Positions 1-64,000 of a stretch of DNA of 64,000 nt are shown piece after piece. A model generated the notes under the pieces. The model did not search any database. It worked only from the letters and a program-made list of their open reading frames with translations, and was not told the DNA's origin. Numbering within the stretch: the stretch's first letter is position 1; each line of letters begins with the position of its first letter. The stretch spans positions 266-64,265 of the forward strand of contig DASUFI010000217.1 of the NCBI GenBank assembly GCA_036274635.1, in the 5' to 3' direction. This DNA comes from Planctomycetota bacterium. GTDB lineage: Bacteria > Planctomycetota > B15-G4. The translations under genes and the position numbers were made by a program.

Positions 1-1020
1 CCGCTCGTCGGCGACCCCATCGGCCGGCAGGCGCTGCTGGACGAGCTGGCGGCCGAGATGATCGACGCCATGCCCGAGCAGCTCATCGCGCTTGGCGAGG
101 CGGAGCTGGCCTTCTGCGTGGACGAGATGAAGAAGGCCTCGGCCGAGATGGGCCTGGGCGACGACTGGAAGGCCGCGCTGGCGCAAGTGAAGGAGCAGCA
201 CGTGCCGCCCGGCCAGCAGGACGACCTCGTGGCCTCGCAGGCCCGCGAGATGCTGGCCTTCCTCGACGACCACCAGCTCGTGACCGTGCCGCCGCTGTGC
301 CGCGACACCTTCCGCTTTACCATGATCGACGAGGGCGTGCAGAAAACGCTGCCCTACGCGGCCTACGGCGGGCAGGAGATGCTCGTCGCCTACCCGACGC
401 GCACCATGGACAACGACCAGAAGCTGCAGTCCATGCGCGGCAACAACGAGCACTTCTCGCGCATCGTCACGCCGCACGAGCTCATCCCGGGCCACCACCT
501 GCAGGGCTACTCGGCCGAGCGCTACGCGACGCAGCGCGGCTTCGCCTCCACGCCCTTCCTCGGCGAGGGCTGGTCGCTGTACTGGGAGCTGCGGCTCTGG
601 GACCTCGGCTGGGCGCAGGGCCCCGAGGACCGCCTGGGCATGCTCTTCTGGCGCGCGCACCGCGCGGCGCGCATCGTGGTCTCGCTGAAGTTCCACCTGG
701 GAGAGATGACGCCGCAGGAGATGATCGACTATCTCGTCGACCGAGTGGGGCACGAGAAGGCGGGGGCGACGTCGGAGGTGCGCCGCTACATCGGCGGCGA
801 TTATGGGCCCCTGTACCAGTGCGCCTACTTGTGCGGAGGGCTGCAGCTGCTCGCGCTGCACGACGACGTGGTTGGCGCGGGGAAGATGAGCGAGCGCGAG
901 TTCCACGACGCGGTGCTGCGGCAGGGCAGCATTCCGATCGCGCTGATTCGCGCCGCGCTGACGGACGAGCCGCTGAGCAAGGACAAGCCGCCACGGGGGA
1001 CGGTGAAGCGGCGGGGGTGA
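1..1020 (+). CDS. DUF885 family protein (5' partial, extends beyond window start)
   Basis: Frame 1 is open from base 1 with no stop before the ATG at 58. It carries the HELIPGHH motif typical of DUF885 and has ordinary composition. The stop is at 1018-1020. Confidence 0.7.
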   Translation, partial: PLVGDPIGRQALLDELAAEMIDAMPEQLIALGEAELAFCVDEMKKASAEMGLGDDWKAALAQVKEQHVPPGQQDDLVASQAREMLAFLDDHQLVTVPPLCRDTFRFTMIDEGVQKTLPYAAYGGQEMLVAYPTRTMDNDQKLQSMRGNNEHFSRIVTPHELIPGHHLQGYSAERYATQRGFASTPFLGEGWSLYWELRLWDLGWAQGPEDRLGMLFWRAHRAARIVVSLKFHLGEMTPQEMIDYLVDRVGHEKAGATSEVRRYIGGDYGPLYQCAYLCGGLQLLALHDDVVGAGKMSEREFHDAVLRQGSIPIALIRAALTDEPLSKDKPPRGTVKRRG

Positions 1021-1035
1021 GCCGTTCGCTGCGTC

Positions 1036-2436
1036 TTAGGGCGCGTAGCGGCGCAGGACGTGCCAGGCGATGGTCATCCCGTGCACGTCCTCCGCAACGG
1101 GGCGGAAAGCCACGAGCAAGTCGTGCTTCCCCGTGTGAATGGAGCGCAGCAGGTAGGTGTGATCCACGATCGCAGGAACCTGACCGCAGACCGTGCACAC
1201 GCGCTCGCCGGCGTCATCCGCCTGTAGCTCATCCCACCTTCGCAGCTGCGACAGCGTGAGATCGACCGGCGGATGGGCGAGGTCCACCGTGGCCAGATCC
1301 ACGTCGCCGAGATCGAGAAAGGCGCCCGCGCCAGGGTTGCTGATCCCCGTGAAGAAGTGCTTCAGCTTCCATTGCAGGTCGGGCTCCTCGTCGATGCTGT
1401 GACCGTGCGTAACAAAGGAGTAGTACGAGTTGCCACCGGGAGCCTCCGCAAGCCAGTCGTACTCGCCGTTCGGCAGTAGCTGCATCACGCCGGCGTCCGC
1501 GCCGCGGATCACGCCGACCGGCTCGTTCGCCCAGGCCGAGGGAACCGCGAATAGGCGCGCCTCGGAGCGCCGCAGGAGGCCGGTCGCGAGCGCGGCCAGC
1601 CTCTCGCCGTCGCACTGCAGCAGCCAGTCCGGCGCGCCCGCGCTCGAGAAGTCGCGCCGCGGCCGCGTCTCGCTGCGGCGGCCCGCCGTCGACCAGGTCT
1701 TGAGCACGTGGCCCACGAGCACGACCGACTGTGGCGTCGCCTCCATGACCGTGAAGGCCGCGAGCAAATCGTGCTCGCCAGGCAGGATCGCGCGTAGCAA
1801 GTAGCTGTGGCCGGCCAAGGCCGGCGCCCGGCCGATGTCTTCGGTGCCGAGGGCCTCGCACAAGGCCTCATCAGGCCGGCTGTCCTGCGACGCGAACGAC
1901 CATAGGACCTCGCACTGCCTGGCGACTGCAGGATCGAACTCCGATGGCGGCGCCTGCGGTCGGAAGCCGGCGAGGGGAACGGAGCCCAAATCAAGCACTT
2001 GCCCCGTGCTCCCTCCATAGAAGCCCGTGCCGAGAGAGCCCTGCTCGTACGAGAGGTCCGGCTCCCGATCGTAGTCGTGGTCGTCCGTCGCGAAGGAGTA
2101 GTACGCGCCGCCACCGCGCTTGGGCGGAACGTCGTGCAACCCCCGTGCGAGGAGGCGCACGACCTTCGCGTCTGGGACGGTCAGCACCTCCGCGTATTTC
2201 TGCTGCCAGTCGGCCGGTGGGGCCAGCAGTTGCTCGGTGGCTCGCGCGCCGGCCTGACGCGTCAGCGCGAGCAGGGCCTCGATGTCGAGGCTGTCGAAGT
2301 CTGGCGCACCCTGCGGCGCGAGTTGGGGCCCGGAACCGGCCCAAGCCACGAGGAGCGCGAACGCGAGCGATCCGAGGATCCGGTAGCACGCCAGCGATTG
2401 GCCTGTCCCACGAGGCATCGACGGAATCGTACTCAT
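1036..2436 (-). CDS. Secreted two-repeat protein, paralogous to the C-terminal ectodomain of the upstream BlaR1-like sensor
   Basis: The true start is the ATG at 2436 (MSTIPSMPRG..., hydrophobic signal peptide LACYRILGSLAFALLVAWA); the upstream part of the track ORF is Arg-rich junk. It has two internal repeats carrying GGAYYSFATDDHDYDREPDL and GNSYYSFVTHGHSIDEEPDL. The sequence aligns along its length with residues ~520-960 of the 2445..4835 product. It lies 8 nt downstream of that gene's stop. Confidence 0.7.
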   Translation of the reverse strand: MSTIPSMPRGTGQSLACYRILGSLAFALLVAWAGSGPQLAPQGAPDFDSLDIEALLALTRQAGARATEQLLAPPADWQQKYAEVLTVPDAKVVRLLARGLHDVPPKRGGGAYYSFATDDHDYDREPDLSYEQGSLGTGFYGGSTGQVLDLGSVPLAGFRPQAPPSEFDPAVARQCEVLWSFASQDSRPDEALCEALGTEDIGRAPALAGHSYLLRAILPGEHDLLAAFTVMEATPQSVVLVGHVLKTWSTAGRRSETRPRRDFSSAGAPDWLLQCDGERLAALATGLLRRSEARLFAVPSAWANEPVGVIRGADAGVMQLLPNGEYDWLAEAPGGNSYYSFVTHGHSIDEEPDLQWKLKHFFTGISNPGAGAFLDLGDVDLATVDLAHPPVDLTLSQLRRWDELQADDAGERVCTVCGQVPAIVDHTYLLRSIHTGKHDLLVAFRPVAEDVHGMTIAWHVLRRYAP

Positions 2437-2444
2437 GAACCGGC

Positions 2445-4835
2445 TCAGCGCCGTGTCGGCGTCGGGTAGCGCTGCAGCAGGCGCCACGCGATGGTGACGC
2501 CGTCGTCCGTCTGCTCGACCGGCCGGAAGGCAGCGAGCAGGTCGTGCTCGTCCGGCATCGACGACCTCACGATGTAGCTGTGGTCGAGCACCACCGGCAC
2601 GCGCCCCAGGCGGCGCTCGTCCTGAGTCAGCGCCGGAGCGTGGAAGAGGTTCCACGTCCGCAGCTGCTCCTCGTTCAGCCGCGGCGGCGGGTTGTCGGGG
2701 TCCAGGTCCGCGAGAGCGACGTCGCCGACGTCGAGCAGCGCGCCCACCGTGCCGCCGTAGAAGCCGGAGCTGAACCGGTCGCCCGCCAGCTCCAGGTCGG
2801 GCTCGTCGTCGTAGCTGTGGCTGCCGGTCGCGAAGGAGTAGTAGCAGCCGGCGCCGCGCGTAAGCAGGACTCCGTCGTAGCGTCCCCGCTGCAATAGGCG
2901 GGTGATGCCGACGTCCTTCGGCGGACCGAGTCCGGTGGAGGCCCTGATGGCCGCGGACGACACGCCGAGCAGCCGCCGCTCGATCAGGCCCGCGAGGGTT
3001 CCCTGCAGCGCGAAGAGGCTCGGGCCATCGAGCTGCGTCAGCCAGGGCGGAGCGCCCTCGCTCGACCATTCGACGCGCGGCCGGACCTCAGCTTTCGGCG
3101 ACTTCACGGGCCAGGTCTTCAGCTCGCGTCCGACGAGCACGATGGACTCGGGCTGGACCTGCACGAGCGTGAACGCGACGAGGTGATCCTGCCGACCGGG
3201 CTGGATCGTGCGCTGCAGGTAGGTGTGGCCGGCCGTGGCGGTCGCGCGGCCGACGTCGGACTGCGGGATACCGATGGCGGCGATGAATGCGTCGTCTGCG
3301 CGGCCGGTGCCGGCCGGCACGTGGGACGCAAGGAACGAGCACAGTCTCGCCGACTCGGGGTCCAGTCCGGGAAGGTGTAGGTCCGCCGTCACGCTGCCGA
3401 GAGGCACCACGCCGAGGTCCAGGATGTGTCCCGTGTTGTCGCCGGCGAAGGCTGTCCTGATCTCGCTGCCCTCGTAGCCGATGTCCGGGTCTCGCTGGTA
3501 GTCGTGATCGTCGTTCGCGAACGAGTAATAGGCCCCGCCCTGGTCCTTCGGCGAGAGATCGTGGTGGAGCTGGCGCTGCAGCACGCGCGCGATCTTCGTC
3601 CCGGGCACCGCGAGGTCTCTGGCGTAGAGCGTCTCCCAGCCCTCGGGCAGGGCCAGCAGCCGCTCGGTGGCGATCGCGCAGGACTGCTTGCGCAGCGCGA
3701 TGAGCGTGGCGGTGTCGAGCCCATCGAGATCGGGCTTGCCGTCGGCCGTCAGCCGCACGCCGGGGCCGGCCCACGCCAGCAGCAGCACCGCACCGCCGAG
3801 CGCGGCCGTGAGCGCCACTGTCCTGCGCCGCGCTTCCGGCTCGGCGAGCAGCCGTTCCACGCGCTGCAGCAGCACGCCCTTCTCGTTGCCGAGGCACGGC
3901 ACCGGCAGCGGGCGCTGCGCGGCGCGCGACCAGCGCGCGACCGTCTCCAGCCCCTGCGCCAGCTCCAGCCGCGCGCCGGTGCGCTCGCCGGCCCAGTCGT
4001 CGCAGAGCAGCTCGGCGTCCTGCGCGAGGCGCCGGCGGGCGAGGCGGTTCAGCGGCTGCGCGAAGAGCAGGCACTCCAGCAGCCCGCAGGCGCGCAGCCA
4101 GAACAGGTCGCCGCGGCGGACGTGCGCGACCTCGTGCGCCAGGATCGCTGCGAGCTCCTGGCGCGGCAGCTCCTCCACCACGCGACGCGGCAGGCAGATC
4201 TCGCCCGGCCCCAGCACGAGCGGCGTGGACAGCTCGTCCACCAGCGTGAGCCGCGGGCGCCGGCGCAGCTCGTCGTCGCTGCACAGATCGGCGAGCAAGT
4301 CGAGCGCGACGCCCTTGCGGACCGTGCGACGCGAGGCGAGCCGGGCCTTCAGGTGGCGCAGCGCGACGGCGCGGCGCGTCAGCAGGATGGCCGCGCCCGC
4401 CGCCCAGACCGCGATGACGGCGATGGCGATCCAGTTTCGCGGCGGCGCGACGACGACCTGCCTGCTCGGCTCCTCGCGCGGCGGCGCAACCGGCACGTCG
4501 GAGGTGGCCGGCGCGCTCGGGTTGACGATCAGCGTGGTCATCGTCTGCGAGCTGCCCGCCCCTTTGCCCGGCGAGGCCGGCGCCGCGTCCGGAGACGGGA
4601 CCATCCCGGCCCGCAGGCTCGGCGACAGATCCAGCACCGGCCGCGCGCCGGACGGCAGCAGCCAGCCGACGCTCGCCGTGAGCAGCGGCGCGGTCAGGGC
4701 GATCTTCCAGACCCGCTCGCGCGCCGCCGGATCGCGCAGCCGCCCTACGAACGCCAGCGCGCCGAGCAGCAGCAGCGTGCTCTGGACCAGGTAGGTCGCC
4801 AGCCAGCTCGTCGCGCCCAGGATCCACACGCTCAT
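2445..4835 (-). CDS. BlaR1/MecR1-like M56 family signal-transducing peptidase with a non-canonical C-terminal repeat sensor domain
   Basis: The start ATG at 4835..4833 (MSVWILGATSWLATYLV...) overlaps the blaI-like stop by ATGA. The N-terminal transmembrane helices are followed by the zinc-peptidase motif HEVAHVRRGD. A further transmembrane segment is followed by a ~440-aa domain with two repeats (GGAYYSFANDDHDYQRDPD and GCYYSFATGSHSYDDEPDL) in place of a penicillin-binding sensor domain. The first ~170 codons of the track ORF are antisense junk. Confidence 0.8.
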   Translation of the reverse strand: MSVWILGATSWLATYLVQSTLLLLGALAFVGRLRDPAARERVWKIALTAPLLTASVGWLLPSGARPVLDLSPSLRAGMVPSPDAAPASPGKGAGSSQTMTTLIVNPSAPATSDVPVAPPREEPSRQVVVAPPRNWIAIAVIAVWAAGAAILLTRRAVALRHLKARLASRRTVRKGVALDLLADLCSDDELRRRPRLTLVDELSTPLVLGPGEICLPRRVVEELPRQELAAILAHEVAHVRRGDLFWLRACGLLECLLFAQPLNRLARRRLAQDAELLCDDWAGERTGARLELAQGLETVARWSRAAQRPLPVPCLGNEKGVLLQRVERLLAEPEARRRTVALTAALGGAVLLLAWAGPGVRLTADGKPDLDGLDTATLIALRKQSCAIATERLLALPEGWETLYARDLAVPGTKIARVLQRQLHHDLSPKDQGGAYYSFANDDHDYQRDPDIGYEGSEIRTAFAGDNTGHILDLGVVPLGSVTADLHLPGLDPESARLCSFLASHVPAGTGRADDAFIAAIGIPQSDVGRATATAGHTYLQRTIQPGRQDHLVAFTLVQVQPESIVLVGRELKTWPVKSPKAEVRPRVEWSSEGAPPWLTQLDGPSLFALQGTLAGLIERRLLGVSSAAIRASTGLGPPKDVGITRLLQRGRYDGVLLTRGAGCYYSFATGSHSYDDEPDLELAGDRFSSGFYGGTVGALLDVGDVALADLDPDNPPPRLNEEQLRTWNLFHAPALTQDERRLGRVPVVLDHSYIVRSSMPDEHDLLAAFRPVEQTDDGVTIAWRLLQRYPTPTRR

Positions 4836-5284
4836 GATTTCCCTCCTCGCCCTCGCCCCTTGCTGTGGTTCGTCGCGCCGTTCTGCCGACGGCGCTCCGC
4901 GATGAGCCTCGACACGCGGTCCAGCTCGTCGTCGCCGATGGCCTCGCTCTCGATGAGCCGGCAGACGAGCGCCGCGGCGTCGCCGCCGAAGACGCGCTGC
5001 GCTAGGTCGTCCAGCATCGTCTCGCTGGCCCGCTCGTGGCTGACCCGCGCCGTGTAGCAGAACTGCCGGCCGCGCTTGCTGCGCTCGACGACGCCGCGCG
5101 CCTCGAGGCGCGTGAGCACCGTGGCGACCGTGCTGGGCGTCAGGCTCCGCGTTCGCCTGAGCACGCCGTGCACGTCGAGCACGGTCGCGCCGGGCTGCTG
5201 CCACAGCACGTTCAGGATCGCGAGCTGCAGCTCGGAGAGCGGGCCGCTCTCGGGATCGCGGCGTGGACGCTTCGCAGTGGACAT
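4832..5284 (-). CDS. BlaI/MecI/CopY family transcriptional repressor
   Basis: It is 150 aa with a winged-helix N-terminus (LSELQLAILNVLWQQPGATVLDVHGVL...TVATVLTRLEARGVVERSKRGRQFCY) and a C-terminal dimerisation helix. It is translationally coupled (ATGA) to the M56 peptidase gene. Confidence 0.85.
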   Translation of the reverse strand: MSTAKRPRRDPESGPLSELQLAILNVLWQQPGATVLDVHGVLRRTRSLTPSTVATVLTRLEARGVVERSKRGRQFCYTARVSHERASETMLDDLAQRVFGGDAAALVCRLIESEAIGDDELDRVSRLIAERRRQNGATNHSKGRGRGGKS

Positions 5285-5323
5285 CGCGTGGTTCTCCAGG
5301 ATCGTGCGGCGCGAACGTCCGCG

Positions 5324-5794
5324 CTACTTCGCCCACTCCGCCGAGCTGTCGACGTAGAGCGCCGCCTTGCGCAGATTCTTCACGGGCACGTCATCGGGCG
5401 ACTGGAACAGCATCGCCGTGCCGCCGCCACCGACGGGCTTCACCGAGAGGGTCGAGCCGTCGGCGAGCGTGAAGACCAGGTGCAGGTCAGCGTAGGGCGC
5501 GTCGATGAAGGCGTTGGGCGTGTTGAGCCCGACGAACACTCCGAGGGCCGGTCGGTCGAGACCGACGATGAGGGCGCCGCCCTGGACCGTGTCGCTGACG
5601 CGGAAGCCGATGCTGCTCGCGCCTGGCGCGCCGTCGCGGGGTCCGCGCTCGATGGCGTACTGGGACACGTCCTGCTGGAACAGGAGGCGGCCCTCCTCAC
5701 CCGCTGCCTGATGCGCGCCGGAAGCCGGGACGACGAGCAGACCGAGGACAGAGAGGCATCCTGCGACGACCACGGCCATCGTGTCGGACTTCAT
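5324..5794 (-). CDS. Small secreted hypothetical protein
   Basis: The start ATG is at 5794, with GGGAG 9 nt upstream. It has a signal peptide (MKSDTMAVVVAGCLSVLGLLVVPASGA) and non-biased composition. It sits upstream of, and in the same orientation as, the blaI-like gene. Confidence 0.55.
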   Translation of the reverse strand: MKSDTMAVVVAGCLSVLGLLVVPASGAHQAAGEEGRLLFQQDVSQYAIERGPRDGAPGASSIGFRVSDTVQGGALIVGLDRPALGVFVGLNTPNAFIDAPYADLHLVFTLADGSTLSVKPVGGGGTAMLFQSPDDVPVKNLRKAALYVDSSAEWAK

Positions 5795-5834
5795 GGGTTG
5801 GCTCCCTCGGGGCGGGCTGATTTCGACAGGCGTA

Positions 5835-5863
5835 GAATTACGACAGTTGTAGAAGTTCGTCAA
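5835..5863 (-). promoter_or_regulatory. Candidate sigma70-type promoter for the 5794 gene
   Basis: On the minus strand TTGACG (5863..5858) is followed by a 17-nt spacer and TAATTC (5840..5835), about 40 nt upstream of the ATG. This is a locally AT-rich patch in a GC-rich intergenic region. Confidence 0.3.
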
Positions 5864-5940
5864 GCCCTGTCTTCGGCCTCGAGGCCCCGGCTTTTCCCGA
5901 GAGGCACTCCGCATTGACGGTCCGCCCGCAGCCCCGGAGC

Positions 5941-6972
5941 ATGCCGACCATGCCTGCCCCCGACGTCGCCCCCGTCCTCCAGACCGCCTTCGGCTTCTGG
6001 TCCTCCAAGGTCCTGCTCACCGCGGTCGAGATGCGGCTGTTCACGGTGCTCGGCTCGCGCCGCCTCACCGGCGGCCAGCTGGGCGCCGAGCTGAAGCTGC
6101 ACCCGCGCGGGATCGCGGACTTCCTCGACACGCTCGTGGCGCTGGGCTTCCTCGACCGCGACGGCAGCGGCCCGGAGGCACGCTACGCGAACAACGAGCT
6201 GGGCTCGACCTACCTCGACGAGGCCAGCGCGCGCTACGTGGGCGGCATCCTGACCATGCTCAACGTGCGCCTGTTCCGCTACTGGAACGACCTGCCCGAG
6301 GCGCTGCGCACCGGCCGCCCGCAGAACGAGACGAAGAGCGGCGGCAAGAACGCCTTCGACGAGCTCTACTCCGACCCGGTGCGGCTGGAGCAGTTCCTCA
6401 ATGCGATGACCGGCCTGTCGCGCATCAACTTCGAGGCGTTTGCGCAACGCTTCGACTTCAGGCCGTTCAAGTCGCTGTGCGACGTGGGCGGGGCCACGGG
6501 CCTGCTGTGCTGCGAGGTCGCCAAGCGGCACCCGCACCTGCAGTGCACGTCCTTCGACCTGCCGGTCGTGGAGCCCGTCGCCAGCAAGGCCATCGCCGCG
6601 CGCGGGCTCGCGGGCCGCGTGCGCACGGCGGCGGGCGACTTCTTCGAGGACCCGCTGCCGCGCGCCGACCTCATCACGATGGGCATGATCCTCCACGACT
6701 GGAACCTGGAGAAGAAGCTGCACCTCATCCGCGCGGCCTACGACGCGCTGCCGCCGGGCGGCGCGCTGGTCGCGATCGAGGCGCTCATCGACGACGAGCG
6801 CCGCAAGAACGCCTTCGGCCTGCTCATGTCGCTCAACATGCTCATCGAGTTCGGCGACGCCTTCGACTACAGCGGCGCGGACTTCCGCGGCTGGTGCACG
6901 CAGGTGGGATTCAGGCGCTGCGAGGTGCTGCCGCTGGCCGGGCCGTCGAGCGCCGCCATCGCGTGGAAGTGA
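5941..6972 (+). CDS. Class I SAM-dependent O-methyltransferase (COMT/Methyltransf_2-like, with N-terminal dimerisation domain)
   Basis: It has the SAM-binding region LCDVGGATGLLCCEVAKRHP, together with DLPVV and GGALVAIEALIDD motifs. The likely start is the ATG at 5941 with GGAG 4 nt upstream; the track ORF begins at an upstream TTG at 5914. Confidence 0.8.
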   Translation: MPTMPAPDVAPVLQTAFGFWSSKVLLTAVEMRLFTVLGSRRLTGGQLGAELKLHPRGIADFLDTLVALGFLDRDGSGPEARYANNELGSTYLDEASARYVGGILTMLNVRLFRYWNDLPEALRTGRPQNETKSGGKNAFDELYSDPVRLEQFLNAMTGLSRINFEAFAQRFDFRPFKSLCDVGGATGLLCCEVAKRHPHLQCTSFDLPVVEPVASKAIAARGLAGRVRTAAGDFFEDPLPRADLITMGMILHDWNLEKKLHLIRAAYDALPPGGALVAIEALIDDERRKNAFGLLMSLNMLIEFGDAFDYSGADFRGWCTQVGFRRCEVLPLAGPSSAAIAWK

Positions 6973-7050
6973 GCGCCCGCGTCGAGCAGGCGGCTCCAAG
7001 CCGAGGTACAAGGAGGGGCCCGCTCCCTCGCCTCCCCACCCGGAATCCCC

Positions 7051-8013
7051 ATGCGCCTCGCCCCGAGCCTGCTCGCCGCCTGCCTGTGTGCGGCCCTCGC
7101 CCCCTCCGCCGGCGCCACGATCGTCAAGGTCACGATCCACGGCACCGTCGCCTTCAACTCGATCACCAAGGCGCCGTTCACCCAGGTGAAGACGGGCGAT
7201 GGCGCCGTGCTCTCCTTCCTGCTCGACAGCGGCAGCTTCGTCGACAGCCCGAGCTTCCCGACGCGCGGGTACGTGATCGACCAGTCCAGCTGCACGCTGG
7301 CCTTCCCCACCGCGACGGTGCCGCTGCAGTCACCCTTCCCCGCGGGTCAGACGCCGTACTTCGTCATCCGCAACAACGACCCGGCCGTGGATGGCTTCTT
7401 CATCTCGACGGACGTGGACGGGCCGACCAGCCTGCCGCTCGCGCCCGTGGGCTCCTTCGGGCACTTCGCCGACGCCTTCCACGTCACCTACGAGGGCAGC
7501 ACGCTCGCGTCGCTCGACCTGCTCGGCGCGCTGGGCAGCTACGACTACACCGGCCTCACCGTCTTCGGCTGGTCGGTGGACGACGGCCCCTTCGACCCGC
7601 TGGGCATCGACTTCGTGTCGATGACGATCGAGACCGCGGTCCCGACCTGGACCGACGAGGGCCACGCGCTGGCGGGCGTCGCGGGCAAGCCCGTGTTCAC
7701 GGGCAGCGGCAGCCTCGCCGGCGGCAGCGCCAACTCGCTCGCGCTCGCGAGCGCCGCGCCGGGCGCGCTGGCCGGGCTGATCGTGGGCCTCACGAGCGCG
7801 AGCCTGCCCTTCAAGGGTGGCACGCTCGTGCCCGCTCCGGACGTCGGGCCGGTGCTGGTGCCGGTCAGCGGCGCGGGCACGATCGCGCTGCCCTTCACGA
7901 TGCCGGCGGGCCTGCCCGCGGGCACCTCGCTGTGGATGCAGTGGGCGGTCCCGGACGTCGCCGCCGTGCACGGTGTCGCGCTCAGCAATGCGCTGCTGGG
8001 GCAAACGCCCTGA
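7051..8013 (+). CDS. Secreted hypothetical protein
   Basis: It has a signal peptide (MRLAPSLLAACLCAALAPSAGA), a Gly/Ser/Thr/Ala-rich low-Arg composition and no recognisable motif. Confidence 0.6.
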   Translation: MRLAPSLLAACLCAALAPSAGATIVKVTIHGTVAFNSITKAPFTQVKTGDGAVLSFLLDSGSFVDSPSFPTRGYVIDQSSCTLAFPTATVPLQSPFPAGQTPYFVIRNNDPAVDGFFISTDVDGPTSLPLAPVGSFGHFADAFHVTYEGSTLASLDLLGALGSYDYTGLTVFGWSVDDGPFDPLGIDFVSMTIETAVPTWTDEGHALAGVAGKPVFTGSGSLAGGSANSLALASAAPGALAGLIVGLTSASLPFKGGTLVPAPDVGPVLVPVSGAGTIALPFTMPAGLPAGTSLWMQWAVPDVAAVHGVALSNALLGQTP

Positions 8014-8031
8014 TGCCGGGGGTGCCGCGCC

Positions 8032-8487
8032 TCAGTGCGGCTTCCTCCCGCCCTGGCCCTCGCGCCGTGCCACCTCGCCCACGCCCGTGTCCTCGACGCC
8101 GTGCTTCAGCTCGTCGCGCGCGCGACGGGCGAGCAGCTGGTAGTCGTGCCGGATCTTGGTCAGCTGAATCTCGTCCAGCTCCTCGAGGTCGAGCAGCGCG
8201 TTGTGCGCGCCGTCCAGCGCGCGGATGAGCTCGTCCAGCTTCACGTGCAGCGCCTCGGAGTCGCGGTACTGCGCGTTCTGGATGAGGAAGACCATGAGGA
8301 AGGTCACGATGGTCGTGCCGGTGTTGATCACGAGCTGCCATGTGTCGCTGTACTGGAAGAGCGGGCCCGTCACGAGCCAGACGAGGACGACCACCACGGC
8401 GATGAGGAAGGCGGCCGGGCTGCCCGTGCGTCGCGAGACGCCCGAGGCGAAGCGCGTGAAGCGGGAGGCCGAGCGGGACGGGCGCAT
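8032..8487 (-). CDS. Low-affinity iron permease family membrane protein (Iron_permease/DUF1003-like)
   Basis: The conserved core TWQLVINTGTTIVTFLMVFLIQNAQ has two transmembrane helices and is followed by a coiled C-terminus. Confidence 0.7.
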   Translation of the reverse strand: MRPSRSASRFTRFASGVSRRTGSPAAFLIAVVVVLVWLVTGPLFQYSDTWQLVINTGTTIVTFLMVFLIQNAQYRDSEALHVKLDELIRALDGAHNALLDLEELDEIQLTKIRHDYQLLARRARDELKHGVEDTGVGEVARREGQGGRKPH

Positions 8488-8550
8488 GCGACGACTCCGG
8501 TGAGGGCTGCCGGAAGGTAGCGCGGCGCGCCCCGCCCCACCGCAAGGACC

Positions 8551-9021
8551 TCAGGCCGCCTGCGCCTGCGCGCCTCCCGCGCGGGCGAGGCGCGAGATGG
8601 CCGCGTAGGCCGCGGCACCCGCCATGCCCGCCGCGATGTCGCGCAGCGTGTCGCCGCCCGCCGAGGGACCGAGCACGCCGTGAATGCGCGCCATGACGCA
8701 CTCGGCGAACTCCCACAGGACCGCGACCGTGGTCGTGAGCGTCACGATGCCCACGGCGCGGACCAGCGCCCGCGTGCGACCGCGCAAGGTGTCGAGCACC
8801 GGCCCGAGCGCCACGCCGACGAGGTGCGCCACGGCCAGCCCGCCCAGCATGTGCGTGGCCACGTTGAGGGGTGCCCAGTTCACCGCGGGGCCGATGCGAG
8901 CCCGCAGCACCAGGTGGCCGAGGAGGACGGTGGCGGGAAAGGCGGCGGCGCGCAGCAGCGGCAGGCGGACGTTCACGGAGGGCTCCCGGGGAATCCGTGC
9001 ATCAACCGCGCTGCGGGTCAT
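8551..9021 (-). CDS. Hypothetical membrane protein
   Basis: It has three or four hydrophobic helices and lies directly downstream of modC in the same orientation. There is no family motif and the start is uncertain. Confidence 0.4.
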   Translation of the reverse strand: MTRSAVDARIPREPSVNVRLPLLRAAAFPATVLLGHLVLRARIGPAVNWAPLNVATHMLGGLAVAHLVGVALGPVLDTLRGRTRALVRAVGIVTLTTTVAVLWEFAECVMARIHGVLGPSAGGDTLRDIAAGMAGAAAYAAISRLARAGGAQAQAA

Positions 9022-9070
9022 GGGTGATGCGGCCGGACGATGTCGCGGAGCCGACCCGGTCCCGGGCCGC

Positions 9071-10141
9071 TCAGCCCAGCGCCCGCACCGCGTGCGCCTT
9101 GATGACGAGGTGCACGGTCGCGCCCGGCTGCAGGCCCAGCGCCGCGGCGGCCCGGCCCGTCACCTTGGCCACCCACTCCTCGCCGCCTGCCTCGATGCGC
9201 ACGAGGACATGGGCGCCCAGCGGCTGCAGCATCGCGACGCGGCCCGCCAACACGTTCTGCGCGGAGATGCGGCCGGGCGGGTCGACGGCCAGCAGGATGT
9301 CCTCGGCGCGCACGGCCACGCGCGCCGGCAGCGGGAAGCCGGGCGTGGCGGCCATCACGAGCCGGCAGCCGCGCGCCGTGCGCAGCGTCAGCGCGCCGCC
9401 ATCGGGCGGTCCTTCGGCCACGACGTCCAGCAGGTTCTCGGCGCCCAGGGCCTCGAGCGCGCCGAGCACCTCGGCCGAGGCGAAGACGTCGCGCGGCGCT
9501 CCCTGCGCCACGATGCGCCCGGCCTCCAGCACCAGCACGTGCTCGGCCAGCGCCGCGACCTCGTGCGGGTCGTGCGTGACCATCAGCATGGGTACGCCGG
9601 TGGCGCGCGGCAGCGCGGCGAGGAAGGGCACGATGCGCGCGCGCAGCGGGCGGTCGACCGCGGCCAGCGGCTCGTCCAGCAGCAGCACGTCCGGGTCGGA
9701 GGCCAGCGCGCGCGCCACGGCCACGCGCTGGCGCTCGCCGCCGGAGAGCGCGGCGGCGCGGCGCGCCAGCAGCGGCTGCAGGCCCAGCACCTCGACGGCG
9801 CGCTCCAGCGCGTCGCCGCGCGCACGCTCGCGGCCCGCGCGGCTGGCGGCGGCCCGCCGCGCGAACTCGAGCTGGCCGCGCACCGAGAGATGCGGAAAGA
9901 GCGCTGCGTCCTGCGGCACCCAGCCGACGCGGCGCGTGCGCGACGGCAGGCCGTCCACGCGCCGCCCGCCCAGCACGATCTCGCCGCGCACCTCGGGCCG
10001 CAGGCCGGCCAGCGCCTCGAGCAGCGTGCTCTTGCCCGAGCCACTGGCGCCGAAGAGCGCGGTGGCGGGCGCATCCCAGGCGGCGCGGGCATCGAGCTGG
10101 AAGTCCCCGTAGCGGGCGGCCAGGGCGAAGGAGCTGCTCAT
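9071..10141 (-). CDS. modC: Molybdate ABC transporter ATP-binding protein with C-terminal TOBE/Mop domain
   Basis: It has Walker A GASGSGKST, the ABC signature LSGGERQRVAVARAL and Walker B LLLDEP, plus a C-terminal Mop domain. The start ATG at 10141 overlaps the modB stop (ATGA). Confidence 0.9.
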   Translation of the reverse strand: MSSSFALAARYGDFQLDARAAWDAPATALFGASGSGKSTLLEALAGLRPEVRGEIVLGGRRVDGLPSRTRRVGWVPQDAALFPHLSVRGQLEFARRAAASRAGRERARGDALERAVEVLGLQPLLARRAAALSGGERQRVAVARALASDPDVLLLDEPLAAVDRPLRARIVPFLAALPRATGVPMLMVTHDPHEVAALAEHVLVLEAGRIVAQGAPRDVFASAEVLGALEALGAENLLDVVAEGPPDGGALTLRTARGCRLVMAATPGFPLPARVAVRAEDILLAVDPPGRISAQNVLAGRVAMLQPLGAHVLVRIEAGGEEWVAKVTGRAAAALGLQPGATVHLVIKAHAVRALG

Positions 10142-10809
10142 CGCGCCCTCCGCCGCAGCCACACTTCGGCCGCCCAGGTGCTGGCGAGCGCCAAGACCAG
10201 CGAGACGCCCGCGAGGAGCAGCGCCTGCTCGTCCTGGAATTGGTGGATGCGCGCGTAGATGCCGAGCGCCAGCGTCTCGGTGCGGCCCGGGATGTTGCCG
10301 GCCACCACCGTCGTGGCCCCGAACTCTCCCAGCGAGCGCGCGAAGGCGAAGAGCGAGCCGTGCAGCAGGCCGCGCGCCGCGAGCGGCAGCGTGACGCGCG
10401 CGAAGACGCGCCAGCGCGAGGCGCCCAGCGTGGCCGCCACGTGCTCCAGCCGACGCGGCACGCCCGCGAAGGCCTGCTCGGCGCCCAGCACCAGCAGCGG
10501 CAGGCTCATGACCGCCGAGGCGAGGGCCGCCGCCTTCCACGTCAGCAGCACCGGGCCGCCCAGCAGCGACTCCGCCAGCCGCCCGCTGGCTGCGCGCGTG
10601 GACAGCAGGCGCAGCAGCAGCAGGCCCACCGCCACCGGCGGCAGCACCATGGGCAGCGTGACGAGCACGCGCAGCAGCGTGCGCCCGGGAAACTCGCGCC
10701 GCGCCAGCAGCCAGCCCAGTGCGGTGCCCGGCACCAGCAGCGCGAGCGTGGACACCAGGCCGACCTTGAGGGTCAGGCCGAGGATGTCGAGCAGCGTCGC
10801 GCCGTCCAC
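10138..10809 (-). CDS. modB: Molybdate ABC transporter permease
   Basis: It is a 5-TM ABC permease with the EAA-like loop ATLGASRWRVFARVTLPLA. Confidence 0.9.
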   Translation of the reverse strand: MDGATLLDILGLTLKVGLVSTLALLVPGTALGWLLARREFPGRTLLRVLVTLPMVLPPVAVGLLLLRLLSTRAASGRLAESLLGGPVLLTWKAAALASAVMSLPLLVLGAEQAFAGVPRRLEHVAATLGASRWRVFARVTLPLAARGLLHGSLFAFARSLGEFGATTVVAGNIPGRTETLALGIYARIHQFQDEQALLLAGVSLVLALASTWAAEVWLRRRAR

Positions 10810-10812
10810 GCG

Positions 10813-11601
10813 TCAGGGGTTCGGGCGCAGGAAGCCCAGCGCAGCGGCGCGCTTGAGGAAGACATCGCTGCCCAGCCACTCGACGTAGGCGTGACCGACG
10901 TCGTGCCCGCCGTGCACCGCCGCCGCGACGTACTGGATACCGGCGTCGTCGGCCGGAGGCGCCTGCCACAGCAGCTTGCTGTCCCTGGCCAGGCGCGCGT
11001 CGGTCAGGTAGACGAAGGCCGTGTCCACGGTGCCAGCCTCCACCAGCGCCAGCGCCGCGCGCACGTCATCGGCATGGGTGATGCGCGGCTGCAGGCCGGT
11101 CAGGAGGCCCTTCTTCTCCAGGTAGCTGCGCGCGTACTTGCCGGCGGGCACGGCCGGGCCGGCCAACGCGATCGACCAGCTGCCCGCGGCCAGCGCGGCG
11201 GGGTCGGCGGGCGGTGACGCCAGGTCCTTGCGTCCGACCATCGCCAGCGTGTTGCCCAGGAAGACGCGCCGCGTCGCGGCGTCCAGCTTGTCCCCGAGGC
11301 GATCGAGGTTGGCGGCGTCGGCCGACAGGAAGGCGTCGAAGTCGCCGCCCTCCTCGATCTGGCGCGAGAGCGTCGACGAGGCCTCGAAGGAGAAGCTGGG
11401 CATCACGCCGTGGGCCGTCGCGAAGTCCGTGGCGGTGGCCGCGAGCAGGTCGCGCAGCGAGGCGGCGGCGGCCACGGTGAGCGTCTCGGTCGGTCTGGGG
11501 GGAACAGCCGTCGCGTCGGCGGCCCTGGAGGCCTCGGCCTCGCCGCACGCGGCGGCGGCGAGGAGCAGGACGGGTGCGAGCAGGCGCTGGACGGCGGACA
11601 C
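10813..11601 (-). CDS. modA: Molybdate ABC transporter substrate-binding lipoprotein
   Basis: It has a periplasmic binding fold (TVAAAASLRDLL..., FDAFLSAD, KYARSYLEKKGL). The start is the GTG at 11601 (VSAVQRLLAPVLLLAAAAC lipobox), with GGAG upstream. The upstream part of the track ORF is junk. Confidence 0.85.
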   Translation of the reverse strand: MSAVQRLLAPVLLLAAAACGEAEASRAADATAVPPRPTETLTVAAAASLRDLLAATATDFATAHGVMPSFSFEASSTLSRQIEEGGDFDAFLSADAANLDRLGDKLDAATRRVFLGNTLAMVGRKDLASPPADPAALAAGSWSIALAGPAVPAGKYARSYLEKKGLLTGLQPRITHADDVRAALALVEAGTVDTAFVYLTDARLARDSKLLWQAPPADDAGIQYVAAAVHGGHDVGHAYVEWLGSDVFLKRAAALGFLRPNP

Positions 11602-11628
11602 GGCCTTCGCGCTCCGGAGGACGGGTAG

Positions 11629-11648
11629 GACTAAGCCATAGCTTAGTC
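11629..11648. promoter_or_regulatory. Palindromic operator candidate upstream of modA
   Basis: GACTAAGC-CATA-GCTTAGTC has perfect 8-bp inverted arms, 28-47 nt upstream of the modA GTG and just downstream of the modE-like stop. It is a plausible molybdate-regulator binding site. Confidence 0.35.
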
Positions 11649-11675
11649 GCCCGCGCGCCCGGCCCGCCACCCTGC

Positions 11676-12125
11676 TCAGCGCACGGCCAGGATCACGTCC
11701 GTGGCCTTGATGATGGCCGTGGCCGCCTTGCCGGTCTTCAGGCCCAGCCGCTTCACGCTGGCCGAGGTGATGACCGAGGTCACGCGCACACCCGGCGCGA
11801 TCTCGAGGATGACCCGGCTGGACACCGGCCCGACATCCACCTCGATGACCTTGCCCTGCAGCGCATTGCTCGCGGACAGCTTCATGTTCTCGACCTCCAC
11901 GATCTCGATGAACGCGCGGTTGAGCGCCCGTGCCAGGCGCGCCGCGTGCCGGCCGCCGCCCCGACCGGGCGGCGCTGCCAGCGCGCGCAGCAAGCCGGTC
12001 TGGTGACGGCCGGGACGCAGCACGCCCCGCTCCCACTTGCTCACCGTGATGGGGTGCACGCCCACCAGCTCGGCCAGCGCCGCCTGCGTGAGGCGGGCGC
12101 GGCGGCGCAGGGCGCGGACGTCCAT
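11676..12125 (-). CDS. ModE-like molybdenum-responsive regulator with atypical architecture (XRE-type HTH + single TOBE/Mop domain)
   Basis: The start ATG is at 12125. The N-terminus RLTQAALAELVGVHPITVSKWERG is a Cro/C1-type HTH. The C-terminus NMKLSASNALQGKVIEVDVGPVSSRVILEIAPGVRVTSVITSASVKRLGLKTGKAATAIIKATDVILA is a Mop domain. Confidence 0.7.
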   Translation of the reverse strand: MDVRALRRRARLTQAALAELVGVHPITVSKWERGVLRPGRHQTGLLRALAAPPGRGGGRHAARLARALNRAFIEIVEVENMKLSASNALQGKVIEVDVGPVSSRVILEIAPGVRVTSVITSASVKRLGLKTGKAATAIIKATDVILAVR

Positions 12126-12190
12126 CGCAGGCTCCGGGGAGCGGGCGCGGAGTCTAGCAGCCGCGCCCTGGCCGGCGCGCACGGCCACGC

Positions 12191-13126
12191 TCAGGCCGCC
12201 GCGCGCGCCTCGCTGGGGGTGACGCGCCGCGTCTCGCGCGCGCCGCGCCGCAGGAGGACGACGTCGAGCTCGCGGCCGATGGCCGGGCCGCCGAGCGCGC
12301 GCAGCAGGTCGGCCACGGTGCGCACCGGCGCGCCGCCCAGCTGCACGACGACGTCGCCGGCCGCGAGCCCCGCCGAGGATGCCGGCGTCCCGGGCTCCAC
12401 GCGCCGCAGCGCCACGCCGCGCGGCTCCGCGAGCCCCGCAGCCCGCGCCGCGGCCGCTGGCAGCAGCACCTCCTCCACCGCCACGCCCAGCCACGCGCGC
12501 CGCACGCGCCCGTGCGCCAGCAGCTCGCCGATCACGAAGCTGGCCGTGTTGGCCGGCACCGCGAAGCACAGCCCCTGCGCCGGCATGAAGATGGCGGTGG
12601 CGATGCCCGTCACGCGCCCGTCCGCATCCAGCAGCGGCCCGCCGCTGTTGCCGGGGTTCAGCGGCGCGTCGGTCTGGATGATGCCCTCCAGCGCGCGCCC
12701 GCCGCGCCCGGGCAGCGTGCGCCCCAGCGCCGAGACGATTCCGGCCGTGACGGAGAAGGTGAGGCCGAAGGGCGAGCCCACCGCAGCCACCCAGTCGCCC
12801 ACGCGCAGGGCGTTGCTGTCGCCCAGCGTCGCGTGCGGCAGCGGCGCGGCCAGCGGCACGCGCAGCACGGCCAGGTCCGTGGCCGGGTCGTCGCCCAGAA
12901 CGTCGGCCAGCGCGGTGCGCCCGTCGGCCAGCGTGGCCTCCACGCCCGTGGCCCCGTGGACCACGTGGCTGTTCGTGAGCGCGAGCCCGTCGGGCGCCAC
13001 GAGGACGCCCGAGCCGGCGCCGAGCCCCTCGCGCCCGCCGTGCAGCGCGCGCAGGTGCAGGACGGCGGGACCGACGGCGTCGACGACCGCCGCCACTTCA
13101 TTGGACAGGGTGCGGAGCATGTTCAT
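12191..13126 (-). CDS. Trypsin-like serine protease, HtrA/DegP (S1C) family with PDZ domain
   Basis: The start ATG is at 13126 (MNMLRTL). It has the catalytic His/Asp/Ser pattern (TNSHVV, DLAVLRV, GNSGGPLLD) and a C-terminal PDZ-like segment. Confidence 0.8.
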   Translation of the reverse strand: MNMLRTLSNEVAAVVDAVGPAVLHLRALHGGREGLGAGSGVLVAPDGLALTNSHVVHGATGVEATLADGRTALADVLGDDPATDLAVLRVPLAAPLPHATLGDSNALRVGDWVAAVGSPFGLTFSVTAGIVSALGRTLPGRGGRALEGIIQTDAPLNPGNSGGPLLDADGRVTGIATAIFMPAQGLCFAVPANTASFVIGELLAHGRVRRAWLGVAVEEVLLPAAAARAAGLAEPRGVALRRVEPGTPASSAGLAAGDVVVQLGGAPVRTVADLLRALGGPAIGRELDVVLLRRGARETRRVTPSEARAAA

Positions 13127-13200
13127 GGCGGCGGGAGATAGCACGGGCGCGCAGGGCCGTGAGTGCGGCCCGCAGCCTGCAAGGTCCAGGGTCGCGACGC

Positions 13201-14568
13201 TCAGCTGTCCTTGAGCGACGCGAGCCACTCGTCGACCGTCGCGAGCTGCGTCGAGCCGGGCACCTGGCCCAGGACGTCGTGCGCCTCGCTCAAGGCCGCT
13301 CGGGCCGCGGCCAGCTGGCTGCGGTCCCGGCCGCCGTGCAGCAGGCAGACCGCCTGCAGGAACAGGCTCCCTCCGCAGCCCGCGAGGTCGCCGCCCTGCC
13401 TGCGCAGCTGCGCCGCCCGCGCCGCCAGGGAGGCCGCCTGCGACCAGTCACCCGCCGGATTCATGGTCTCCTGCAGGCACCACGCCTGCTCGTGCAGGCT
13501 CTGGCCCGCGCCCGCCAGGTCGCCGGCCTGCTCCAGCAGCGCCGCCGAGCGCGCCAGCAGCTCCACGGCCTGCGCCCACGTGCCGGCGGGATTGACCGAC
13601 GGCTGCAGGCAGTGCGCCTGGGCGAAGAGGCTCTCGCCGCACGCCGCCAGGTCGCCGGCCTGCTCGCGCAGCTTCGCGGACCGGGCGAAGAGCGCCGTGG
13701 CCTGGATCCAGTCGCCCTTGACGTCGTGGTCGGGCTGCAGGCACCAGGCCTGCCAGTACAGGCTCCGCGCGCAGCCCGACAGGTCGGGCACCTGCTCCCG
13801 GGCGCGTGCCGAGCGCGCGAAGAGCTCCGCGGCCTGCTTCCAGTCGCGGGAGGTTTGCTCTTGCGGGCCGAGGCACCACGCCTGCTCGAACAGGCTGTCT
13901 CCGCTGCCTGCGGCGTCGCCCGCGGCGTCCCGCGCCTGCGCCGCCCGTCCGTACATCGCGGCCGCGAGCGCCCAGTCGCCGCCGGGCACGAGATCCGGCC
14001 TGAGCGACTCGGCCGCGGCGTGCAGGCAGGCGCCGCGCACCATCGGATCCGCACGCTCGGCGCGCGCCTCGAAGGCCTGCGCCAGGTCGTGGCGCAGCGC
14101 CTGCGCCTTCTCGACCCTCCGCGGCTCGACGCGCTCGCAGAGCCGCGCCAGGGCATTCGCGATGAAGGGGCTCTCGACGCCGTCGCGCTCGATCTGGGCC
14201 CTGATCCGCTGGACGTCAGCCGACTCCTTGGACCCCGCAGCGGCCCAGTTGGCCTGCACGACGTTGTGGATCTGCTCCGCCGTCATGCCGTCCAGCGTGA
14301 GCCCCGTGCCCGCCCACGCGCTGGCCTCGTCCGAGCGCGGATCGATCCGGGCGAGGTCGTCCCACATCCCGAGCTCGATCATGCGCCCCGCGGCCTGCAG
14401 GCTGCCGCGCGCGGCGGCGTCGACCAACGCCTTCCGCTGGAGCACCGGCGCCAGCGTCAGAGCGCGGCGGTAGAGCGCCTCGGGCGATGCGTCCCGGGAC
14501 TGCGCCACGACGTCCGCCGGGACGAACAGCAGCAGCGGGATGGCGTGCACCAGCGTCCGCGCGAACAA
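13201..14568 (-). CDS. Secreted protein with about five tandem 40-residue repeats (consensus QAWCLQP...GDW.QA..LFARSA.LREQAGDLAGCG.SL)
   Basis: The repeat region has a strongly periodic sequence, with about 120-bp DNA tandem repeats over 13330-13960. The proposed start is the TTG at 14568 with GGAGG 7 nt upstream, giving MFARTLVHAIPLLLFVPADVVA-QS as signal peptide. The upstream part of the track ORF is antisense to chrA. Confidence 0.6.
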   Translation of the reverse strand: MFARTLVHAIPLLLFVPADVVAQSRDASPEALYRRALTLAPVLQRKALVDAAARGSLQAAGRMIELGMWDDLARIDPRSDEASAWAGTGLTLDGMTAEQIHNVVQANWAAAGSKESADVQRIRAQIERDGVESPFIANALARLCERVEPRRVEKAQALRHDLAQAFEARAERADPMVRGACLHAAAESLRPDLVPGGDWALAAAMYGRAAQARDAAGDAAGSGDSLFEQAWCLGPQEQTSRDWKQAAELFARSARAREQVPDLSGCARSLYWQAWCLQPDHDVKGDWIQATALFARSAKLREQAGDLAACGESLFAQAHCLQPSVNPAGTWAQAVELLARSAALLEQAGDLAGAGQSLHEQAWCLQETMNPAGDWSQAASLAARAAQLRRQGGDLAGCGGSLFLQAVCLLHGGRDRSQLAAARAALSEAHDVLGQVPGSTQLATVDEWLASLKDS

Positions 14569-14691
14569 GCTCCAGCCTCCGATCGTCCTGGTCCCGGAAG
14601 AAGGGATATCGGCCAGCGTGGCTGGACGACTCCACTCCCCCCGGACGACGGGCCCCGAGCATCGGCCCGGACGCGTCCGGCGCCACGTACG

Positions 14692-15704
14692 ATGCCGGGC
14701 ATGGCCGCGCCCCACCACGGCATCCCCTTCCGCGAGGCCCTGGCCACGTGGGCGCGCATCGGCCTCGAGTCCTTCGGCGGCCCCGCCGGCCAGATCGCCG
14801 TGATGCACCGCGTGCTGGTCGAGGAGAAGCGCTGGATCTCCGAGCAGCGCTTCCTGCACGCCCTGAACTACTGCATGCTCCTGCCCGGCCCGGAGGCGAT
14901 GCAGCTGGGGGTGTACGTCGGCTGGCTGCTGCACCGCACGCTCGGCGGCCTCGTGGCCGGCATCCTGTTCGTGCTGCCCGGCGCGCTGGCCATCCTCGGC
15001 CTGTCCATCGTCTACGCCACGTGGCATCACGTGGCCTTCGTCGAGGGCCTGTTCTTCGGCCTCAAGCCGGCGGTGCTGGCGGTGGTCATCGAGGCCGTCC
15101 TGCGCATCGCCCGGCGCGCGCTGGGCAACGCCACGCTGACCGCGCTGGCGGCGGCGACCTTCGTGGCGCTGTTCTTCTTCGACGTGCCCTTCCCCGTGGT
15201 GGTCGTCGGCGCCGCCGCGGTCGGCCTCCTCGGCGGGCGCGTCGCGCCGGAGCGCTTCGAGTCCCGCGGCACCCATGCGCCGGCGGGCGCCGGCGCGGCG
15301 GCCGTGGACGCGATGCTGGACGAAGCGGTCCCGGAGCACGCGCGCGCCTCGCTGCGCGGCAGCCTGCGCGTCGCGGCCGTCTGGATGGCGCTGTGGTGGA
15401 CGCCGCTGCTGCTGCTCCTCGCCGTCCGCGGCGTGCGCGACACCTGGCCATCACGGCCGCGGTCGTGGGCGTCATCCTGAACCTCGCCGTGTGGTTCGCG
15501 CTGCACGTGCTGTTCGGTGTGGTCGAGACGCGGGCCGCCGGGCCGCTGAGGCTGCAGGTGCCGGACCCCGCCACCCTGAACGTGCCGTCCCTCGTGCTGG
15601 CGGCGGGCGCGGCCGTGGCGACCTTCAAGTTCCGGGCGCGCATGCTGCCCGTGCTGGGCATGTGCGCGGCGGCCGGCGCGGTGTGGAGGCTGGCCACGCG
15701 CTGA
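14692..15704 (+). pseudogene. chrA: Chromate transporter ChrA with internal deletion and frameshift
   Basis: The N-terminal CHR domain is intact (GLESFGGPAGQIAVMHRVLVEEKRWISEQRFLHALNYCMLLPGPEA). The second domain starts normally (AAVWMALWWTPLLLLLAVRGVRDTW), then the frame terminates at 15480. A different frame continues with only the extreme C-terminus of ChrA (AITAAVVGVILNLAVWFALHVLF...), so about 110 codons of domain 2 are missing. The junction is near 15445. Confidence 0.6.
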
Positions 15705-15748
15705 GCCGGCGGCGCAGGGGCTTGGGGCGATGTCCTCCCCGCGTCCCG

Positions 15749-15795
15749 TGAACTGAAGCGACGCATATGCAGTGCACGTGCGTCGCTTCAGTTCA
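15749..15795. terminator. Hairpin between the convergent chrA remnant and alpha/beta hydrolase genes
   Basis: It has perfect 17-bp inverted arms TGAACTGAAGCGACGCA / TGCGTCGCTTCAGTTCA with a 13-nt loop. There are no flanking U-tracts, so termination function is uncertain. Confidence 0.3.
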
Positions 15796-15832
15796 TGGGA
15801 CGCGTCCGACCCTCATGGGGCCGAATGGGGGC

Positions 15833-16645
15833 TCAGCCCCGCGCCGGCCCGGGCAGCGCCAGGAACTCGAGGAGCGCCGCGCTCACCGCGCCGGGCTGCT
15901 CCACCGGCGTGAGGTGCCCGGCGTCGCGCACCTGCACGAAGCGGCTGCCCGGTACGGCCGCCGCCAGCGCGCGCATCTCGTCGCGGGTCGAGATGACGTC
16001 GTGCTCGCCGCAGAGAACCAGGGTCGGCAGGCGCAACGCAGCGAGCAGGCCGCGGCTGTCGGGCCGCGCCGCCATGCCGCGCTGCGCGGCGGCGATGCCG
16101 CGCGGGTCGGCGCGGAGCATGAGCTCACGCACGCGCCTCACGACCTCGGGGTCGCGGCGGACACGGTCGGGGGCCAGCAGCCGCGGCAGCATGGCGTCGG
16201 CGGCCACGGCCGAGCCCTCCGCGAGCACGCGGTCCGCCATGGCGAGCCTGCCGGCCGCGCCTTCGGGCGTGTCGGCGGCGGCGCGCGTGTCGATGGCCAC
16301 CAGCGCGGCGAGCCGCCTGCCGTGGCGCTGGAGGAAAGGCCAGCCGACGTAGCCACCCATCGAGAAGCCCACGTAGGTGAGCGGCTCGGCGACGTGCAGG
16401 GCGTCGAGGATGCCGGCGAGGTCGTCGGCCATGCGCGCCATGCCCACGCTGCCGTCGGAGACGATGCTGCCGCCGAAGCCGCGGAGGTCCGGGGCGAGGA
16501 TGCGGGCGTGCGGGGCGAGCGCGGGGACGACCGCGTCCCACATCGTGCGATCGAAGGGGAAGCCGTGGACCAGCAGCAGCGGCGGGCCGCGGCCCTCGTC
16601 GCGGACCGCGAAGCGCTCGCCGGAGACGTCCAGCTCGTGCAGCAC
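15833..16645 (-). CDS. Alpha/beta-fold hydrolase
   Basis: It has the HGFPFD oxyanion region, the nucleophile elbow GFSMGG and a C-terminal DAGH histidine. Translation starts at the GTG at 16645, 22 nt after the upstream peroxidase gene, suggesting an operon. Confidence 0.75.
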   Translation of the reverse strand: MLHELDVSGERFAVRDEGRGPPLLLVHGFPFDRTMWDAVVPALAPHARILAPDLRGFGGSIVSDGSVGMARMADDLAGILDALHVAEPLTYVGFSMGGYVGWPFLQRHGRRLAALVAIDTRAAADTPEGAAGRLAMADRVLAEGSAVAADAMLPRLLAPDRVRRDPEVVRRVRELMLRADPRGIAAAQRGMAARPDSRGLLAALRLPTLVLCGEHDVISTRDEMRALAAAVPGSRFVQVRDAGHLTPVEQPGAVSAALLEFLALPGPARG

Positions 16646-16667
16646 GGGCCTGCCCGGCGGCCGCGGC

Positions 16668-17858
16668 TCAGGGGCCCGGCGGCAGCGGCGGGGCCGGCAT
16701 GTCGCAGGGCTCGTCCAGGGTCTTCAGGAATTCCAGCAGGTCGGCGCGCTCGTTCGGCGCCAGCTGGACGGGCTTGAGCTTGTCGGTGGAGAGCGAGGGG
16801 TTGGGCTTGCCGCCGGCGAGCATGAGGTCCACGGCCTCCTCGAGCGTGGCCACGGAGCCGTCGTGGAAGTAGGGGGCGGAGTCGGCGATGTCGCGCAGCG
16901 TGGGCGTCTTGAAGGCGCCCTTGTCCTGATCGAGGTTGGTGACCTTGAAGCGGCCGAGGTCCGGGTCCGCCTTGTCCATGCCGATGCCGACGTTGTGGAA
17001 CTGCATGTCGGTGAGCAGGACGCCGGAGTGGCACTGGAAGCAGCCGGCGCGCTGGAAGACGTCCCAGCCGCGGACGGCGGCTTCAGGGATGGCGGTGGTC
17101 TTGCCGGCCAGCCAGGCGTCGAAGGGCGTGTGGCCGCCGACGATGGTGCGCATGTAGGAGGCCAGCGCCTTGGTCACGTTGTCCGAGGTGACGGGGCCGC
17201 CGAACACCGACTGGAACTGCTCGCGGTAGCCGGGCACGGTGTCGAGCTGCGCGACGATCGTCTCGGGATCGGTCGCGCCCATGTTGGCCCCCTTCCACGC
17301 CCCCATCGCCTGCTTCTCCAGCGTCGGCGCGCGGCCATCCCAGTAGATGGCCCACAGGTAGCCGACGTTCCACATGCTCGGCGCCGACCGCGTGAGCGGC
17401 TTGTCGAAGGCGCCCTTGCCCAGCGCGAGGCCGTCGGTGAGGCCGTGCTCGCACACGTGGCAGCCGTAGCAGGAGTGCTTGCCGTCGCCGGAGAGGCGCG
17501 GGTCGTAGTAGAGCTGCCGGCCCAGCGCGGCCTTCTCGGGCGTGAGCGGGTTGTCCGCCGGGATGTCCATGGGCTGAAAGCCCGGCAGCGGCGCGTAGGC
17601 GGACGGGTCGCCCGGCAGCGGGGTCACTTGCGGGTGGAAGGTGCTGCCCGCGGTCGCGGCGGCCGCCGGGCCGGCGGGCGCGGCGGCGTCCGGGGCCTTC
17701 TGCGCCGCGGCCGGAGCCGGGCTCGCGCTGGCCTCGGGCGCGGGCTTGGCTTCCGCGGCAGGCGGATGCTCCTCGACGATCTTCTTGTGCTCGCCCTCGC
17801 CGGTGCAGGCGGCGAGCGCAGCCAGACCGAGGATCACGCAGCTCCGTCGCAGTGTCAT
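16668..17858 (-). CDS. Di-haem cytochrome c peroxidase (CCP/MauG family) lipoprotein
   Basis: It has two CxxCH haem motifs (CYGCH and CFQCH). The start ATG at 17858 gives a lipoprotein signal MTLRRSCVILGLAALAAC, with GGAGGA upstream. Confidence 0.85.
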   Translation of the reverse strand: MTLRRSCVILGLAALAACTGEGEHKKIVEEHPPAAEAKPAPEASASPAPAAAQKAPDAAAPAGPAAAATAGSTFHPQVTPLPGDPSAYAPLPGFQPMDIPADNPLTPEKAALGRQLYYDPRLSGDGKHSCYGCHVCEHGLTDGLALGKGAFDKPLTRSAPSMWNVGYLWAIYWDGRAPTLEKQAMGAWKGANMGATDPETIVAQLDTVPGYREQFQSVFGGPVTSDNVTKALASYMRTIVGGHTPFDAWLAGKTTAIPEAAVRGWDVFQRAGCFQCHSGVLLTDMQFHNVGIGMDKADPDLGRFKVTNLDQDKGAFKTPTLRDIADSAPYFHDGSVATLEEAVDLMLAGGKPNPSLSTDKLKPVQLAPNERADLLEFLKTLDEPCDMPAPPLPPGP

Positions 17859-17940
17859 GGCAGTCTCCTCCAGCCGCGGCCGACCGCGGGGCTGCCACGC
17901 TAACAAACGGCACCCGACACCGGCGGGCCGGCCCGCTGGC

Positions 17941-19557
17941 CTACTGCGAGGCGACCACCACGTCCTCGATGAGCGGCAGGATCTTCGTCCCGATGAGCTT
18001 GCCGCTCAGCTTGGTGAGCGCGAAGTCCTTGGCGCTGGTGCTCGAGCCGACCGCCTTGAGCAGCTTGGTCGTCGTGCCGGTCTCCTGGATGCTGTACGCG
18101 CGCACCGTGGGCAGGCCCTCCTTCAGCGTGACCTTCTCCTTGAGGAGGATCGGGAAGGTGAGCGGCGTGCCCTCGGCGGCGGTGCCCAGCGTGAGCACGC
18201 CCTCCGCGCCCAGCGAGCGCTTCGTGGTGCCGATGCTGAGGAGGCCCTTCTTCACCTTGGCGATGTCCACCGGGAGGTTCACGGCGACGTCCATGTGGCT
18301 GGCGACGAAGGGCGCGATGGGCACCTCGAGCGTGCCGGTGATGAGCTCCTTCGTGATCGGATCCTTGCCGGCCTTGTAGACGATGGACAGCGGCGTGGCG
18401 CCGTCGAAGGGCGGCAGCAGCTCCTGCACCACCGAGAAGCTCACCTGCTTGGCGAAGGTGTCGAGCTTCTTGGTCTTGCCCTTGAGCGAGATCTTGAGGC
18501 CGCCCGTCGCCGCGTTGAGCTTGGCCTTGCCCACCATGACCAGGTCCACCGGCCCCGAGCCGGCCGCGGACACCTGACCCTCGAGGGTCAGCACGCCGTT
18601 CAGCTGGTGCTCGAGGTCCAGGTCGTCCAGCGTGACCACGCCGTCGGTGATGCCGCCGTCGGCGATGCCGAAGAGCGCGTGCTGCACGCTGATCACGTCC
18701 AGCGTGTCCACGCTGAAGCTGAGCAGGTCGCCTTCCGGCACGTCCACGAAGGCATCCAGCTCGGCCGGGTTCGAGACGAGGTCGCCCGGCAGGATGACGC
18801 GGTTCACGATCTTCTGCTGGCTGCCCTGGCCGTCGATCTGCACGAAGCCGACGCCGGGGCCGAGCACGCCGCTCACGCCCTTCACGGTGTGGAAGTCGTC
18901 CACGGCATCGTTGATGTCGCTGTCGTCCGAGCTGTAGGTGAAGTCGCAGTTGAGCTGCAGCTCGGCCAGCGGCGCGCCGACGTCGCCCAGCAGCCCGAGC
19001 GGCGTGTCGATCGGGGCCACCGAGTTCCAGCGCGCGGTGACGAAGCCGGCCACGAAGACCTTGCCGTCGATGCTCTTCGGCCCGACGTCGATGCTGATCT
19101 CGATCGTGGCCGTGACGGCGGTGGTGGCGAAGTCCGCGTCCAGCTGCGTGGTCGCATCGCCGCACGGCACCGGCGGCTCGAAGAACACCGTGGGCACCGT
19201 GATGTCGTCGTTGTCGAAGTCCGTTCCCGGATCGATCACGCGCGCGCCGTAGAGGTACAGCACGCCGTTGTCGATGCCGAACTGCAGGATGAGGTCCGCG
19301 ACGCCGTCGAAGAACTTGGTGCGCACGTTGTGGCGCACGGTGCCGTCCTCGACGACGGTCTTGGTCACGGAGATGATCTGCGGCTCGTCCTTGACGCCCG
19401 CGCCGTCGGCCCACAGCGCCTTGTCGACCATCTCCCACGCGTTGAAGGCGCCGATGGGCATGTACTGCAGCGCGTCGATGGTGCCGCCGGCGCGCGCGGG
19501 CGGCGTGACGAGGACAGCTGCGAGCAGAGTGACAGACAGGACGGCGAGCGGCTTCAT
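17941..19557 (-). CDS. Large secreted hypothetical protein
   Basis: The start ATG is at 19557 (MKPLAVLSVTLLAAVLVTPPARAGG signal peptide), with GGGAG upstream. It is a 538-aa Asp/Thr/Val/Gly-rich beta-type sequence with no known motif. Confidence 0.65.
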   Translation of the reverse strand: MKPLAVLSVTLLAAVLVTPPARAGGTIDALQYMPIGAFNAWEMVDKALWADGAGVKDEPQIISVTKTVVEDGTVRHNVRTKFFDGVADLILQFGIDNGVLYLYGARVIDPGTDFDNDDITVPTVFFEPPVPCGDATTQLDADFATTAVTATIEISIDVGPKSIDGKVFVAGFVTARWNSVAPIDTPLGLLGDVGAPLAELQLNCDFTYSSDDSDINDAVDDFHTVKGVSGVLGPGVGFVQIDGQGSQQKIVNRVILPGDLVSNPAELDAFVDVPEGDLLSFSVDTLDVISVQHALFGIADGGITDGVVTLDDLDLEHQLNGVLTLEGQVSAAGSGPVDLVMVGKAKLNAATGGLKISLKGKTKKLDTFAKQVSFSVVQELLPPFDGATPLSIVYKAGKDPITKELITGTLEVPIAPFVASHMDVAVNLPVDIAKVKKGLLSIGTTKRSLGAEGVLTLGTAAEGTPLTFPILLKEKVTLKEGLPTVRAYSIQETGTTTKLLKAVGSSTSAKDFALTKLSGKLIGTKILPLIEDVVVASQ

Positions 19558-19699
19558 CGCGATTCTCCCAGTGTGCCGGTCGCGGGCACTCATCACGTCA
19601 CCCGCGGGCGGAGACGATACCGGAAGTGGGCCGGTCGCGGAGTGCTGGCGCCGCGGAAAACCCTTGGGATTCAGCCCGTCCAGCCCCGCGACGGCCCGT

Positions 19700-20542
19700 T
19701 CAGCCTTCGGCGCGCGCTTCCTCCGCCATGCGCACGAGCACCGTCCGAGCCTCCGAGGCGCGGCGCAGCGGCTGCGCGAAGGGAACTCGCAGGCGCTCTT
19801 CGCCATGGCCCGCGTCCACGACAAGATCGAGCCCGCCCGCATCGATCGCGACCATGCGGGCCGTCGTCACGTCCGGGCGGCGGGCGTGCACGCGCGCGTA
19901 GCCCAGCAGCGCGGCGGCGTGATCGGCGTTCATGTGGTCCACGATGCGGCGCTCGGCCACGGCAGGGAGTCGGCCGTCGCCGGGGATGAGGTCGTCGGCC
20001 GGAGCCGCGCCGTGACCGGCGGGCGGCGCGCCGTGCCCGTGGCCGCCGCCCCCGCCGCCGCGGTGCACGAGCCGCGCGAGATCCGCGCCCTCCACGTCGA
20101 AGGCCGCGCCGAAGCCGATCACGAAGCGCCCCTTCACGGGGACGAGACGCACCGGGCGGAAGTCGGGCATGGAGAGGAGCTGCTGCGCGATGCCGCCGAA
20201 GCGCTCGGTGAAGCGCCGCGCGATGTCGGCGCGCAGCGGATCGCCCGCCGGCACGACGTCGGCGCGGCAGTCGTAGGTCAGGCGCCGGCGCGCGAAGATC
20301 TGCTGCGCGCGGCCTTCGTCCTCGATGAACAGCGCGCAGGCGCGGCCCGTGGCCTGCAGGTTCGCGGTGTGCTCGGCGAGGCCGCTCACCAGGCAATAGA
20401 GGTGGCGGCGCTCGTCCACCACGAAGGGCGCGTAGCTGGCGTGCGGGCGGCCGTCCGCGTCCGTGGTGGCGAGGACCACGCTGCGGAACGAGTCGACGAA
20501 GGTGGCGTAGGCCTGCTGGGCCTCGGCGACGGGGTCGGGCAT
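19700..20542 (-). CDS. HugZ/HutZ-like haem utilisation protein (pyridoxamine 5'-phosphate oxidase-like split barrel + DUF2470)
   Basis: It has an N-terminal FMN-binding-like split barrel and a C-terminal DUF2470 signature (RIVDHMNADHAAALLGYA). Confidence 0.65.
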   Translation of the reverse strand: MPDPVAEAQQAYATFVDSFRSVVLATTDADGRPHASYAPFVVDERRHLYCLVSGLAEHTANLQATGRACALFIEDEGRAQQIFARRRLTYDCRADVVPAGDPLRADIARRFTERFGGIAQQLLSMPDFRPVRLVPVKGRFVIGFGAAFDVEGADLARLVHRGGGGGGHGHGAPPAGHGAAPADDLIPGDGRLPAVAERRIVDHMNADHAAALLGYARVHARRPDVTTARMVAIDAGGLDLVVDAGHGEERLRVPFAQPLRRASEARTVLVRMAEEARAEG

Positions 20543-20549
20543 GGCCGCC

Positions 20550-21110
20550 TCAGTGCTTCAGGTCCTGGATCAGGCTCTGCAGGTCCTCGGCGTGCTCCTC
20601 CTCCACCGCGAGGATGCCCTCCAGCATGCGCTTGGTGGTCGTGTCGCGGTCGCCGACGTAGTTGACCATCTCGCGGTAGCTGTCGATCGCGATGCGCTCG
20701 GCCACCAGGTCCTCCTTGATCATGTCCACGAGGTTCTTGCCCGCCACGTACTCCGCGTGACTGCGCGCGGTCAGGCCCGCGGGATCGAAGTCGGGCTCGC
20801 CGTTCAGCTGCACGATGCGGGCCGCGATCAGGTCGGCGTGGCCCTGCTCCTCGTTGGCGTGCGCCAGGAACTCGGCCGCCACCGCGTCCGCGTCGAGCCC
20901 CGAGGCCATGAAGTAGTGGCGACGGTAGCGCAGCACGCAGACGAGCTCGGTCGCCAGCGCCTCGTTGAGCAGGCGCAGCACGGTCTCGCGGTCCGCGCCG
21001 TAGCTCTCGGTGATCGCGCCCTGGTCGATGTCCTTGCGGGCGCGGGCGCGGAGGGTCTTCACGTCGGTGAGGGACGGGTGGGGCTTGCCGGCGGGGGAGT
21101 TCTTGGACAT
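20550..21110 (-). CDS. Bacterioferritin-like ferritin-superfamily protein
   Basis: The start ATG is at 21110 (MSKNSP...), with GGAGG upstream. It carries di-iron ligand-bearing helices (LNEALATELVCVLRYRRHY, EEQGHADLIAARI, EGILAVEEEHAEDL). Confidence 0.7.
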   Translation of the reverse strand: MSKNSPAGKPHPSLTDVKTLRARARKDIDQGAITESYGADRETVLRLLNEALATELVCVLRYRRHYFMASGLDADAVAAEFLAHANEEQGHADLIAARIVQLNGEPDFDPAGLTARSHAEYVAGKNLVDMIKEDLVAERIAIDSYREMVNYVGDRDTTTKRMLEGILAVEEEHAEDLQSLIQDLKH

Positions 21111-21177
21111 GCGGGCCTCCGGGAATCGGGTTCTCAAAGCGTAGCAGCGTGCGGCCTTCCGAGCAGGTGCCTCGCCA

Positions 21178-22152
21178 TCACTTGGGGCCGCTGTCTGGCT
21201 TGCTGGCCCCCGCTCCGCCGGGCTTGTCCGCGGGCGCCGTCCCGTTGCCCGGCGTCCTGATGACCTTGGGCCCCGGCGGAAGCGCGAAGCTGGGCTTGCT
21301 CGGCATCCGCGCCAGGTCGACGCCCTTCGAGCGGGCGAGCGCTGCGCGGTCCGTGTCGATCAGGACGTTCTGCGGATCCTCGAAGTGGAACGAGTCGAGG
21401 GCCACGCCGTGGAAGACGGGATCGGCCTGCCCCGCCACCTGGCCACCGAAGACGAGGAAGGCGGCCCGGCTGTCGCGCAGGCTCACGCCCACGTCCTTCA
21501 CGTTGCCCAGCCCCTCGCCTCCGACGCTGGCCACGCGACGGCGGAGCAGCTCCTGCAGGCCGATGGGCCTGCGCACGGGCTCGCCGGCCGTCGAAGTCAC
21601 GTGATTCGCAGGCACGCCGAAGGTCTGGTCCACCTGCGTGAGCCACTGGTCATCGACCGTGGAGACATCGTTCAGCACGGGCGCCTTCTGGAGCTGCGCG
21701 ATGTTTCCAGAAAAGACGAAGTGGTCCACCGCCACGGTGGCGTCGTTCACGGGCGCAGCCGTCGGTTGCGTGCCCGTGGGCGCGGCGCCCGCGGGGGTTT
21801 GCACGACCATGGGCGACAGCTTGCTCAGCGGGATCCCCGTGAAGCCGGGTGTGCCGGGCAGCTCGACGACGGCCGTGAGACCGCCCTGCGAGTCCACGAT
21901 GACGTCGTGGATCTGGGCCAGCGCCTGGCCGCGAGCGTCCACGATCGACTTGCCCATGAGGCTGCTCGCGCCCGTCATGCCCTCGGTGACTTGCTTCGTG
22001 CCCTGGGCCAGCGGCTTGGGCTCCGCGCCGGTCTGCGGGTTCGTCATCGGCTGACCCGTGCCTGCCGGCGCCGGCTGTGTCTGCTGGGCTGCGAGTGGCG
22101 CAAGGCTGCAGAACGCGACGACGAGGCCGCGCGCGCACCATGGAACATTCAT
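21178..22152 (-). CDS. Secreted protein with two PRC-barrel-like domains
   Basis: It has a signal peptide (MNVPWCARGLVVAFCSLAPLAAQ) and PRC-barrel-like segments (IVDARGQALAQIHDVIVDSQGG and VGGEGLGNVKDVGVSL). Confidence 0.6.
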   Translation of the reverse strand: MNVPWCARGLVVAFCSLAPLAAQQTQPAPAGTGQPMTNPQTGAEPKPLAQGTKQVTEGMTGASSLMGKSIVDARGQALAQIHDVIVDSQGGLTAVVELPGTPGFTGIPLSKLSPMVVQTPAGAAPTGTQPTAAPVNDATVAVDHFVFSGNIAQLQKAPVLNDVSTVDDQWLTQVDQTFGVPANHVTSTAGEPVRRPIGLQELLRRRVASVGGEGLGNVKDVGVSLRDSRAAFLVFGGQVAGQADPVFHGVALDSFHFEDPQNVLIDTDRAALARSKGVDLARMPSKPSFALPPGPKVIRTPGNGTAPADKPGGAGASKPDSGPK

Positions 22153-22319
22153 GACTGCGACCTCCGGGACTCAGGGCTCTGCGGGGTTGTGAGCAAAGCG
22201 CATGCCGGACACCCAGTGGTCTCGAGGGTGTCGCGCTGCCGGTTCCACACGCGCGCGGCGGCACGCGGCTTGCGCGAGACGGGAGCCGTCGGTTGAACCT
22301 CCTCCCGGGACCCACGTCC

Positions 22320-23309
22320 ATGATCGATCGCCTGCGCCGTCCCGCACTCGTCGCCGCGTGGCCGGGCCTGGGCGGCGTGGCGCAAATCGCCGGCACCTAC
22401 CTCGTCGAGAAGCTCCACGCCGAGCCCGTCGCGCACGTCGACGCTCCTCCGGCTCTCGACGTCCCGTCCGTCACGGTCAAGGGCGGCCTGCTCCAGCCCG
22501 TCAGCGTGCCGCGCTGCACCTTCCACGCCTGGCGCAACCCCGACGGCGACCGGGACCTGCTCATCGCCCTCTCCGACCAGCAGCCCAGCCAGCGGTCCTG
22601 GGCCTACGCCGAGCTGCTCCTCGACGAGGCCGAGCGCCACGGCGTCGGGCGCGTCTTCACCTTCGCGGCGCTCGGCGCGCCCGTGCACCCCACGGCCGTT
22701 CCGCGCGTCGTCGGCATGTGCACGCGCACCGAGCTGCTGACCGACCTGCACCACGCCGGCATCGACACGCTCCTGAGCGGCGAGATCACCGGCCTCAACG
22801 GCGTGTTCCTCGCGGCCGCGGCCGCGCGGCGCCTGCCCGGGATCGGGCTGCTGGGCGAGTTCCCGTTCTTCGCGGCGGGCGTGCCCAACCCCAAGACCTC
22901 GGCCGCGGTGCTGCGAGCCTTCGGCCGGCTCGCCGACGTGCGGCTGGATCTCTCCGAGCTCGACGACCAGGCGCGCGACATCGAGGCCGGCCTCCTGAAG
23001 TTCCTCGCGAACCTGGAGCGCGATGCGAGCCGCAGTGCGCGGTCACGCGAAGCCGCTCCGGACGAGACACCCAGCAAGGATCCGGGCGCGGAGGACACCG
23101 CTGACGGTTCCACTCCACCCGACGGAGAAACTCCCATGCCGAAAGAACCCGAACTCAGCGAAGACACGCGGCACCGCATCGAGCAGCTCTTCGAGGAGGT
23201 GAAGCGGAATCGCTCGAAGGCGCTGGAGCTGAAGGCGGAGCTCGACCGCGCGGGGGCGTTCAAGCAGTTCGAGGATCGGTTCCTGGATCTGTTCCGGCAG
23301 GCGGGGTGA
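22320..23309 (+). CDS. PAC2 (proteasome assembly chaperone 2-like, PF09754) family protein
   Basis: The likely start is the ATG at 22320 (MIDRLRRPALVAAWPG). It has PAC2-like core motifs and an acidic coiled C-terminal tail. Confidence 0.65.
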   Translation: MIDRLRRPALVAAWPGLGGVAQIAGTYLVEKLHAEPVAHVDAPPALDVPSVTVKGGLLQPVSVPRCTFHAWRNPDGDRDLLIALSDQQPSQRSWAYAELLLDEAERHGVGRVFTFAALGAPVHPTAVPRVVGMCTRTELLTDLHHAGIDTLLSGEITGLNGVFLAAAAARRLPGIGLLGEFPFFAAGVPNPKTSAAVLRAFGRLADVRLDLSELDDQARDIEAGLLKFLANLERDASRSARSREAAPDETPSKDPGAEDTADGSTPPDGETPMPKEPELSEDTRHRIEQLFEEVKRNRSKALELKAELDRAGAFKQFEDRFLDLFRQAG

Positions 23310-23346
23310 GGGGATCGAGCCCGCCGGTGCGTGCGCCCCGTTGCGC

Positions 23347-23423
23347 CGCGTTGCGATGGCGAGGGTGAAGGGACTCGAACCCTCGACTTCCAGCGTGACA
23401 GGCTGGCGCTCTAACCAACTGAG
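23347..23423 (-). tRNA. tRNA-Asp (anticodon GTC)
   Basis: The reverse complement folds as a canonical cloverleaf: acceptor GGGGGTG/CACCCTC, D-arm GCTC-AGTTGGTTA-GAGC, anticodon arm CCAGC-CTGTCAC-GCTGG (GTC), T-arm GAGGG-TTCGAGT-CCCTT, discriminator G, encoded CCA. It has the same length and layout as E. coli tRNA-Asp. Confidence 0.85.
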
Positions 23424-23532
23424 CTACACCCCCGCGAACGTCCGATCGCTCGTCCGTTTCAGGAGCGCGGAATCCTAGCGAGGGCGCCGGGCGGGCGGCA
23501 AGTCCCCGGCCTGATCCCGTGCGGGCCGGCGG

Positions 23533-24804
23533 TCAGTGCGGATCGGCGAGCAGCAGGACGGTGGACGGCGTGGAGAGCGACTTGCCCCACGACGAGGAGA
23601 CCACGTACTGCTCCACCAGCAGCAAGGCGTCCGTGCCGGGCGGCAGCAGGGGATCGGGCAGCATCGAAGCGATGACCAGCGATCCATCGGCGCCCAGCGG
23701 GCCGAGGACGAAGATGGCGTAGGGACCGGCGCCGGCCAGCGTGCCCTTCAGCGCGCCCGACCACGTGCCGAGCGGCGTGAACGACTGCAGCAGGAAGGCG
23801 AGCTCGCCCGGCTGGCCGTGGAGCGCGATCGTGGCGGACTGGCCCGCGGCGGCGGGCGACGTGATCTCGAGGGTGCGCAGCGGGCCGGGAACGATCTCGA
23901 TCGAGCCGGAGGCTTGAAGGACGTCCGCTCCGGCGCTGCCGGTACCGCAGCCCGCGTCGAAGCCGGCCGCGCCGCCCGCGAGGGCGTCGTCCAGGCGGCG
24001 CACGAGGCCGGCCTCGAGCACGAGGCCCGGCCCGCCGCTCTGGCCGGGCACGCAGGCGAAGCCGGACGGGCCGCTGTCCGTGTCGCCCCAGCCGCCGGTC
24101 CCGCCGTGCACCTCGCCGCCGGCCAGCAGCAGGGTGCCTCCGATCATCCGGATGCCCGGACCGCCGACCTCCGCGGGAGTTCCCGCGCCATCGGCCGACG
24201 CCTGGCCGCCCCAGCCGGTGCTGCCGAGGACGGTGCAGTCGTACAGCGAAACGTCGGAGCCGACGAGCTCCAGTCCGGCGAGCCCGAGGCCGGACACGAA
24301 GCCGTTGTGCGCCCACGACGCCTTCAGCGTGCAGCGCGTGAAGACGACGTGCTGCGAGTTGTTGACCTTCGGCGGGGCCGTCACGGCGCTGTCGAAGATC
24401 ACCACGGAACAGTCCTCGACGAGCGCGGGGCCCTCGCAGTGGGTGATGAGCACGCTGGAGAGATCGGACAGGAGCGGGATGACTTCGAGGTTGCGCAGCA
24501 CGACCGAGCGATCAGCCTGGAGGCCCCCGATCCACAGGGTTCCCGTGCTGCTGGGACTCGACCCGGCGGGGCTGGGCATTCCCTCGATCACGAGGCTCTT
24601 GTTCGCGATGGCGACGTTGCCGACATAGCTGCCGAGCTTGACGAGGATGATGTCGCCATCAGCCGCGGCGTTGACGGCCGCCTGGATCGCGGTGAAGTCC
24701 ACGCCGGGGCCGGGCTGCGGGCCGACGACCCAGACCTGCTGCGCGGTCAGGCCCCTGGCCGCCAGGGCGGCACACAGCAGCGTGAGCGCGACACGTCGCA
24801 GCAT
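23533..24804 (-). CDS. Secreted right-handed beta-helix (pectate-lyase-fold) protein
   Basis: The start ATG is at 24804 (MLRRVALTLLCAALAARGLTAQQ signal peptide). It has Gly/Ser/Thr-rich beta-helix-like repeats (IEGM..., NLEVIP..., CTVLGSTGWGG...). Confidence 0.65.
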   Translation of the reverse strand: MLRRVALTLLCAALAARGLTAQQVWVVGPQPGPGVDFTAIQAAVNAAADGDIILVKLGSYVGNVAIANKSLVIEGMPSPAGSSPSSTGTLWIGGLQADRSVVLRNLEVIPLLSDLSSVLITHCEGPALVEDCSVVIFDSAVTAPPKVNNSQHVVFTRCTLKASWAHNGFVSGLGLAGLELVGSDVSLYDCTVLGSTGWGGQASADGAGTPAEVGGPGIRMIGGTLLLAGGEVHGGTGGWGDTDSGPSGFACVPGQSGGPGLVLEAGLVRRLDDALAGGAAGFDAGCGTGSAGADVLQASGSIEIVPGPLRTLEITSPAAAGQSATIALHGQPGELAFLLQSFTPLGTWSGALKGTLAGAGPYAIFVLGPLGADGSLVIASMLPDPLLPPGTDALLLVEQYVVSSSWGKSLSTPSTVLLLADPH

Positions 24805-24903
24805 GCGCGATCTCCGGGAGGCACGGGCCGACGCAGCATAAGGCCGCCTGTCCGGGCCGTGAAGGCGCGTCCGGGAACGCGTCGCGGTAGGCTGCGGCGC
24901 ATC

Positions 24904-26913
24904 GTGCGGATCCTGCTCACCCAGCCGCCCCACCGCGACACTTTCGGCTACTCCATGCCGCCGGTCGGCCTGCTGCACGCGGCGGCCGGCGCGCGCGCAC
25001 GCGGCCACGAGGTGGCGTGGCTGGACCTGCCGCTGCTGCTGCGCCGCGGCGAGCTGCCGGCGCGCACGCCGAGCGAGGCCGACGCGCTGGCCAGCAAGTG
25101 TGCCAAGCGCCTGCTGGCGCTGGAGCCCGACGCGCTGGGCCTCGGCGCGATGCTTTCGTCCGTCCCCGCGGCGCTGGAGCTCGCCGCCGAGCTGCGCGCG
25201 CGACGTCCGGACCTGCCGCTGATCCTCGGCGGCCAGGGGCCGGAATCCGTCGAGGAAGCGGTCGTCGCGCGGCACTCCGCCGTCGACGCCGTGGCCGTGG
25301 GCGAGGCCGACCACACGTTGGCCGACTGGCTCGACGCGCTCGAAGCCGAGGACGCCGCCGCACGAGCCGCGCGGCGTCCCGGTTCGGACGCCCCGCGCGA
25401 CGCGGTCGCGATCCCCGGCCTGGTCCTCCGCCACGGCGGTCGCCCCCTGCGCACCGCCCCGCGCCCGCTGCTGCGCGCCGCGGACGGCTCGCTCGACGCC
25501 GTGCCGCCGCCCGCGTGGGACCTCGCCGACTCGCCCGCCGCCTACGCGGCCGCCGCGGGGCAGGACGCGGCCATGTTCCCCATCGACCTCGGGCGCGGCT
25601 GCACCTTCGCCTGCACCTTCTGCACCACGCCGGTGTTCTGGGGACGCACGGCGCGACACCTCTCACCCGCGCGCGCCGTCGACGAGCTCGATCGCCTCGC
25701 GGCGCTGGGCGTCGGCACCGCCTACGTGACCCACGACCTCTTCACCTTCGACCGCGCCTCGGTGCTGGCGATCTGCGCCGAAAAGCTCCGGCGCGGCAAC
25801 CGCCTGCGCTGGGAATGCCGCACGCGCCTCGACCTCGTGGACGAGGAGCTGCTGGCCGCGATGGCCGCCGCGGGCTGCGTGCGCATCCTCTTCGGCGTCG
25901 AGAGCGACCGGCCCGAGGTGCTGCGCCGCGTGAACAAGGCCGGCCGAGCCGAGTCGCTGGACGTGCGCGCGGCGCTGCGGATGGTCGAGAGCGCGGGCAT
26001 CGCTGCGATCCTCGGCACCATGGCCGGCGTTCCGGGCGAGACGGCGGCGGACCTCGACGCCAACCTGCGCCTCATGGCCGAGTGCGCGACGGGCCGCGGC
26101 GTCTCGCTCTCGCTGCACTGGTTCAACGTGACGCCGGGCAACGGGCGCGCGGCCGAGGCCGGCGCGGCGCTGCGGCACGAGCCGGGCTTGTTCGCGGACC
26201 TCGTGCGCGGGCATGACGTGCCGGCGGGCCACGTGCCGACGGCGCAGCGCGAGCTCATCGCGGCCGACCCGGAGATCTTCGCGGGCTTCCGCGTCTTCGC
26301 CGCAGCGCACGCCTCGACGCGCGAGCTGTTCCTGCTGACGCGGCACGCGCACGTCATCCTCGAGGCGCTGCCGCGCAGCTACCGCGCGCTGGCGGCGGAG
26401 ACGGGGCGGCCGCTGGCGCGGCTGCTGGTCGAGGCGGTCGAGCACGGGCTGTGCGGGGCGGCGCCGGAGGAGCGCGACGAGCCGCTGGTGCTCACGCGCG
26501 TCGCGGCCGTGCGCGCGGCGGGCCGGTTCGCGCGGCGCTCGGGCTCCGTCGCGGTCGCGACGCTGGCTCGCTACGAGGAGACGCTGCACGCGGTCGTCGA
26601 GCCACGCGTCGACCGCTTCGCGCATGATCCACGGGCGCTGGTCGCGGCGATCGAAGCCGGCGCCTGGCCGCCGGCGAGGGCCGAGGGGCCGGTCGAAACG
26701 CTGCTCGTGCGGCGCGGCGATGTGGTGCGGGCCTTCGCCGTCGCGCCCTTCGTCGCCGACGTGGCTGCTGGGCTCGAGGACCGGGCGCTGGCCAGGCGCT
26801 GGCCCGAGCTGGATCCGGACGGATTGGCGACGCGACGGGCGCAGGCTCGGGCGGCGGTCGAGCGGCTCACCGGCGCCGCAGCAGCGACGGACTGCCGAGC
26901 TGCAGAGGACTGA
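24904..26913 (+). CDS. B12-binding domain/radical SAM protein with long C-terminal extension
   Basis: The GTG start at 24904 gives (M)RILLTQPPHRD, a typical B12-binding N-terminus. It has the CxxxCxxC radical SAM cluster motif (GCTFACTFC) and a ~200-aa C-terminal extension. Confidence 0.8.
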   Translation: MRILLTQPPHRDTFGYSMPPVGLLHAAAGARARGHEVAWLDLPLLLRRGELPARTPSEADALASKCAKRLLALEPDALGLGAMLSSVPAALELAAELRARRPDLPLILGGQGPESVEEAVVARHSAVDAVAVGEADHTLADWLDALEAEDAAARAARRPGSDAPRDAVAIPGLVLRHGGRPLRTAPRPLLRAADGSLDAVPPPAWDLADSPAAYAAAAGQDAAMFPIDLGRGCTFACTFCTTPVFWGRTARHLSPARAVDELDRLAALGVGTAYVTHDLFTFDRASVLAICAEKLRRGNRLRWECRTRLDLVDEELLAAMAAAGCVRILFGVESDRPEVLRRVNKAGRAESLDVRAALRMVESAGIAAILGTMAGVPGETAADLDANLRLMAECATGRGVSLSLHWFNVTPGNGRAAEAGAALRHEPGLFADLVRGHDVPAGHVPTAQRELIAADPEIFAGFRVFAAAHASTRELFLLTRHAHVILEALPRSYRALAAETGRPLARLLVEAVEHGLCGAAPEERDEPLVLTRVAAVRAAGRFARRSGSVAVATLARYEETLHAVVEPRVDRFAHDPRALVAAIEAGAWPPARAEGPVETLLVRRGDVVRAFAVAPFVADVAAGLEDRALARRWPELDPDGLATRRAQARAAVERLTGAAAATDCRAAED

Positions 26914-26916
26914 AGT

Positions 26917-27228
26917 TCAGCGGCGACGGGAGCGGACCGTGGCCGGACGCGCCGGACGTCGCGCGTGTGCGAACGGTGGATCGGCCTTCGCGCCCCTGGC
27001 CGTGAACGGCAACTCCAGACCCCGCTCCCGCGAAGCGCGCCCACCGCGCGGGAATCGCTTGGTGAAGGACAGGATCTCGAGCGTCTCGAGCTCGCCGCTC
27101 TCAGGGTTGTAACGGCCGATGATGCCGTCCGACAGTTCCTCGGACTCCTGCTCGGCGTAGGGCAGGCAGGTGTCGACGTAAAGGATGTCTCCGACGCGGT
27201 CGAACCGCAGGGTCAGCTTCTTCGCCAA
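26917..27228 (-). CDS. DUF2283 family small protein (antitoxin-like partner of DUF4258)
   Basis: The start is the TTG at 27228 with AAGGGAG upstream. The core LTLRFDRVGDILYVDTCLPYAEQESEELSDGIIGRYNPESGELETLEILSFTKRF matches the DUF2283 pattern. It overlaps the upstream gene by 16 nt. Confidence 0.55.
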   Translation of the reverse strand: MAKKLTLRFDRVGDILYVDTCLPYAEQESEELSDGIIGRYNPESGELETLEILSFTKRFPRGGRASRERGLELPFTARGAKADPPFAHARRPARPATVRSRRR

Positions 27229-27539
27229 GCGACGACTCCCTTGCGCCAGCGGCGCGCGACGTAGGCGGTGACGAGCCACGGTTGCTGCCTTGCGGTCGCG
27301 TCGAGCACGACCACGACCACGACGAACTTGCCTTGCAGGAGGTGAGGATACCAGCGCGCCAGCAGCATGGTGTTGCTGCCGGTCTCGTCCCAGCAGATCT
27401 CGTCGGGATCCGCCAGGACTTGCGCGATGACAGCTGGCCAGCGAGCGGCCAGCTCGCCGTGCCCGGCGAGGACGTGGCGCTCGCGCTCTGTCGACACGCG
27501 GACCGGCTTCTTGAGGAATGGGCACGCCAGCAGGATCAT
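27213..27539 (-). CDS. DUF4258 family small protein (toxin-like)
   Basis: The start ATG is at 27539 (MILLACPFLKKPVRVSTERERHVLAGHGEL...VVVVVLDATARQQPWLVTAYVARR). It fits the DUF4258 pattern, which commonly pairs with DUF2283. Confidence 0.5.
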   Translation of the reverse strand: MILLACPFLKKPVRVSTERERHVLAGHGELAARWPAVIAQVLADPDEICWDETGSNTMLLARWYPHLLQGKFVVVVVVLDATARQQPWLVTAYVARRWRKGVVAWRRS

Positions 27540-27602
27540 GTCCGCCGGTCGGAGCCGAGGCGTCGGCGTTACGCACTGCGGCCCCTTTCCCGGAGCACCC
27601 CG

Positions 27603-29837
<2,235 letters not shown>

Positions 29838-29901
29838 TCCGCGCGCAAACGGCACACATCTCGTCTGCTAACATCGACCGTGTCGAGCGGATCATGATCG
29901 G

Positions 29902-32900
29902 ATGACGGCTGGCGGCGCCTTGTTCTGCAGGAGTCATGCGCCGGGCGCGCTGCGCCGGGCAGGCCTGGCCTCCCTGCTGCTCGCGGTCCTGGCGCCGCTG
30001 CTGGCGGCCATCGCGCCGCCGCAGGCACCGGTCGAGCAGCGCCTCGAGGAAGCGTGGAGGTGGCGCATCCTCGATGGGCCGGATGGCGCGGAGACGGTGT
30101 TCCGACTCGTGCGGCCCGGCACCGACGGCGGGCTGCTTGCGCTGGACGCCAAGGGTCTGCTGGCCTTCGACGGCTGGACGTGGAGGCGCGAGCCGGGCTG
30201 GGACGACCGGAAGGTCGTGGATGCAGAGGTGCGCGACATCGCGCCGCTCGACGGCGGCGTGCTGCTCCTCACGGGCAACGACGCGATGACCGTCGATGCG
30301 CACGGCACCGTGGGCAGCATCGGCCAGTATTCCACGGGGGCCTTCGTGTCGCCCATATGCCGCAACGCCGACGGCAGCGCGGACCTCGCGCTCAACGGTG
30401 AGATCGTTCGCGCGGAGCTGCAGCGCAAGGTGCCGCTCGCCTCGTCGCCGGAGGGCGCGGGCAACGCGTTGAGCATGACACGCGATGCGTCGGGCACCCT
30501 GTGGTGCGCGAGCGAGAAGGGCGTGTTCCGCCAGGTCGAGGACTCGTGGGTGCCGATGTCCGCCGGCATCCTCCGCCAGAATGTCCGCGTGTGGTATCCG
30601 CACGCCCTGAGCGCCGGCCGCTCGGTGCTGTTCCTGCCCGAGCGGATCGACGATATCACGCCGGGCCTCATCTGGGACGGAAGCGAGCTTGTGCAGCTGC
30701 GTCCGGACAAGGGCGCCATGGCGATCACCGACGCCGCAGCGACGCCCGATGGCGCGTTCATCATCGCGGCCAGCGACCGGTTGCTCGTGCGGCGCGACGG
30801 CCGCTGGCGCGAGGCGCACGTGCCCCTCGCCTCCCACGAGATCCTGGTCAAGATGTGCGTCACCGGGAGCGGGCAGCTGGCCACGGTGTTCGCCTCGGGG
30901 CGCATGGCCATCTGCGACCTCGCGTCGCGCGAGTGGGAGAGCTTCGACACGGAGGCCGCGGGCGTGAGCCCCAAGGTCAACGTCATCACGCCCTCGGCCG
31001 CCGGCGGCTACTGGATCGGTACCGACACAGGCATCGTGCACTTCGACGGCGAGACGTTCGGCGAACCCAAGCGCGACGCGAACGACTGGCCCCTGACCGA
31101 GGTCACCGGCCTGTGCGAGGACGCCGAGGGCGCGCTCTGGGTGAGCAGCGGCTCGGGCTTCAAGGGCGTGTGGCGGCTGCAGGACGGCCACTGGACCCGC
31201 TACAAGGGGTCGGACGATTTCGGCGACTACTTCTTCGTGCACTCGATCCGTCGCTGCGGCGACGAGATGTGGTTCACCGAAGTCGGCGACCAGCTCGACG
31301 CCGAGCGGGCCCAGTTTGGCGGACTGGTGCGCTGGAAAAACGGCAAGTTCACGCGCTTCATGGAGAACGAGGACGGCACGAGCATGCCGCGCGCCTACGA
31401 CGTCCTGCTCAGTCGCGATGGCTCACTGCTGTCGGGCCTGGCCGACTCCGTGCGCCGCTTCGACGGCGTGACCTGGCACCCCGACGGGGGCGCGCCGATG
31501 GGCCGGCTGCGCGCCTTCGCGCTCCACGAGTCGCGCGACGGCACGCTCTGGGTGGGCTTCGACCTCGACCACACGGGCATCGCAGTCCGGCGCGACGGCA
31601 AGTGGCTCCGGCTCATCGACGGCCCCTGGCAGCGCGCGGCCGCGGCCTCGTTCGCCGAGACGCCCGACGGCCGGCTGTGGTTCGCGTCGAAGAAGGGTTT
31701 CTTCCTGGTGCTCGATGACGAGTGCCGCGACGTCTCGAGCCGCCTGCCCGCGCGCAGCTTCTGGCCTGTCCTGGCCGACGGCGGGGACGGGCTGTGGCTG
31801 GGCACGCTCGGTCAGGGCCTCCTGCACTTCAGGCCCCACGACACCGAGCCGCCCAAGGTCCGCAAGCTGGACGCGTACTTCGGCGAGGAGGGCGAGGTCA
31901 TCGCGAAGTGGGACGCCGTGGACCGCTGGAACGCCACCCCCCCGGAGGAACTGAGCTTCCGCGTGCTGGTCGACGGGAATCCGGCGTCGTCGTCGGCTGT
32001 CCTCGACGGCCAGCAGATGACCTTCCCCGAGCTGCCCTCGGGCCCACACGATCTGAAGGTCACGGCCATCGACAGCCTGGGCAACATGTCGATGGAGCCT
32101 GCCGCGTACCGCGTCACCGTGCCCCCGCCGGGCTGGCGCAGCCTGCCCGTGCTGCTGGCCGCGGGCGCCATCGTCGCCGTGCTGCTGTGGCTGCTGGTGG
32201 TCATCCGCAACCGGCGCAGCGAGCGCACGGTGGCGGCGGCGGCGCAGCGCGAGATGAACGAGCGCCTCTCCTCGCTCACGCTGCGACTGCTGTCCACCCA
32301 GGAGGACGAGCGCCGCAGCATCTCGCGCGAGATGCACGACGACCTGGGGCAGCTGCTCACCGCCGCGTGCCTCGACATCGAGCGCGCGACGCGGCTCACG
32401 GACGCCGAGCGCCGGCGCGAGGCGCTGGGCTCCGCCCTGCGGGCCGCGCGCGACACGCAGCAGCGCGTGCGCGAGATCTCGCACATGCTGCGCCCCACCG
32501 AGCTGGACGACCACGGCCTGCCCCAGGCCGTGGCCACGATCCTGCTCGACTTCACCACGCGCTCGGGCATCGACGTGGAGTCGAACATCCAGGTGGAGGC
32601 GCGCGGCCTGCCTTCGGACGTGGCCAATCACGTCTTCCGCATCCTGCAGGAGGCGCTCACGAACATCCTGCGCCACGCGCGCGCGGCCACCGCCTTTGTC
32701 ACGCTGCAGGCGACACATGCGGGCATCGAGCTCAAGGTGAGCGATGATGGCGTCGGCTTCGACGAGCATACGATCCCGCCTACGCGCCGGTACGGGCTCC
32801 TGGGCATGCGTGAGCGCGCCGAGCTCCTCGGAGGAAAATTCTCCATCCGCTCGAAGCCCGAGGGCGGAACCGAGGTTTCTGTTTCAATACCGATCCCTCA

Positions 32901-32907
32901 CCGGTGA
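29902..32907 (+). CDS. Sensor histidine kinase with periplasmic two-component-regulator beta-propeller (Reg_prop) repeats and Y_Y_Y domain, TM helix, HisKA_3 and HATPase_c
   Basis: It has a signal/TM N-terminus, repeated W...G..W propeller-like segments, a transmembrane helix (VLLAAGAIVAVLLWLLVVI), the H-box ISREMHDDLGQLL and ATPase N/G boxes (LQEALTNILRHA, DDGVGF, GLLGMRERAELLGG). Confidence 0.85.
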   Translation: MTAGGALFCRSHAPGALRRAGLASLLLAVLAPLLAAIAPPQAPVEQRLEEAWRWRILDGPDGAETVFRLVRPGTDGGLLALDAKGLLAFDGWTWRREPGWDDRKVVDAEVRDIAPLDGGVLLLTGNDAMTVDAHGTVGSIGQYSTGAFVSPICRNADGSADLALNGEIVRAELQRKVPLASSPEGAGNALSMTRDASGTLWCASEKGVFRQVEDSWVPMSAGILRQNVRVWYPHALSAGRSVLFLPERIDDITPGLIWDGSELVQLRPDKGAMAITDAAATPDGAFIIAASDRLLVRRDGRWREAHVPLASHEILVKMCVTGSGQLATVFASGRMAICDLASREWESFDTEAAGVSPKVNVITPSAAGGYWIGTDTGIVHFDGETFGEPKRDANDWPLTEVTGLCEDAEGALWVSSGSGFKGVWRLQDGHWTRYKGSDDFGDYFFVHSIRRCGDEMWFTEVGDQLDAERAQFGGLVRWKNGKFTRFMENEDGTSMPRAYDVLLSRDGSLLSGLADSVRRFDGVTWHPDGGAPMGRLRAFALHESRDGTLWVGFDLDHTGIAVRRDGKWLRLIDGPWQRAAAASFAETPDGRLWFASKKGFFLVLDDECRDVSSRLPARSFWPVLADGGDGLWLGTLGQGLLHFRPHDTEPPKVRKLDAYFGEEGEVIAKWDAVDRWNATPPEELSFRVLVDGNPASSSAVLDGQQMTFPELPSGPHDLKVTAIDSLGNMSMEPAAYRVTVPPPGWRSLPVLLAAGAIVAVLLWLLVVIRNRRSERTVAAAAQREMNERLSSLTLRLLSTQEDERRSISREMHDDLGQLLTAACLDIERATRLTDAERRREALGSALRAARDTQQRVREISHMLRPTELDDHGLPQAVATILLDFTTRSGIDVESNIQVEARGLPSDVANHVFRILQEALTNILRHARAATAFVTLQATHAGIELKVSDDGVGFDEHTIPPTRRYGLLGMRERAELLGGKFSIRSKPEGGTEVSVSIPIPHR

Positions 32908-32947
32908 AAGGCGACGCGCGGCCCCACCGCCACGCGGCGAAGAGATC

Positions 32948-33589
32948 ATGGACGACATCAAGGTGATCCTGGCGGACGACCACGTGATGGTGCGGCAGGG
33001 CCTCGGCCAGGCGCTCGAAGAGCACAACGGCATCAAGGTCGTCGGCGAGGCGAGCAATGGCGAGGAAGCCATCCGCCGCATGACCGACACGCAGGCCGAC
33101 CTCCTCATCTGCGACTACACCATGCCGGACGGCGACGGCCCCAACGTCACCGCGCGGCTCCTGAAGGAGCATCCGGGCGCGCGCGTGGTGATCCTCACCA
33201 TGCACGACAACATCCACTACGTGCAGAAGGCGCTCGACGCCGGCGCGCAGGGCTTCGTGGTCAAGTCCGACGGACTCGGCGAGCTCATCACCGCCGTGCA
33301 CGCCGTCGCGGAAGGCCGGCAGTACGTGACGCCGCGCCTGGCCGAGAAGCTGGCCCAGCACGTGCGCGGCCCCAAGGGCCGGCACGTCGGCCTCGACAAG
33401 CTCTCGCAGCGCGAGTTCGAGCTGCTGCGCTTCATGGGCCGCGGCATGAGCCTGCAGGAGTGCGCGCAGGTCATGAAGATCAGCGAGAGCACGGCGTCCA
33501 CGTACCGCGCGCGGTTGATGACGAAGCTGGAGCTGACGAGCACCGCGCAGATCATCCGCTACGCGCTGGAGAACGGCGTCACGGCGTAG
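32948..33589 (+). CDS. NarL/FixJ-family response regulator (REC + LuxR-type HTH)
   Basis: The REC domain has the DD and phospho-acceptor Asp context and a conserved Lys. The C-terminal LuxR HTH is LSQREFELLRFMGRGMSLQECAQVMKISESTASTYR. Confidence 0.9.
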   Translation: MDDIKVILADDHVMVRQGLGQALEEHNGIKVVGEASNGEEAIRRMTDTQADLLICDYTMPDGDGPNVTARLLKEHPGARVVILTMHDNIHYVQKALDAGAQGFVVKSDGLGELITAVHAVAEGRQYVTPRLAEKLAQHVRGPKGRHVGLDKLSQREFELLRFMGRGMSLQECAQVMKISESTASTYRARLMTKLELTSTAQIIRYALENGVTA

Positions 33590-33614
33590 GGCTGCGCCTG
33601 GAGCGTGGCCGGCA

Positions 33615-33677
33615 CCCGGCACGTTAAAAAAAAATGCTCGGAGCAGTTGCTCCGGGCATTTTTTTTAACGTGCCGGG
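33615..33677. terminator. Bidirectional rho-independent terminator
   Basis: It is a near-perfect ~30-bp hairpin (CCCGGCACG ... TGCTCGGAGCA gt TGCTCCGGGCA ... CGTGCCGGG) with an A9 run on the left and a T8 run on the right. It lies exactly between the convergent response-regulator stop (33589) and aminotransferase stop (33722). The homopolymer runs are highly atypical for this GC content. Confidence 0.7.
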
Positions 33678-33721
33678 AAGCACCGCAGCGCTCCCGTGCC
33701 GCCCACGCGCCCCGCCGCGCC

Positions 33722-34996
33722 TCAGCGCGCCGACTTCACCATCTCCTTCAGCCGCTCCAGCCCCATCCGCAGGTTGTCTTCCGGTGGACCGAAGCTGAAC
33801 CTCATCCACTGCCTGTACGGGCTGGGCGCCTGGCGGCGCTTGCCGGGGTTCACGTCGAAGAACTCGCCGGGGACGGTCATGACCTTGCGCTCGATGGCGC
33901 GGCGGAAGAAGGCCATCGAGTCGTTGAGCGGCTCGGGCAGGGCGGAGAGCTTGCCCCAGGCGTAGAAGGTGCTCTCGGGCTCGCGGGCGAAGGTGACGCC
34001 CAGCTCGCGCAGCGCGCTCACCATGATGTTGCGCTTCTTCGCGAAGACGCGGCGCAGGGCGGTGGTCTCCTGGTCGGCGGCGGCGGGCTGCAGCGCCTGC
34101 AGCGCGGCGCGCTGGGCGATGCGCGAAGGGCCGCCGTCCATCGACGAGGCGACGCGCGCCACCGTCTCGACCAGCGCGGACGGCCCGGCGATCCAGCCAA
34201 CGCGCCAGCCCGGGTAGCGGAAGCACTTGGTGAGACCGTCGAAGACCAGCACCGGGTCGCGCTCCACGTCCTGCACGAAGGCGCAGGCGGAGACGGGCCC
34301 ATCGCCCGGTCCCCACGCGCCGTCGCGGCCGGGCTTGTAGATGAAGTGGCTGTAGAACTCGTCCATGAGCAGCAACACGCGGCGCTCGCGGGCGATGCGC
34401 ACCATGGCTTCCAGCTCCGCGCCCTGCAGCACGCGGCCGGTGGGGTTGCAGGGGTTGCTGAGCAGCAGCGCGGTGAGGCCCTGCTCCTCGACCGCCTGCT
34501 CGAACTGCGCCGGCGTGATGGCGAAGCCGTTGGACTCGGGCGCCCGCAGCGGGATGGGCGTGACGCGCGCGAGGTGCAGGTCGAGCATGTCCTCGTAGGC
34601 GGTGTAGTCGGGCAGCTGGTAGCCGACGTTCACGGCTCCCAGCGCGGCGAGGGCGCGCGAGAGGGCCAGCCGCCCGCCCTGCGCGACGGCGACGTTGCGG
34701 CGGGCGTACTGGCTCGCGAGGCCGCGGCGGTGCAGGCGATTGGTGTGCGCCGCCACCGCGTCGCGCATCTCGTCGAGGCCGCCGAGGGGGCCGTAGGCAT
34801 GGTCCGCGGGCTGCAGCGCGACGGACTCGATGCGCGGCGGCGCGCCCTCCATCGGCCCCACCTCGGGCTGGCCCTGCCCCAGGTTGCACCAGTCGGGATG
34901 GCCATTGACGAAGCCCAGCTTGCTGGCTTCGTGCACGACCCAGATGACGCCCATGTACGGGACGTCGCGCAGGAAGGACGGCTCGACATCGCTCAT
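33722..34996 (-). CDS. Pyridoxal-phosphate-dependent aminotransferase, class I/II
   Basis: The start ATG is at 34996 (MSDVEPSF...). It has fold-type I aminotransferase motifs (LSNPCNPTG, lysine region FDGLTKCFRYPGWRVGW). Confidence 0.8.
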   Translation of the reverse strand: MSDVEPSFLRDVPYMGVIWVVHEASKLGFVNGHPDWCNLGQGQPEVGPMEGAPPRIESVALQPADHAYGPLGGLDEMRDAVAAHTNRLHRRGLASQYARRNVAVAQGGRLALSRALAALGAVNVGYQLPDYTAYEDMLDLHLARVTPIPLRAPESNGFAITPAQFEQAVEEQGLTALLLSNPCNPTGRVLQGAELEAMVRIARERRVLLLMDEFYSHFIYKPGRDGAWGPGDGPVSACAFVQDVERDPVLVFDGLTKCFRYPGWRVGWIAGPSALVETVARVASSMDGGPSRIAQRAALQALQPAAADQETTALRRVFAKKRNIMVSALRELGVTFAREPESTFYAWGKLSALPEPLNDSMAFFRRAIERKVMTVPGEFFDVNPGKRRQAPSPYRQWMRFSFGPPEDNLRMGLERLKEMVKSAR

Positions 34997-35064
34997 GGGT
35001 CGCGGAGAGTAGCGAGTCACTCGCGCCGGCGGTAGGCTGCGCCCGTCCCGCGAGGAGCGCCGCC

Positions 35065-35235
35065 ATGCCACAGCCGCCCGAGAAGGATCAGGCCTCGACC
35101 TTCCAGCCCAGCCCCCTGTCCATCGCTGCGCCCGCCCGCCGTCCGGCGCCGAAGCCGGCGGACGCTCCCGACCTGCGCGTCGAGGAGATCGAGGAGCGCC
35201 ACATCCCGAAGGACCGGAACATCTTCGACAAGTGA
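35065..35235 (+). CDS. Candidate small ORF (56 aa, Pro/Ala-rich, charged C-terminus)
   Basis: An ATG at 35065 is preceded by GAGGAG 7 nt upstream, with a stop at 35233-35235 (MPQPPEKDQASTFQPSPLSIAAPARRPAPKPADAPDLRVEEIEERHIPKDRNIFDK). It is not in the ORF track, presumably because it is below the size cut-off. It has no family signature. Confidence 0.3.
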   Translation: MPQPPEKDQASTFQPSPLSIAAPARRPAPKPADAPDLRVEEIEERHIPKDRNIFDK

Positions 35236-35252
35236 GGCGGGACCCGGCGCTG

Positions 35253-36743
35253 CTAGAACAGCACGCACTCCAGCGCCAGTACGCCCGGCACCAGCGCCGG
35301 CTGGCCGAGCTGGAGGGTCAGGCCGCTGCCCGGGCCGTACTGCACCCCGAAGTCGGTGGCACCGAAGGTCACCTGCAGGCCGTTGCTGGTCTTGATCGGG
35401 TCCAGCGGGAACACGCCGGGCTTCTTCATCAGGCACTGGAAGTACAGCGTGAGCCCGGAGAGGCCGGGGACGTCCGGGAGGTTGAACACCGGCATCACGC
35501 CCAGCGGCAGCACCGACGTGAGGATCTGCGCGTCGACCCACAGCAGGTCCGACAGATCGCCGCCGGGCAGCACGACGGGGGGATCGAGGCGGCGCATGCC
35601 CACGATGAGCAGGCCGAGCTCGTTGAAGCACGCGGGCTGGATGATGCCGATGGGCTTGCTGGACAACGGCGTGCCGTTGAGCTGGATGTCGGCCGAGCCG
35701 AAGGCGCCGTACTTGTCGCCGCACGGCAGCCCCTTGAGCCGGATGGTGAAGGGCACGCACACCTGCTGCGTCGGATCGTGCGGCAGCGCCAGGTCGTCGT
35801 AGGACGCCGGCGCGATGCCCTCCAGGTAGGGCGCGAGGGAGGGCGACACGGTGCAGGTCACGTCCGCCGCGATGAGCACGCTCGCCAGCGTCTGCAGGAT
35901 GGTGAAGGTGATCTGCGCGGGATCGGTGATGGTGGTCGAGATGCCCGTCGTCGCCTGCGCGATGCGGTCCGCCTGCCCCGGCAGGCCGGCGGGCGTGCAC
36001 CAGTCGATGCCCGGCGGGTTGAAGTAGTCGTACACCGACTTGAGCGGGTCGTCGTTGAGCGACAGCGGGTAGACCGAGGCCGACGAGGTCGTGCCGATGG
36101 CGATGACCGTGATGCCGCCGTTCGTGCCGCTGTTCATCAGCGCGTCCGTTGCCACCTGCTCGGTGATGTCGAAGGTGGGCACGCCGCCGCCGACGAAGAT
36201 GGCGCAGATGGGATCGTGGCCCGGCGAGTCGCCGAACCACACGATGATGCGCTTGGCGTCGGGCCGGAAGCCGATGGTCGGGTCCGTCGCGATCTGGTAG
36301 AGCGCGTAGAGCTGCGCCTCGCTGCCGTCGCCGCCCCCACCGGCCGTCCAGGCGTCGATGGCCGAGACGATCGCACCCGCGTCCGTCGTGGGCGAGAGCT
36401 GGTTGTCGAAGGGCTTGGCGTTGAAGGGGAAGTCGCGGTACTGGCCCACGCCGAGATGCAGGTCCACCAGCGGCGTGTTCACGAGCGCGTCGACCAGCAC
36501 GACGGCGTCCTGCTTCACCGCGTCGAGCACGGGCGTCATGCTCGTGGTCGTGTCCGCCAGCAGGTAGATGTCGGCCTTGGCCACCTGGCCGGGCAGGCAG
36601 ACGTTGGCCTTGATCAGCTGCACCTCGCCCGGCTCGAGCGAGTAGTTGGTCTGGATCGGCGACCAGGTGACGGTCTGGGCCGAGGCGGCGGCGGAGAGGA
36701 AGAGCGCGACGGCGAGTCGGGCCGGACGGAAGGTGACAATCAT
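35253..36743 (-). CDS. Secreted von Willebrand factor type A (vWA) domain protein
   Basis: It has a signal peptide (MIVTFRPARLAVALFLSAAASAQT) and a MIDAS-like DTTTSM within KADIYLLADTTTSMTPVLDAVKQDAVVLVDAL. Confidence 0.7.
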   Translation of the reverse strand: MIVTFRPARLAVALFLSAAASAQTVTWSPIQTNYSLEPGEVQLIKANVCLPGQVAKADIYLLADTTTSMTPVLDAVKQDAVVLVDALVNTPLVDLHLGVGQYRDFPFNAKPFDNQLSPTTDAGAIVSAIDAWTAGGGGDGSEAQLYALYQIATDPTIGFRPDAKRIIVWFGDSPGHDPICAIFVGGGVPTFDITEQVATDALMNSGTNGGITVIAIGTTSSASVYPLSLNDDPLKSVYDYFNPPGIDWCTPAGLPGQADRIAQATTGISTTITDPAQITFTILQTLASVLIAADVTCTVSPSLAPYLEGIAPASYDDLALPHDPTQQVCVPFTIRLKGLPCGDKYGAFGSADIQLNGTPLSSKPIGIIQPACFNELGLLIVGMRRLDPPVVLPGGDLSDLLWVDAQILTSVLPLGVMPVFNLPDVPGLSGLTLYFQCLMKKPGVFPLDPIKTSNGLQVTFGATDFGVQYGPGSGLTLQLGQPALVPGVLALECVLF

Positions 36744-36892
36744 GGTGATCCCCCTGCGGGCGAGGGGCCGGGGGAGGGAGTGTGCCGGACGTGCCGGCCC
36801 CTGCGCGCGCCGGCGAGTCTAGGGGCACTGTCCGGAGTCGTCAATGCGACCTCGGGCGGCGCCACCAGCCTGTTTCTTACCATCGCGACACG

Positions 36893-37735
36893 ATGTCGCT
36901 GGCCGAGGTCTCGCTTCTGTTCCTGCTGCAGACGGCCTTGGGCTCGCTGCTGACCTTCGCGATCAGCGACCGGCCCGCACTCGGGCCGAAGTACTTCAAG
37001 TTCGGGGGCTGGGTGCTGCTCGGGCTCTACGGCCTGGCGGGCACGCTGGTCTGGGGGCCGGCGCTGGCGCCGGGCGCCAGTGGCGCGTCGCGCGCACTGG
37101 GCCTCTCCGTCGGCGTTGCCGCGTCGAGCCTGCTGATGTTCGCGTCGGTGAGCGGCTGGAAGCGGCCTTGGCTCGAGGGCGTCCTGCTGTGGCTGGGAAT
37201 CGCGGCCAGCGCGGCGGCGCTGTCGCTGGCGGTGGCCTTCACCGGCCCCGGCGCCGGCGCGCGCGCCGGGCTCGCGCTCACGCTGCCGCTCGTCGCGGCG
37301 CTGGCCGGCGCGCTGGTGCTGGGCTTCACCACCTGGAGCATGATCCTCGGCCACTGGTACCTCGTGTCGCACGGCCTCTCCATCCAGCACCTCGCGCGGC
37401 TCGTGCGCCCGCTGCCGTGGCTGCTGCTCCTCAAGGCCGCGGTCTCGGGCTTCGCGCTGTGGCTGCTGTGGCCCGCCTTCCTCGGCGCCGGCAACGCCAG
37501 CCAGTCCGAGCTGCTGGCCCATCAGCCCGAGCGCGTGCTCGACGTCGTCAACGTCTGGGCGCGCATCCCGGTGGGCCTGCTCGTGCCGGCCGTGCTGGCG
37601 TGGATGACCCTGGTCACCGTGCGCATGGAGAAGACCCAGCCCGCCACCGGCATCCTCTACGCGATGTGCGTGCTGGTCTACCTGGGCGAGCTCATGGGCC
37701 GCATGGTCGAGGGCGCCACGGGCCTGCCGCTGTGA
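36893..37735 (+). CDS. Polytopic integral membrane protein
   Basis: The start ATG is at 36893 (MSLAEVSLLFLLQTALGSLLTFAI). It has seven or eight hydrophobic helices. Confidence 0.6.
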   Translation: MSLAEVSLLFLLQTALGSLLTFAISDRPALGPKYFKFGGWVLLGLYGLAGTLVWGPALAPGASGASRALGLSVGVAASSLLMFASVSGWKRPWLEGVLLWLGIAASAAALSLAVAFTGPGAGARAGLALTLPLVAALAGALVLGFTTWSMILGHWYLVSHGLSIQHLARLVRPLPWLLLLKAAVSGFALWLLWPAFLGAGNASQSELLAHQPERVLDVVNVWARIPVGLLVPAVLAWMTLVTVRMEKTQPATGILYAMCVLVYLGELMGRMVEGATGLPL

Positions 37736-37788
37736 GCAGCGGCGAGCGCACGGACATCCCCGCCCGCGACCATGCCCAGCACTCGGCG

Positions 37789-38253
37789 GTGGTGCCCTGC
37801 GCGTGCGGGCGCTGGCAGCCGCTGGACTTCGCCCCGGAGGCCGCGCGCGGCCCGGCCGGCCCGCAGCTGGCCGCCCACCTGCCTCGCGAGGCGCGCTGCG
37901 GCGCCTGCGGCGCGGCGCTGCCGCTCGACTTCCCCGCGCACGTCGGCGCCGACGGCAGCCTCGACGGCTGCCCGGCCTGCGGCTACCACACGCTGGCCAT
38001 CCAGAAGGACGTCAACAGCAAGCTGGGCGTGATCGTGGTCGTCGTGCTCTTCGGCGCGCTGCTGCTGCTGCGCGTGCCGCTGCCGTGGATGTTCGCGGTG
38101 CTCGTGCCGCTGGCGCTGCTGGACTGGTGGCTGCTGCGCCGCATCGTGAAGCGCTTCCTCCTCTGCTACCGCTGCAAGGCGCAGTTCCGGGGCTTCAAGC
38201 CGGGGGCGCGCTGCAGGCCGTTCGACCTGGCGACGTGGGAGGCGCACACGTGA
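37789..38253 (+). CDS. Zinc-ribbon-like membrane-anchored small protein
   Basis: It has three Cys pairs (CACG, CGAC, CPAC) followed by two transmembrane helices and a basic tail (CYRCK). The proposed GTG start at 37789 is uncertain. Confidence 0.45.
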   Translation: MVPCACGRWQPLDFAPEAARGPAGPQLAAHLPREARCGACGAALPLDFPAHVGADGSLDGCPACGYHTLAIQKDVNSKLGVIVVVVLFGALLLLRVPLPWMFAVLVPLALLDWWLLRRIVKRFLLCYRCKAQFRGFKPGARCRPFDLATWEAHT

Positions 38254-38392
38254 TGGCCAGGCGGCCGCGCGACGGCCATGCGATCGTCGGCTGGCCACCA
38301 GCGTGTTCGTGCGCGTCGCTGCGGATCGCGGCGGTCGATCTCGAGCGCGGGCGCGAGCGGCGCCACGCTGCGTCCGAGGCCCGTACCGTCAG

Positions 38393-38438
38393 ATTGAAGA
38401 AATCAGTCGGAGTCGTGACTCCGACCAATTTCTTCAAT
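38393..38438. promoter_or_regulatory. AT-rich nested palindrome upstream of glgX
   Basis: ATTGAAGAAAT ca GTCGGAGTC gt GACTCCGAC ca ATTTCTTCAAT has outer 11-bp and inner 9-bp perfect inverted arms. It lies ~140 nt upstream of the glgX ATG and is strikingly AT-rich for this genome. Confidence 0.3.
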
Positions 38439-38578
38439 GTGACCAGGATCGCGCGTGACACGTTGCGGCGCGCGATCCGCGCCGCGCTGAATCACTTGCC
38501 GCGGTGGCTGCAGCGAAGGCAGGCGCCTTCCCGACGACCTCCACGAACGGGATCGCGCCCCACACGGCTCCTCGACGC

Positions 38579-40762
38579 ATGAGTTCCGGCGCGCCACCCC
38601 CCGCCGCCCAGCCAGGCTCCCCCGCCCCCCTCGGCGCGCGCTGGGACGGCCGCGCGGTCAACATCGCCGTCGCCGCCGCGCCCGCCGTGCGCTCTGTCAC
38701 CCTGTGCCTCTTCGCCGACGCGCCCGGCGGTGGCTTCGTCGAGACGGCGCGCGTGCCGCTGCCGGGCCGCACGGGCACCGTCTTCCACGGCCGCTTCGAC
38801 CAGCTGCGGCCCGGGCAGCTCTACGGCCTGCGCGCCGACGGCCCGTGGGAGCCGGCGCGCGCTCTGCGCTGCAACCCGGCCAAGCTGCTGCTGGATCCCT
38901 ACGCGCTGGCGGTCGCGGGCCCGCTCACCTGGGACGACGCGCTGTGCGGCCATGACGGCGGCTTCGACGCCGGCGCCGCGGCCGACGGCCCGCGCGACCC
39001 GCGCGACAGCGCGCCCTTCGTGCCGCGCGGCGTGGTCGTGGACGAGGGCTTCGACTGGGGCGACGACCGCCAGCCCGCGGTGCCCTGGGAGCGCACCGTG
39101 CTGTACGAGGCGCACGTCCGCGCGCTGACGGTGCAGCATCCCGACGTGCCGCCCGAGCGCCGCGGCCGCTACCTGGGCGTGTCGTCGCCGGCGGTGGTCG
39201 CCCACCTGAAGCGACTGGGCGTCACGACGGTGGAGCTGATGCCTGTGCACCACTTCGTGAGCGAGCGGCGGCTGGTGCGCGCCGGGCTCGTCAACGCCTG
39301 GGGCTACAACCCGCTGGCCTTCCTCGCGCCACACGCGGGCTACGCCAGCGGCGACCGCGGCCAGCAGGTGGCGGAGTTCCGCCAGATGGTGCGCGAGCTG
39401 CACGCGGCGGGGCTCGAGGTGCTCGTCGACGTGGTCCTCAACCACAGCGCCGAGCTGGGCAGCGACGGGCCCACGCTCTCGCTGCGCGGGCTGGACGACG
39501 CGGCCGCCTACCGCCACCTGCCCGAGGACCCGCGCATCGCGCTGGACGTCACGGGCTGCGGCAACACGCTGGACACGAGCCGGCCGCGCACGCGCCAGCT
39601 CGTGCTGGACGCGCTGCGCCACTGGGCCGGCGCGCTGCACGTGGACGGCTTCCGCTTCGACCTCGCGGTCGCGCTCGGACGTGGCCCCGCGCTGGAGCAC
39701 CGCGACGACTTCTGGCGCGAGCTGCTCGCGGACCCGCTGCTCTCGCGCTGCAAGCTGGTGGTCGAGCCCTGGGACCTGGGGCCCGACGGCTGGCGCACGG
39801 GCCGCTTCCCCGCCGGCCTGCACGAGTGGAACGACCGCGCCCGCGACGCGACGCGCGCCTTCTGGCGCGGCGACGCCGGGCGCCTGCCCGAGCTCGCCAG
39901 CCGCCTGGCCGGCAGCAGCGACATCTTCCCCGGCCGCCCGCTGGCCAGCGTGAACTTCGTCACGGCGCACGACGGCTTCACGCTGGCCGATCTGGTGTCC
40001 TACGAGCGCAAGCACAACGAGTCCAACCTCGAGGGCAACCGCGACGGCACGGACGGCAACCTCTCCAGCAACGGCGGCGTCGAGGGCCAGACCGACGATC
40101 CGGCGGTGCTCGAGCGCCGCGACCGCCTGCGCCGCAGCCAGGCGGCCACGCTGCTGCTCGCGCAGGGCGTGCCCATGCTGCGGGGCGGCGACGAGCTCTC
40201 GCACAGCCAGGGCGGCAACAACAATGCCTACTGCCACGACGACGCGACGACCTGGCTGGCGTGGGGTCTCGACGAGCGCGCGCGGCGCTTCCTCGACTTC
40301 GCGCGCGAGCTGGTGGCGCTGCGCGCGGCCCACCCGGTGCTGCGGCGGCGCAGCTACCTGCGCGGGGAACTGGGCGCGACGGGCGGCGGGCCGAAGCCCG
40401 AGGGCACGCTGGACGAGGCCGCGCGCGACGCCTTCTGGCTGCGGCCCGACGGCCAGCTCATGCAGGACGCCGACTGGCAGGCGCCCGAGGCGCGGGCTCT
40501 GGGCCTGCTCCTGCCGGGGCGTCACGCCGACGTGCCCGGCCCCGCCGCCACGCTGCTGCTGCTCCTCAACGGGGGTGACGACGACGGCGAGTGGACGCTG
40601 CCGCGCCTGGACGGGCCCGGCGGCTGGCGCGTGGTCGTCGACACCGCGGAGGCCCGGCAGGCGGCCGCCAGCGGCGGCGTGCGCGAGCTGCCGGCCGGCA
40701 CCGGAAAGCTCACCGTCCGCGGCCACGCCCTGCTGCTGCTGCAGCGCACCGCGGCGCGCTGA
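38579..40762 (+). CDS. glgX: Glycogen debranching enzyme (isoamylase-type, GH13)
   Basis: It has GH13 catalytic regions (GFRFDLA, EPWD, VTAHDGFTL) and an N-terminal CBM48-like segment. The start ATG is at 38579. Confidence 0.9.
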   Translation: MSSGAPPPAAQPGSPAPLGARWDGRAVNIAVAAAPAVRSVTLCLFADAPGGGFVETARVPLPGRTGTVFHGRFDQLRPGQLYGLRADGPWEPARALRCNPAKLLLDPYALAVAGPLTWDDALCGHDGGFDAGAAADGPRDPRDSAPFVPRGVVVDEGFDWGDDRQPAVPWERTVLYEAHVRALTVQHPDVPPERRGRYLGVSSPAVVAHLKRLGVTTVELMPVHHFVSERRLVRAGLVNAWGYNPLAFLAPHAGYASGDRGQQVAEFRQMVRELHAAGLEVLVDVVLNHSAELGSDGPTLSLRGLDDAAAYRHLPEDPRIALDVTGCGNTLDTSRPRTRQLVLDALRHWAGALHVDGFRFDLAVALGRGPALEHRDDFWRELLADPLLSRCKLVVEPWDLGPDGWRTGRFPAGLHEWNDRARDATRAFWRGDAGRLPELASRLAGSSDIFPGRPLASVNFVTAHDGFTLADLVSYERKHNESNLEGNRDGTDGNLSSNGGVEGQTDDPAVLERRDRLRRSQAATLLLAQGVPMLRGGDELSHSQGGNNNAYCHDDATTWLAWGLDERARRFLDFARELVALRAAHPVLRRRSYLRGELGATGGGPKPEGTLDEAARDAFWLRPDGQLMQDADWQAPEARALGLLLPGRHADVPGPAATLLLLLNGGDDDGEWTLPRLDGPGGWRVVVDTAEARQAAASGGVRELPAGTGKLTVRGHALLLLQRTAAR

Positions 40763-40860
40763 GGTCCGCCGCGCGGCGTGATCGCCCGCGGGCCTTGCCG
40801 TATCCTGTCCGCCCCGCGGCGCGAAGGCCGCGACCACGGCGACCAGCGAGGCGGTGCACG

Positions 40861-43149
40861 ATGAGCGCGACGGGCGGGCGGAGCAAGGGTGGCGGCAAGG
40901 CGCGCGGCGGCAAGGCGCGCGGCGCGAAGTCCTCGGCCAAGGGCGGCGCCGGCAAGTCCGCGGCGCACAAGCCGGCGCGACGCGGCAAGCCCGCACCCGA
41001 GGTAGATGCCGGCGCGGCGCTGCGCCAGGCCGCCTCGGCGCACGGCGAGGCGCGCACGCGCCTCGGCCAGCTGCCGGCGAGCCGCCTGCCGCAGAGCCCG
41101 CTGCACGCCGTGGCCGCCGCTCACGCCCCGGCGCGCGCGAGCCAGGCCACGCTGTTCCACGTGGATGCTCCGGCGCCGCTCTTCGAGCGCCCGTCGCCGC
41201 GCCCGTCGGTGGCCTCCACGCCCGCGCTGCGCCCGCTGGACATCGAGGCCCTGCACCGCTTCCCCTGCACGGTGGGCGAGATGGACCTGCACCTCTTCGC
41301 CGAGGGCCGCCACCGCCGGCTGTGGGAGTTCCTCGGCAGCCACCCGCGGCGCCTCGACGGGGTGGACGGCACGGCCTTCGTGGTCTGGGCGCCCAACGCG
41401 CAGAGCGTCGCCGTGGTGGGCGACTTCTGCGAGTGGGACGGGCGGCGCTACCCGCTGCGCTCGCTGGGCTCGACGGGCCTGTGGGAGCTGTTCGTGCCGG
41501 GGGTCAGGGAGGGCGACCTGTACAAGTACGAGATCCTGGGCGCCGACGGCGTGCTGCGCCTCAAGGCCGACCCACTGGCCTTCAAGGCCGAGCAATGGCC
41601 GGGCGACGCCTCCATCGTGCAACGCCTCGACGGCTACGTCTGGGGCGACGCGGAGTGGGTGGAGTCGCGCGGGCACCGCGACGCGCTGCGCGAGGCCATG
41701 TCCATCTACGAGGTGCACCTCGCCAGCTGGCGCCGGATCCCCGAGGAGGACGATCGGCCGCTGACCTACCGCGAGCTGGCCCGGCAGCTGCCCGACCACG
41801 TGCGCGAGCTGGGCTTCACGCACGTGGAGCTGATGCCGGTCATGGAGCATCCGTTCGGGGGCAGCTGGGGCTACCAGGTGACCGGCTACTTCGCGCCCAC
41901 CTCGCGGCACGGCACGCCGGACGACTTCCGCGCGCTGGTGGACGCGCTGCACGCCGCTGGCCTCGGCGTCATCCTCGACTGGGTGCCGGCGCACTTCCCC
42001 AACGATGCGCACGCGCTGGCGCGCTTCGACGGCACGGCGCTGTACGAGCACGACGACCCGCGCGTCGGCACGCACCCGGACTGGGACACGCTCATCTTCA
42101 ATTTCGGCCGCCACGAGGTGCGCAACTTCCTCGTGGCCTCGGCCCTCTACTGGCTGCGCGAGTTCCACGCCGACGGGCTGCGCGTGGACGCGGTGGCCTC
42201 CATGCTCTACCGCGACTACAGCCGCCGCGACGGCGAGTGGCTGCCCAACGCCTGGGGCGGCCGCGAGAACGTGGAAGCCATCGAGTTCATGAAGTCCATG
42301 AACGCCATCGTGCGCCAGGAATGCCCGGGCGCGCTCATGATCGCGGAGGAGTCCACCGCCTGGAACGGCGTGACCACGCCGCCCGAGCACGACGGCCTCG
42401 GCTTCGCGCTCAAGTGGAACCTCGGCTGGATGCACGACTCGCTGGCCTACTTCGGCCTCGACCCCGTGCACCGGCGCTGGCACCACGACCAGCTCACCTT
42501 CGCGATGCTGTACGAGTCGAGCGAGCGCTTCCTCGACCCGCTGTCGCACGACGAGGTGGTGCACGGCAAGGGCTCGCTGCTCTCGCGCATGCCCGGCGAC
42601 GAGTGGCAGAAGTTCGCCAACCTGCGCACGCTGCTGGCCTACCAGCACCTGCGCCCCGGCAAGAAGCTCAACTTCATGGGCACCGAGCTGGCGCCGCCGG
42701 GCGAATGGGACCACGACCACAGCCTGCCCTGGCACCTCGCGCACGACCCGCCGCGCCGCGGCCTGCACCGCTTCCTGCACGACCTGCTCACGCTCTACCG
42801 CGCCAAGTCCTGCCTGTGGAGCCGCGACCCCGAGGCCGACCGCGGCTTCCGCTGGATCGACTGCTCGGACAAGGCCAACTCCGTGGTCTGCTTCGAGCGC
42901 CACGACGACGCCGGCCGCGTGCTGGTATTGCTCAACCTCACGCCGGTGCCGCGCAACGACTACCGCGTGGGCGCGCCACTGCCCGGCGCCTGGCGCTGCA
43001 TCTTCAGCAGCGACGCGGCGCTCTACGGCGGCAGCGACTACCCGACGCGCGAGCTGCCGGAGACAGAGCCGCAGCCCTGGCACGGCGAGGCGCAGAGCCT
43101 GGTGCTCGAGCTGCCGCCGCTGTCGGCGGTCGTGTACCGGCCGGAGTGA
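40861..43149 (+). CDS. glgB: 1,4-alpha-glucan branching enzyme (GH13), with Lys/Gly-rich basic N-terminal extension
   Basis: Motifs include VWAPNA, DGLRVDAVASMLY and EESTAWNG. The ATG at 40861 gives a ~45-aa low-complexity KGG-rich N-terminus; a later true start cannot be excluded. Confidence 0.9.
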   Translation: MSATGGRSKGGGKARGGKARGAKSSAKGGAGKSAAHKPARRGKPAPEVDAGAALRQAASAHGEARTRLGQLPASRLPQSPLHAVAAAHAPARASQATLFHVDAPAPLFERPSPRPSVASTPALRPLDIEALHRFPCTVGEMDLHLFAEGRHRRLWEFLGSHPRRLDGVDGTAFVVWAPNAQSVAVVGDFCEWDGRRYPLRSLGSTGLWELFVPGVREGDLYKYEILGADGVLRLKADPLAFKAEQWPGDASIVQRLDGYVWGDAEWVESRGHRDALREAMSIYEVHLASWRRIPEEDDRPLTYRELARQLPDHVRELGFTHVELMPVMEHPFGGSWGYQVTGYFAPTSRHGTPDDFRALVDALHAAGLGVILDWVPAHFPNDAHALARFDGTALYEHDDPRVGTHPDWDTLIFNFGRHEVRNFLVASALYWLREFHADGLRVDAVASMLYRDYSRRDGEWLPNAWGGRENVEAIEFMKSMNAIVRQECPGALMIAEESTAWNGVTTPPEHDGLGFALKWNLGWMHDSLAYFGLDPVHRRWHHDQLTFAMLYESSERFLDPLSHDEVVHGKGSLLSRMPGDEWQKFANLRTLLAYQHLRPGKKLNFMGTELAPPGEWDHDHSLPWHLAHDPPRRGLHRFLHDLLTLYRAKSCLWSRDPEADRGFRWIDCSDKANSVVCFERHDDAGRVLVLLNLTPVPRNDYRVGAPLPGAWRCIFSSDAALYGGSDYPTRELPETEPQPWHGEAQSLVLELPPLSAVVYRPE

Positions 43150-43159
43150 GCGGGCGCGC

Positions 43160-43753
43160 TCAGCCCATCCGCAGCAGGAAGTCCGCGAACCTCGGCAGGA
43201 AGGGCATCACGCCGAAGAGCGCCACCGTCTGCACCACCGGCCCGACGCCGAGGTGGTCGAGCACCTTGTAGGTGCCGTAGAACAAGGTGCCGAGAAGCGA
43301 CCACTCCACGACGGCGCCGGCGGTCGCGCCGCCCAGCCACGGGCCGTCGAGCAGCGGCAGGTGCAGCGCGGGCGTGGCGCGCGGCAGCGTCCAGCCCATG
43401 GTCGCGGCCGCGGCCTCGAGCGGCAGCGCGATGAGCCCCGCGAAGAGCCCGGCGCACAGCACGTGCACGAGGTGGTTGCCCGCGAAGCGCCCCTGCTCGA
43501 CCACGCCCTTGGTGAGCGCCGCCGCGAGGTAGGTCACGAAGACCGGCAGCAGCAGCGCCTCGGGCGCCGTGCGCGTGTCGGTCCAGAACCAGCCGAAGAC
43601 CAGCCCGCTGCCGAACCACGCCGCCGCGAAGTACGGGGAGAGCTTGCGGAAGGCGTGCACGAAGGCCAGCGCGGTGCCGATCGCGACGAAGAGCGTCCAG
43701 GCCAGGCCGTCGAGGTGCACCGGCGAGCTGAGCTCCGCGAGGAAGGGTCTCAT
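43160..43753 (-). CDS. Hypothetical membrane protein
   Basis: It has five or six hydrophobic helices and ordinary composition. Confidence 0.55.
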   Translation of the reverse strand: MRPFLAELSSPVHLDGLAWTLFVAIGTALAFVHAFRKLSPYFAAAWFGSGLVFGWFWTDTRTAPEALLLPVFVTYLAAALTKGVVEQGRFAGNHLVHVLCAGLFAGLIALPLEAAAATMGWTLPRATPALHLPLLDGPWLGGATAGAVVEWSLLGTLFYGTYKVLDHLGVGPVVQTVALFGVMPFLPRFADFLLRMG

Positions 43754-43944
43754 CCCGAGCCCTTCGCCTTGGCCTTGCCGCCGCCGGTGCCGGCGCGCAG
43801 GTAGAGCAGCAGCAGCAGGAGCGCCGGGATGCCGGCCATGAGACGGCTCGGCTCGTGCGCATCGAAGAGCGCCACGTGCGCGAGCAGCGCCAGCGCGGCG
43901 ATCAGCAGCAGCGCAGGCAGCCGGTCGATCACGCGGTCGAACAT
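43750..43944 (-). CDS. Small membrane protein (64 aa)
   Basis: The start ATG is at 43944 (MFDRVIDRLPALLLIAALALLAHVALF...). Its stop overlaps the downstream start (coupled). It has two hydrophobic helices and a Lys-rich tail. Confidence 0.4.
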   Translation of the reverse strand: MFDRVIDRLPALLLIAALALLAHVALFDAHEPSRLMAGIPALLLLLLYLRAGTGGGKAKAKGSG

Positions 43945-44022
43945 CACGGCATGGTGCCTCGCGACAGGAGCCGTCTCAAGGCTGCTGTGGCAGCGGGCCG
44001 GGTGACGTGCCAGCATGGCGGC

Positions 44023-45558
44023 ATGGCGGATCTCACCGCGCCCGCGCGCCCGGCCTTCCGTCCGCTGGCGCTGCTGGTCGGGCCGGCGCTGTTCGCGGGC
44101 TGCCTCGTCGCGCTGCGGGGCGAGGACCCGCTGGTGGCGCGCATGGCCGGCCTGACGGCGTGGATGGCGGCCTGGTGGGTCTCCGAGGCCGTGCCCGTGG
44201 CCGTGACGGCGCTGCTGCCGCTGGTGGCGATGCCCGTCGCAGGCCTGGGGCGCGTGGCCAGCGTCGCGCAGGACTACGGGCGCGACACGATCTTCCTCTT
44301 CCTCGGCGGCTTCCTGCTCGCCCTGGGACTGCAGAAGAGCGGTGCGCACCGGCGCATCGCGCTCGGGATCGCCAGCGCGCTGGGCAGCCGGCCGGACCGG
44401 CTCGTGCTCGGCTTCATGCTCGCGACGTGCCTGCTGTCGATGTGGATGTCCAACACCGCCACGACGCTGCTCATCTTCCCCATCGCGATGTCCGTGCTGA
44501 CGGCGGCGCGCGAGCAGGGCGCGGCGGAAGCCGACGTGCGGCGCGTGGGCACGCCGCTGCTGCTGGTCACGGCCTATGGCAGCACCATCGGCGGGATGGC
44601 CACCTTCGTGGGCACGCCCACCAACCTCGTGCTGCGCCAGCTCTATCCGAGCCTGTGCCCGGGGCTGCCGGAGATCGGCTTCCTGCAGTGGATGCTGCTG
44701 GGCGTGCCGCTGGCGCTGCTCTTCGCGCTGCTGGGCTGGTGGCTGCTGGTGCGCGTGCTGTTCCCGCTGCCGCACGCGGACCTGTTCGCGGCGGCGGGCG
44801 GCCGCGACGCGCTGCGGCGCATGCGCGCCGCGCTCGGGCCGATGCGGCGCGACGAGCTCTTCGCCGGCGGGCTGTACGCGGCCGCGGCGCTGCTGTGGAT
44901 CACGGGCCGGCCCCTGCAGCTGGGCAGCGTCGTGCTGCCCGGCTGGCAGGAGTGGGCGCCGCTGGGCGGGCGCGTCGACGACAACGTGGTGGCCATCGCG
45001 CTGGCGCTGCTGCTCTTCATGCTGCCCTCGGCGCAGCGCCGCGGCGAGTGCCTGCTGCACTGGTCGGACACGCGCGACGTGCCGTGGGGCATCCTGCTGC
45101 TGTTCGGCGGAGGCTTCGCGCTGGCGACGGGCTTCGAGAGCTCGGGCCTGTCCCGGCGCGTGGCGGAGGCGGTCGCGGGGCTCGCGGGAGCCCCGCTGCC
45201 GCTCGTGCTGGCCGCCGCGTGCGCGGCCATCGTCATCGTGTCGGAGTTCGCGAGCAACACGGCCACGGCGCAGATCGCGCTGCCGGTGCTGGCTTCGGCC
45301 GCGCGCACCCTCGCGCTGGATCCGCGCGTGCTGCTCGTGCCGGCCACGCTGGCCGCCAGCTCGGCCTTCATGATGCCCGTGGGCACGCCGCCCAACGCCA
45401 TCGTCTACGCCAGCGGCTACGTCTCGATGCGCGACATGGTGCGCGCGGGCATCTGGTTCGACCTGCTGGGCCTGCTGCTGCTGCTGGGCCTGTTCTGGCT
45501 GCTCGCCGGGCCGGCGCTGGGCGTCCCGTTGCAGGGGGCGCCCGCCGCGCCGCGCTGA
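44023..45558 (+). CDS. Divalent anion:Na+ symporter (DASS) family (SLC13/CitT-like) transporter
   Basis: The start ATG is at 44023. It is polytopic, with the conserved hairpin-loop segments SNTATTLLIFPIA and SNTATAQIALPV typical of DASS carriers. Confidence 0.8.
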   Translation: MADLTAPARPAFRPLALLVGPALFAGCLVALRGEDPLVARMAGLTAWMAAWWVSEAVPVAVTALLPLVAMPVAGLGRVASVAQDYGRDTIFLFLGGFLLALGLQKSGAHRRIALGIASALGSRPDRLVLGFMLATCLLSMWMSNTATTLLIFPIAMSVLTAAREQGAAEADVRRVGTPLLLVTAYGSTIGGMATFVGTPTNLVLRQLYPSLCPGLPEIGFLQWMLLGVPLALLFALLGWWLLVRVLFPLPHADLFAAAGGRDALRRMRAALGPMRRDELFAGGLYAAAALLWITGRPLQLGSVVLPGWQEWAPLGGRVDDNVVAIALALLLFMLPSAQRRGECLLHWSDTRDVPWGILLLFGGGFALATGFESSGLSRRVAEAVAGLAGAPLPLVLAAACAAIVIVSEFASNTATAQIALPVLASAARTLALDPRVLLVPATLAASSAFMMPVGTPPNAIVYASGYVSMRDMVRAGIWFDLLGLLLLLGLFWLLAGPALGVPLQGAPAAPR

Positions 45559-45595
45559 GGCGCGCCGCGGCGGCCACCTCCTTACACTGGCGCGC

Positions 45596-47557
45596 ATGGA
45601 CCGCCCGGTGCTGCTCTTCGACGGGCATTGCCGCTTCTGCCTCGGGCAGGCGGAGCGCCTGCAGCGCTGGGCCGGCGGCCGCATGGAGCTGCTGTCCTTC
45701 CGCGAGCCGGGCGCGCTCGAGCGCTTCCCGCAAGTGGACGCGGCGGCCTGCGAGCGCGCCATGCAGCTCGTCCTGCCGGACGGACGCGTGCGGCCCGGCA
45801 TCGACGCGGTGCTCGAGGCGCTGGCCCTGCGGCCCGCGCTCGCGCCGCTGGCCGCGCTCGGCCGGCTGCCCGGAGTGCACGCGCTGCTCGCGGCCGGCTA
45901 CCGCGTGGTGGCCGACAACCGCTTCGCGCTCGGCGGGCGCACCGAGGCCTGCGCCGAGGGCACCTGCGCCACGCACCTCGCGCCGCCCGAGCCGCGCGGC
46001 CTGCTGAGCGCGCCGCGTGCGCTGGTGCGCGACGTGTGGTTGCGGCTGCTGGGCGCGGTGCTGCTCATCGCCTTCCTCTCGCTCGATCGCCAGCTCGTGC
46101 CGCTGTACGGGCAGCACGGCCTGCTGCCGGCGCGCGAGTACATCGGCCAGGTGCACGAGGCCCTCGACTCCGGCCGCGTCGCCACGTGGCAGGTGCCCAC
46201 GGTCTTCCTGTGGGTCGCGCCCAGCGACGCGGCGCTGCTGTGGGTGGAGCGCGCCGGCGCCGCCTGCGGCCTCGCGCTGCTGCTGGGCCTGTGGCCGCGG
46301 CTCGCGCTGCTGGGCGCGTGGCTGCTGTATCTCTCGCTGGTGACGATCGGTCAGGTCTTCCTCGGCTTCCAGTGGGACAACCTCCTCCTGGAGGCCACCT
46401 TCCTCTCGCTCTTCGTCGCGCCCGCCGGCCTGCGCCCGCGCGGCGCGCCGGCGCCTCGCGCGGCGGGCGTGCTGCTCATGCTGGGGCTGCTGCTGCGGCT
46501 CACGCTGGAGTCGGGCTGGTCCAAGTGGCTGGGCGGCGACCCGCACTGGCGCGACCTGTCCGCCGTGTCCAGCTACTACGAGACCGCGCCGCTGCCCACC
46601 TGGGTCGGCTGGTGGGCGCACCAGCTGCCGGCCTGGTTCCAGTCGGCGAGCACGGCCATCACGCTGGTCGTCGAGGGCCTCGTGCCGCTGCTGCTCATCA
46701 CCACGCGCCGGCTGAGGCTGGTGGCCACGTGCGTGCTCGTGGGCTTCCAGCTGCTCGTCGCGGCCACGGGCAACTACGGCGTCTTCAACCTGCTCAGCAT
46801 CGCGGTGTACCTGTGGGCGCTGGACGACGGGCACCTGCGCGCGCTGGCCGCGCGCCTGCGGCGGACGATCGCGCCGCGCGCGCTGCCGGCCCCCACGCGC
46901 CTCCTGACTGCGGCGGCGCGTCTCGCGGGCGCGCTGCTGCTGACCCTGCTGGCCGCGGCCCCCTTCCGCATGTACTGGGAGGAGGAGACGACCTGGGGGC
47001 CGCCCACGGCGCTCGAGAAGGTCGAGTCCTGGGTGGCGCCTTTCCGCACGCTCAACCTCTACCACCTGTTCGTGAGCCTCACGCTGGTGCGGCGCGAGAT
47101 CGAGATCGAGGGCAGCCAGGACGGCGCGACGTGGAGACCGTACGTCTTCGCGCACAAGCCGGGCGATCCCGCGCGCGCGCCGGACTTCGTGGCGCCCTAC
47201 CAGCCGCGGCTCGACTTCCAGTTCTGGTTCCTGTGCCTCGACGGCGCGCCGCGCGCGCCCTGGTTCCAGCGGCTGCTGGTGCAGCTCGTGACCGAGCCGG
47301 CCCTCATGGCGCGGCTCTTCGAGAGCACGCCCAACGGCGAGCAGGCGCCGGCCTACGTGCGCTACTCGGTGTGGCAGTACACCTTCAGCTCGCGCGAGGA
47401 GCGCGCGCGGACGGGCGACTGGTGGACGCGCGACCTGCTGGGCATGTCCTCGGCCATGCCGGCCGAGGAGCTGGCGTGGAAGACGGGCGACCCGCCGCCT
47501 CAGCGCAGCTCGTCGAGCCAGGACGCGAACGCCGAGAAGCCGTCGGCGCCGAGGTAG
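45596..47557 (+). CDS. Fusion of DCC-family thiol-disulfide oxidoreductase (DUF393) with lipase maturation factor (LMF) domain
   Basis: The N-terminus LLFDGHCRFCLGQAERL is the DCC CxxC motif. A polytopic LMF-like domain follows (HGLLPAREYIGQV..., WDNLLLEATFLSLF, YYETAPLPTW). Confidence 0.75.
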   Translation: MDRPVLLFDGHCRFCLGQAERLQRWAGGRMELLSFREPGALERFPQVDAAACERAMQLVLPDGRVRPGIDAVLEALALRPALAPLAALGRLPGVHALLAAGYRVVADNRFALGGRTEACAEGTCATHLAPPEPRGLLSAPRALVRDVWLRLLGAVLLIAFLSLDRQLVPLYGQHGLLPAREYIGQVHEALDSGRVATWQVPTVFLWVAPSDAALLWVERAGAACGLALLLGLWPRLALLGAWLLYLSLVTIGQVFLGFQWDNLLLEATFLSLFVAPAGLRPRGAPAPRAAGVLLMLGLLLRLTLESGWSKWLGGDPHWRDLSAVSSYYETAPLPTWVGWWAHQLPAWFQSASTAITLVVEGLVPLLLITTRRLRLVATCVLVGFQLLVAATGNYGVFNLLSIAVYLWALDDGHLRALAARLRRTIAPRALPAPTRLLTAAARLAGALLLTLLAAAPFRMYWEEETTWGPPTALEKVESWVAPFRTLNLYHLFVSLTLVRREIEIEGSQDGATWRPYVFAHKPGDPARAPDFVAPYQPRLDFQFWFLCLDGAPRAPWFQRLLVQLVTEPALMARLFESTPNGEQAPAYVRYSVWQYTFSSREERARTGDWWTRDLLGMSSAMPAEELAWKTGDPPPQRSSSSQDANAEKPSAPR

Positions 47558-48426
47558 CGCACGCCGCGCGGGCCGCGCCGCACGCCGAGCGCCTCGCGCC
47601 CGCCCACCAGCAACCGCGTGCGCGCCGGGAGCTGGCGGCGCAGCCGGGCCAGCACGCCGTCCGTGGCCGGCCCCGCCGTGCAGGCCGAGACGCCGATGGC
47701 GACGCCCGCCGCGCCGCTCTCGCGCGCCGTGGCGACGATGTCGGCCGGCGGCGCCGAGGCCCCCAGCAGCAGCGGCCGGCGCCCGCGCGACGCGACCACC
47801 AGCGCCGCCATCTGCAGCCCCAGCGCGTGCGCCTCCCCCTCCAGCGTGGCCAGCACCACCACCGGCGCGCCGTCGGGCACGGCCAGCTCGAGGCGCAGCG
47901 CGCGCAGCAGGTCGTCGACGGCACCGGACAGGAAGTGCTCGTGGTGCACGCCCGCCGCCCCGCCGGCCCACGCCTGGCCGACGCCGCGGAAGAGCGGCGC
48001 GACGCGCTGCTCCACGAAGGCCAGCGGCCCGAGGCGCGCGTAGCTGTCGCGCAGCGCGGCCTGGATCTCCGCGGCGCGCCACTGGCGCGCCAGCTCGAGC
48101 AGGTGCCGCGGCAGCGGGCCCTCGGCCGGTGCCGGCGACTCGTCCAGCAGGCACTGCAGCGCCTCGGCATCGGAGGCCATGAGCGCCGCCAGGCGGTGGC
48201 CGCGAGCGAGGCCGTCGACGATGCGCCGCACGAGGCACACCTGCTCGGGGCCGTAGCGGCGGTGGCCCGAGCGCAGGCGGGCGGGCGCGGGCCGGCCGTA
48301 GCGGCGCTCCCAGGCGCGCAGCGTGGGCACCGCGACGCCGGTGGCCGCGGCCAGCTCGCCGATGGACAGCAGCCGGTCGTGCGGCGGCTCGGCCCCGGGC
48401 TGCGGAGTCTGCAGGCGGCGAGGCAT
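47500..48426 (-). CDS. MerR-family regulator with C-terminal cobalamin-binding domain (CarH/CarA-like)
   Basis: The N-terminal MerR HTH is LSIGELAAATGVAVPTLRAWERRYG. The C-terminal B12-binding Rossmann-like region (VVLATLEGEAHALGLQMAALVV) includes the His-containing segment E/DxH. Confidence 0.75.
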   Translation of the reverse strand: MPRRLQTPQPGAEPPHDRLLSIGELAAATGVAVPTLRAWERRYGRPAPARLRSGHRRYGPEQVCLVRRIVDGLARGHRLAALMASDAEALQCLLDESPAPAEGPLPRHLLELARQWRAAEIQAALRDSYARLGPLAFVEQRVAPLFRGVGQAWAGGAAGVHHEHFLSGAVDDLLRALRLELAVPDGAPVVVLATLEGEAHALGLQMAALVVASRGRRPLLLGASAPPADIVATARESGAAGVAIGVSACTAGPATDGVLARLRRQLPARTRLLVGGREALGVRRGPRGVRYLGADGFSAFASWLDELR

Positions 48427-48495
48427 GCCGCCCCGGAGTGTAGCGATCCGCGCCCGCTGGACCTTGACGCTCAGGTCAGGCCGCGCGACGGGCTC

Positions 48496-49230
48496 CTAGA
48501 CCCTGGTCGCCGGGCCGCCGTCCTCGGAGGCCTCTTCCTCCGCCTCGTCCTCGGCGTCGGGCACGGTCGGACGGGCCTCGTCCTGCGGCAGGGCCCCGGT
48601 GACGAAGGTGCCCACCACGTTCGCGCCCGCATCCGCGAGGCTCGCCAGGGAGCGCTCGGCATCCTTGCGGCGCGTCTCCTCGATGGCCACGATGAGCAGG
48701 ACGCCGTCCGCGAGGCGCCCCAGCTCGCAGGCGTCCGAGAAGGCCAGCACCGGCGGGCTGTCGATGAGCACGTACTCGAACTGCCGCTTCAGCACGGCGA
48801 TGAGCTCCTGCATGTAGGCGCTCGTGAACACCTCGCCGGGGTTGTCGACGGCGCGTCCGGCAGGCAGCAGGGTGAGGTTGGTCAGGGGGGTCTGCTGCAG
48901 CGCCTTGCGCGGGGGCAAGCCGTCCAGCAGCACGTCCCCGAGGCCCGGGGTCCCCAGGCAGCCCAGCAGCCTGTGCAGCTGGCCCGCGCGCAGGTCGGCG
49001 TCCACGAGGCAGACGCGCGCCGAGGCGCTCTCGGCCAGCGCGCAGGCGATGTTGACCACCGTGACCGACTTGCCTTCGCGCGGCTGCGCGGACGTGAACA
49101 GCAGCGTGCGCGGCTCGCCCTGAGGGTTCATGGCGCGCAGGTTGGTGCGGAAGCCCCGGTACTGCTCGGCCTGCTGCCCGGCCGGATCGTGGTAGACGAC
49201 CACCCGCGGATCGACCACGTCGTCGACCAT
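48496..49230 (-). CDS. P-loop ATPase of the CpsD/CapB (BY-kinase catalytic domain)/MinD-ParA superfamily, lacking a C-terminal Tyr cluster
   Basis: The start ATG is at 49230 (MVDDVVDPRVVVYHDPAGQQAEQYRGFRTNL). It has Walker A SAQPREGKS, Walker A' VCLVDADLR and Walker B YVLIDSPP. The acidic C-terminus contains no Tyr residues. Confidence 0.75.
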   Translation of the reverse strand: MVDDVVDPRVVVYHDPAGQQAEQYRGFRTNLRAMNPQGEPRTLLFTSAQPREGKSVTVVNIACALAESASARVCLVDADLRAGQLHRLLGCLGTPGLGDVLLDGLPPRKALQQTPLTNLTLLPAGRAVDNPGEVFTSAYMQELIAVLKRQFEYVLIDSPPVLAFSDACELGRLADGVLLIVAIEETRRKDAERSLASLADAGANVVGTFVTGALPQDEARPTVPDAEDEAEEEASEDGGPATRV

Positions 49231-49382
49231 GGCGACGATGGTGCCGGGCGGCGGGCTGGGGGCGGGCTGGCGTCGGGATCGAAAGGGCCACATGGGCGCT
49301 GGCTTCATCGGCCAGGAGGATGAGGTGGGCTGAAGCGGCATCCATGACGCCGCGGAAGGAGCCTTTTTATCGCCCCGTTGAC

Positions 49383-49410
49383 CGCGATCGTGGGGTATCT
49401 CACGATCGCG
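49383..49410. promoter_or_regulatory. Palindromic operator candidate in divergent promoter region
   Basis: CGCGATCGTG-gggtatct-CACGATCGCG has perfect 10-bp arms. It lies between the divergent 49230 (-) and 49475 (+) starts and is flanked by TTGACC and TTGACG -35-like hexamers. Confidence 0.3.
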
Positions 49411-49474
49411 CGCAAGGTTTGACGGTTTTCAGCCGATGGGAACGGGTCCGCTCTGGACGTTCCCTGGGACCCCC

Positions 49475-50269
49475 ATGAGCTTCAAGCTCGCTCGCAACGT
49501 CTTCGAGGTCCTGCGCGGCTCGGCCCGCACCAAGTCGCTGGACCAGCTGCGCCGCGAAGGCCACCAGCACGTGCCCGTGCTGCGCTTCTCCGACCTCGAG
49601 GCGCTCATGGCCGCGGCCGTCGATGACACGCTCACGCGCCTCGGGCTCGACCTCGCCGACCACCAGGTTTCGGGCCTGAATGACGAGGCCCGGCTGCGCT
49701 TCCTGGCCCTGCTGCGCGAGCGTCAGCAGCTCAAGGACACGCTGGCCAACCTGCAGCGCGAAGGCGCCAAGCTGGAAGGCACGACGGAAGGCGTGCGCGC
49801 CGAGATCGAGCGCGCGCAGGCCGAGCTGGTGGAAGAGGAGGAGCACGCGCCCGCCGAGGGCACGGACGTCGAGCTGGACGCCCTGCGCGCCAAGCTGCGC
49901 GAGACGATCACCGCCATGCTGGCGGGGGTCGGCGACGCCGAGCTGCCCAACCGCATGATGGAGGCGGTGGACTCGGCCGTCGAGAACTACCGCATCCTGG
50001 TGGCGGCCCGCTCGCGACGCGAGCAGGAGGCGCGCGTCGAACAGCTGCAACGGCGGTTGCATAGGCTCCGCCACAAGCTGGAGGAGTCCGAGATCCTGCT
50101 GGCCAAGGCCCGGGCAGCCGCCAGCGCTCAGGGGGGTATCATCCCCAACTTCGACCCTGGGGCCGCGCTGCAACCCGGCGATACCGACTACCAGCAGAAG
50201 AAGGCCCTCCTCGACGAGGTCTTCAAGCTCAACGTCGAGCTGCGCAAGATGATTGCCGCAAAGGAATGA
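49475..50269 (+). CDS. Coiled-coil protein (Glu/Arg/Leu-rich)
   Basis: The ATG is at 49475 (MSFKLARNVFEVL). It has heptad-like E/R/L periodicity through residues ~70-240 and sits directly upstream of the actin-like gene. Confidence 0.6.
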   Translation: MSFKLARNVFEVLRGSARTKSLDQLRREGHQHVPVLRFSDLEALMAAAVDDTLTRLGLDLADHQVSGLNDEARLRFLALLRERQQLKDTLANLQREGAKLEGTTEGVRAEIERAQAELVEEEEHAPAEGTDVELDALRAKLRETITAMLAGVGDAELPNRMMEAVDSAVENYRILVAARSRREQEARVEQLQRRLHRLRHKLEESEILLAKARAAASAQGGIIPNFDPGAALQPGDTDYQQKKALLDEVFKLNVELRKMIAAKE

Positions 50270-50315
50270 CCCCCCAACCTGCCGATAAGAGGCACCCCCG
50301 TGCCTGGAGCTGAAC

Positions 50316-51446
50316 ATGACGAGCGCGACCATGAAGAAGGATGACGGTGCGAACATGAAGGACGGTGCGAACATGAAGAAGGACGACACCCGCAAGACCG
50401 ACGCGTCCGCCGACGCCGGTGACGAGGGCATCCTGTGGATCGGGATGGACCTCGGCACCTCGCGCACGGCCGTGGCGTCGAGCAACGGCGTGCGCGAGAA
50501 CAGCTACTCGCTGGTCGGCTGGCCGCGTGACGTGGTGTCGCGCAAGCTGCTGGGCGAAGGACCGCTGTTCGGCCCGGACGTGATCAAGCACCGCCTCTCG
50601 CTGAACGTCTTCCGCCCGCTCGAGGCCGGCGTGATCAAGGGCAGCGACGACGGCAAGGACGCCGAGGCCAACCTCAAGGCAGCGCAGGCCCTCGTGCGCT
50701 ACGCGATCAGCCTGGCGCGCGCCGAGAAGGACCAGCTCATCTACGCCGTCATCGGCGCGCCCGCGCAGTGCAGCATCAAGAACCGCAAGGCCATCGTCGA
50801 CGCCGTCAAGGACGAGGTCGACTCGGTCATGCTCGCCTCCGAGCCCTTCACGGTGGCCTACGGCCTCGAGAAGCTGACCGACACGCTGGTCATCGACATC
50901 GGCGCGGGCACCACGGACCTGTGCCGCATGCACGGCACGATGCCGGCCGAGGAGGACCAGATCACCAACAGCTTCGCGGGCGACTTCATCGACCGCAACT
51001 TCATCAAGCTCGTGAAGAAGAACCACCCCGAGCTGGCCTTCTCCGATCGCATGGCCACCGAGGCCAAGGAGAAGTACGCCGACGTGTCGAACAACGGCGC
51101 CAAGGCCATCGTGAAGTGGCCGGTGAACGGCAAGCCCACCGAGGTGGACCTCACCAGCGAGATGCGCGAGGCCTGCCTCTCGATCGTGCCCCCCATGGTC
51201 GAGTCGCTGCACAAGCTCATCGCCGACTTCGACCCGGAGTTCCAGGCCGTGCTGCGCGACAACGTCCTGCTGGGCGGCGGCGGCAGCCAGATCAAGGGCC
51301 TGGGCGACGCGCTGCAGGACTACATGGAGAAGCACCTGGGCGGTGGCAAGGTCATGACGGTCGAGGAGCCGGTCTACGCCGGCGCCAACGGCGCCCTCAA
51401 GATCGCGCGCGACATGCCCAAGGAATACTGGGAGCAGTTGACCTGA
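50316..51446 (+). CDS. Actin-like ATPase, MamK-like
   Basis: GGAG lies 8 nt upstream of the ATG. Actin-fold motifs are phosphate-1 ILWIGMDLGTSRTAVASS, phosphate-2 LVIDIGAGTTDLC and the adenosine motif NVLLGGGGSQIKGL. It also shows block-wise similarity to MamK as I recall it (LVGWPRDVVSRKLLG, AVIGAPAQ, ASEPFTVAYGLEKL, terminal PKEYWEQL). Confidence 0.8.
   Translation: MTSATMKKDDGANMKDGANMKKDDTRKTDASADAGDEGILWIGMDLGTSRTAVASSNGVRENSYSLVGWPRDVVSRKLLGEGPLFGPDVIKHRLSLNVFRPLEAGVIKGSDDGKDAEANLKAAQALVRYAISLARAEKDQLIYAVIGAPAQCSIKNRKAIVDAVKDEVDSVMLASEPFTVAYGLEKLTDTLVIDIGAGTTDLCRMHGTMPAEEDQITNSFAGDFIDRNFIKLVKKNHPELAFSDRMATEAKEKYADVSNNGAKAIVKWPVNGKPTEVDLTSEMREACLSIVPPMVESLHKLIADFDPEFQAVLRDNVLLGGGGSQIKGLGDALQDYMEKHLGGGKVMTVEEPVYAGANGALKIARDMPKEYWEQLT
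50343..50378 (+). repeat. Perfect in-frame 18-bp tandem duplication (GACGGTGCGAACATGAAG x2) inside the N-terminal low-complexity region of the MamK-like gene
   Basis: It was read directly. It encodes DGANMK twice and creates additional in-frame ATG codons. Confidence 0.85.
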
Positions 51447-51457
51447 GCGGAGCCCGC

Positions 51458-51979
51458 GTGCTCACCCCCCGCCTCGGGGCGGCCCTGCTGCTGGCCGCCC
51501 TGGGCGGCTGCAGCGGCCCCACCGAGGTGGACCGGGGCGTGTACCTGCCGCTGGTGCGGGACACCATGGACTGCCAGGCCCAGGGTCCCACTCCCGGGCT
51601 GACCGAGCGCCTGCGCGGGCTGCAGCGCATCACGCTGGCGGGCATGCGCAACGTCGAGCTGCCCGTGGACGCGGCGGGAACCGCCACCCCGGTGGGCCGG
51701 GGCGACTGGGACGTGACCCACCGCAGCTCCGAGGACAACTCGTGGTGGCTGGCCGACCGCCGCCTGCTGACGCAGGACGACGAGGGGCACTGGGTCATCG
51801 CCAACGAGGGCGTGCTCATCGGGGCGGACGACGCGCGTGCGGTGCTGCTGGACGACAATGGCCTGTTCCTGACCGCGCGTGACCCCGCCCGCGTCGGCCA
51901 GAGCGTGCTGGTCATCGCCGCGGACAACCGCCTCGTGGTCGTCGACTTGCGGGCCTGGACGTGCTTCCAGGTGCACTGA
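51458..51979 (+). CDS. Lipoprotein, hypothetical
   Basis: The GTG start at 51458 is 11 nt after the actin-like stop, with GGAG upstream. The lipobox is LLAALGGC. Confidence 0.55.
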   Translation: MLTPRLGAALLLAALGGCSGPTEVDRGVYLPLVRDTMDCQAQGPTPGLTERLRGLQRITLAGMRNVELPVDAAGTATPVGRGDWDVTHRSSEDNSWWLADRRLLTQDDEGHWVIANEGVLIGADDARAVLLDDNGLFLTARDPARVGQSVLVIAADNRLVVVDLRAWTCFQVH

Positions 51980-52058
51980 GCCCCGTCCGGCGACCGGGGG
52001 GCCCGCGGCACGCCCCCGCTGACAGACGCCCTGCCGGGACATAAGATCGCCGGTGGCC

Positions 52059-52199
52059 ATGCGGACCTACCTGCAGTTCCTCCGGCGGCATCCGGTGTGG
52101 TGGGTCACCCCCATCGTCCTCTACCTGGGGGCGCTGCTCTGGCTGGCGTCGCTGGTGGCGCGGACGCCGGACAATCCCTTCGCCTACACGCTGTACTGA
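52059..52199 (+). CDS. Small membrane protein (46 aa), DUF5989-like
   Basis: It is not in the ORF track. MRTYLQFLRRHPVWWVTPIVLYLGALLWLASLVARTPDNPFAYTLY matches the FLRxxKWWLxP...PFIYTLF pattern of small membrane peptides found in surface-polysaccharide/carbamoyltransferase-type loci. Confidence 0.5.
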   Translation: MRTYLQFLRRHPVWWVTPIVLYLGALLWLASLVARTPDNPFAYTLY

Positions 52200-52221
52200 G
52201 CCCGCGGACGCGGCAAGGGGC

Positions 52222-53796
52222 ATGATGCCGGTGGTCGAGACATCGCCCGCGCCCCCGAACCTGCCCGTCGCGCGCCGGCTGCTCTACGCCGCGCTGACCA
52301 CGCTGCTCTTCGCCGCCGCGCTGGAGGGCGCGCTCGCGGCGCTGGGCCTGGCCAATCCCGCCGCGCGCCTGTCGCTCACGCGCGGCTTCTCGACCCGCGC
52401 ACGCTACTTCGTGCCGGACCCGGCGCAGCCCGGCACCGTGCACACGCAGATGTTCTCGGGCGACTCGCCCGAGGTCGTCGTGCCCCCGCGCGGCCCGCGC
52501 GTGCGCGTGCTCCTCATGGGCGAGAGCAGCACCGAGGGCTTTCCCGAGGAGTACATCCAGGAGCGCCTCGACGCCGCGCTGCCCGACCCGGGCTTCGAGG
52601 TCATCAACCTCGGCCGGCACGGCTACGGCAGCGAGCGCGTGCGCATCCTGCTGGCGCAGGCGCTGGAGCTGCACCCCGACGTGGTCTTCATCTACCTCGG
52701 GCACAACGAATTCGTGGAGCAGGGCTTCGCGCTCGAGCTGGCGCGGGAGTGGCACTCGGGAGTCGCGCTCGAGGCGGTCGACTGGCTGGCGCGCCTGCGC
52801 ACGATGAACGCCGCGATCGAGGTGGCGGAGAGCATCGCCCCGGGGCCGTCCGCGCGGCCCGAGTCCCAGCAGGCGGAGCGCGCGGACGCCTTCCGCGAGC
52901 TCACCTATGACCGCACCGTGCTCTTCTACAAGGTCTACCGCGACAACCTGGCCGCCATGGTCGAGCTGGCGCGCGAGGCGGGCGCGGGGGTGCTGCTGTC
53001 CACGGTCGTGCCCAACGACTTCGACCCGCCCGCGGTCTCCACCTTCCCCGTCAACCTGCCCGAGACCACGCGCGCCGACGTGTTCCGCCTGCGCGGCCTG
53101 GCGCTGGGCGCCATCCCGGAGCGCTTCCGGAAGGGGCTGATCCAGACGAGCCCGGAGGCGGGAGTCATCCACCTGCGGCCGTCCGACTGGGGCGAGCTGG
53201 CGCCCCCCGCCGAGCTGGCGGCGCGCCGCGCCCGCGCCGCAGTGCCCGCGCCACCCGAGCTGCGCGCGCTGTCCGCGCCCTTCGCGGGCCCGCCGCTGTG
53301 GAGCGACCCGCGCGACTGGTCCGCCGCGGTGCCCGAGCTGCTGGACACCTGCGCACAGGTCGTGCAGCGCGCGCCGACGGAGGACGAGCGCCGCCTGCTG
53401 TCCGTGACCGCCACGCGCCTCAACGAGGTGTTGACCATCTGCCCCGACCACCCCATCACCTTGTTCGAGCTGGGCCTGGTGCGCTACCTGCTGGGCGACG
53501 ACGACGGCGCGGCGCGCCTGCTGCACGCGGCCGCCGCCTACGACCGCGCGCCGACGCACGGCAACGACGTGATCAACGGCGTGGTGCGCGAGCTGGCCGC
53601 GCAGCACGCCGACGACCCGGACGTGCGCTGCGTGGACGCCGAGCAGCTCGTGCGCGCCGCCTGCCCCGAGGGTCTGGTGGGCTACGAGCTCATGATGGAC
53701 AACTGCCACCTGCACGCGCAGGCGCGCTACGCCCTGGTGGACATGTTCGTGCCGCAGCTCCTCGAGCTGGGCCGCGCGGCCCTGACGCGCCGCTGA
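52222..53796 (+). CDS. Membrane-anchored SGNH/GDSL-like hydrolase-fold protein, paralogue 1 of 3
   Basis: It has an N-terminal TM anchor (LLYAALTTLLFAAALEGALA). Candidate SGNH blocks are block I VLLMGESSTEGF, block II NLGRHGYGS, block III YLGHNEF and block V MMDNCHLH (DxxH), followed by a ~250-aa helical C-terminal domain. AAGGGG lies upstream of the ATG. Confidence 0.65.
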   Translation: MMPVVETSPAPPNLPVARRLLYAALTTLLFAAALEGALAALGLANPAARLSLTRGFSTRARYFVPDPAQPGTVHTQMFSGDSPEVVVPPRGPRVRVLLMGESSTEGFPEEYIQERLDAALPDPGFEVINLGRHGYGSERVRILLAQALELHPDVVFIYLGHNEFVEQGFALELAREWHSGVALEAVDWLARLRTMNAAIEVAESIAPGPSARPESQQAERADAFRELTYDRTVLFYKVYRDNLAAMVELAREAGAGVLLSTVVPNDFDPPAVSTFPVNLPETTRADVFRLRGLALGAIPERFRKGLIQTSPEAGVIHLRPSDWGELAPPAELAARRARAAVPAPPELRALSAPFAGPPLWSDPRDWSAAVPELLDTCAQVVQRAPTEDERRLLSVTATRLNEVLTICPDHPITLFELGLVRYLLGDDDGAARLLHAAAAYDRAPTHGNDVINGVVRELAAQHADDPDVRCVDAEQLVRAACPEGLVGYELMMDNCHLHAQARYALVDMFVPQLLELGRAALTRR

Positions 53797-53797
53797 C

Positions 53798-55366
53798 GTG
53801 GACGCCACCAGCCAGCCGCCGCCGCGCCTCGGCCTCCTGCGCCGCCTGCTCTACGCGGCGCTGACCCTGCTGCTCTTCGCCGCGCTGCTCGAGGGCGCGC
53901 TGGCCGTGGTGGACGTGGGCAACCCGCTCGGGCGCCTCTCGCTCACGCGCGGCTTCAATCCCGCCGTGCACTACTTCGCGGAGGTGCCGGACGCGCCCGG
54001 CACCGTGCGCACACAGATGTTCAACCGCGAGTCGCCCGAGGTGACCATCCCGCCCAGGGACGACCGCGTGCGCGTCATGCTCTTCGGCGAGAGCAACACC
54101 GAGGGCTTCCGCGAGGAGAAGCTGCAGGCCAGCCTCGAGAAGGCCATGCCCGGCACGCGCTTCCAGGTGCTGAACCTCGGCCGGCACGGCTACGGCAGCG
54201 AGCGCGTGCGCATCCTCATGACGCAGGCGCTGGAGTACAAGCCCGACATCGCCCTCATCTACCTCGGGCACAACGAGTTCATCGAGAAGGGCTTCGCGGC
54301 CGAGATCGCGGAGCAGTGGAAGCAGCCGTGGCTGCTGCGCGTGACCGAGAAGCTCTCCGCGCTGCGCACCATGAACCTGGGCGTCTCGGTCGTCGAGCGC
54401 CTGATGGCCGGCCCGCTCGCACCGCCGCCGGAGTCGTGGCAGAAGCGCAACGAGATCTTCGCCGGCCTCAGCTGGGACAAGACCCAGCTCTTCTACGACG
54501 TGTACCGCGAGAACCTCACCGCCATGTACGAGCTGGCGCGCAAGGCGGGCACGAAGGTGGTGCTGGCCACGGTGCTGGGCAACGACTTCGACCCGCCCGT
54601 GGTGAGCACGCCGCCCGCCGGCATGACCGAGGAGAAGCAGCGCCAGATGTCCAAGCTGCGGCGCGAGGCGCTCGACCTCATCCCCAGGCGCTTCTGCCCC
54701 GGCGTGCTGGCCACCGGCCCCGACAACCCGGTCATCCGCCTGCGGCCCACGGACTGGGGCGAGTCGGTCACCAGGGAGGCGCTCGCGGAGCGCCGCGCGG
54801 CGGCGACGCCGCGCACGCTGCCCCAGCTGCGGCCGTGCACCGGCGAGCTGTCCGGCGCGCCCTTCTGGAACGACTCCGACGTCTGGCTGCCGCAGGTCTT
54901 CAAGCTCATGGACACCGAGGGCCAGATCTGCGCGCGGCAGCTCGACGACGCGGAGCGCGCCGGGCTGCGCCGGGCCTGCCAGCTCTACCAGCAGATCCTG
55001 CAGATCTGCCCGGAGATCCCGGTGGCGCTGTACGAGCTGGGCCTGTGCACCTACCTGCTGGGCGAGGACGACGCCCGCGCCGCCGAGCTGCTGCGCCAGG
55101 CGGCGCACTTCGATCGTGCGCCGACGCGCGGCACCGACATCATCAACGGCATCGTGCGCTCGCTGGCCGCCTCCAACGCCGACGACCCGGGCACGCGCTT
55201 CGTGGACATCGAGCACTGGTTCCAGGAGCGCAGTCCGCAGGAGCTGGTGGGCTACGAGGTCATGATGGACAACTGCCACCTGCACGAGATCTCGCGCGCC
55301 ATCCTCGTGGACCAGTTCGTCGCTCCGATGGTCGAGCTGTCCCGGCAGGTCCTGGCCGAGCGTTGA
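53798..55366 (+). CDS. Membrane-anchored SGNH/GDSL-like hydrolase-fold protein, paralogue 2 of 3
   Basis: The GTG start is 2 nt after the previous stop. It is collinear with paralogue 1 (GESNTEGF, NLGRHGYGSERV, YLGHNEF, MMDNCHLH). Confidence 0.65.
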   Translation: MDATSQPPPRLGLLRRLLYAALTLLLFAALLEGALAVVDVGNPLGRLSLTRGFNPAVHYFAEVPDAPGTVRTQMFNRESPEVTIPPRDDRVRVMLFGESNTEGFREEKLQASLEKAMPGTRFQVLNLGRHGYGSERVRILMTQALEYKPDIALIYLGHNEFIEKGFAAEIAEQWKQPWLLRVTEKLSALRTMNLGVSVVERLMAGPLAPPPESWQKRNEIFAGLSWDKTQLFYDVYRENLTAMYELARKAGTKVVLATVLGNDFDPPVVSTPPAGMTEEKQRQMSKLRREALDLIPRRFCPGVLATGPDNPVIRLRPTDWGESVTREALAERRAAATPRTLPQLRPCTGELSGAPFWNDSDVWLPQVFKLMDTEGQICARQLDDAERAGLRRACQLYQQILQICPEIPVALYELGLCTYLLGEDDARAAELLRQAAHFDRAPTRGTDIINGIVRSLAASNADDPGTRFVDIEHWFQERSPQELVGYEVMMDNCHLHEISRAILVDQFVAPMVELSRQVLAER

Positions 55367-55368
55367 GC

Positions 55369-56940
55369 ATGCACCCGGCTTCGGCAGAGGCGCGCGCCGA
55401 CGCCGGCCTCACCTGGCGGCGCCGCGCGCTGTACGCGCTGCTGACCCTGATGCTGTTCGCGGCGGCGCTCGAGGTCGTGCTGCGCCTGGTGGTCGCGGAC
55501 GCTCCCGGCGGCCGGTTGTCGGTCTCGCGCGGCTTCTCGCCGAACGCCGAGTACATCGTGCCCGATGCGGCCCGCCCCGGTTGGTGGCACACGCAGATGA
55601 ACGGCGCCGAGGCGCCCGAGGTCGCGGTGCCGCCCAAGGGCCGCGCGCTGCGCGTGATCATGATCGGCGGCAGCAACGTGGCCGGCTTCCAGAAGGAGCA
55701 CCTGCAGCAGACGCTGTGCGCGCAGCTGCCCAACCCGGGCTTCGAGGTGGTCAACCTCGGGCGCTCGGGCTACGGCAGCGAGCGCGAGCTCATCCTGCTC
55801 AAGCAGGCGCTCGTGCTGCAGCCGGACGTCGTGCTCATCTACTGCGGCCACAACGAGTTCGTGGAGGGCGGCTTCGCCTGGGAGCTGTCGCAGGCCTGGC
55901 GCCCGTCCGTCGTGCGCGTCGCCGACGCGCTGCTCGGCCTGCGCACGGTGAACGCGGCCGTGGACCTGCTGCGCGGAGGCGGCGAGCCGGCGCGCCTGCC
56001 CGAGGCGCGCCGCCCGCGCCGCAAGGTCTTCGACGACATGACCCCCGAGCGCGCGGCCGTCTTCTACGACGTCTTCCGCGACAACCTCGCCGCGATGGTC
56101 GGCGCCTGCCGCGCGGCCGGCGTGCGCGTGCTGCTGGCCACGGTCGTGAGCAACCTCTTCGACCCGCCCTACGTCTCCAACCCGCCCGCCGACTGGGACG
56201 AGGCGCGGCGCGCGGCGCTGGTCGCAGCCCGCGACCGCATGCTCGCGCTGGTGCCCGCGCGCCTCAGCTTCGGCCTCGTGCCCGAGGGCCCCGGCCTGCG
56301 CTGGCCGCACCCGCGCACGGAGGACTGGGGCGAGAACCTCACGCCGACCCAGCGCGACGAGCGCCGCGCGCAGGCGGGGCCGGACGTCACCGCGCCCGCG
56401 CTGCGGCCGCACGCCGGTGTGCTGGCCGCCGCGCCGTTCTGGACCGACCCGGCCCTGTGGACCCCCAAGGTCGCCGACGCGGTGGCCGCCTTCGGCCGGG
56501 TGTGCGCGCGCGAGCTCTCGGAGGACGAGCGCGTCGCGCTGCGCGCCGCGCGGTCCGCGGGCGACGAGGTGCTGGCGCTGTGCCCCGACGACCCCACCAC
56601 GCTCTACGCCCAGGGGCTGTGCACCTACATGCTGGGCGAGGACGACGCGCGCGCCGCCGCCCTGCTGCACGCGGCCGCCGCGGCCGACCGCGCGCCGACC
56701 AAGGGCAACGACCTGATCAACGCCGGCGTGCGCGAGCTGGCCGCCGCGCACGCCGCCGACGCCGGCCTGCGCTTCGTGGACACGGACGAGCTGTGGCGCG
56801 CGCGCTGCCCGCAGGGCCTGCCCGGCTACGAGGTCATGCTCGACAGCTGCCACCTGCACCCCGCGGCGCGCCTCATCCTGGTCGACGACTTCGCGCCGGC
56901 GCTCGTGGAGCTGGGCCGCCAGGCGCTCGCGGAACGCTGA
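55369..56940 (+). CDS. Membrane-anchored SGNH/GDSL-like hydrolase-fold protein, paralogue 3 of 3
   Basis: The ATG is 3 nt after the previous stop. It is collinear with paralogues 1 and 2 (GGSNVAGF, NLGRSGYGSERE, YCGHNEF, MLDSCHLH). Confidence 0.65.
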   Translation: MHPASAEARADAGLTWRRRALYALLTLMLFAAALEVVLRLVVADAPGGRLSVSRGFSPNAEYIVPDAARPGWWHTQMNGAEAPEVAVPPKGRALRVIMIGGSNVAGFQKEHLQQTLCAQLPNPGFEVVNLGRSGYGSERELILLKQALVLQPDVVLIYCGHNEFVEGGFAWELSQAWRPSVVRVADALLGLRTVNAAVDLLRGGGEPARLPEARRPRRKVFDDMTPERAAVFYDVFRDNLAAMVGACRAAGVRVLLATVVSNLFDPPYVSNPPADWDEARRAALVAARDRMLALVPARLSFGLVPEGPGLRWPHPRTEDWGENLTPTQRDERRAQAGPDVTAPALRPHAGVLAAAPFWTDPALWTPKVADAVAAFGRVCARELSEDERVALRAARSAGDEVLALCPDDPTTLYAQGLCTYMLGEDDARAAALLHAAAAADRAPTKGNDLINAGVRELAAAHAADAGLRFVDTDELWRARCPQGLPGYEVMLDSCHLHPAARLILVDDFAPALVELGRQALAER

Positions 56941-57061
56941 GCCCGAGGCGATCCGGCGCGTCCGTTCCGGCCGGGCCTTGCCGCGCGGCCCGCGTTGGGC
57001 CAGACTGCGGACCGCGCGTCACCGGACCGCGGGGCCACGGGCACGGCCCCGGAGGCGGCGC

Positions 57062-58384
57062 GTGCCTCCCATCGTCCGAGCCGTCGCCTTGAGCTCCGAA
57101 TCGTCCGCGAGTCCGCCGCCGGCCGGCACGCCGGCCGCCAAGCTCCCCGGCAAGGGCCCCGCCGTGCGCAGCGGTCCGCTGTCGGAGGTCGCCGCGGGCC
57201 TCGCACCCGGCCGCGTCTCCGGCGCCGCCGCCGTGGATCACGACGAGCAGGCCGGGCTGGTGCTGGGCGTCATCGTCCCCTGTCGCGACGAGGCGACCGT
57301 GATCGCGCGCAAGCTGCGCAACCTGGCGGCCTCGCGCTGGCCCTTCTCGCCGCGGCCGCACCAGATCGTGGTGGTGGACGACGGCAGTCGCGACGACACC
57401 TTCGAGCTGGCGACGCGGCTGTGCGCGGAGCTGTTCGCCAAGCCGGGCGGCACGACGCGCATGTCGGTGCCGGCCATCACGCACACGACGCCGGCCGCCG
57501 CGCGCGTCATCCGCAACACGGAAAGGCCCGGCAAGGCGGGCGCCCTGCGCGCCGCGATCGTTGAGCTGGGCAGCACGGTGGACCTGCTCGTGTCCACGGA
57601 CGCAGACGTCATCCTGCGCCCGACCTCGCTGCTCATGCTCGAGCCCGAGTTCCGCAGCCGCCCGGACCTGGGGATGGCCTGCGGCCGGCAGGAGCTGGTG
57701 CGCGACCTGCTGGACGACGGCAGCTGCCGCGGCGCCGACGGCCGCGAGCCGACGCTCGTCACCGAGCCGTACGACCTGTGGAGCGAGCGCTTGCGCGCCT
57801 GGGAGAGCCGGCGCGGGCGGCTGTTCTCGGTGCACGGCCAGCTGCTCGCGTGGCGCGAGCGTCTGGGGCTGTGCCCGAGCGCCGGCGCGGCCGCCGACGA
57901 CGTGGACCTCATGTTCCAGGTGCGCGCCAAGGGGCTGCGGATCGAGCTGCTGACGGGCGCGACCTTCCTCGAGGTGAAGCCGCCGCCCGGACCGGCGCGC
58001 GACGCGTGGCGGCAGCGCCGCGCACAGGCCTGGCTGGCCGCGCTGCGCGATCGCCGGACGCCGCCGGGCGCGCCGGCCTTCGACCGCTGGCAGCTGGCCG
58101 CCTACCGCCGCGCGCACGTCGTGGCGTCGCCGGCGGTGCACCTGCTGGTGACGCTGCTGCTGCTGGTCGGCTGCGCGGCCCTCGGCGCGCTGACGTGGGG
58201 CGCGCCGGCCTTCTCGCTGCCGGGCGCGCTGGCGGGCTTCGGCGTGGGCGCGCTGCTGCTGGCGCTGCTGGCGGCCTCGCCCCTGGGGCGCGGCGCGCGC
58301 GCGGCCGTGAGCCAGTGGCCGGTGCTGCGCGCGGCGCGCGCGGCGGGCGCACCCGCCGATCGCTGGGAGACTCGGCGGGGCTGA
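57062..58384 (+). CDS. Family 2 glycosyltransferase with C-terminal transmembrane region
   Basis: The GT-A motifs are GVIVPCRDEATVI, VVVDDGSRDDT and a DxD-like TDADV. The C-terminus has three or four transmembrane helices. The proposed GTG start at 57062 has GGAG 11 nt upstream but is uncertain. Confidence 0.75.
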   Translation: MPPIVRAVALSSESSASPPPAGTPAAKLPGKGPAVRSGPLSEVAAGLAPGRVSGAAAVDHDEQAGLVLGVIVPCRDEATVIARKLRNLAASRWPFSPRPHQIVVVDDGSRDDTFELATRLCAELFAKPGGTTRMSVPAITHTTPAAARVIRNTERPGKAGALRAAIVELGSTVDLLVSTDADVILRPTSLLMLEPEFRSRPDLGMACGRQELVRDLLDDGSCRGADGREPTLVTEPYDLWSERLRAWESRRGRLFSVHGQLLAWRERLGLCPSAGAAADDVDLMFQVRAKGLRIELLTGATFLEVKPPPGPARDAWRQRRAQAWLAALRDRRTPPGAPAFDRWQLAAYRRAHVVASPAVHLLVTLLLLVGCAALGALTWGAPAFSLPGALAGFGVGALLLALLAASPLGRGARAAVSQWPVLRAARAAGAPADRWETRRG

Positions 58385-58409
58385 GGCCGCCCGGCGCAGA
58401 CGCGCTGCC

Positions 58410-59735
58410 TCAGTCGGCCGCGTGCAGCAGCTCGAGAGCCTGCTGGCCGGCCAGCGTGTGCGTGAGGTCCTGCTCGCCGGGCGCCTGCACGTCCGCCCAG
58501 CCCTCCTCCACCGCGGTGACGCAGTCGATCACGGCCAGCTCGCCCTGGCGCAGGTCCACCTGCCATTCGACGCGGCGCGGTGGCGCGCCGAGCGCGCTGT
58601 CCTGCAGCGTCACGTCCACGCGGTGCGCGCCGGGCAGGAGCGGCACGCGCAGCACGCGGAACTCCGCGGGCAGCAGCGTCCAGCAACGCGTGTCGGCGGG
58701 CAGCGCCTCGGCCAGCAGCTCGCCCGTGAGGAAGCCCGCGAGGTCGGCGAGGACGTCGCGCGTGGTGTCGTGGTGGTGGTCGTCGTCGTGGCGGATGGCG
58801 CGGGCGACGGCGTCGGAGGCGAAGGCGCGCGGCACGGCGGCCACCAGCGCGGCCGCCAGCAGGCGCGGCAGCTCGTCGTCGTAGCGGCGCAGCGCCTGCG
58901 CGCCCACGTCGAGCAGCGGCACCGGCACGCCGGCGAGGGCGTCGTCCACCTCCACCTCGATGCGCGCGTAGCCGCCGGGCCGCGCCACCAGCGCCGGGAA
59001 CTGCACGCGGCGCAGGGCGTGGTCCACCCACAGCCGCACGATGGCCTGCGCGCGCACCGGGGCGCGGCCGTTCTGCACGACCACGAGCAACGAGCCCTGG
59101 CCCGCGGCGGGCGGCGACTGCAGCGCGTCGAGGGCCGACAGGCGCGCGGGGTCGTCGTGGCACAGCTCGCGCGCGGAGCGGAAGGCGTCGTCCGCCTCGC
59201 CGCGCGCCCCGGCGTGCTGCAGCGCGACGCCGGCCAGCGCCCAGATGAGCACCGAGGCGTAGCGCTCGTCGTCGGGCAGGCCGGACTGCAGCAGCAGCAC
59301 GCGCGCACGGCGCGCCTCCACCGCGGCCTCCTGCGCCTGCCCCTCCACGAGGAAGCCGAGCAGCGCCTGCGCGTTGACCAGCAGGCGTTCGAAGCGCGTG
59401 GCGCGGTAGGGCTTCGGCTCGCGCGCGAAGACCCACTCGGCCAGCGTGTCGAGCGGCGCGCGGGTGTAGTCCAGCGTCTCGAGCTCGTCGTCGGCGTCCA
59501 CCAGCAGCGCGGACGCGTCGGCGTCGCGCCCGGCGGCGACCAGCGCGGAGGCCAGCTCGAGGCGCAGGACGTCGCGGTCCGGGCTGCTGCCCTCCTCGTC
59601 GAGCCGCTGCTGCAGCATGTCCGCCGCGCGGTCGGGATGGCCGCGGTAGAAGGCGCGCTGGTACGGCTCGGCGCGCACGTTGGCCGGCGCGTAGCAGCCG
59701 GCGGTCAGCAGCAGGCCGAGCAGCGCGGCGCGCAT
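58410..59735 (-). CDS. Lipoprotein, hypothetical
   Basis: The lipobox is MRAALLGLLLTAGC. It is a 441-aa mostly helical sequence with a His-rich patch HDDDHHHD. Confidence 0.6.
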   Translation of the reverse strand: MRAALLGLLLTAGCYAPANVRAEPYQRAFYRGHPDRAADMLQQRLDEEGSSPDRDVLRLELASALVAAGRDADASALLVDADDELETLDYTRAPLDTLAEWVFAREPKPYRATRFERLLVNAQALLGFLVEGQAQEAAVEARRARVLLLQSGLPDDERYASVLIWALAGVALQHAGARGEADDAFRSARELCHDDPARLSALDALQSPPAAGQGSLLVVVQNGRAPVRAQAIVRLWVDHALRRVQFPALVARPGGYARIEVEVDDALAGVPVPLLDVGAQALRRYDDELPRLLAAALVAAVPRAFASDAVARAIRHDDDHHHDTTRDVLADLAGFLTGELLAEALPADTRCWTLLPAEFRVLRVPLLPGAHRVDVTLQDSALGAPPRRVEWQVDLRQGELAVIDCVTAVEEGWADVQAPGEQDLTHTLAGQQALELLHAAD

Positions 59736-59745
59736 GGCCGGCGGC

Positions 59746-60360
59746 TCAGTAGTTCTCCTGCTTGGTGACGTCGACGCGCGTCTGGTGCATGAGCTGCAGC
59801 GTCGCGACGTCGGTCACGCGCAGGAAGATGTGGTACTGCACGCGGCGCACGTCGTCGCTCTTCTCCGTCGTGTCCCACACGCGCCCGGCCACGAAGTACT
59901 GGATGCCGAACTCCTTGCCCAGCGCCGCGGCCGTCTCCTTGTCCACGGCGTCGCCCGCGTCGCGCAAGCGCTCGGCCAGCACGGCGTCGCGCATGATGGT
60001 CGTGTTGTCGACCACGTGGAACAGGTTCGACTGCACCAGCTGCGTCTCGGCCGCGGTCAGCAGCGTGTCCAGCGCCCCCGAGATGTGCTCGGAGGTGGCG
60101 TTCTCGAAGCTGAGGATGGCGATGCCGGGCTTGCCGGGCGGCAGGCCCTTGACGAACTCGCTGCGCGCCAGCTGGTTGACCCACTCGGCCAGCGCGAGGT
60201 CGATGTCCTTGCTGTCGAGGCGCGTGGAGAGGGCCGGGCTGTCGATCTCCGGCTCCTCGGCCGCGCGCGAGTACTCCGGCCCGGAGCAGGCGGGCAGCAG
60301 GGCCACGGCCAGGAGCAGGGCGAGCGCGACGCGCGACGGACGGCCGGTCTCAGCGCACAT
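59746..60360 (-). CDS. LpoB-like lipoprotein (penicillin-binding-protein activator LpoB fold, PF13036-like)
   Basis: The lipobox is LLAVALLPAC. The pattern IAILSFENATSE...LFHVVDNTT...GIQYFVAGRVWDTT...VQYHIFLRVTDVATLQL resembles the LpoB C-terminal domain. Its start overlaps the upstream gene by 11 nt. Confidence 0.5.
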   Translation of the reverse strand: MCAETGRPSRVALALLLAVALLPACSGPEYSRAAEEPEIDSPALSTRLDSKDIDLALAEWVNQLARSEFVKGLPPGKPGIAILSFENATSEHISGALDTLLTAAETQLVQSNLFHVVDNTTIMRDAVLAERLRDAGDAVDKETAAALGKEFGIQYFVAGRVWDTTEKSDDVRRVQYHIFLRVTDVATLQLMHQTRVDVTKQENY

Positions 60361-61000
60361 CCACCACCTCCTCGTTGGGCCGCCCCTTGATGCGCTGCAG
60401 GCAGGCCTCGGCCGCGCGCGCGGCCTCCTTGATCTCGTCGTCGCCGCCGCCCAGATAGAGCCGGCCGTAGGCGCCGAAGCTCACCACCTCGAGCAGCCGG
60501 ATGGGCGCGGCCTTCTCGGCCTCGTTGGCGCACAAGAGCGCGTAGCCGGCCGGGTGCGTCTCCATGATGTACAGCGACTGGCCCTTGAGGATGCAGTCGC
60601 CGTGCCGCATGCGGTTGATGAGCATGGTCTGGTAGGCGTCGGTGCCGGTGATGATCTCCGACGTGACCACGCGCGGCGTGAGACGATCCTCCTCGGTGAG
60701 GCCGTGGTGGCGCAGGATGGCCTCGCCCGCCGCGCGCACGTCGCCCTGGTTGAAGGAGTGCAGCTCGAGGCAGCCGAAGGCGCGCTCGACGATCTGCATG
60801 CCCGGCGTCACGGAGGCGTTCTTGAGGGCCACGTCGGTGATGCGGTTGATGGCGATGCCCGGCTGCACCTCGACCATGAGCGCGGCCTGCTCCTCGATGG
60901 GCAGGTAGCCCTGAGCCACCGTGGCCAGGAAGCTCGCGAGCTGCGGCTGCAGCACGTCGAGGAAGGTGTACGTGCGCAGCGTGACGGCGGGGCTGGCCAT
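60350..61000 (-). CDS. Tandem BMC-domain protein (BMC-T-like bacterial microcompartment shell protein), orphan
   Basis: It has two ~100-aa repeats, each matching the BMC pattern: ALMVEVQPGIAINRITDVALKNASV ... GDVRAAGEAI and GYALLCANEAEKAAPIRLLEV ... YLGGGDDEIKEAARAAEA. No other microcompartment genes are in the window. Confidence 0.5.
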   Translation of the reverse strand: MASPAVTLRTYTFLDVLQPQLASFLATVAQGYLPIEEQAALMVEVQPGIAINRITDVALKNASVTPGMQIVERAFGCLELHSFNQGDVRAAGEAILRHHGLTEEDRLTPRVVTSEIITGTDAYQTMLINRMRHGDCILKGQSLYIMETHPAGYALLCANEAEKAAPIRLLEVVSFGAYGRLYLGGGDDEIKEAARAAEACLQRIKGRPNEEVVDVR

Positions 61001-61110
61001 GCGGATTCCCGGGGAGCGGAGCGGCCCGGCATCCTAGCAGCCGAGCGCCCGCCTTTCGCCGCGCGCGCGCATCGACCCGCGACGGGGGCCGCCGCTATCA
61101 TGGCGCCCCC

Positions 61111-62079
61111 ATGCACCTCGCGCGCCGGCCGCTCTCCACCGCCGCGCTGCTGCTGGCGATCCTCGCCGGCTGCGGCGAGGAGCACCACTACGCCGTGGAC
61201 CTGCAGGGCAACGCGCGGCGCGTGGACGAGAACGGCCAGCCGTTGCCGGGCCAGCCGGAGGTCATGGCCAAGGCCGACGCCGCAAGCAGCGGCCCGCTGC
61301 AGGTCGTCGTGCAGCTCGACCCGTCGCTGGGCGTCGATCCCTCCACCTTCAAGTGCCTCTTCCTGTGGGCCTCGAACGACCCGCGCGGCATGCCCGCGGT
61401 CGTCGACAAGGTGGAGCACCCGCAGCTGCCGTTGTCGCGCACGCTCGCGCCCGGCGGCGCGCACGGCACGACGCTGTCCGGCAACTACCAGATCTTCGCG
61501 CGCCTCGACGCGGATGGCGACGCGAGCGTGCAGATGGGCGACGTCGAGGGCCTCTCGTCGAGACCGTCCGCCGCGGGCGGCCCGCCGGTGACGGTGGTGC
61601 TCACGCGCCGCGTCACGACCGAGGACCTCGCGCCGGCGCCGCAGGCCCCGGCGGCGGCCGCCGCACCCTTGGCGCCCTTCGCGGGCGGCGGCATGGCCGA
61701 CCACGCGCCGTCGCCCGAGGACCTCGCCGGCCCGCGCTTCAAGGGCCGCGTCGAGCTGGCGCCGGAGTTCGCGGCGCTGGACGGCAAGTACAGCCTGTTC
61801 ATCATCCTGCGCAGCGCGACCTCGGGCGGCATGCCGCTGGCGCCGAAGAAGGTGGAGCGCGCGCAGTTCCCGGTGGCCTTCGACATCGGCACCGAGGCCG
61901 TGGCGCTCGACGTGGACAACAAGACCGAGCTGCTCTCGGGCGAGCTCAAGGTCTACGCGCGCCTCTCGCTCTCGGGCAACCCCATCGGCCAGCCCGGCGA
62001 CATCGAGAGCGAGCCCGTGATCACGCGCGCCGGACCGGACCCCATCGTGCTGACCCTGAACAAGAAGAAGGTTCCGTGA
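61111..62079 (+). CDS. Lipoprotein with internal duplication
   Basis: The lipobox is LLAILAGC. It has two homologous halves, each ending in ...YQIFARLDADGD... / ...LKVYARLSLSGNP... Confidence 0.6.
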   Translation: MHLARRPLSTAALLLAILAGCGEEHHYAVDLQGNARRVDENGQPLPGQPEVMAKADAASSGPLQVVVQLDPSLGVDPSTFKCLFLWASNDPRGMPAVVDKVEHPQLPLSRTLAPGGAHGTTLSGNYQIFARLDADGDASVQMGDVEGLSSRPSAAGGPPVTVVLTRRVTTEDLAPAPQAPAAAAAPLAPFAGGGMADHAPSPEDLAGPRFKGRVELAPEFAALDGKYSLFIILRSATSGGMPLAPKKVERAQFPVAFDIGTEAVALDVDNKTELLSGELKVYARLSLSGNPIGQPGDIESEPVITRAGPDPIVLTLNKKKVP

Positions 62080-63377
62080 ATCCCGCCCTGGCCGCCGCGC
62101 ACCGCGCGGCCCTCATGGCTGCGATGCAGGGCGGCGTGGCCGTCGTCTGCACGGGTCCCGAGCTGATCCGCAACCGCGACACGCACTTCCGCTTCCGGCC
62201 CGACTCCGACTTCTGGTACCTGACCGCCTTCCGCGAGCCCGACGCGGTGGCCGTGCTGCGCCCCGAGGCGACGAGCGAGCGCTTCGTGCTCTTCGTGCGG
62301 CCGCGCGACCCGGAGATGGAGACCTGGAACGGCCGCCGCGCCGGCGTCGAGGGCGCCGTCGCGCACTACGGCGCGGACGCGGCCTTCCCCATCGCCGCGC
62401 TGGACAAGGAGCTGCCGCGCCTGCTCAAGGGGCACGAGCGCCTGTACACCAGCGGCGGCCGCGACCCGGCCTTCGACGCCAAGCTGCTGGGCTGGATGCG
62501 CGACAGCCATCAGCGCAGCCGCGACGGCGTGCGCTTCCCCACGCAATTCGTGGAGCTGGGCGCCGTGCTGCACGAGCTGCGGCTGATCAAGTCGGCCGAG
62601 GAGCTCGAGGTCCTGCGCCGCGCGGCCGCGCTCACCAACGACGGCCACCGCGCCGCCGGGCGCGCCGTGAAGCCGGGCGTCGGCGAGTGGGAGCTCGAGG
62701 CCGCCATCGACGGCGCCTTCCGCCGCGGCGGGGGCTGGGGCCCGGGCTACCCCTCCATCGTCGCGTCCGGCGCCAACGCCACGATCCTGCACTACAACAC
62801 CAACGAGATGCGCGTGCCCGAGGGCGCGCTGCTGCTGGTGGACGCCGGCGCCGAGACCGACGGCTACACCGCCGACGTCACGCGCTGCTACCCCTCGGGT
62901 CGCAGCTTCACGCCCGAGCAGCGCGCGCTCTACGACGTCGTGCTGCGCGCGCAGCTGGCCGCCATCGCGCAGGTGCGGCCCGGCGTGCCCTTCCATTCCG
63001 TGCACGACGTGGCGCTGCGCGCGCTGGTCGAGGGCATGATCGAGCTGGAGCTGCTGCCGCGCGGCGTGGACGCGGCCATCGAGAGCGGCGCCTACAGGCG
63101 CGTGTACATGCACCGCACCAGCCACTGGCTGGGCATCGATGTGCACGACGTCGGCGCCTACTACCAGGCCGACGGCAGCAGCCGGCCGCTGCAGCCGGGC
63201 ATGGTGCTGACGGTCGAGCCGGGCCTCTACGTCGCCGCCGACGACGAGCGCTCGCCCGAGGCCCTGCGCGGCCTCGGCGTGCGCATCGAGGACGACGTGC
63301 TCGTCACGCCCGGCGGCCACGAGGTGCTCACCGCCGCCATCCCCAAGCTGCCCGCCGAGCTGGAGGCGCTGCGGTGA
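62076..63377 (+). CDS. pepP: Xaa-Pro aminopeptidase (M24B)
   Basis: The GTG start overlaps the upstream stop (GTGA). The M24 metal ligands are in context: D..D (LLLVDAGAETDGYTADVTR), HRTSHWLGIDVHD and LTVEPGLY..E motifs. Confidence 0.85.
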   Translation: MNPALAAAHRAALMAAMQGGVAVVCTGPELIRNRDTHFRFRPDSDFWYLTAFREPDAVAVLRPEATSERFVLFVRPRDPEMETWNGRRAGVEGAVAHYGADAAFPIAALDKELPRLLKGHERLYTSGGRDPAFDAKLLGWMRDSHQRSRDGVRFPTQFVELGAVLHELRLIKSAEELEVLRRAAALTNDGHRAAGRAVKPGVGEWELEAAIDGAFRRGGGWGPGYPSIVASGANATILHYNTNEMRVPEGALLLVDAGAETDGYTADVTRCYPSGRSFTPEQRALYDVVLRAQLAAIAQVRPGVPFHSVHDVALRALVEGMIELELLPRGVDAAIESGAYRRVYMHRTSHWLGIDVHDVGAYYQADGSSRPLQPGMVLTVEPGLYVAADDERSPEALRGLGVRIEDDVLVTPGGHEVLTAAIPKLPAELEALR

Positions 63378-64000
63378 GCGGCGCGCCCGCACGGCCGCCG
63401 ACGCCCGGCGCCGCCGACACGAGCGGCGACTGGTCGACGCTGCTCGCGCTGCGGTCGGAGTTCCCGATCCTGCAGCACACGACCTACCTCGTGAACCACT
63501 CGCTCGGCGCCATGCCGCGCAAGGTGCACGACCGGCTGCGCGAGTATGCCACGCTGTGGGAGACGCGCGGCATCCGCGCCTGGGCCGAGGGCTGGTGGAC
63601 GTCGCCGCTGGAGACCGGCAACCTCGTCGGCCGGATCCTCGACGCGCCCCCCGGCACGGTGGTCATGCACCAGAACGTGTCGGTCATCATGGGCCTCGTG
63701 GCCAGCGCGCTGGAGTTCGAGGCGCCGCGCAACCGTGTGGTCTACTCCGAGCTGAACTTCCCCTCGGTGATGTACGTGTGGGAGGCGCAGCGCCGGCGCG
63801 GGGCCGAGATCACCATGGTCAAGAGCCGCGACGGCGTGACGGTGGACACGCAGGACTTCCTCGACGCGCTGGACGAGCGCACGCTCATCGTTCCCCTCTC
63901 GCACGTGCTCTTCCAGAGCAGCTACCAGCAGGACCTGGCCGCCATCGTGCGCCGCGCGCACGAGGTGGGCGCGCTGGTGCTCGCGGACTGCTACCAGTCG
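63374..64000 (+). CDS. kynU: Kynureninase (aminotransferase class V fold), 3' partial
   Basis: The GTG start at 63374 overlaps the pepP stop. The N-terminal pattern is YLVNHSLGAMPRKVHDRLREYATLWETRGIRAWAEGWW ... VVYSELNFPSVMYVW ... LSHVLFQSSYQQDL. The ORF runs off the window end, which is why it is absent from the track. Confidence 0.75.
   Translation, partial: MSGAPARPPTPGAADTSGDWSTLLALRSEFPILQHTTYLVNHSLGAMPRKVHDRLREYATLWETRGIRAWAEGWWTSPLETGNLVGRILDAPPGTVVMHQNVSVIMGLVASALEFEAPRNRVVYSELNFPSVMYVWEAQRRRGAEITMVKSRDGVTVDTQDFLDALDERTLIVPLSHVLFQSSYQQDLAAIVRRAHEVGALVLADCYQS

Follow-up and report, generated by a model that had tools for sequence, protein, structure and literature searches.

A predicted autoregulated BlaIR-family operon from a planctomycetal genome, carrying an undescribed two-repeat sensor domain

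The window, by which we mean the whole 64,000-nucleotide stretch of planctomycetal DNA analyzed here, carries on its minus strand what is probably an autoregulated proteolytic signalling operon of the BlaIR family, comprising an operator/promoter, a small predicted secreted protein, a BlaI repressor, an M56 protease transducer and a free paralogue of the sensor domain. The system is of a known kind, a BlaIR-family one, and it carries an undescribed sensor domain. BlaI/BlaR-like pairs are widespread, and most of their sensing domains are of undefined nature (PMC13492132). Among roughly 15,000 M56 proteins only about 6% bear a penicillin-binding domain and about 94% do not, so that a non-penicillin ectodomain alone is not unusual (PMC13492132). 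The sensor domain encountered in this operon is definable as a family, and thereby makes part of the BlaIR-like input side tractable. Its recurrence behind a transmembrane (TM) helix in two types of signalling protein, M56 proteases and extracytoplasmic function (ECF) sigma factors, argues that it serves as an extracytoplasmic input module.

The locations of all features are compiled in Table 1. A preliminary description of this DNA had proposed a four-gene layout centered on a BlaI/BlaR1-type, ATGA-coupled module, and both proposals were upheld: the ORF listing placed the small ORF, BlaI, M56 and free paralogue genes on one strand with the coordinates then assigned, the repressor and transducer matched PF03965 and PF05569, and an ATGA overlap joins the two genes. 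The small ORF precedes BlaI by 39 nt, and 8 nt separate the M56 stop from the ATG of the paralogue; these short gaps argue for a single transcript. Adjacent, co-oriented genes for a PF03965 repressor and a PF05569 protease were found in the window and in loci L002, L087, L088 and L093, and partly in L003, L095 and L096. The BlaI-M56 pair overlaps or abuts at every M56-fusion locus having upstream sequence.

Table 1. Features of the operon and its divergent neighbor (window coordinates)
Feature	Position	Strand	Details
Free two-repeat paralogue	1036-2436	-	466 aa; last gene of the operon
Paralogue repeat 2	1039-1635	-	
Paralogue repeat 1	1681-2307	-	
Paralogue N-terminus	2338-2436	-	residues 1-33; signal peptide or anchor
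M56 zinc-metalloprotease transducer	2445-4835	-	796 aa; C-terminal two-repeat ectodomain
M56 ectodomain repeat 2	2448-3053	-	residues 595-796; repeat HMM E 4.7e-96
M56 ectodomain repeat 1	3099-3737	-	residues 367-579; repeat HMM E 4.8e-93
Last TM helix of M56	3756-3824	-	residues 338-360, RRR before it; from hydropathy and sequence
ELLCD	3999-4013	-	M56 residues 275-279
HEVAH	4122-4136	-	M56 residues 234-238
BlaI/MecI-family winged-helix repressor	4832-5284	-	150 aa
Small ORF	5324-5794	-	156 aa; N-terminal hydrophobic segment; heads the operon
Conserved promoter/operator	5820-5863	-	44 nt; 17-nt tandem repeat detected
Operator 2	5822-5837	-	TTCTACGCCTGTCGAA
Operator 1	5839-5854	-	TTCTACAACTGTCGTA
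O-methyltransferase	5914-6972	+	divergently transcribed; PF00891 E 1.3e-41; PF08100 also matches

The repressor matches PF03965 over residues 16-129 (E 2.5e-28) and aligns over its full length with the structures of MecI, BlaI and Rv1846c (E 4.5e-10). Its residues 15-128 correspond to residues 7-120 of the 123 in MecI, and thus include both the winged-helix and the dimerization domain. The Asn-Phe cleavage site is not kept in this BlaI, the LVLNF of MecI being aligned with LVCRL (LN/F to CR/L). Identification of the repressor as CopY was rejected, since its match to TIGR02698 is partial and falls below the cut-off (65.8 bits against 121.95), and its C-terminus (...RRRQNGATNHSKGRGRGGKS) is devoid of Cys and hence of a CxC...CxC metal site.

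In the transducer, PF05569 was recognized at residues 95-280 (E 1.8e-24; 86.9 bits, cut-off 31), an assignment that stands although the N-terminal half of the protein matched no PDB sequence at E<=0.01. Hydropathy analysis revealed hydrophobic segments at residues 11-31, 133-158 and 338-360, together with one weaker segment, and the positive-inside rule and the topology of BlaR1 would place the C-terminal domain outside the cytoplasm. Residues 360-796 yielded neither PF00905 nor any other Pfam match, and scores against the NCBIfam models blaR1_generic (33 bits, cut-off 400) and MecR1 (15, cut-off 1200) were far below threshold, in agreement with the earlier view that this ectodomain, lacking a transpeptidase domain, is not penicillin-binding.

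Upstream of the small ORF lies a 44-nt block in which a -35-like TTGACG (5858-5863) precedes two dyads spaced by 17 nt, with cores TACAACTGTC and TACGCCTGTC; a consensus scanner called no sigma-70 -10 hexamer at this promoter. This block is the sole match in the 64 kb to the pattern TTCKACNNNNGTCGWA, for which 0.16 matches are expected. It is kept in seven BlaI-M56 loci (the window, L002, L087, L088, L093, L095 and L096), in the last six of which it stands upstream of BlaI. Proteins of these seven loci are just 38-82% identical; across the loci the arms of the dyads are fixed and their centers variable. Both cores in the window fit RNYKACANNYGTMRNY, the experimentally refined operator consensus of the CopY/BlaI family (PMC7253601), and BlaI of this operon presumably binds these dyads. 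A further match to the operator pattern in a metagenomic sequence (L094) was set aside as chance or unrelated, as BlaI does not follow it and the second dyad is absent. The operator precedes the small ORF, which is therefore the first gene of the operon: the small secreted protein noted previously as lying upstream in the same orientation is present, and its position downstream of the operator adds that it belongs inside the transcription unit.

From these features we infer the following regulatory cycle. At rest, BlaI dimers would occupy two tandem KACA-NN-YGTM dyads overlapping the promoter, and the operon would be repressed. The zinc-protease domain of M56 would lie on the cytoplasmic face of the membrane and the two-repeat domain, past the last TM helix, in the periplasm, where a periplasmic or envelope signal acting on it would be passed across the membrane. 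The activated protease would inactivate BlaI, presumably by cleavage, and the resulting derepression would supply more of the small secreted protein and of the free two-repeat paralogue. The latter would most likely bind the ligand of the sensor and thus provide feedback or serve as an effector, comparable to BlaZ or PBP2a alongside BlaR1 or MecR1. In a more speculative extension, which we advance with considerable reserve, the repeat of approximately 200 residues would represent a new fold and a new class of extracytoplasmic input domain serving two outputs gated by proteolysis, namely cleavage of BlaI by M56 and release of a tethered ECF sigma factor, and the co-expressed soluble paralogue would bind the same envelope or environmental ligand as the sensor; if true, the operon would contain its own means of sequestration or feedback, analogous to BlaR1/BlaZ.

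Alignment of the M56 ectodomain with the free paralogue (46% identity over 441 aa; E 2e-121) and an internal repeat match (40% identity over 168 aa; E 3e-31) bear out the proposal that the ectodomain is a duplicated domain and that the paralogue has the same two repeats, each unit being approximately 200 aa in length and present twice per protein. Of the GGAYYSF-type signature ascribed to these repeats, G..YYSF occurs as written in three of the four, and M56 repeat 2 reads GCYYSF. The domain defines a family of 1118 clusters (E<=1e-3), most of them representing ECF sigma factors with one TM helix and two repeats in Planctomycetota, or, in Acidobacteriota, secreted proteins with a single repeat; fusions to M56 are rare, and stand-alone free forms, with one repeat or two, are common. 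In 87 of 177 members examined, ECF sigma regions 2 and 4 were recognized ahead of a long C-terminal extension, and 78 of those 87 have exactly one hydrophobic segment before the domain. The last TM helix precedes the domain in all six M56 fusions, and 38 of 57 complete free forms begin with a hydrophobic segment. When members with long N- or C-terminal extra sequence were scanned with Pfam, M56 and ECF sigma were the only output domains fused to the repeat domain, with no kinase or anti-sigma domain among them. The window itself encodes no sigma fusion, and a free form is also encoded by the cultured organism Saltatorellus ferox Poly30.

Across 354 distinct repeats several polar residues are near-invariant (R 0.99, D 0.94, R 0.93, S 0.91, Y 0.90), and this conservation suggests a defined binding site; the repeat domain looks like an undescribed sensor module. 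Clustering of gene neighbors at 80 genome loci gave no functional clue, the only synteny found being that of housekeeping genes in Acidobacteriota (dnaX, tadA, aroA, aroK). The repeat is well defined, by its length, by polar residues that hardly vary, by confident models and by a family of over 1000 clusters, and it occurs in three contexts (M56 protease fusion, ECF sigma fusion and free). Its ligand, once found, would explain the input both of a set of planctomycetal sigma factors and of this operon, for which the conserved operator offers a ready reporter and the free forms, including that of S. ferox Poly30, soluble material for binding and structural work.

BlaZ and PBP2a bind the ligand sensed by BlaR1 and MecR1, and the BlaI/BlaR1 and MecI/MecR1 systems of Staphylococcus aureus and Bacillus licheniformis provide the closest frame of reference. 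Shared with them are a PF03965 repressor coupled to an HEXXH M56 protease predicted to be multi-pass, a C-terminal domain, predicted here to be extracytoplasmic, after the last TM helix, two TACA/TGTA-type dyad operators at the operon's own promoter and, more loosely, an encoded homologue of the sensor domain (the free paralogue here, BlaZ or PBP2a there). The planctomycetal system differs from them in having a two-repeat domain rather than a transpeptidase sensor, in the order of its genes, repressor first and protease second, and in its failure to keep the N-F cleavage site. It resembles CenIR of Clostridioides difficile and other BlaIR-like systems without a transpeptidase domain in its pairing of a BlaI-type repressor with M56 and in having a C-terminal region that matches no known domain (PMC13492132). 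That of CenR, however, is short, and most of it is predicted to be disordered (PMC13492132), whereas the ectodomain described here has 430 aa, is confidently predicted to be folded, is internally duplicated and belongs to a large family whose members are also fused to sigma factors or occur as free proteins. Diverse C-terminal extensions of ECF sigma factors are a known trait of Planctomycetes (PMC7671368, PMC7826278); the sigma fusions of this family, with a single TM helix and two repeats, would be membrane-tethered sigma factors, an extension of which we found no description in those two reports. With the CopY/CopR copper repressors the system has in common the repressor superfamily and operator cores fitting the same consensus (PMC7253601), but its partner gene encodes a protease and not copper export functions, and its repressor has no C-terminal CxC metal motif.

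Whether the ectodomain is a characterized ligand-binding family was addressed with Pfam 2025, NCBIfam 20 and PDB, in which the repeat domain found no match when presented as single sequences, as a profile of 48 repeats or as the 48 repeats individually. The best profile match among PDB sequences had an E-value of 1.4, and the Pfam scan of the 48 repeats returned nothing consistent and no hydrolase or other enzyme family. Foldseek comparison of two-repeat and single-repeat models with PDB gave only noise (all E>=0.02, probability <=0.14, query-normalized TM-score <=0.20, rmsd >10 Å except in short aligned fragments), despite model pLDDT of 88-92. These results make it very improbable that a known fold, for example a PAS/Cache-like or other alpha+beta sensor, was missed by the searches. 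The want of a known ligand-binding fold lends itself also to a different interpretation, that the domain is no receptor and acts instead as an enzyme, or as a protease-sensitive plug which is unfolded or cleaved under envelope stress to start the signal. Both outputs would be gated by proteolysis, in that M56 cleaves BlaI and a tethered sigma factor needs release, and the conserved R, D, S, Y and H could equally make a catalytic or metal site. We consider such a role unlikely: no enzyme family was detected, and the conserved residues are found again in secreted proteins of Acidobacteriota with one repeat and no signalling partner, which fits a binding module at least equally well. A plug in the sigma fusions would resemble the site-1 cleavage of anti-sigma factors.

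The free paralogue raises a separate alternative to its proposed part in signalling, namely that it is functionally independent of BlaI and M56, a periplasmic family member with its own role, brought to its present position by local rearrangement. Consistent with this, a downstream free paralogue is absent from all five other M56-fusion loci having downstream sequence (L002, L003, L087, L088, L093), so that among the loci compared the pairing of M56 fusion and free paralogue occurs in this genome only. In addition, the 8 kb fetched to each side of its orthologue P0002 (463 aa, 69% identical) contain no BlaI or M56 gene; P0002 follows a cytochrome-c-like gene, and its surroundings are syntenic (DUF885, a secreted protein of 319 aa, an iron permease and a molybdate ABC transporter). 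The preliminary description had portrayed a membrane sensor with a soluble decoy or co-receptor; as a conserved design this portrayal is contradicted by the same comparisons, which limit the generality of a sensor-plus-decoy idea and render the paralogue's membership in the signalling unit lineage-specific at best. Independence is favored, too, by the frequency of free forms that stand alone, and by repeat 2 of the paralogue, where Q319, N323, N336 and N367 stand in place of four family-conserved residues that the M56 ectodomain keeps (R646, R650, G663, G694 of its repeat 2). Against it, co-transcription is likely, as the paralogue and M56 genes share a strand, lie 8 nt apart and have no promoter-like or terminator-like site called in between, and the paralogue clade groups with M56 ectodomains rather than with other free forms (99.5% bootstrap), indicating a common origin. 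We therefore treat independence as a serious possibility, but not the probable one, and retain the paralogue as a putative component of the BlaIR-family operon. Judged from the sequences compared, the paralogue dates from an old, partial duplication; the view of it as a recent tandem copy of the adjoining M56 ectodomain was rejected (0 of 200 bootstraps). Nor is it the pseudogenized fragment that might have been suspected, in view of its uninterrupted ORF, its orthologue of nearly equal length and a confident AlphaFold model (pLDDT 87.8, pTM 0.83). Its hydrophobic segment (residues 14-33), followed by A-W-A/G, makes a signal-peptide-bearing, soluble protein plausible; the segment is also homologous to the last TM helix of M56 (LLLAWAGPG versus LLVAWAGSG), and from this homology the protein may instead be membrane-anchored.

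The small ORF at the head of the operon, with a hydrophobic segment at residues 3-28, has no match in Pfam or NCBIfam, and its homologues form 25 other clusters (50-72% identity). The neighborhoods of these homologues are unrelated and lack BlaI/M56 and the operator, for which reason we rejected the small ORF as a conserved partner of BlaI/M56. L088 has in the same position a 51-aa ORF with a signal peptide, which shows no significant similarity to the small ORF and a weak C-terminal resemblance. The predicted secreted product of the small ORF is a candidate regulated output.

The genes examined on both sides of the operon (window 58-8487) include none for a beta-lactamase or a penicillin-binding protein. 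A divergent partner equivalent to the O-methyltransferase is not conserved at the other loci compared, and the syntenic stretch fetched for L001 has no strong match (tblastx, at least 90 bits) to the O-methyltransferase, small ORF or BlaI. In the window, the O-methyltransferase gene and the operon have in common the intergenic region that contains the operator, and the enzyme is a possible, unproven member of the regulon.

The BlaI/BlaR1-type organization and the new duplicated ectodomain reported in a preliminary description of this DNA proved accurate, the ORFs, Pfam families and repeat alignments all agreeing with it. Four closely spaced ORFs lie on the minus strand (1036-5863) of the window, whose G+C content is ~70%; NCBI lists the encoded proteins as hypothetical, from a Planctomycetota MAG (locus tags VFY71_11350 and VFY71_11365). 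The repressor matches PF03965 (Pfam, E 2.5e-28) and the sensor-protease, over residues 95-280, matches PF05569 (86.9 bits, cut-off 31), with the motifs HEVAH at residues 234-238 and ELLCD at residues 275-279. No match in Pfam or NCBIfam was obtained for M56 residues 360-796, the free paralogue or the small ORF. The C-terminal 440 residues of the M56 protein are 46% identical to the paralogue over 441 aa (E 2e-121), and each contains two copies of a ~200-aa unit (40% identity over 168 aa, E 3e-31).

Features of the operon and its surroundings in the window
Feature	Position	Strand	Description
Small ORF	5324-5794	minus	156 aa; hydrophobic segment at N-terminus
BlaI-type repressor	4832-5284	minus	150 aa; start 39 nt past small ORF stop
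M56 protein	2445-4835	minus	796 aa; ATGA overlap with BlaI
Free paralogue	1036-2436	minus	466 aa; start 8 nt past M56 stop
Paralogue repeat 2	1039-1635		
Operator-bearing intergenic region	5795-5913		
O-methyltransferase	5914-6972	plus	PF00891 and PF08100; divergent from intergenic region
Secreted protein	7051-8013	plus	320 aa; no Pfam match

The system belongs to the BlaIR family in the broad sense, and the logic of the module is standard. BlaR1 and MecR1 are beta-lactam sensors defined by a penicillin-binding domain, whereas the M56 protein of the window lacks this domain and is thus not such a sensor. Its absence is ordinary: only ~6% of ~15,000 M56 proteins carry it, the commonest architecture having an unidentifiable C-terminal region (PMC13492132). 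Planctomycetes ECF sigma factors with varied C-terminal extensions are likewise known in general, and the two-repeat extension is not described in those reports (PMC7671368, PMC7826278). The novel elements here are the domain family, with its likely new fold and its deployment in two transducer types, and a conserved operator; the uncharacterized sensor domain is a concrete lead, open to testing and of wide relevance across Planctomycetota.

The domain family is real, large and undescribed. Homology searching with the free paralogue retrieved 42 proteins, and a profile run against 1.84 billion cluster representatives yielded 1118 matches at E<=1e-3 and 285 at E<=1e-30. When 177 sequences were sorted with custom HMMs of the repeat, sigma and M56 portions, 87 combined ECF sigma regions 2 and 4 with two repeats, six joined two repeats to M56, 45 had two repeats (split into three matches in four) without a recognized partner, and 39 had a single repeat. 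Exactly one hydrophobic segment separates sigma and domain in 78 of the 87 sigma fusions, such a segment stands just ahead of the domain in all M56 fusions, and one is N-terminal in 38 of 57 complete free forms, a pattern that fits a predicted extracytoplasmic location. Family members with extra sequence that were examined revealed no further output domain, and both output types joined to the domain, M56 and ECF sigma, are gated by proteolysis. Its constant placement behind a hydrophobic segment and its fusion to only two types of signal output would indicate a sensing role, for which this domain-swap argument is the main support. The ECF sigma fusions are predicted to be membrane-tethered sigma factors without a recognizable anti-sigma domain; their order is sigma regions 2 and 4, a ~30-100 aa linker, one hydrophobic segment and the two repeats (loci L004, L006, L007-L009, L012, L015 and L016). 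The commonest host of the two-repeat domain is a ~700-750-aa protein (P0007-P0029, P0043 onward), none being encoded in the window.

AlphaFold2 confidently modelled the whole paralogue with pLDDT 87.8 and pTM 0.83 (29-sequence alignment) and a single repeat with pLDDT 92.1 and pTM 0.88 (48-repeat alignment). The modelled repeat comprises a long N-terminal helix, five short strands, one or two helices and a three-strand beta-meander, and the high pTM reached with both repeats in one model points to packing between them. Foldseek found no significant match among 350,542 PDB chains (best E 0.02 with the whole protein, 0.43 with the repeat; query-normalized TM-scores all <=0.20, probabilities all <=0.14), and profile searching of PDB sequences reached E 1.4 at best; judged from these models, the fold is likely new. 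Across 354 distinct repeats, near-invariant residues (paralogue numbering) are R215/R431 (0.99), followed by F115/F341, G151/G377, D223/D439, R94, S114/S340 and Y212/Y428.

A 17-nt tandem repeat upstream of the small ORF contains the dyads TTCTAC-AACT-GTCGTA and TTCTAC-GCCT-GTCGAA, with TTGACGAACTT ahead of the pair. The 16-nt dyad pattern occurs once in the 64 kb (chance expectation 0.16 matches), and a simple sigma-70 scanner called no promoter at the dyad region. The 44-nt block of the window also occurs upstream of BlaI in loci L002, L087 and L088, and a pattern scan of public metagenomes added three further BlaI-M56 loci (L093, L095, L096). Over the seven loci bearing the block, identity is 46-82% for BlaI and 38-61% for M56; the dyad arms are fixed and the central bases variable, the signature of a putative protein-binding site. 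The cores, (T/G)ACA-NN-TGTC and TAC(A/G)-NN-YGT(C/A), match the refined CopY/BlaI-family operator RNYKACANNYGTMRNY; BlaI and MecI recognize TACA/TGTA sites, typically with two operators (PMC7253601). A further match to the operator pattern, in metagenome contig L094 (3733-3757), is probably due to chance, having no BlaI after it and no second dyad; the adjoining ORF has a phage-like look.

Because the small ORF follows the block in the window, this ORF is predicted to head the BlaI-controlled unit; in this genome it looks like cargo brought under the repressor's control, and so a candidate output. Elsewhere, save in L088, the block leads straight into BlaI. In L088 a signal-peptide-bearing ORF of 51 aa (5394-5549), between operator and BlaI, takes the place of the window's ORF; BLAST found no significant similarity between the two, but their C-termini are alike (…VSRFADWAR versus …DSSAEWAK). 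The small ORF belongs to a conserved family of secreted proteins of ~156 aa, in which 25 further homologous clusters share 50-72% identity with it. Homologues in three larger contigs do not adjoin BlaI/M56 and have no operator, and one adjoins an ECF sigma/Ser-Thr kinase pair. At L089 (6262-8733), a 60% identical homologue, followed by two small unannotated ORFs, borders a divergent ECF sigma factor of planctomycete type (PF07638) and a TPR-containing Ser/Thr kinase; this may be another envelope-signalling setting for the family. The O-methyltransferase gene of the window is placed as blaZ is relative to blaR1-blaI.

The free paralogue is intact and under constraint, as its orthologue P0002 (463 aa, 69% identical), kept motifs and confident model attest. 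The P0002 region, in L001, is syntenic with the window (DUF885, 86% identical; a 319-aa secreted protein; iron permease; molybdate ABC transporter); a cytochrome-c-like gene precedes P0002, and the 8 kb retrieved on either side contain no BlaI/M56 gene. The syntenic stretch has no strong match to the O-methyltransferase, small ORF or BlaI, its similarity to M56 being confined to the common domain, so these four genes may have moved as one block. The 320-aa secreted protein is conserved there (<=83% identity in tblastx segments), its counterpart adjoining P0002.

In a neighbour-joining tree of 98 two-repeat domains (bootstraps from a 16-sequence subset), the paralogue grouped with P0002 (100%), this pair with the M56 ectodomains of the window, P0003 and P0004 (99.5%), and that clade with the deeper M56 fusion P0053 (74.5%) and then also P0068 (63.5%). 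None of the 200 replicates placed the paralogue as sister to its own M56 neighbour. The paralogue's hydrophobic N-terminus and the final TM helix of M56 are homologous (LLVAWAGSG versus LLLAWAGPG). Most simply, the 3' portion of an M56 sensor gene, last TM helix included, would have been duplicated long ago, the copy persisting as a separate secreted or anchored protein. The earlier interpretation held for the BlaIR-type module; the pairing of sensor and free decoy as a conserved design did not generalize, since the domain does not appear again downstream of M56 in L002, L003, L087, L088 or L093. In repeat 2 the paralogue has Q319, N323, N336 and N367 where 75-93% of the 354 repeats have R, R, G and G; the neighbouring M56 ectodomain keeps the family residues, which hints that the function of the paralogue may have diverged. 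Participation in the signalling loop and existence as an independent neighbour carry about the same weight, and the paralogue may act in ligand sequestration, feedback, as a co-receptor or independently.

Among species-representative genomes, two-repeat forms belong to Planctomycetota. Single-repeat forms (~240 aa, secreted) are mostly from Acidobacteriota (Pyrinomonadaceae, Blastocatellia), apart from a few MAGs that carry the label Clostridia, Heliobacteriaceae or Obscuribacteraceae. They sometimes occur as adjacent gene pairs, often so in the Acidobacteriota MAGs (L013, L014, L022, L027, L048, L051, L057, L070, L084), which suggests that a pair of repeats, fused or separate, is the functional unit. 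Directly downstream of many single-repeat genes is dnaX, an adjacency that appears to reflect lineage synteny and to carry no information on function. Among cultured organisms, the family was found only in Saltatorellus ferox Poly30, whose 512-aa free form (L075 6022-7560, NZ_CP036434.1) has a clear repeat 1 and a degenerate repeat 2 (…GYSYLLRK…), the latter discerned only by eye and missed by the repeat HMM.

Follow-up and report, generated by a model that had tools for sequence, protein, structure and literature searches.

What does a MamK-type actin do on a chromosome where no magnetosome genes surround it, and which of its neighbours belong with it? The question is raised by a locus within a 64-kb stretch of DNA (the window), in which genes for a coiled-coil protein, an actin-like protein and a lipoprotein lie divergent from an ATPase gene (Table 1). 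All four open reading frames of the initial annotation were confirmed, with coding-type composition (GC3 0.88–0.97, GC2 0.40–0.50). The host of the locus is a planctomycete, and the genes belong to its chromosomal gene set. The GC content of the window is 69–78%. Species-representative genomes contained at least 499 matching stretches, the best 80 of which all came from Planctomycetota or unclassified MAGs, so that the Myxococcota host supposed initially is not supported.

Table 1. Features of the actin locus, in window coordinates.
Feature	Position	Strand	Basis
BY-kinase-fold P-loop ATPase	48496..49341	-	TIGR01007 score and PDB matches; divergent from the actin operon
Perfect 10-bp-arm palindrome CGCGATCGTG-N8-CACGATCGCG	49383..49410		Lies in the 181-bp divergent intergenic region
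Coiled-coil partner, 264 aa, unannotated family	49475..50269	+	Starts of homologues; upstream of the actin gene
MamK-family (saltatorellin-type) actin-like ATPase, 376 aa	50316..51446	+	NCBIfam and PDB matches
Lineage-specific lipoprotein, 173 aa, signal peptide with lipobox LGGC	51458..51979	+	GC3 and lipobox

Judged by its sequence, the actin-like product is a MamK-type actin and not an MreB, FtsA or ParM. It scored 397.6 bits (E = 3.9e-119) against the NCBIfam MamK model NF040964, only 2.4 bits short of the cut-off of 400, and the alignment was full-length (residues 40–375 against model positions 1–330 of 335). Scores were lower against BeeR (NF053558, 182 bits; cut-off 530), MreB (NF010539, 74.6 bits; cut-off 293; TIGR00904, 60.5 bits; cut-off 365.75) and ParM (17.8 bits, E = 0.0015; cut-off 417). 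The top match in the PDB was also MamK (5JYG/5LJV, 246 bits, E = 4.5e-72), followed by BeeR (8R2N, 106 bits) and MreB (at most 59 bits), with neither ParM nor FtsA among the PDB matches at E ≤ 0.001. Hence, the MamK-like reading of the initial annotation is upheld, and the comparison that it had called for puts MamK far ahead of MreB and ParM.

Residues E176 and D194 align with E143 and D161 of MamK, which we take, from work on MamK mutants, to be the residues of nucleotide hydrolysis; both are invariant in 33 relatives. The first ~37 residues form a variable, low-complexity extension with an 18-nt tandem repeat in its coding sequence (50316–50387), and a GGAG lies 6 nt 5′ of the ATG. Several relatives (56–61% identical) are labelled ‘MamK family actin-like protein’ by NCBI. 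The planctomycete actins form a tight group, 54–75% identical to the window protein and 36–42% identical to MamK of M. magneticum AMB-1.

The constant companion of this actin is the coiled-coil protein. Its open reading frame runs from 49436 to 50269, and all 18 full-length homologues begin at the second ATG (49475, MSFKLAR...); the size obtained from this start, 264 aa, agrees with the 265 aa given previously. The gene lies directly 5′ of the actin gene, on the same strand, in all 82 related loci and likewise in two more, L085 and L086. The median gap between its stop codon and the start of the actin match is 101 nt. The pairing holds also for a distant family member of 785 aa. Its description as a real and conserved partner gene was therefore correct. 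The protein has no match in Pfam, NCBIfam or the PDB, and at 50% identity its family falls into 398 clusters in a set of 1.84 billion representatives. A conserved peptide and a small domain make up its N-terminus, its helices are long, and its C-terminal motif (QRRLHRLRHKLEESE...KKALLDEVFKLNVELRKMI), likewise conserved, aligns across the 82 loci, L085 and L086. An AlphaFold2 model (mean pLDDT 70) predicts an all-helical protein with long helices at residues 70–123 and 157–219, and a Foldseek search returned only generic coiled coils, none of them at E ≤ 0.001.

The wider surroundings point to a chromosomal gene set. Synteny extends far into the flanks between the window and a genome of 5.3 Mb with an actin of only 63% identity: upstream, the two share isoamylase/GlgB and SLC13 transporter genes, and downstream, genes for a 441-aa protein, an LpoB-like protein, a BMC-domain protein and a CycH-Ig protein. 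We read this as backing for vertical inheritance of the module. Some genomes contain two coiled-coil/actin pairs. Besides the coiled-coil, actin and ATPase genes, no gene family recurs in more than eight related loci.

The lipoprotein fares differently. The initial annotation had proposed a test for conserved synteny of the coiled-coil, actin and lipoprotein genes; the first two stay together in 82 of 82 loci, but the lipoprotein has no homologue in them. Its likely start is the GTG at 51458, followed by the lipobox (LGGC), and its GC3 of 0.96 indicates a real gene. This start is 11 nt past the actin stop codon (51444–51446), so the two genes are closely spaced but do not overlap. This speaks against the translational coupling proposed earlier; the lipoprotein gene is probably co-transcribed with the actin gene. 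No Pfam or NCBIfam match was found, nor any homologue by tblastn or phmmer in any of 83 loci, and L086 has none either. As far as these comparisons tell, the lipoprotein is not a conserved component of the module, and the role of membrane anchor assigned to it loses its footing.

The divergent ATPase has an open reading frame of 281 aa. Its family shares an N-terminal peptide, M-x-WPF, and its homologues suggest that the real start is the third methionine (codon beginning at 49293, minus strand), which would give a protein of 265 aa beginning MWPF. It passes the cut-off of the CpsD/CapB-type model TIGR01007 (115.6 against 108.05), and its orthologues are named ‘CpsD/CapB family tyrosine-protein kinase [Planctomycetota]’ by NCBI. 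In the PDB it matched the BY-kinases BceF (102.7 bits), CapB (97), Wzc (92), Etk (83) and VpsO (73), compared with only 34 bits for MinD, 30 for McdA and 23 for ParA. The Walker A (AQPREGKS), A′ (LVDADLR) and B (VLIDSPP) motifs are retained in all 26 aligned members, as is ExxRxxR (EQYRGFR), the oligomerisation motif of BY-kinases. The initial annotation had favoured a positioning ATPase of the ParA/MinD kind. This reading is not supported, given the matches to the main BY-kinase structures (83–103 bits against 23–34): the Walker A of the window protein (TSAQPREGKS) has the BY-kinase form xxxxGKS and lacks the deviant signature KGGxxGK[ST], and the scores against MinD (TIGR01968, 48.9; cut-off 212.9) and ParA (NF041546, 17.9; cut-off 180) are far below their cut-offs.

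The earlier description of a divergent ATPase without a tyrosine cluster proved accurate, and the gene is a recurrent neighbour. In the 26-member alignment no C-terminal tyrosine cluster is seen in the window protein, nor any tyrosine past the last conserved block; members of its clade end in PDLEEV or similar, and those of other clades have one or two tyrosines at most. Of 68 evaluable loci, 25 have the ATPase gene beside the coiled-coil/actin pair, 12 in divergent and 13 in co-directional orientation. Since two thirds of the loci do without it, we regard the ATPase as accessory. Its presence goes together with a complete N-terminus of the coiled-coil protein, which was found in 25 of 25 loci with the ATPase versus 2 of 43 loci without it. 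This association is confounded by common ancestry, because the loci without the ATPase form a single derived clade in a simple NJ tree, and it may be biased by the coiled-coil HMM, which was seeded from an ATPase-linked member.

Could the ATPase simply be an ordinary CpsD/CapB tyrosine kinase that serves the neighbouring GDSL and DUF5989 genes, of glycan-modification type, and adjoins the actin operon by coincidence? Its name and its TIGR01007 score would fit, and GDSL and DUF5989 genes do lie 3′ of the actin gene both in the window and in L086. Among relatives whose downstream flank could be read, L086 is the closest; its actin is 80% identical, and a GDSL gene directly follows the actin gene there. 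However, these genes occur 3′ of the actin gene only in these two loci; L004, L002, L003 and the P0013 contig have no GDSL gene downstream. The tie to genes of polysaccharide type that the initial annotation drew is thus lineage-specific. In the window, the ATPase gene lies between the coiled-coil/actin operon and a gene for a MerR/B12-binding regulator; no transmembrane modulator (CapA/CpsC/Wzz-type) or polysaccharide export gene is adjacent, and related loci show no recurring family of Wzz/CapA-type modulators, Wza or polymerases. Moreover, the ATPase stays with the pair in 25 loci whose other neighbours are unrelated (13 times upstream on the same strand), its window clade lacks the tyrosine cluster, and a sharp gap separates its orthologues (at least 192 bits) from ordinary BY-kinases (at most 143 bits). 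We therefore consider the polysaccharide explanation improbable.

The divergent intergenic region contains the palindrome reported previously, which we recovered as the sole exact match in the window (chance expectation 0.03, with ≤ 3 mismatches allowed). It overlaps a promoter-like TTGACC-N17-CACGAT. Its right arm and flank (CACGATCGC[G/A]CGCAAG[G/C]TTTGA), together with TTGACC 17 nt upstream, are common to the window and L004, and a GGGTTGAC-like hexamer, read by eye, recurs in intergenic regions of the window's clade. Possibly, such a site could be the centromere of a type II DNA segregation cassette, in which the actin pushes DNA apart and the coiled-coil protein is a DNA-binding adaptor. 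An actin, a small partner and a nearby palindrome do resemble the layout of ParM/ParR/parC and Alp7A/Alp7R, and the palindrome is statistically unusual. Yet the ParM match (E = 0.0015) is negligible beside that of MamK (3.9e-119), and the partner has no ribbon-helix-helix, HTH or other DNA-binding match in Pfam, NCBIfam or the PDB. The palindrome is single, without a repeat array, and its symmetry was not seen in the 11 other divergent loci examined. Furthermore, the locus lies in conserved chromosomal synteny and not on a plasmid or prophage, and some genomes have two such pairs. With neither a ParM-level score nor a DNA-binding partner nor a repeated centromere site, we rejected a ParMRC-like cassette as very unlikely.

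The absence of magnetosome genes nearby, already remarked upon in the initial annotation, extends to all ~37 proteins scanned in the window: none is of a magnetosome-type family such as mamA/B/E/I/M/O/P/Q, and no such family recurs in the 82 related loci. That a true MamK persists here after its magnetosome cluster was lost, or serves a cluster elsewhere in the genome, is hardly credible, even though its score comes so close to the MamK cut-off, MamK is its nearest solved structure and magnetosome clusters have been reported for some Planctomycetota MAGs, because the planctomycete proteins form a tight group of low identity to M. magneticum MamK, and a remnant would be neither so widespread a family nor one so constantly found in a two-gene context of its own.

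Our preferred reading, which we consider reasonably likely, is that the locus encodes a cytoskeletal module which Planctomycetota carry on the chromosome and inherit vertically. Its core would be the operon of coiled-coil protein and MamK-family actin, joined by the ATPase as a third component in the family's older branches, that of the window among them. From the family assignments, gene order, conservation and co-occurrence described above, we infer the protein–protein contacts and the cellular role as follows. The actin most likely forms dynamic filaments by polymerisation with ATP; filament formation has been reported for a relative. The coiled-coil protein would be its dedicated partner, acting as adaptor, tether or regulator, and probably contacts the actin through the conserved, amphipathic C-terminal motif. 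Such an arrangement would have parallels in mamJ and mamK and, among deep-branching magnetotactic bacteria, in coiled-coil Mad proteins. In the older branches, the target of the soluble BY-kinase-fold ATPase may be the N-terminal peptide and domain, there complete, of the coiled-coil protein; working as a kinase or as a switch driven by ATP, the ATPase would determine the place or time of filament anchoring. The cargo is not a magnetosome. In bacteria that lack FtsZ, the most plausible roles would be cell-shape change, budding or division, or the positioning of internal structures.

A bolder version of this module can be envisaged, which we offer tentatively and think doubtful as a whole. The ATPase may have been diverted from polysaccharide control to the regulation of MamK-type filaments, where ATP-dependent oligomerisation or tyrosine phosphorylation, working through the coiled-coil N-terminal peptide and domain, would switch filament anchoring or dynamics. 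The coiled-coil/actin pair might then be a phylum-wide cytomotive system of the FtsZ-less Planctomycetota, used in budding or division, shape-shifting or compartment positioning, and a non-magnetic relative or ancestor of the magnetosome MamK system.

The closest named counterpart is saltatorellin, the MamK-like actin of Saltatorellus ferox and its relatives; a MamK-like protein of Saltatorellus was reported to form filaments when expressed in E. coli or in M. gryphiswaldense (Wiegand et al., 2019, bioRxiv 10.1101/817700). Saltatorellin and the window actin are both MamK-like actins of high-GC, planctomycete-related bacteria without magnetosomes; the taxon fits, and the GC content of the window compares with 67–70.5% in the preprint. 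The window protein ends in ...YWEQLT*, close to the ...YWEQLK* encoded by the published reverse primer for saltatorellin, and its N-terminus differs from the primer-encoded MTDITTD. Because the N-termini differ, the source organism of saltatorellin is not that of the window. The preprint (bioRxiv 10.1101/817700) mentions no gene neighbour, so that the coiled-coil partner and the BY-kinase-fold ATPase are additions to saltatorellin; we found no mention of these conserved neighbours there or in the other papers located. The claim that the system had not been described hence stands only in part: the actin family already has a name, and relatives have an NCBI MamK-family label, but its partnership with the coiled-coil protein and the ATPase appears undescribed.

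The window actin belongs to the same subfamily as magnetotactic MamK, with 246 bits to the solved structure and the ATPase residues kept, and in both cases the gene next to that of the actin codes for a helical or acidic partner without enzymatic function. Partners of MamK are MamJ, MamY, McaA/McaB or coiled-coil Mad proteins, and in Magnetospirillum mamJ lies directly upstream of mamK. In Desulfovibrio magneticus, coiled-coil Mad proteins function with MamK (PMC12748827). The planctomycete locus differs in its lack of a magnetosome cluster, its identity of only 36–42% to AMB-1 MamK and a partner without a Pfam or NCBIfam model. After MamK, the tubular bacterial actin BeeR (PDB 8R2N) comes closest among named actin families, at a score far under its cut-off and well below that of MamK.

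To our knowledge, a BY-kinase-fold ATPase is a component of no known magnetoskeleton. The window ATPase shares the fold, the Walker A, A′ and B motifs and ExxRxxR with the BY-kinases CapB/CpsD, Wzc, Etk and BceF. In contrast to these, it is stand-alone and soluble, without an adjacent transmembrane modulator, and its constant neighbour is a cytoskeletal pair instead of polysaccharide export genes. In MinDE, ParAB and McdAB, too, a small helical protein goes with a P-loop ATPase from this superfamily; this likeness is a functional analogy only, and here it is the N-terminal peptide of the coiled-coil protein that co-occurs with the ATPase.

Our results confirm the original observation of a MamK-like actin gene in a cytoskeletal-type gene cluster, and the first interpretation of this cluster was partly right. 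The reading best supported by the sequence comparisons is a planctomycete cytoskeletal module with a coiled-coil/actin operon as its core. The GC content of the window is 69-78%, and genes were called from third-position GC; the locus contains four real genes by this measure (see table). All full-length homologues of the helical protein (n=18) start with MSFKLAR or MTFRLAR, which places the true start of the protein at the ATG at 49475, for a product of 264 aa. Orthologues of the ATPase begin with a conserved M-x-WPF peptide, which points to the third Met of the ORF (codon from 49293) and a product of 265 aa, leaving a divergent intergenic region of ~181 bp.

Features of the actin locus and of other parts of the window, with positions in the window
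Feature	Position	Strand	Remark
P-loop ATPase	48496-49341	minus	third-position GC gene call
Helical (coiled-coil) protein	ORF 49436-50269, true start 49475	plus	third-position GC gene call
Actin-like protein	50316-51446	plus	third-position GC gene call
Lipoprotein	51458-51979	plus	third-position GC gene call
18-nt tandem repeat (3.2 copies)	50316-50387	plus	5' end of actin gene
Perfect palindrome CGCGATCGTG-N8-CACGATCGCG	49383-49410		divergent intergenic region
(A/G)GCCGAT motif	about 49428-49436		includes upstream ATG taken as start by mechanical ORF call
Promoter consensus site	52019-52047		before DUF5989 ORF
DUF5989-type small membrane ORF, 46 aa	52059-52199	plus	
Three tandem paralogues, ~522 aa	52222-56940	plus	3' of DUF5989-type ORF; each with GDSL/SGNH hydrolase domain and helical-repeat C-terminal half
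MerR-type HTH fused to B12-binding domains	47500-48426	minus	CarH/LitR photoregulator type; 69 nt 3' of ATPase gene, same strand
DCC1-like thiol-disulfide oxidoreductase domain fused to LMF1 and LMF1_C (lipase maturation factor), 653 aa	45596-47557	plus	between SLC13 transporter and MerR/B12 genes; absent at corresponding position of the distant relative L003
LpoB-like lipoprotein gene overlapping gene for 216-aa protein with weak BMC (microcompartment shell, CsoS1D-like) domain	59746-61000	minus	pair conserved in L003 (14239-15538 there); no further microcompartment genes in view
B12-binding radical SAM protein, 851 aa	27282-29837	plus	adjoins histidine kinase/LuxR response-regulator pair
tRNA	23360-23433	minus	single Rfam match in whole window, distant from locus; none in locus region

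The coiled-coil gene is the constant companion of the actin gene. Iterated profiles, each started from a window protein, were run against the six-frame ORFs of 82 non-redundant related loci. In all 82 loci, a member of the coiled-coil family was the ORF immediately 5' of the actin gene on the same strand, with a median of 101 nt between its stop and the start of the actin match. Independent all-against-all BLAST clustering of these loci recovered the family in 80 of them and, apart from the ATPase, found no further family in more than 8 loci. The pairing is kept in a relative with an 80% identical actin (L086) and also for a distant coiled-coil family member of 785 aa. The best-conserved segment, alignable across all loci, is a C-terminal motif, approximately LERRIxKL...(K/R)KxL(L/M)xxIFxxNLxL. 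At 50% identity, the family forms 398 clusters in a set of 1.84 billion representatives.

The coiled-coil protein had no match in Pfam or NCBIfam, and a profile search of the PDB gave nothing below E 0.027. AlphaFold2 gave a model made of helices alone, with long ones at residues 70-123 and 157-219 (mean pLDDT 70, pTM 0.37), and a Foldseek search of the PDB with this model returned generic coiled coils (Smc arms, Vipp1, BAR domains), none at E <= 0.001. Hence, the predicted fold and the profile searches say no more than 'helical coiled coil'. A fused cargo domain was sought in ten longer members (461-785 aa), none of which contained a Pfam domain. Three long members (P0199, P0221 and P0188) have a common C-terminal tail, ...(E/D)(T/V)AF, past the conserved motif, and two others (P0205 and P0243) have a common beta-rich N-terminal region with repeated PDDMPW(E/Q)P segments; these segments had no Pfam match. 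The C-terminal Y239 was considered as a kinase target and rejected, because it is conserved in the nearest relatives only and is replaced elsewhere by F, A or other residues. Some loci (L054, L061, L071) have a second coiled-coil family gene 3' of the actin gene, and several MAGs have two distinct coiled-coil/actin pairs, each pair belonging to the ATPase-less type (genomes listed for extra genes or double pairs, with these three loci: CAZQHA01, JAJDEV01, JBFMCU01, JBBQNP01, JBBQCC01). The double pairs suggest paralogous filament systems within a single cell.

To judge from its sequence, the ATPase is the catalytic domain of a BY-kinase and not a ParA or MinD. It scored 115.6 against TIGR01007, the CpsD/CapB-type BY-kinase model (cut-off 108.05), and its matches in the PDB were BceF (102.7 bits), CapB (97 bits), Wzc (92 bits) and Etk (83 bits), as against 34 bits for MinD, 30 bits for McdA and 23 bits for ParA. 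The Walker A, A' and B motifs and ExxRxxR are intact across all aligned members; the C-terminal tyrosine is absent in the clade of the window, and other clades have one or two. The initial annotation of a CpsD/MinD-superfamily ATPase without a tyrosine cluster holds for the CpsD/BY-kinase side and for the missing tyrosines; the MinD/ParA side is not supported. The orthologues scored at least 192 bits and ordinary BY-kinases no more than 143 bits, a clear gap, and no transmembrane modulator was found near the ATPase gene. Ordinary polysaccharide BY-kinase signalling is contradicted by specific tests.

The ATPase was found in 25 of the 68 loci with enough upstream sequence to judge, 12 times divergent as in the window and 13 times 5' of the coiled-coil gene and co-directional with it, so that the genes run ATPase, coiled-coil, actin. 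All 25 encode a complete coiled-coil N-terminus, consisting of the peptide M..LA..(V/L)(F/Y)..(L/M)R and then a small domain, which was present in only 2 of the 43 ATPase-less loci (Fisher p ~1e-16, overstated because of shared ancestry). A simple NJ tree puts the ATPase-linked loci on the earliest branches and gathers those lacking the ATPase in a single derived clade. In the best-supported reading, this BY-kinase-fold protein is accessory to the module and probably ancestral.

The lipoprotein had been counted as part of the cassette and as translationally coupled to the actin gene. Its likely start, however, is a GTG 11 nt past the actin stop codon, which is close but without overlap. Moreover, tblastn and phmmer found no homologue of the 173-aa protein in 83 loci, and the gene is absent from L086, so that it was rejected as a conserved part of the module. 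The proposed link to polysaccharide-type genes was not upheld either, since only the window and L086 have GDSL and DUF5989 genes 3' of the actin gene, in the same arrangement in both. A promoter consensus scan found one site, before the DUF5989 ORF, which suggests that the GDSL genes are transcribed separately; it found none in the divergent intergenic region.

As initially annotated, the shared intergenic region contains a perfect palindrome. It is the sole exact match in the window (0.03 chance matches expected, with <=3 mismatches allowed) and overlaps a promoter-like TTGACC-N17-CACGAT. This promoter-like element and the right arm with its flank are also found in L004, the closest genomic relative, which lacks the left arm. 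By eye, a GGGTTGAC-like hexamer recurs across the intergenic regions of the clade. A conserved operator or centromere was rejected, because the site is not kept as a palindrome in 11 related intergenic regions; as a conjecture, it may act as an operator specific to this lineage, perhaps one used by the neighbouring MerR/B12 regulator. This regulator lies 3' of the ATPase gene only in the window's own clade, including L001/L004 and both contigs carrying P0013, and its CarH/LitR type makes light regulation of the module a possibility there. Loci of this clade (L003, L004, L006, L007, L008) also have an (A/G)GCCGAT motif ~40-60 nt 5' of the coiled-coil start codon.

The actin product scored 397.6 bits against the NCBIfam MamK model (cut-off 400), compared with 182 for BeeR, 75 for MreB and 17.8 for ParM. 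Among solved structures, the match to M. magneticum MamK (246 bits, E 4.5e-72) exceeded those to BeeR (106) and the best MreB (59). E176 and D194 align with MamK E143 and D161, the positions at which substitutions have been used to abolish ATP hydrolysis, and are invariant in 33 relatives. The description of the product as reading like MamK is therefore correct, and the firm placement in MreB, FtsA or PilM that would have spoken against it was not found. The N-terminus of the product carries a variable, low-complexity extension, in which the 18-nt repeat gives rise to repeated K(K)DDGANM units; P0001, a relative with 94% identity, is shorter by 5 aa.

A protein search gave thousands of matches, the best 120 of which each scored at least 446 bits. 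The named proteins among these 120 are almost all from Planctomycetota; several are already annotated 'MamK family actin-like protein', and one carries a Pseudohongiellaceae label, possibly through a binning error. Species-representative genomes yielded at least 499 matching stretches, and the best 80 loci all came from Planctomycetota or from unclassified MAGs, with Brocadiaceae and a Kuenenia MAG among them. The actin of the window had no exact entry in the assembly collection, so that its source was placed through homologues; the nearest genomic relative is 75% identical. No myxobacterium was among these 80, contrary to the Myxococcota context initially assumed. The flanks of the window match a 5.3-Mb genome both upstream (isoamylase/GlgB, SLC13 transporter) and downstream (441-aa, LpoB-like, BMC-domain and CycH-Ig proteins) despite only 63% identity of the actins; the locus is therefore chromosomal and was inherited vertically. 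A ParMRC-like segregation cassette is contradicted by specific tests, and so is a magnetosome remnant.

The actin itself is not new in kind: it has been named, and a curated model of its family exists. A 2019 preprint described 'Saltatorellota', high-GC, shape-shifting planctomycete relatives, as encoding, besides MreB, another actin 'most similar to MamK'; this actin was named saltatorellin and, fused to mCherry, assembled into filaments in E. coli and in a M. gryphiswaldense mamK mutant (10.1101/817700). The reverse primer for saltatorellin encodes ...YWEQLK*, close to the ...YWEQLT* of the window actin; the preprint has no word on neighbouring genes (10.1101/817700). A 2024 paper repeats the name and no more, and a 2020 review alludes to a planctobacterial MamK. 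Literature searches on MamK or MamK-like proteins in Planctomycetes, Planctomycetota and anammox bacteria yielded no paper on the partner genes. The claim that this is not a described system fails for the actin and seems to stand for its partners: the obligatory coiled-coil protein and the recurrent BY-kinase-fold ATPase appear undescribed.

FtsZ is absent from most Planctomycetota, and division, budding and shape change are not understood there. A MamK-type actin in hundreds of species-level genomes, with a universal partner and a recurrent ATPase, provides candidates for this question, with clear experimental handles: three genes that could be deleted or tagged and two short conserved peptides for mutagenesis. 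It also shows that MamK-family actins are widespread outside magnetosomes, which bears on the origin of the magnetosome cytoskeleton. Linkage of a BY-kinase fold to a cytoskeletal operon would put that fold to an unusual use. From conservation and analogy, we infer that the C-terminal motif of the coiled-coil protein would bind the actin, that its N-terminal peptide and domain may talk to the ATPase, and that the module could serve shape change, division or positioning. The analogues for these steps are MamJ and the Mad proteins with MamK, ParB with ParA, and CapA with CapB.

Follow-up and report, generated by a model that had tools for sequence, protein, structure and literature searches.

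A BMC-T(dp) shell protein gene in a lineage of Planctomycetota, probably a satellite of a distant metabolosome locus

Introduction

The shell protein CcmP is typically encoded apart from the main ccm cluster. Its pore is gated by Glu69 and Arg70 (PMC5853799), residues that, according to the 2021 BMC catalog, are universally conserved in shell proteins of the BMC-T(dp) class (PMC8217296). [quoted passage not shown] The HO type II loci, for instance, are described as complete “besides a satellite BMC-T(dp) protein”, and the protein in question from Haliangium ochraceum, Hoch_3341, is labelled “HO (sat)” and placed in the clade ccmPlike-HoT3like (PMC8217296). For MIC3, the microcompartment type of marine Planctomycetes, the catalog describes an amidohydrolase and an aldehyde dehydrogenase (AldDh) that ends in a four-cysteine domain, and its tree lists only the main-locus T(dp), with no satellite T(dp) (PMC8217296).

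Here, we examine a stretch of 64 kb of Planctomycetota DNA (hereafter, the window). A sequence-only reading had noticed in it an apparently orphan tandem-BMC shell gene that overlaps the gene for an LpoB-fold lipoprotein, and had offered two explanations, namely, a satellite shell-protein locus of the kind known in myxobacteria, or a BMC-fold protein recruited to an envelope-related role. We compared the gene, its product and its neighborhood with those of relatives, and searched the genomes of these relatives for the corresponding main loci.

Results

The shell gene occupies positions 60350..61000 on the minus strand, with the start codon ATG at 61000 and the stop codon TGA at 60352-60350 as read in the sequence, and its 216-aa product is, by exact sequence, VFY71_11615 / HEX5011037.1. 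The two BMC repeats first noticed in the sequence are confirmed by matches to PF27545 and PF00936 and by full-length matches to BMC-T(dp) structures, and the lysine-containing helices and GD..A..AA motifs are present in both. The first domain (residues ~6-104; 60689..60985, minus strand) was delimited by PF27545, the CsoS1D_N part, which the precomputed annotation places on the N-terminal half of the protein, and by the secondary structure of the model; it carries Lys60 (codon at 60821-60823) in the helix TDVALK60. The second domain (residues ~108-206; 60383..60679, minus strand), identified through PF00936, carries Lys163 (60512-60514) in the helix NEAEK163. The respective GD..AA stretches are QGDVRAAGEA and GGDDEIKEAARAAEA.

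Profile and structure comparisons place the protein in the BMC-T(dp) class. The PF00936 match covers residues 145-205 (E 2.3e-6), and the NCBIfam CcmP model (NF053796) matches residues 6-210 with an E-value of 6e-79. Among solved structures, the best match is H. ochraceum HO-3341 (5v76; E 3e-84), with HO-5816 (5v74; 4.5e-71) next, then CcmP, CsoS1D, and the RMM proteins MSM0275/0271; the alignments to 5v76, 5v74, 4ht5 and 3f56 span the full length. An AlphaFold model of the monomer (pLDDT 87.5) superimposes on 5v76 with TM 0.90/0.94 and an rmsd of 1.6 Å, at 64% sequence identity. The protein has no signal peptide, and its alignment with cytoplasmic shell proteins begins at residue 5-7. The CcmP model, the match to 5v76 and the superposition together identify it as a BMC-T(dp) protein of the CcmP/CsoS1D/HO-T3 type, that is, a protein with tandem permuted BMC domains that belongs to the gated stacked-trimer class. 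Thus, of the permuted families that the sequence-only reading had named, the CcmP side holds, whereas the PduB/EutL class is ruled out by a TM of ~0.35. Identity with the CcmP of beta-carboxysomes was rejected as well: at 264.5 bits, the protein falls short of the equivalog cutoff of 340 (NF053796), and the associated loci are aldehyde-dehydrogenase metabolosomes. Given the identity of 64% to HO-T3 and 56-57% to HO-T2, for which 5v76 and 6mzu show stacking, the window protein would be expected to form trimers that stack face to face.

The residues expected to form the gate are in place. Alignment to CcmP (5lsr) equates Glu72/Arg73 of the window protein, encoded by GAG CGC at 60782..60787 (minus strand), with Glu69/Arg70 of CcmP, at an offset of 3, and the pair is invariant in all 79 aligned relatives. 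Equally invariant (79/79) are D56, A58 and K60 in the edge helix of the first domain, and N159, E160, E162 and K163 in that of the second. In established shell structures, the edge lysines of such D/N-x-x-x-K helices mediate tiling with neighboring shell proteins. Within the close clade, 113 of the 216 positions do not vary. Of six clade relatives, five give a dN/dS of ~0.27 for the shell gene and one, L006, gives 0.45; these are rough values that lend weak support only, because extreme codon bias at 73% GC makes the synonymous distance unreliable.

In the window, the shell gene stands alone. When the 64 kb were searched by tblastn, PduA and EutN queries revealed no other shell gene, and the sole match of nine main-locus proteins of a relative was the shell gene itself. 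Accordingly, the window contains no BMC-H, BMC-P or aldehyde dehydrogenase gene, as originally claimed, nor any other main-locus gene detectable by these searches. The label “orphan” is therefore justified for the 64-kb window; it very likely fails at the level of the genome, because genomes of the same clade carry a full main locus elsewhere, far from the shell gene.

A peptide-pattern scan of one genome per species yielded 77 loci. Fourteen of these (L001-L014), labelled as Planctomycetota or Phycisphaerales metagenome-assembled genomes (MAGs) or as unclassified “bacterium”, encode proteins 76-87% identical to the shell protein and constitute the window clade; none of the 14 has a BMC-H or BMC-P gene within 10 kb of the shell gene. 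Remoter relatives (56-68% identity), from Verrucomicrobiota, Kiritimatiellia, Acidobacteriota and others, are encoded inside full loci with BMC-H and BMC-P. In a neighbor-joining tree, the window clade groups with the satellites L016, L017, L020 and L021, with Hoch_3341, and with CcmP-like proteins of cyanobacterial relatives, whereas Hoch_5816 groups with the main-locus copies, apart from the satellite copies. Main-locus copies are present as well in the MAGs of L017 (copy L028), L020 (L027) and L021 (L029); for the MAG of L016, none was found. The scan gave one match per clade MAG, which could be read as a single copy with no main locus, and this reading was abandoned once main-locus paralogues had been found in the same genomes. 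In the genomes of L009, L011 and L013, the main-locus T(dp) paralogues, 54-58% identical to the satellite copies, had escaped the scan, so that a single match per MAG does not show a single copy.

The search for main loci started from the BMC-H of L028. One match, P0145, is located on the same 5.29-Mb contig (CBDFJQ01) as the clade member L013, with the satellite at 4.31 Mb and a full main locus at 0.41-0.43 Mb that encodes an AldDh (593 aa), BMC-H, a T(dp) (209 aa), two BMC-P, BMC-T(s), a 147-aa protein, an ACT protein and a DUF711 protein. Two other pairs were linked by accession series and confirmed when the loci were read: in BQJR01, sequence04 bears the satellite and BQJR01000001 the main locus, and in JBQTIY01, they are on contigs 15 and 10, respectively. 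Thus, a full main locus was found in all three clade genomes that could be tested. For the window's own genome, the BMC-H match P0151 is HEX5011818.1, 781 accessions past the shell protein HEX5011037.1 in the same series, and the contigs bearing a protein identical to HEX5011818.1 show a full main locus. On the longest of these contigs, L087, the GC content is 72.8%, compared with the overall figure of 73.0% for the window (69-77% along the 64 kb) and 66-70% for other clade loci, and when the three clade genomes are ranked by distance, L087 gives the same order as the window's satellite gene. Judging from accession proximity, GC content and distance pattern, a main locus is very likely present in the genome from which the window derives.

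The main loci of the clade genomes lie at L081 8166-14839, L082 6136-12751, L084 6169-12492 and L087 8247-15598, and several of their features deserve separate mention. Their AldDh (567-605 aa) has a C-terminal tail of ~150 aa that is rich in P, A, G and S, of low complexity, and devoid of a four-cysteine domain; the conserved motif KPPYEGG forms its end. Farther along comes a Cys-rich protein of 126-171 aa with the N-terminal motif LITDxDV..PIVL..LTPAARDRA. The ACT and DUF711 genes close the locus in all four cases, and L028, from a Phycisphaeraceae MAG, has the same end.

Downstream of the shell gene, on the same strand, are two genes for probable lipoproteins. The first, at 59746..60360 (minus strand; ATG at 60360), encodes a 204-aa LpoB-fold protein (VFY71_11610 / HEX5011036.1), and its start overlaps the 3' end of the shell gene by 11 nt (GG ATG TGC GCT GA), exactly as had been read earlier. 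The second, at 58410..59735 (minus strand), begins 10 nt past the LpoB-like stop codon and encodes a 441-aa protein that matches TPR weakly (TPR_19, E 4e-4, under the cutoff). The region 58000-61400 contains no terminator-like site, and the shell and lipoprotein genes are probably co-transcribed in the window genome.

The description of the first neighbor as an LpoB-fold lipoprotein is borne out by the Pfam LpoB match (E 1.3e-15, covering 140 of 147 model positions) and by a signal-like N-terminus in which a hydrophobic stretch is followed by a nearly invariant Cys25; the protein is most likely exported. In structure comparisons, its model (pLDDT 82.9) best matches the C-terminal domain of LpoB (4q6l/4q6z; TM 0.69 normalised to the target), and GNA1162, CsgG and PelC match about equally well. 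The identification as LpoB proper, the activator of PBP1b, is not supported: the score against the TIGR02722 equivalog is 59 bits, below the cutoff of 110.55, and the resemblance in fold extends to GNA1162, CsgG and PelC. The close family, with 40 matches, is limited to this Planctomycetota lineage, and we judge that the protein is not part of the microcompartment. Beside the two lipoprotein genes, the segment 55372-60360 includes genes for a GDSL-like hydrolase (55372-56940) and a GT2 glycosyltransferase (56978-58384, plus strand), and the four could form an envelope or exopolysaccharide module.

The association between the shell and lipoprotein genes is loose across relatives. In 10 of the 14 clade loci, the shell gene is followed by the LpoB-like gene and then by the 441-aa gene, and tblastn adds a weak LpoB-like match in L010. 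L004, L007 and L012 lack the pair beside the shell gene, L012 having a transglutaminase-like gene in its place, and no LpoB-like or TPR lipoprotein genes are found near the satellites of the sister lineages. The 11-nt overlap is not conserved, because in relatives, by match coordinates, the spacing is mostly ~30 to ~290 nt, and ~1 kb in L005. Across the clade, the lipoprotein neighbors are 35-61% identical, compared with 76-87% for the shell gene. Most likely, the lipoprotein neighbor is a local accident of gene order.

On the other side, a divergent intergenic region of 110 nt (61001..61110, between the ORF coordinates), presumed to contain the promoter of the shell gene, has one sigma-70-like match, on the plus strand only. 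It is followed by genes, identified by Pfam matches, for a 322-aa Ig_CycH-domain protein (61111-62079, plus strand) and the Xaa-Pro aminopeptidase PepP (62076-63377, plus strand); the two genes share 4 nt and point away from the shell gene. PepP adjoins the shell gene in all 14 clade loci and is its steadiest neighbor; a functional link of PepP or Ig_CycH with the shell gene is not evident. Around the shell gene, PepP, Ig_CycH, GT2 and an actin-like gene are all syntenic in clade loci, so that the neighborhood as a whole represents inherited gene order. These neighbors, too, are missing near the satellites of the sister lineages. The actin-like gene (50289-51443, plus strand) encodes a divergent actin/MreB-like protein (PF06723, 81 bits, plus Actin and Salactin matches) and is 59-65% identical in the several clade loci in which it is syntenic.

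The satellites of the sister clade have a setting of their own: in L017 (9004-10645) and the equivalent segments of L016, L020 and L021, a short-chain dehydrogenase (SDR) gene immediately precedes the shell gene, and further conserved ORFs upstream have no Pfam match. A partner gene shared by satellite copies was considered and dropped, given that the only candidate is this upstream SDR, confined to one small clade, with nothing in common with the window.

Discussion

The results presented here make it highly probable that the shell gene of the window is a satellite BMC-T(dp) gene of a metabolosome whose main locus is located elsewhere, and that the lipoprotein genes are its chance neighbors. 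The first of the two original explanations, a satellite locus as in myxobacteria, is thus the one that prospers: HO-T3, itself encoded at a satellite locus in Haliangium, is the nearest protein of solved structure, and genomes of the clade have a distant main locus. Under this scenario, three chains would assemble into a pseudohexameric trimer, two trimers would stack face to face, and the central pore of each would be opened and closed by the conserved Glu-Arg pair. The satellite gene would serve a metabolosome, its product tiling into the shell facets beside BMC-H and letting larger metabolites or cofactors pass through its gated pore. The main locus, sited elsewhere in the genome, would supply the long-tailed AldDh, BMC-H, a second T(dp), two BMC-P, BMC-T(s), the small Cys-rich protein, and the ACT and DUF711 proteins. 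Its separate placement could let the gene be expressed independently, an idea already put forward for other satellite shell genes, and the LpoB-fold and TPR lipoprotein genes would represent an exported envelope module that came to lie downstream by chance in this lineage. We infer shell incorporation, the gating function, a main locus in the window's own genome and the lack of a functional tie to the lipoproteins.

The arrangement downstream of the shell gene nevertheless raises the question of regulatory coupling, whereby the three co-oriented genes would make up one operon, such that shell permeability and an envelope/exopolysaccharide module are induced together, with no physical interaction between the products. 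The 11-nt overlap, the 10-nt gap and the lack of a terminator-like site are compatible with such coupling, and so is the order T, LpoB-like, TPR lipoprotein, which is retained in 10-11 of the 14 clade loci despite lipoprotein identities of only 35-61%. However, the spacing varies, mostly between ~30 and ~290 nt but up to ~1 kb in L005. Moreover, L004, L007, L012 and all sister satellites lack the pair, and the synteny extends to PepP, Ig_CycH, GT2 and the actin-like gene, as plain inherited gene order would give; we consider coupling unlikely. A more explicit form, in which the satellite T(dp) gene has been captured into an operon with exported LpoB/PelC-fold and TPR lipoproteins, tying expression of the gated pore to an envelope/exopolysaccharide programme, appears very unlikely to us. 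If true, operon capture would connect the permeability of microcompartments with the cell surface through regulation, in a way not described so far.

The second of the original explanations, recruitment of a BMC-fold protein to an envelope role with the LpoB-fold lipoprotein, independent of any microcompartment, draws only on the fact that the shell gene adjoins and overlaps that of the lipoprotein and on the lack of other shell genes in the 64 kb, and it is not supported. The shell protein has no signal peptide and its supposed partners have lipoprotein-type signals, so that they would occupy different compartments; the gating pair and the edge lysines for shell function are invariant; full main loci are present in 3 of 3 testable clade genomes; and the lipoprotein genes are dispensable neighbors, the pair being missing in 3-4 of the 14 clade loci and in every sister lineage. 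Such recruitment is still less probable than operon capture. Finally, isolation from other shell genes in the window is what one would also see if the gene were a decaying, functionless remnant of a lost or fragmented BMC locus, but we find this scarcely credible for a gene with an intact reading frame, 76-87% identity within the clade while its neighbors are at 35-60%, 113 of 216 positions invariant in the clade, conserved functional residues, and a dN/dS, albeit rough, of ~0.27 against five of six clade relatives (0.45 against L006).

What does a satellite gene in this lineage add? It extends to a Planctomycetota clade the known pattern of a satellite gated BMC-T(dp) paralogue, exemplified by HO-T3 and CcmP, and in itself amounts to little beyond bookkeeping. 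That one T(dp) paralogue is found repeatedly apart from the main locus in distant phyla fits the proposal of a separate regulation that tunes shell permeability. There is also a practical lesson, namely, that a shell gene with no partners across 64 kb is no proof of orphan status. Thus, the satellite gene is of a known kind; the lineage and the main-locus variant are not covered in these terms by the 2021 catalog.

Comparison with described systems shows where the likeness ends. The LpoB-like neighbor resembles LpoB, the PBP1b activator of E. coli/Salmonella, in its Pfam match, the structure of the C-terminal domain and the lipoprotein-like N-terminus, but it is only 15-16% identical and falls below the TIGR02722 cutoff. 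Among main loci, those of the clade are closest to MIC3 of marine Planctomycetes, with which they share the phylum, an AldDh whose C-terminal extension is long and flexible, BMC-H, a CcmP-like T(dp), two BMC-P, BMC-T(s) and the order T(dp)-P-P-T(s) (PMC8217296). Unlike MIC3, the clade loci lack the four-cysteine end domain, no PF04909 amidohydrolase was seen in them, and ACT and DUF711 genes stand at the end; we therefore did not assign them to MIC3 and call them “MIC3/HO-like” only. With its AldDh tail, Cys-rich protein, ACT and DUF711, the clade main locus is a variant for which the 2021 catalog gives no such description.

The shell protein itself shares with CcmP of beta-carboxysomes and CsoS1D of alpha-carboxysomes the tandem permuted BMC domains, the stacked-trimer class and the Glu/Arg gate, at 45-51% identity and TM ~0.87-0.90. 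By contrast, no carboxysome genes accompany the window-type gene, the linked locus being an aldehyde-dehydrogenase metabolosome, and a pocket residue differs, with Leu21 in the window protein in place of His18 in CcmP. The closest counterpart is HO-T3 (Hoch_3341, 5v76). Its host belongs to Myxococcota and the window host to Planctomycetota, the genomic neighbors differ, and the main locus of the window clade has another enzyme set, with the AldDh of the long low-complexity tail, ACT and DUF711. Nevertheless, the two proteins agree in class, length and the Glu-Arg gate, with 64% identity over 203 residues and TM 0.90/0.94, they belong to the same super-clade in the neighbor-joining tree, and each has a lone gene whose main locus, very likely present in the window genome too, lies elsewhere and includes a second, remoter T(dp) paralogue.
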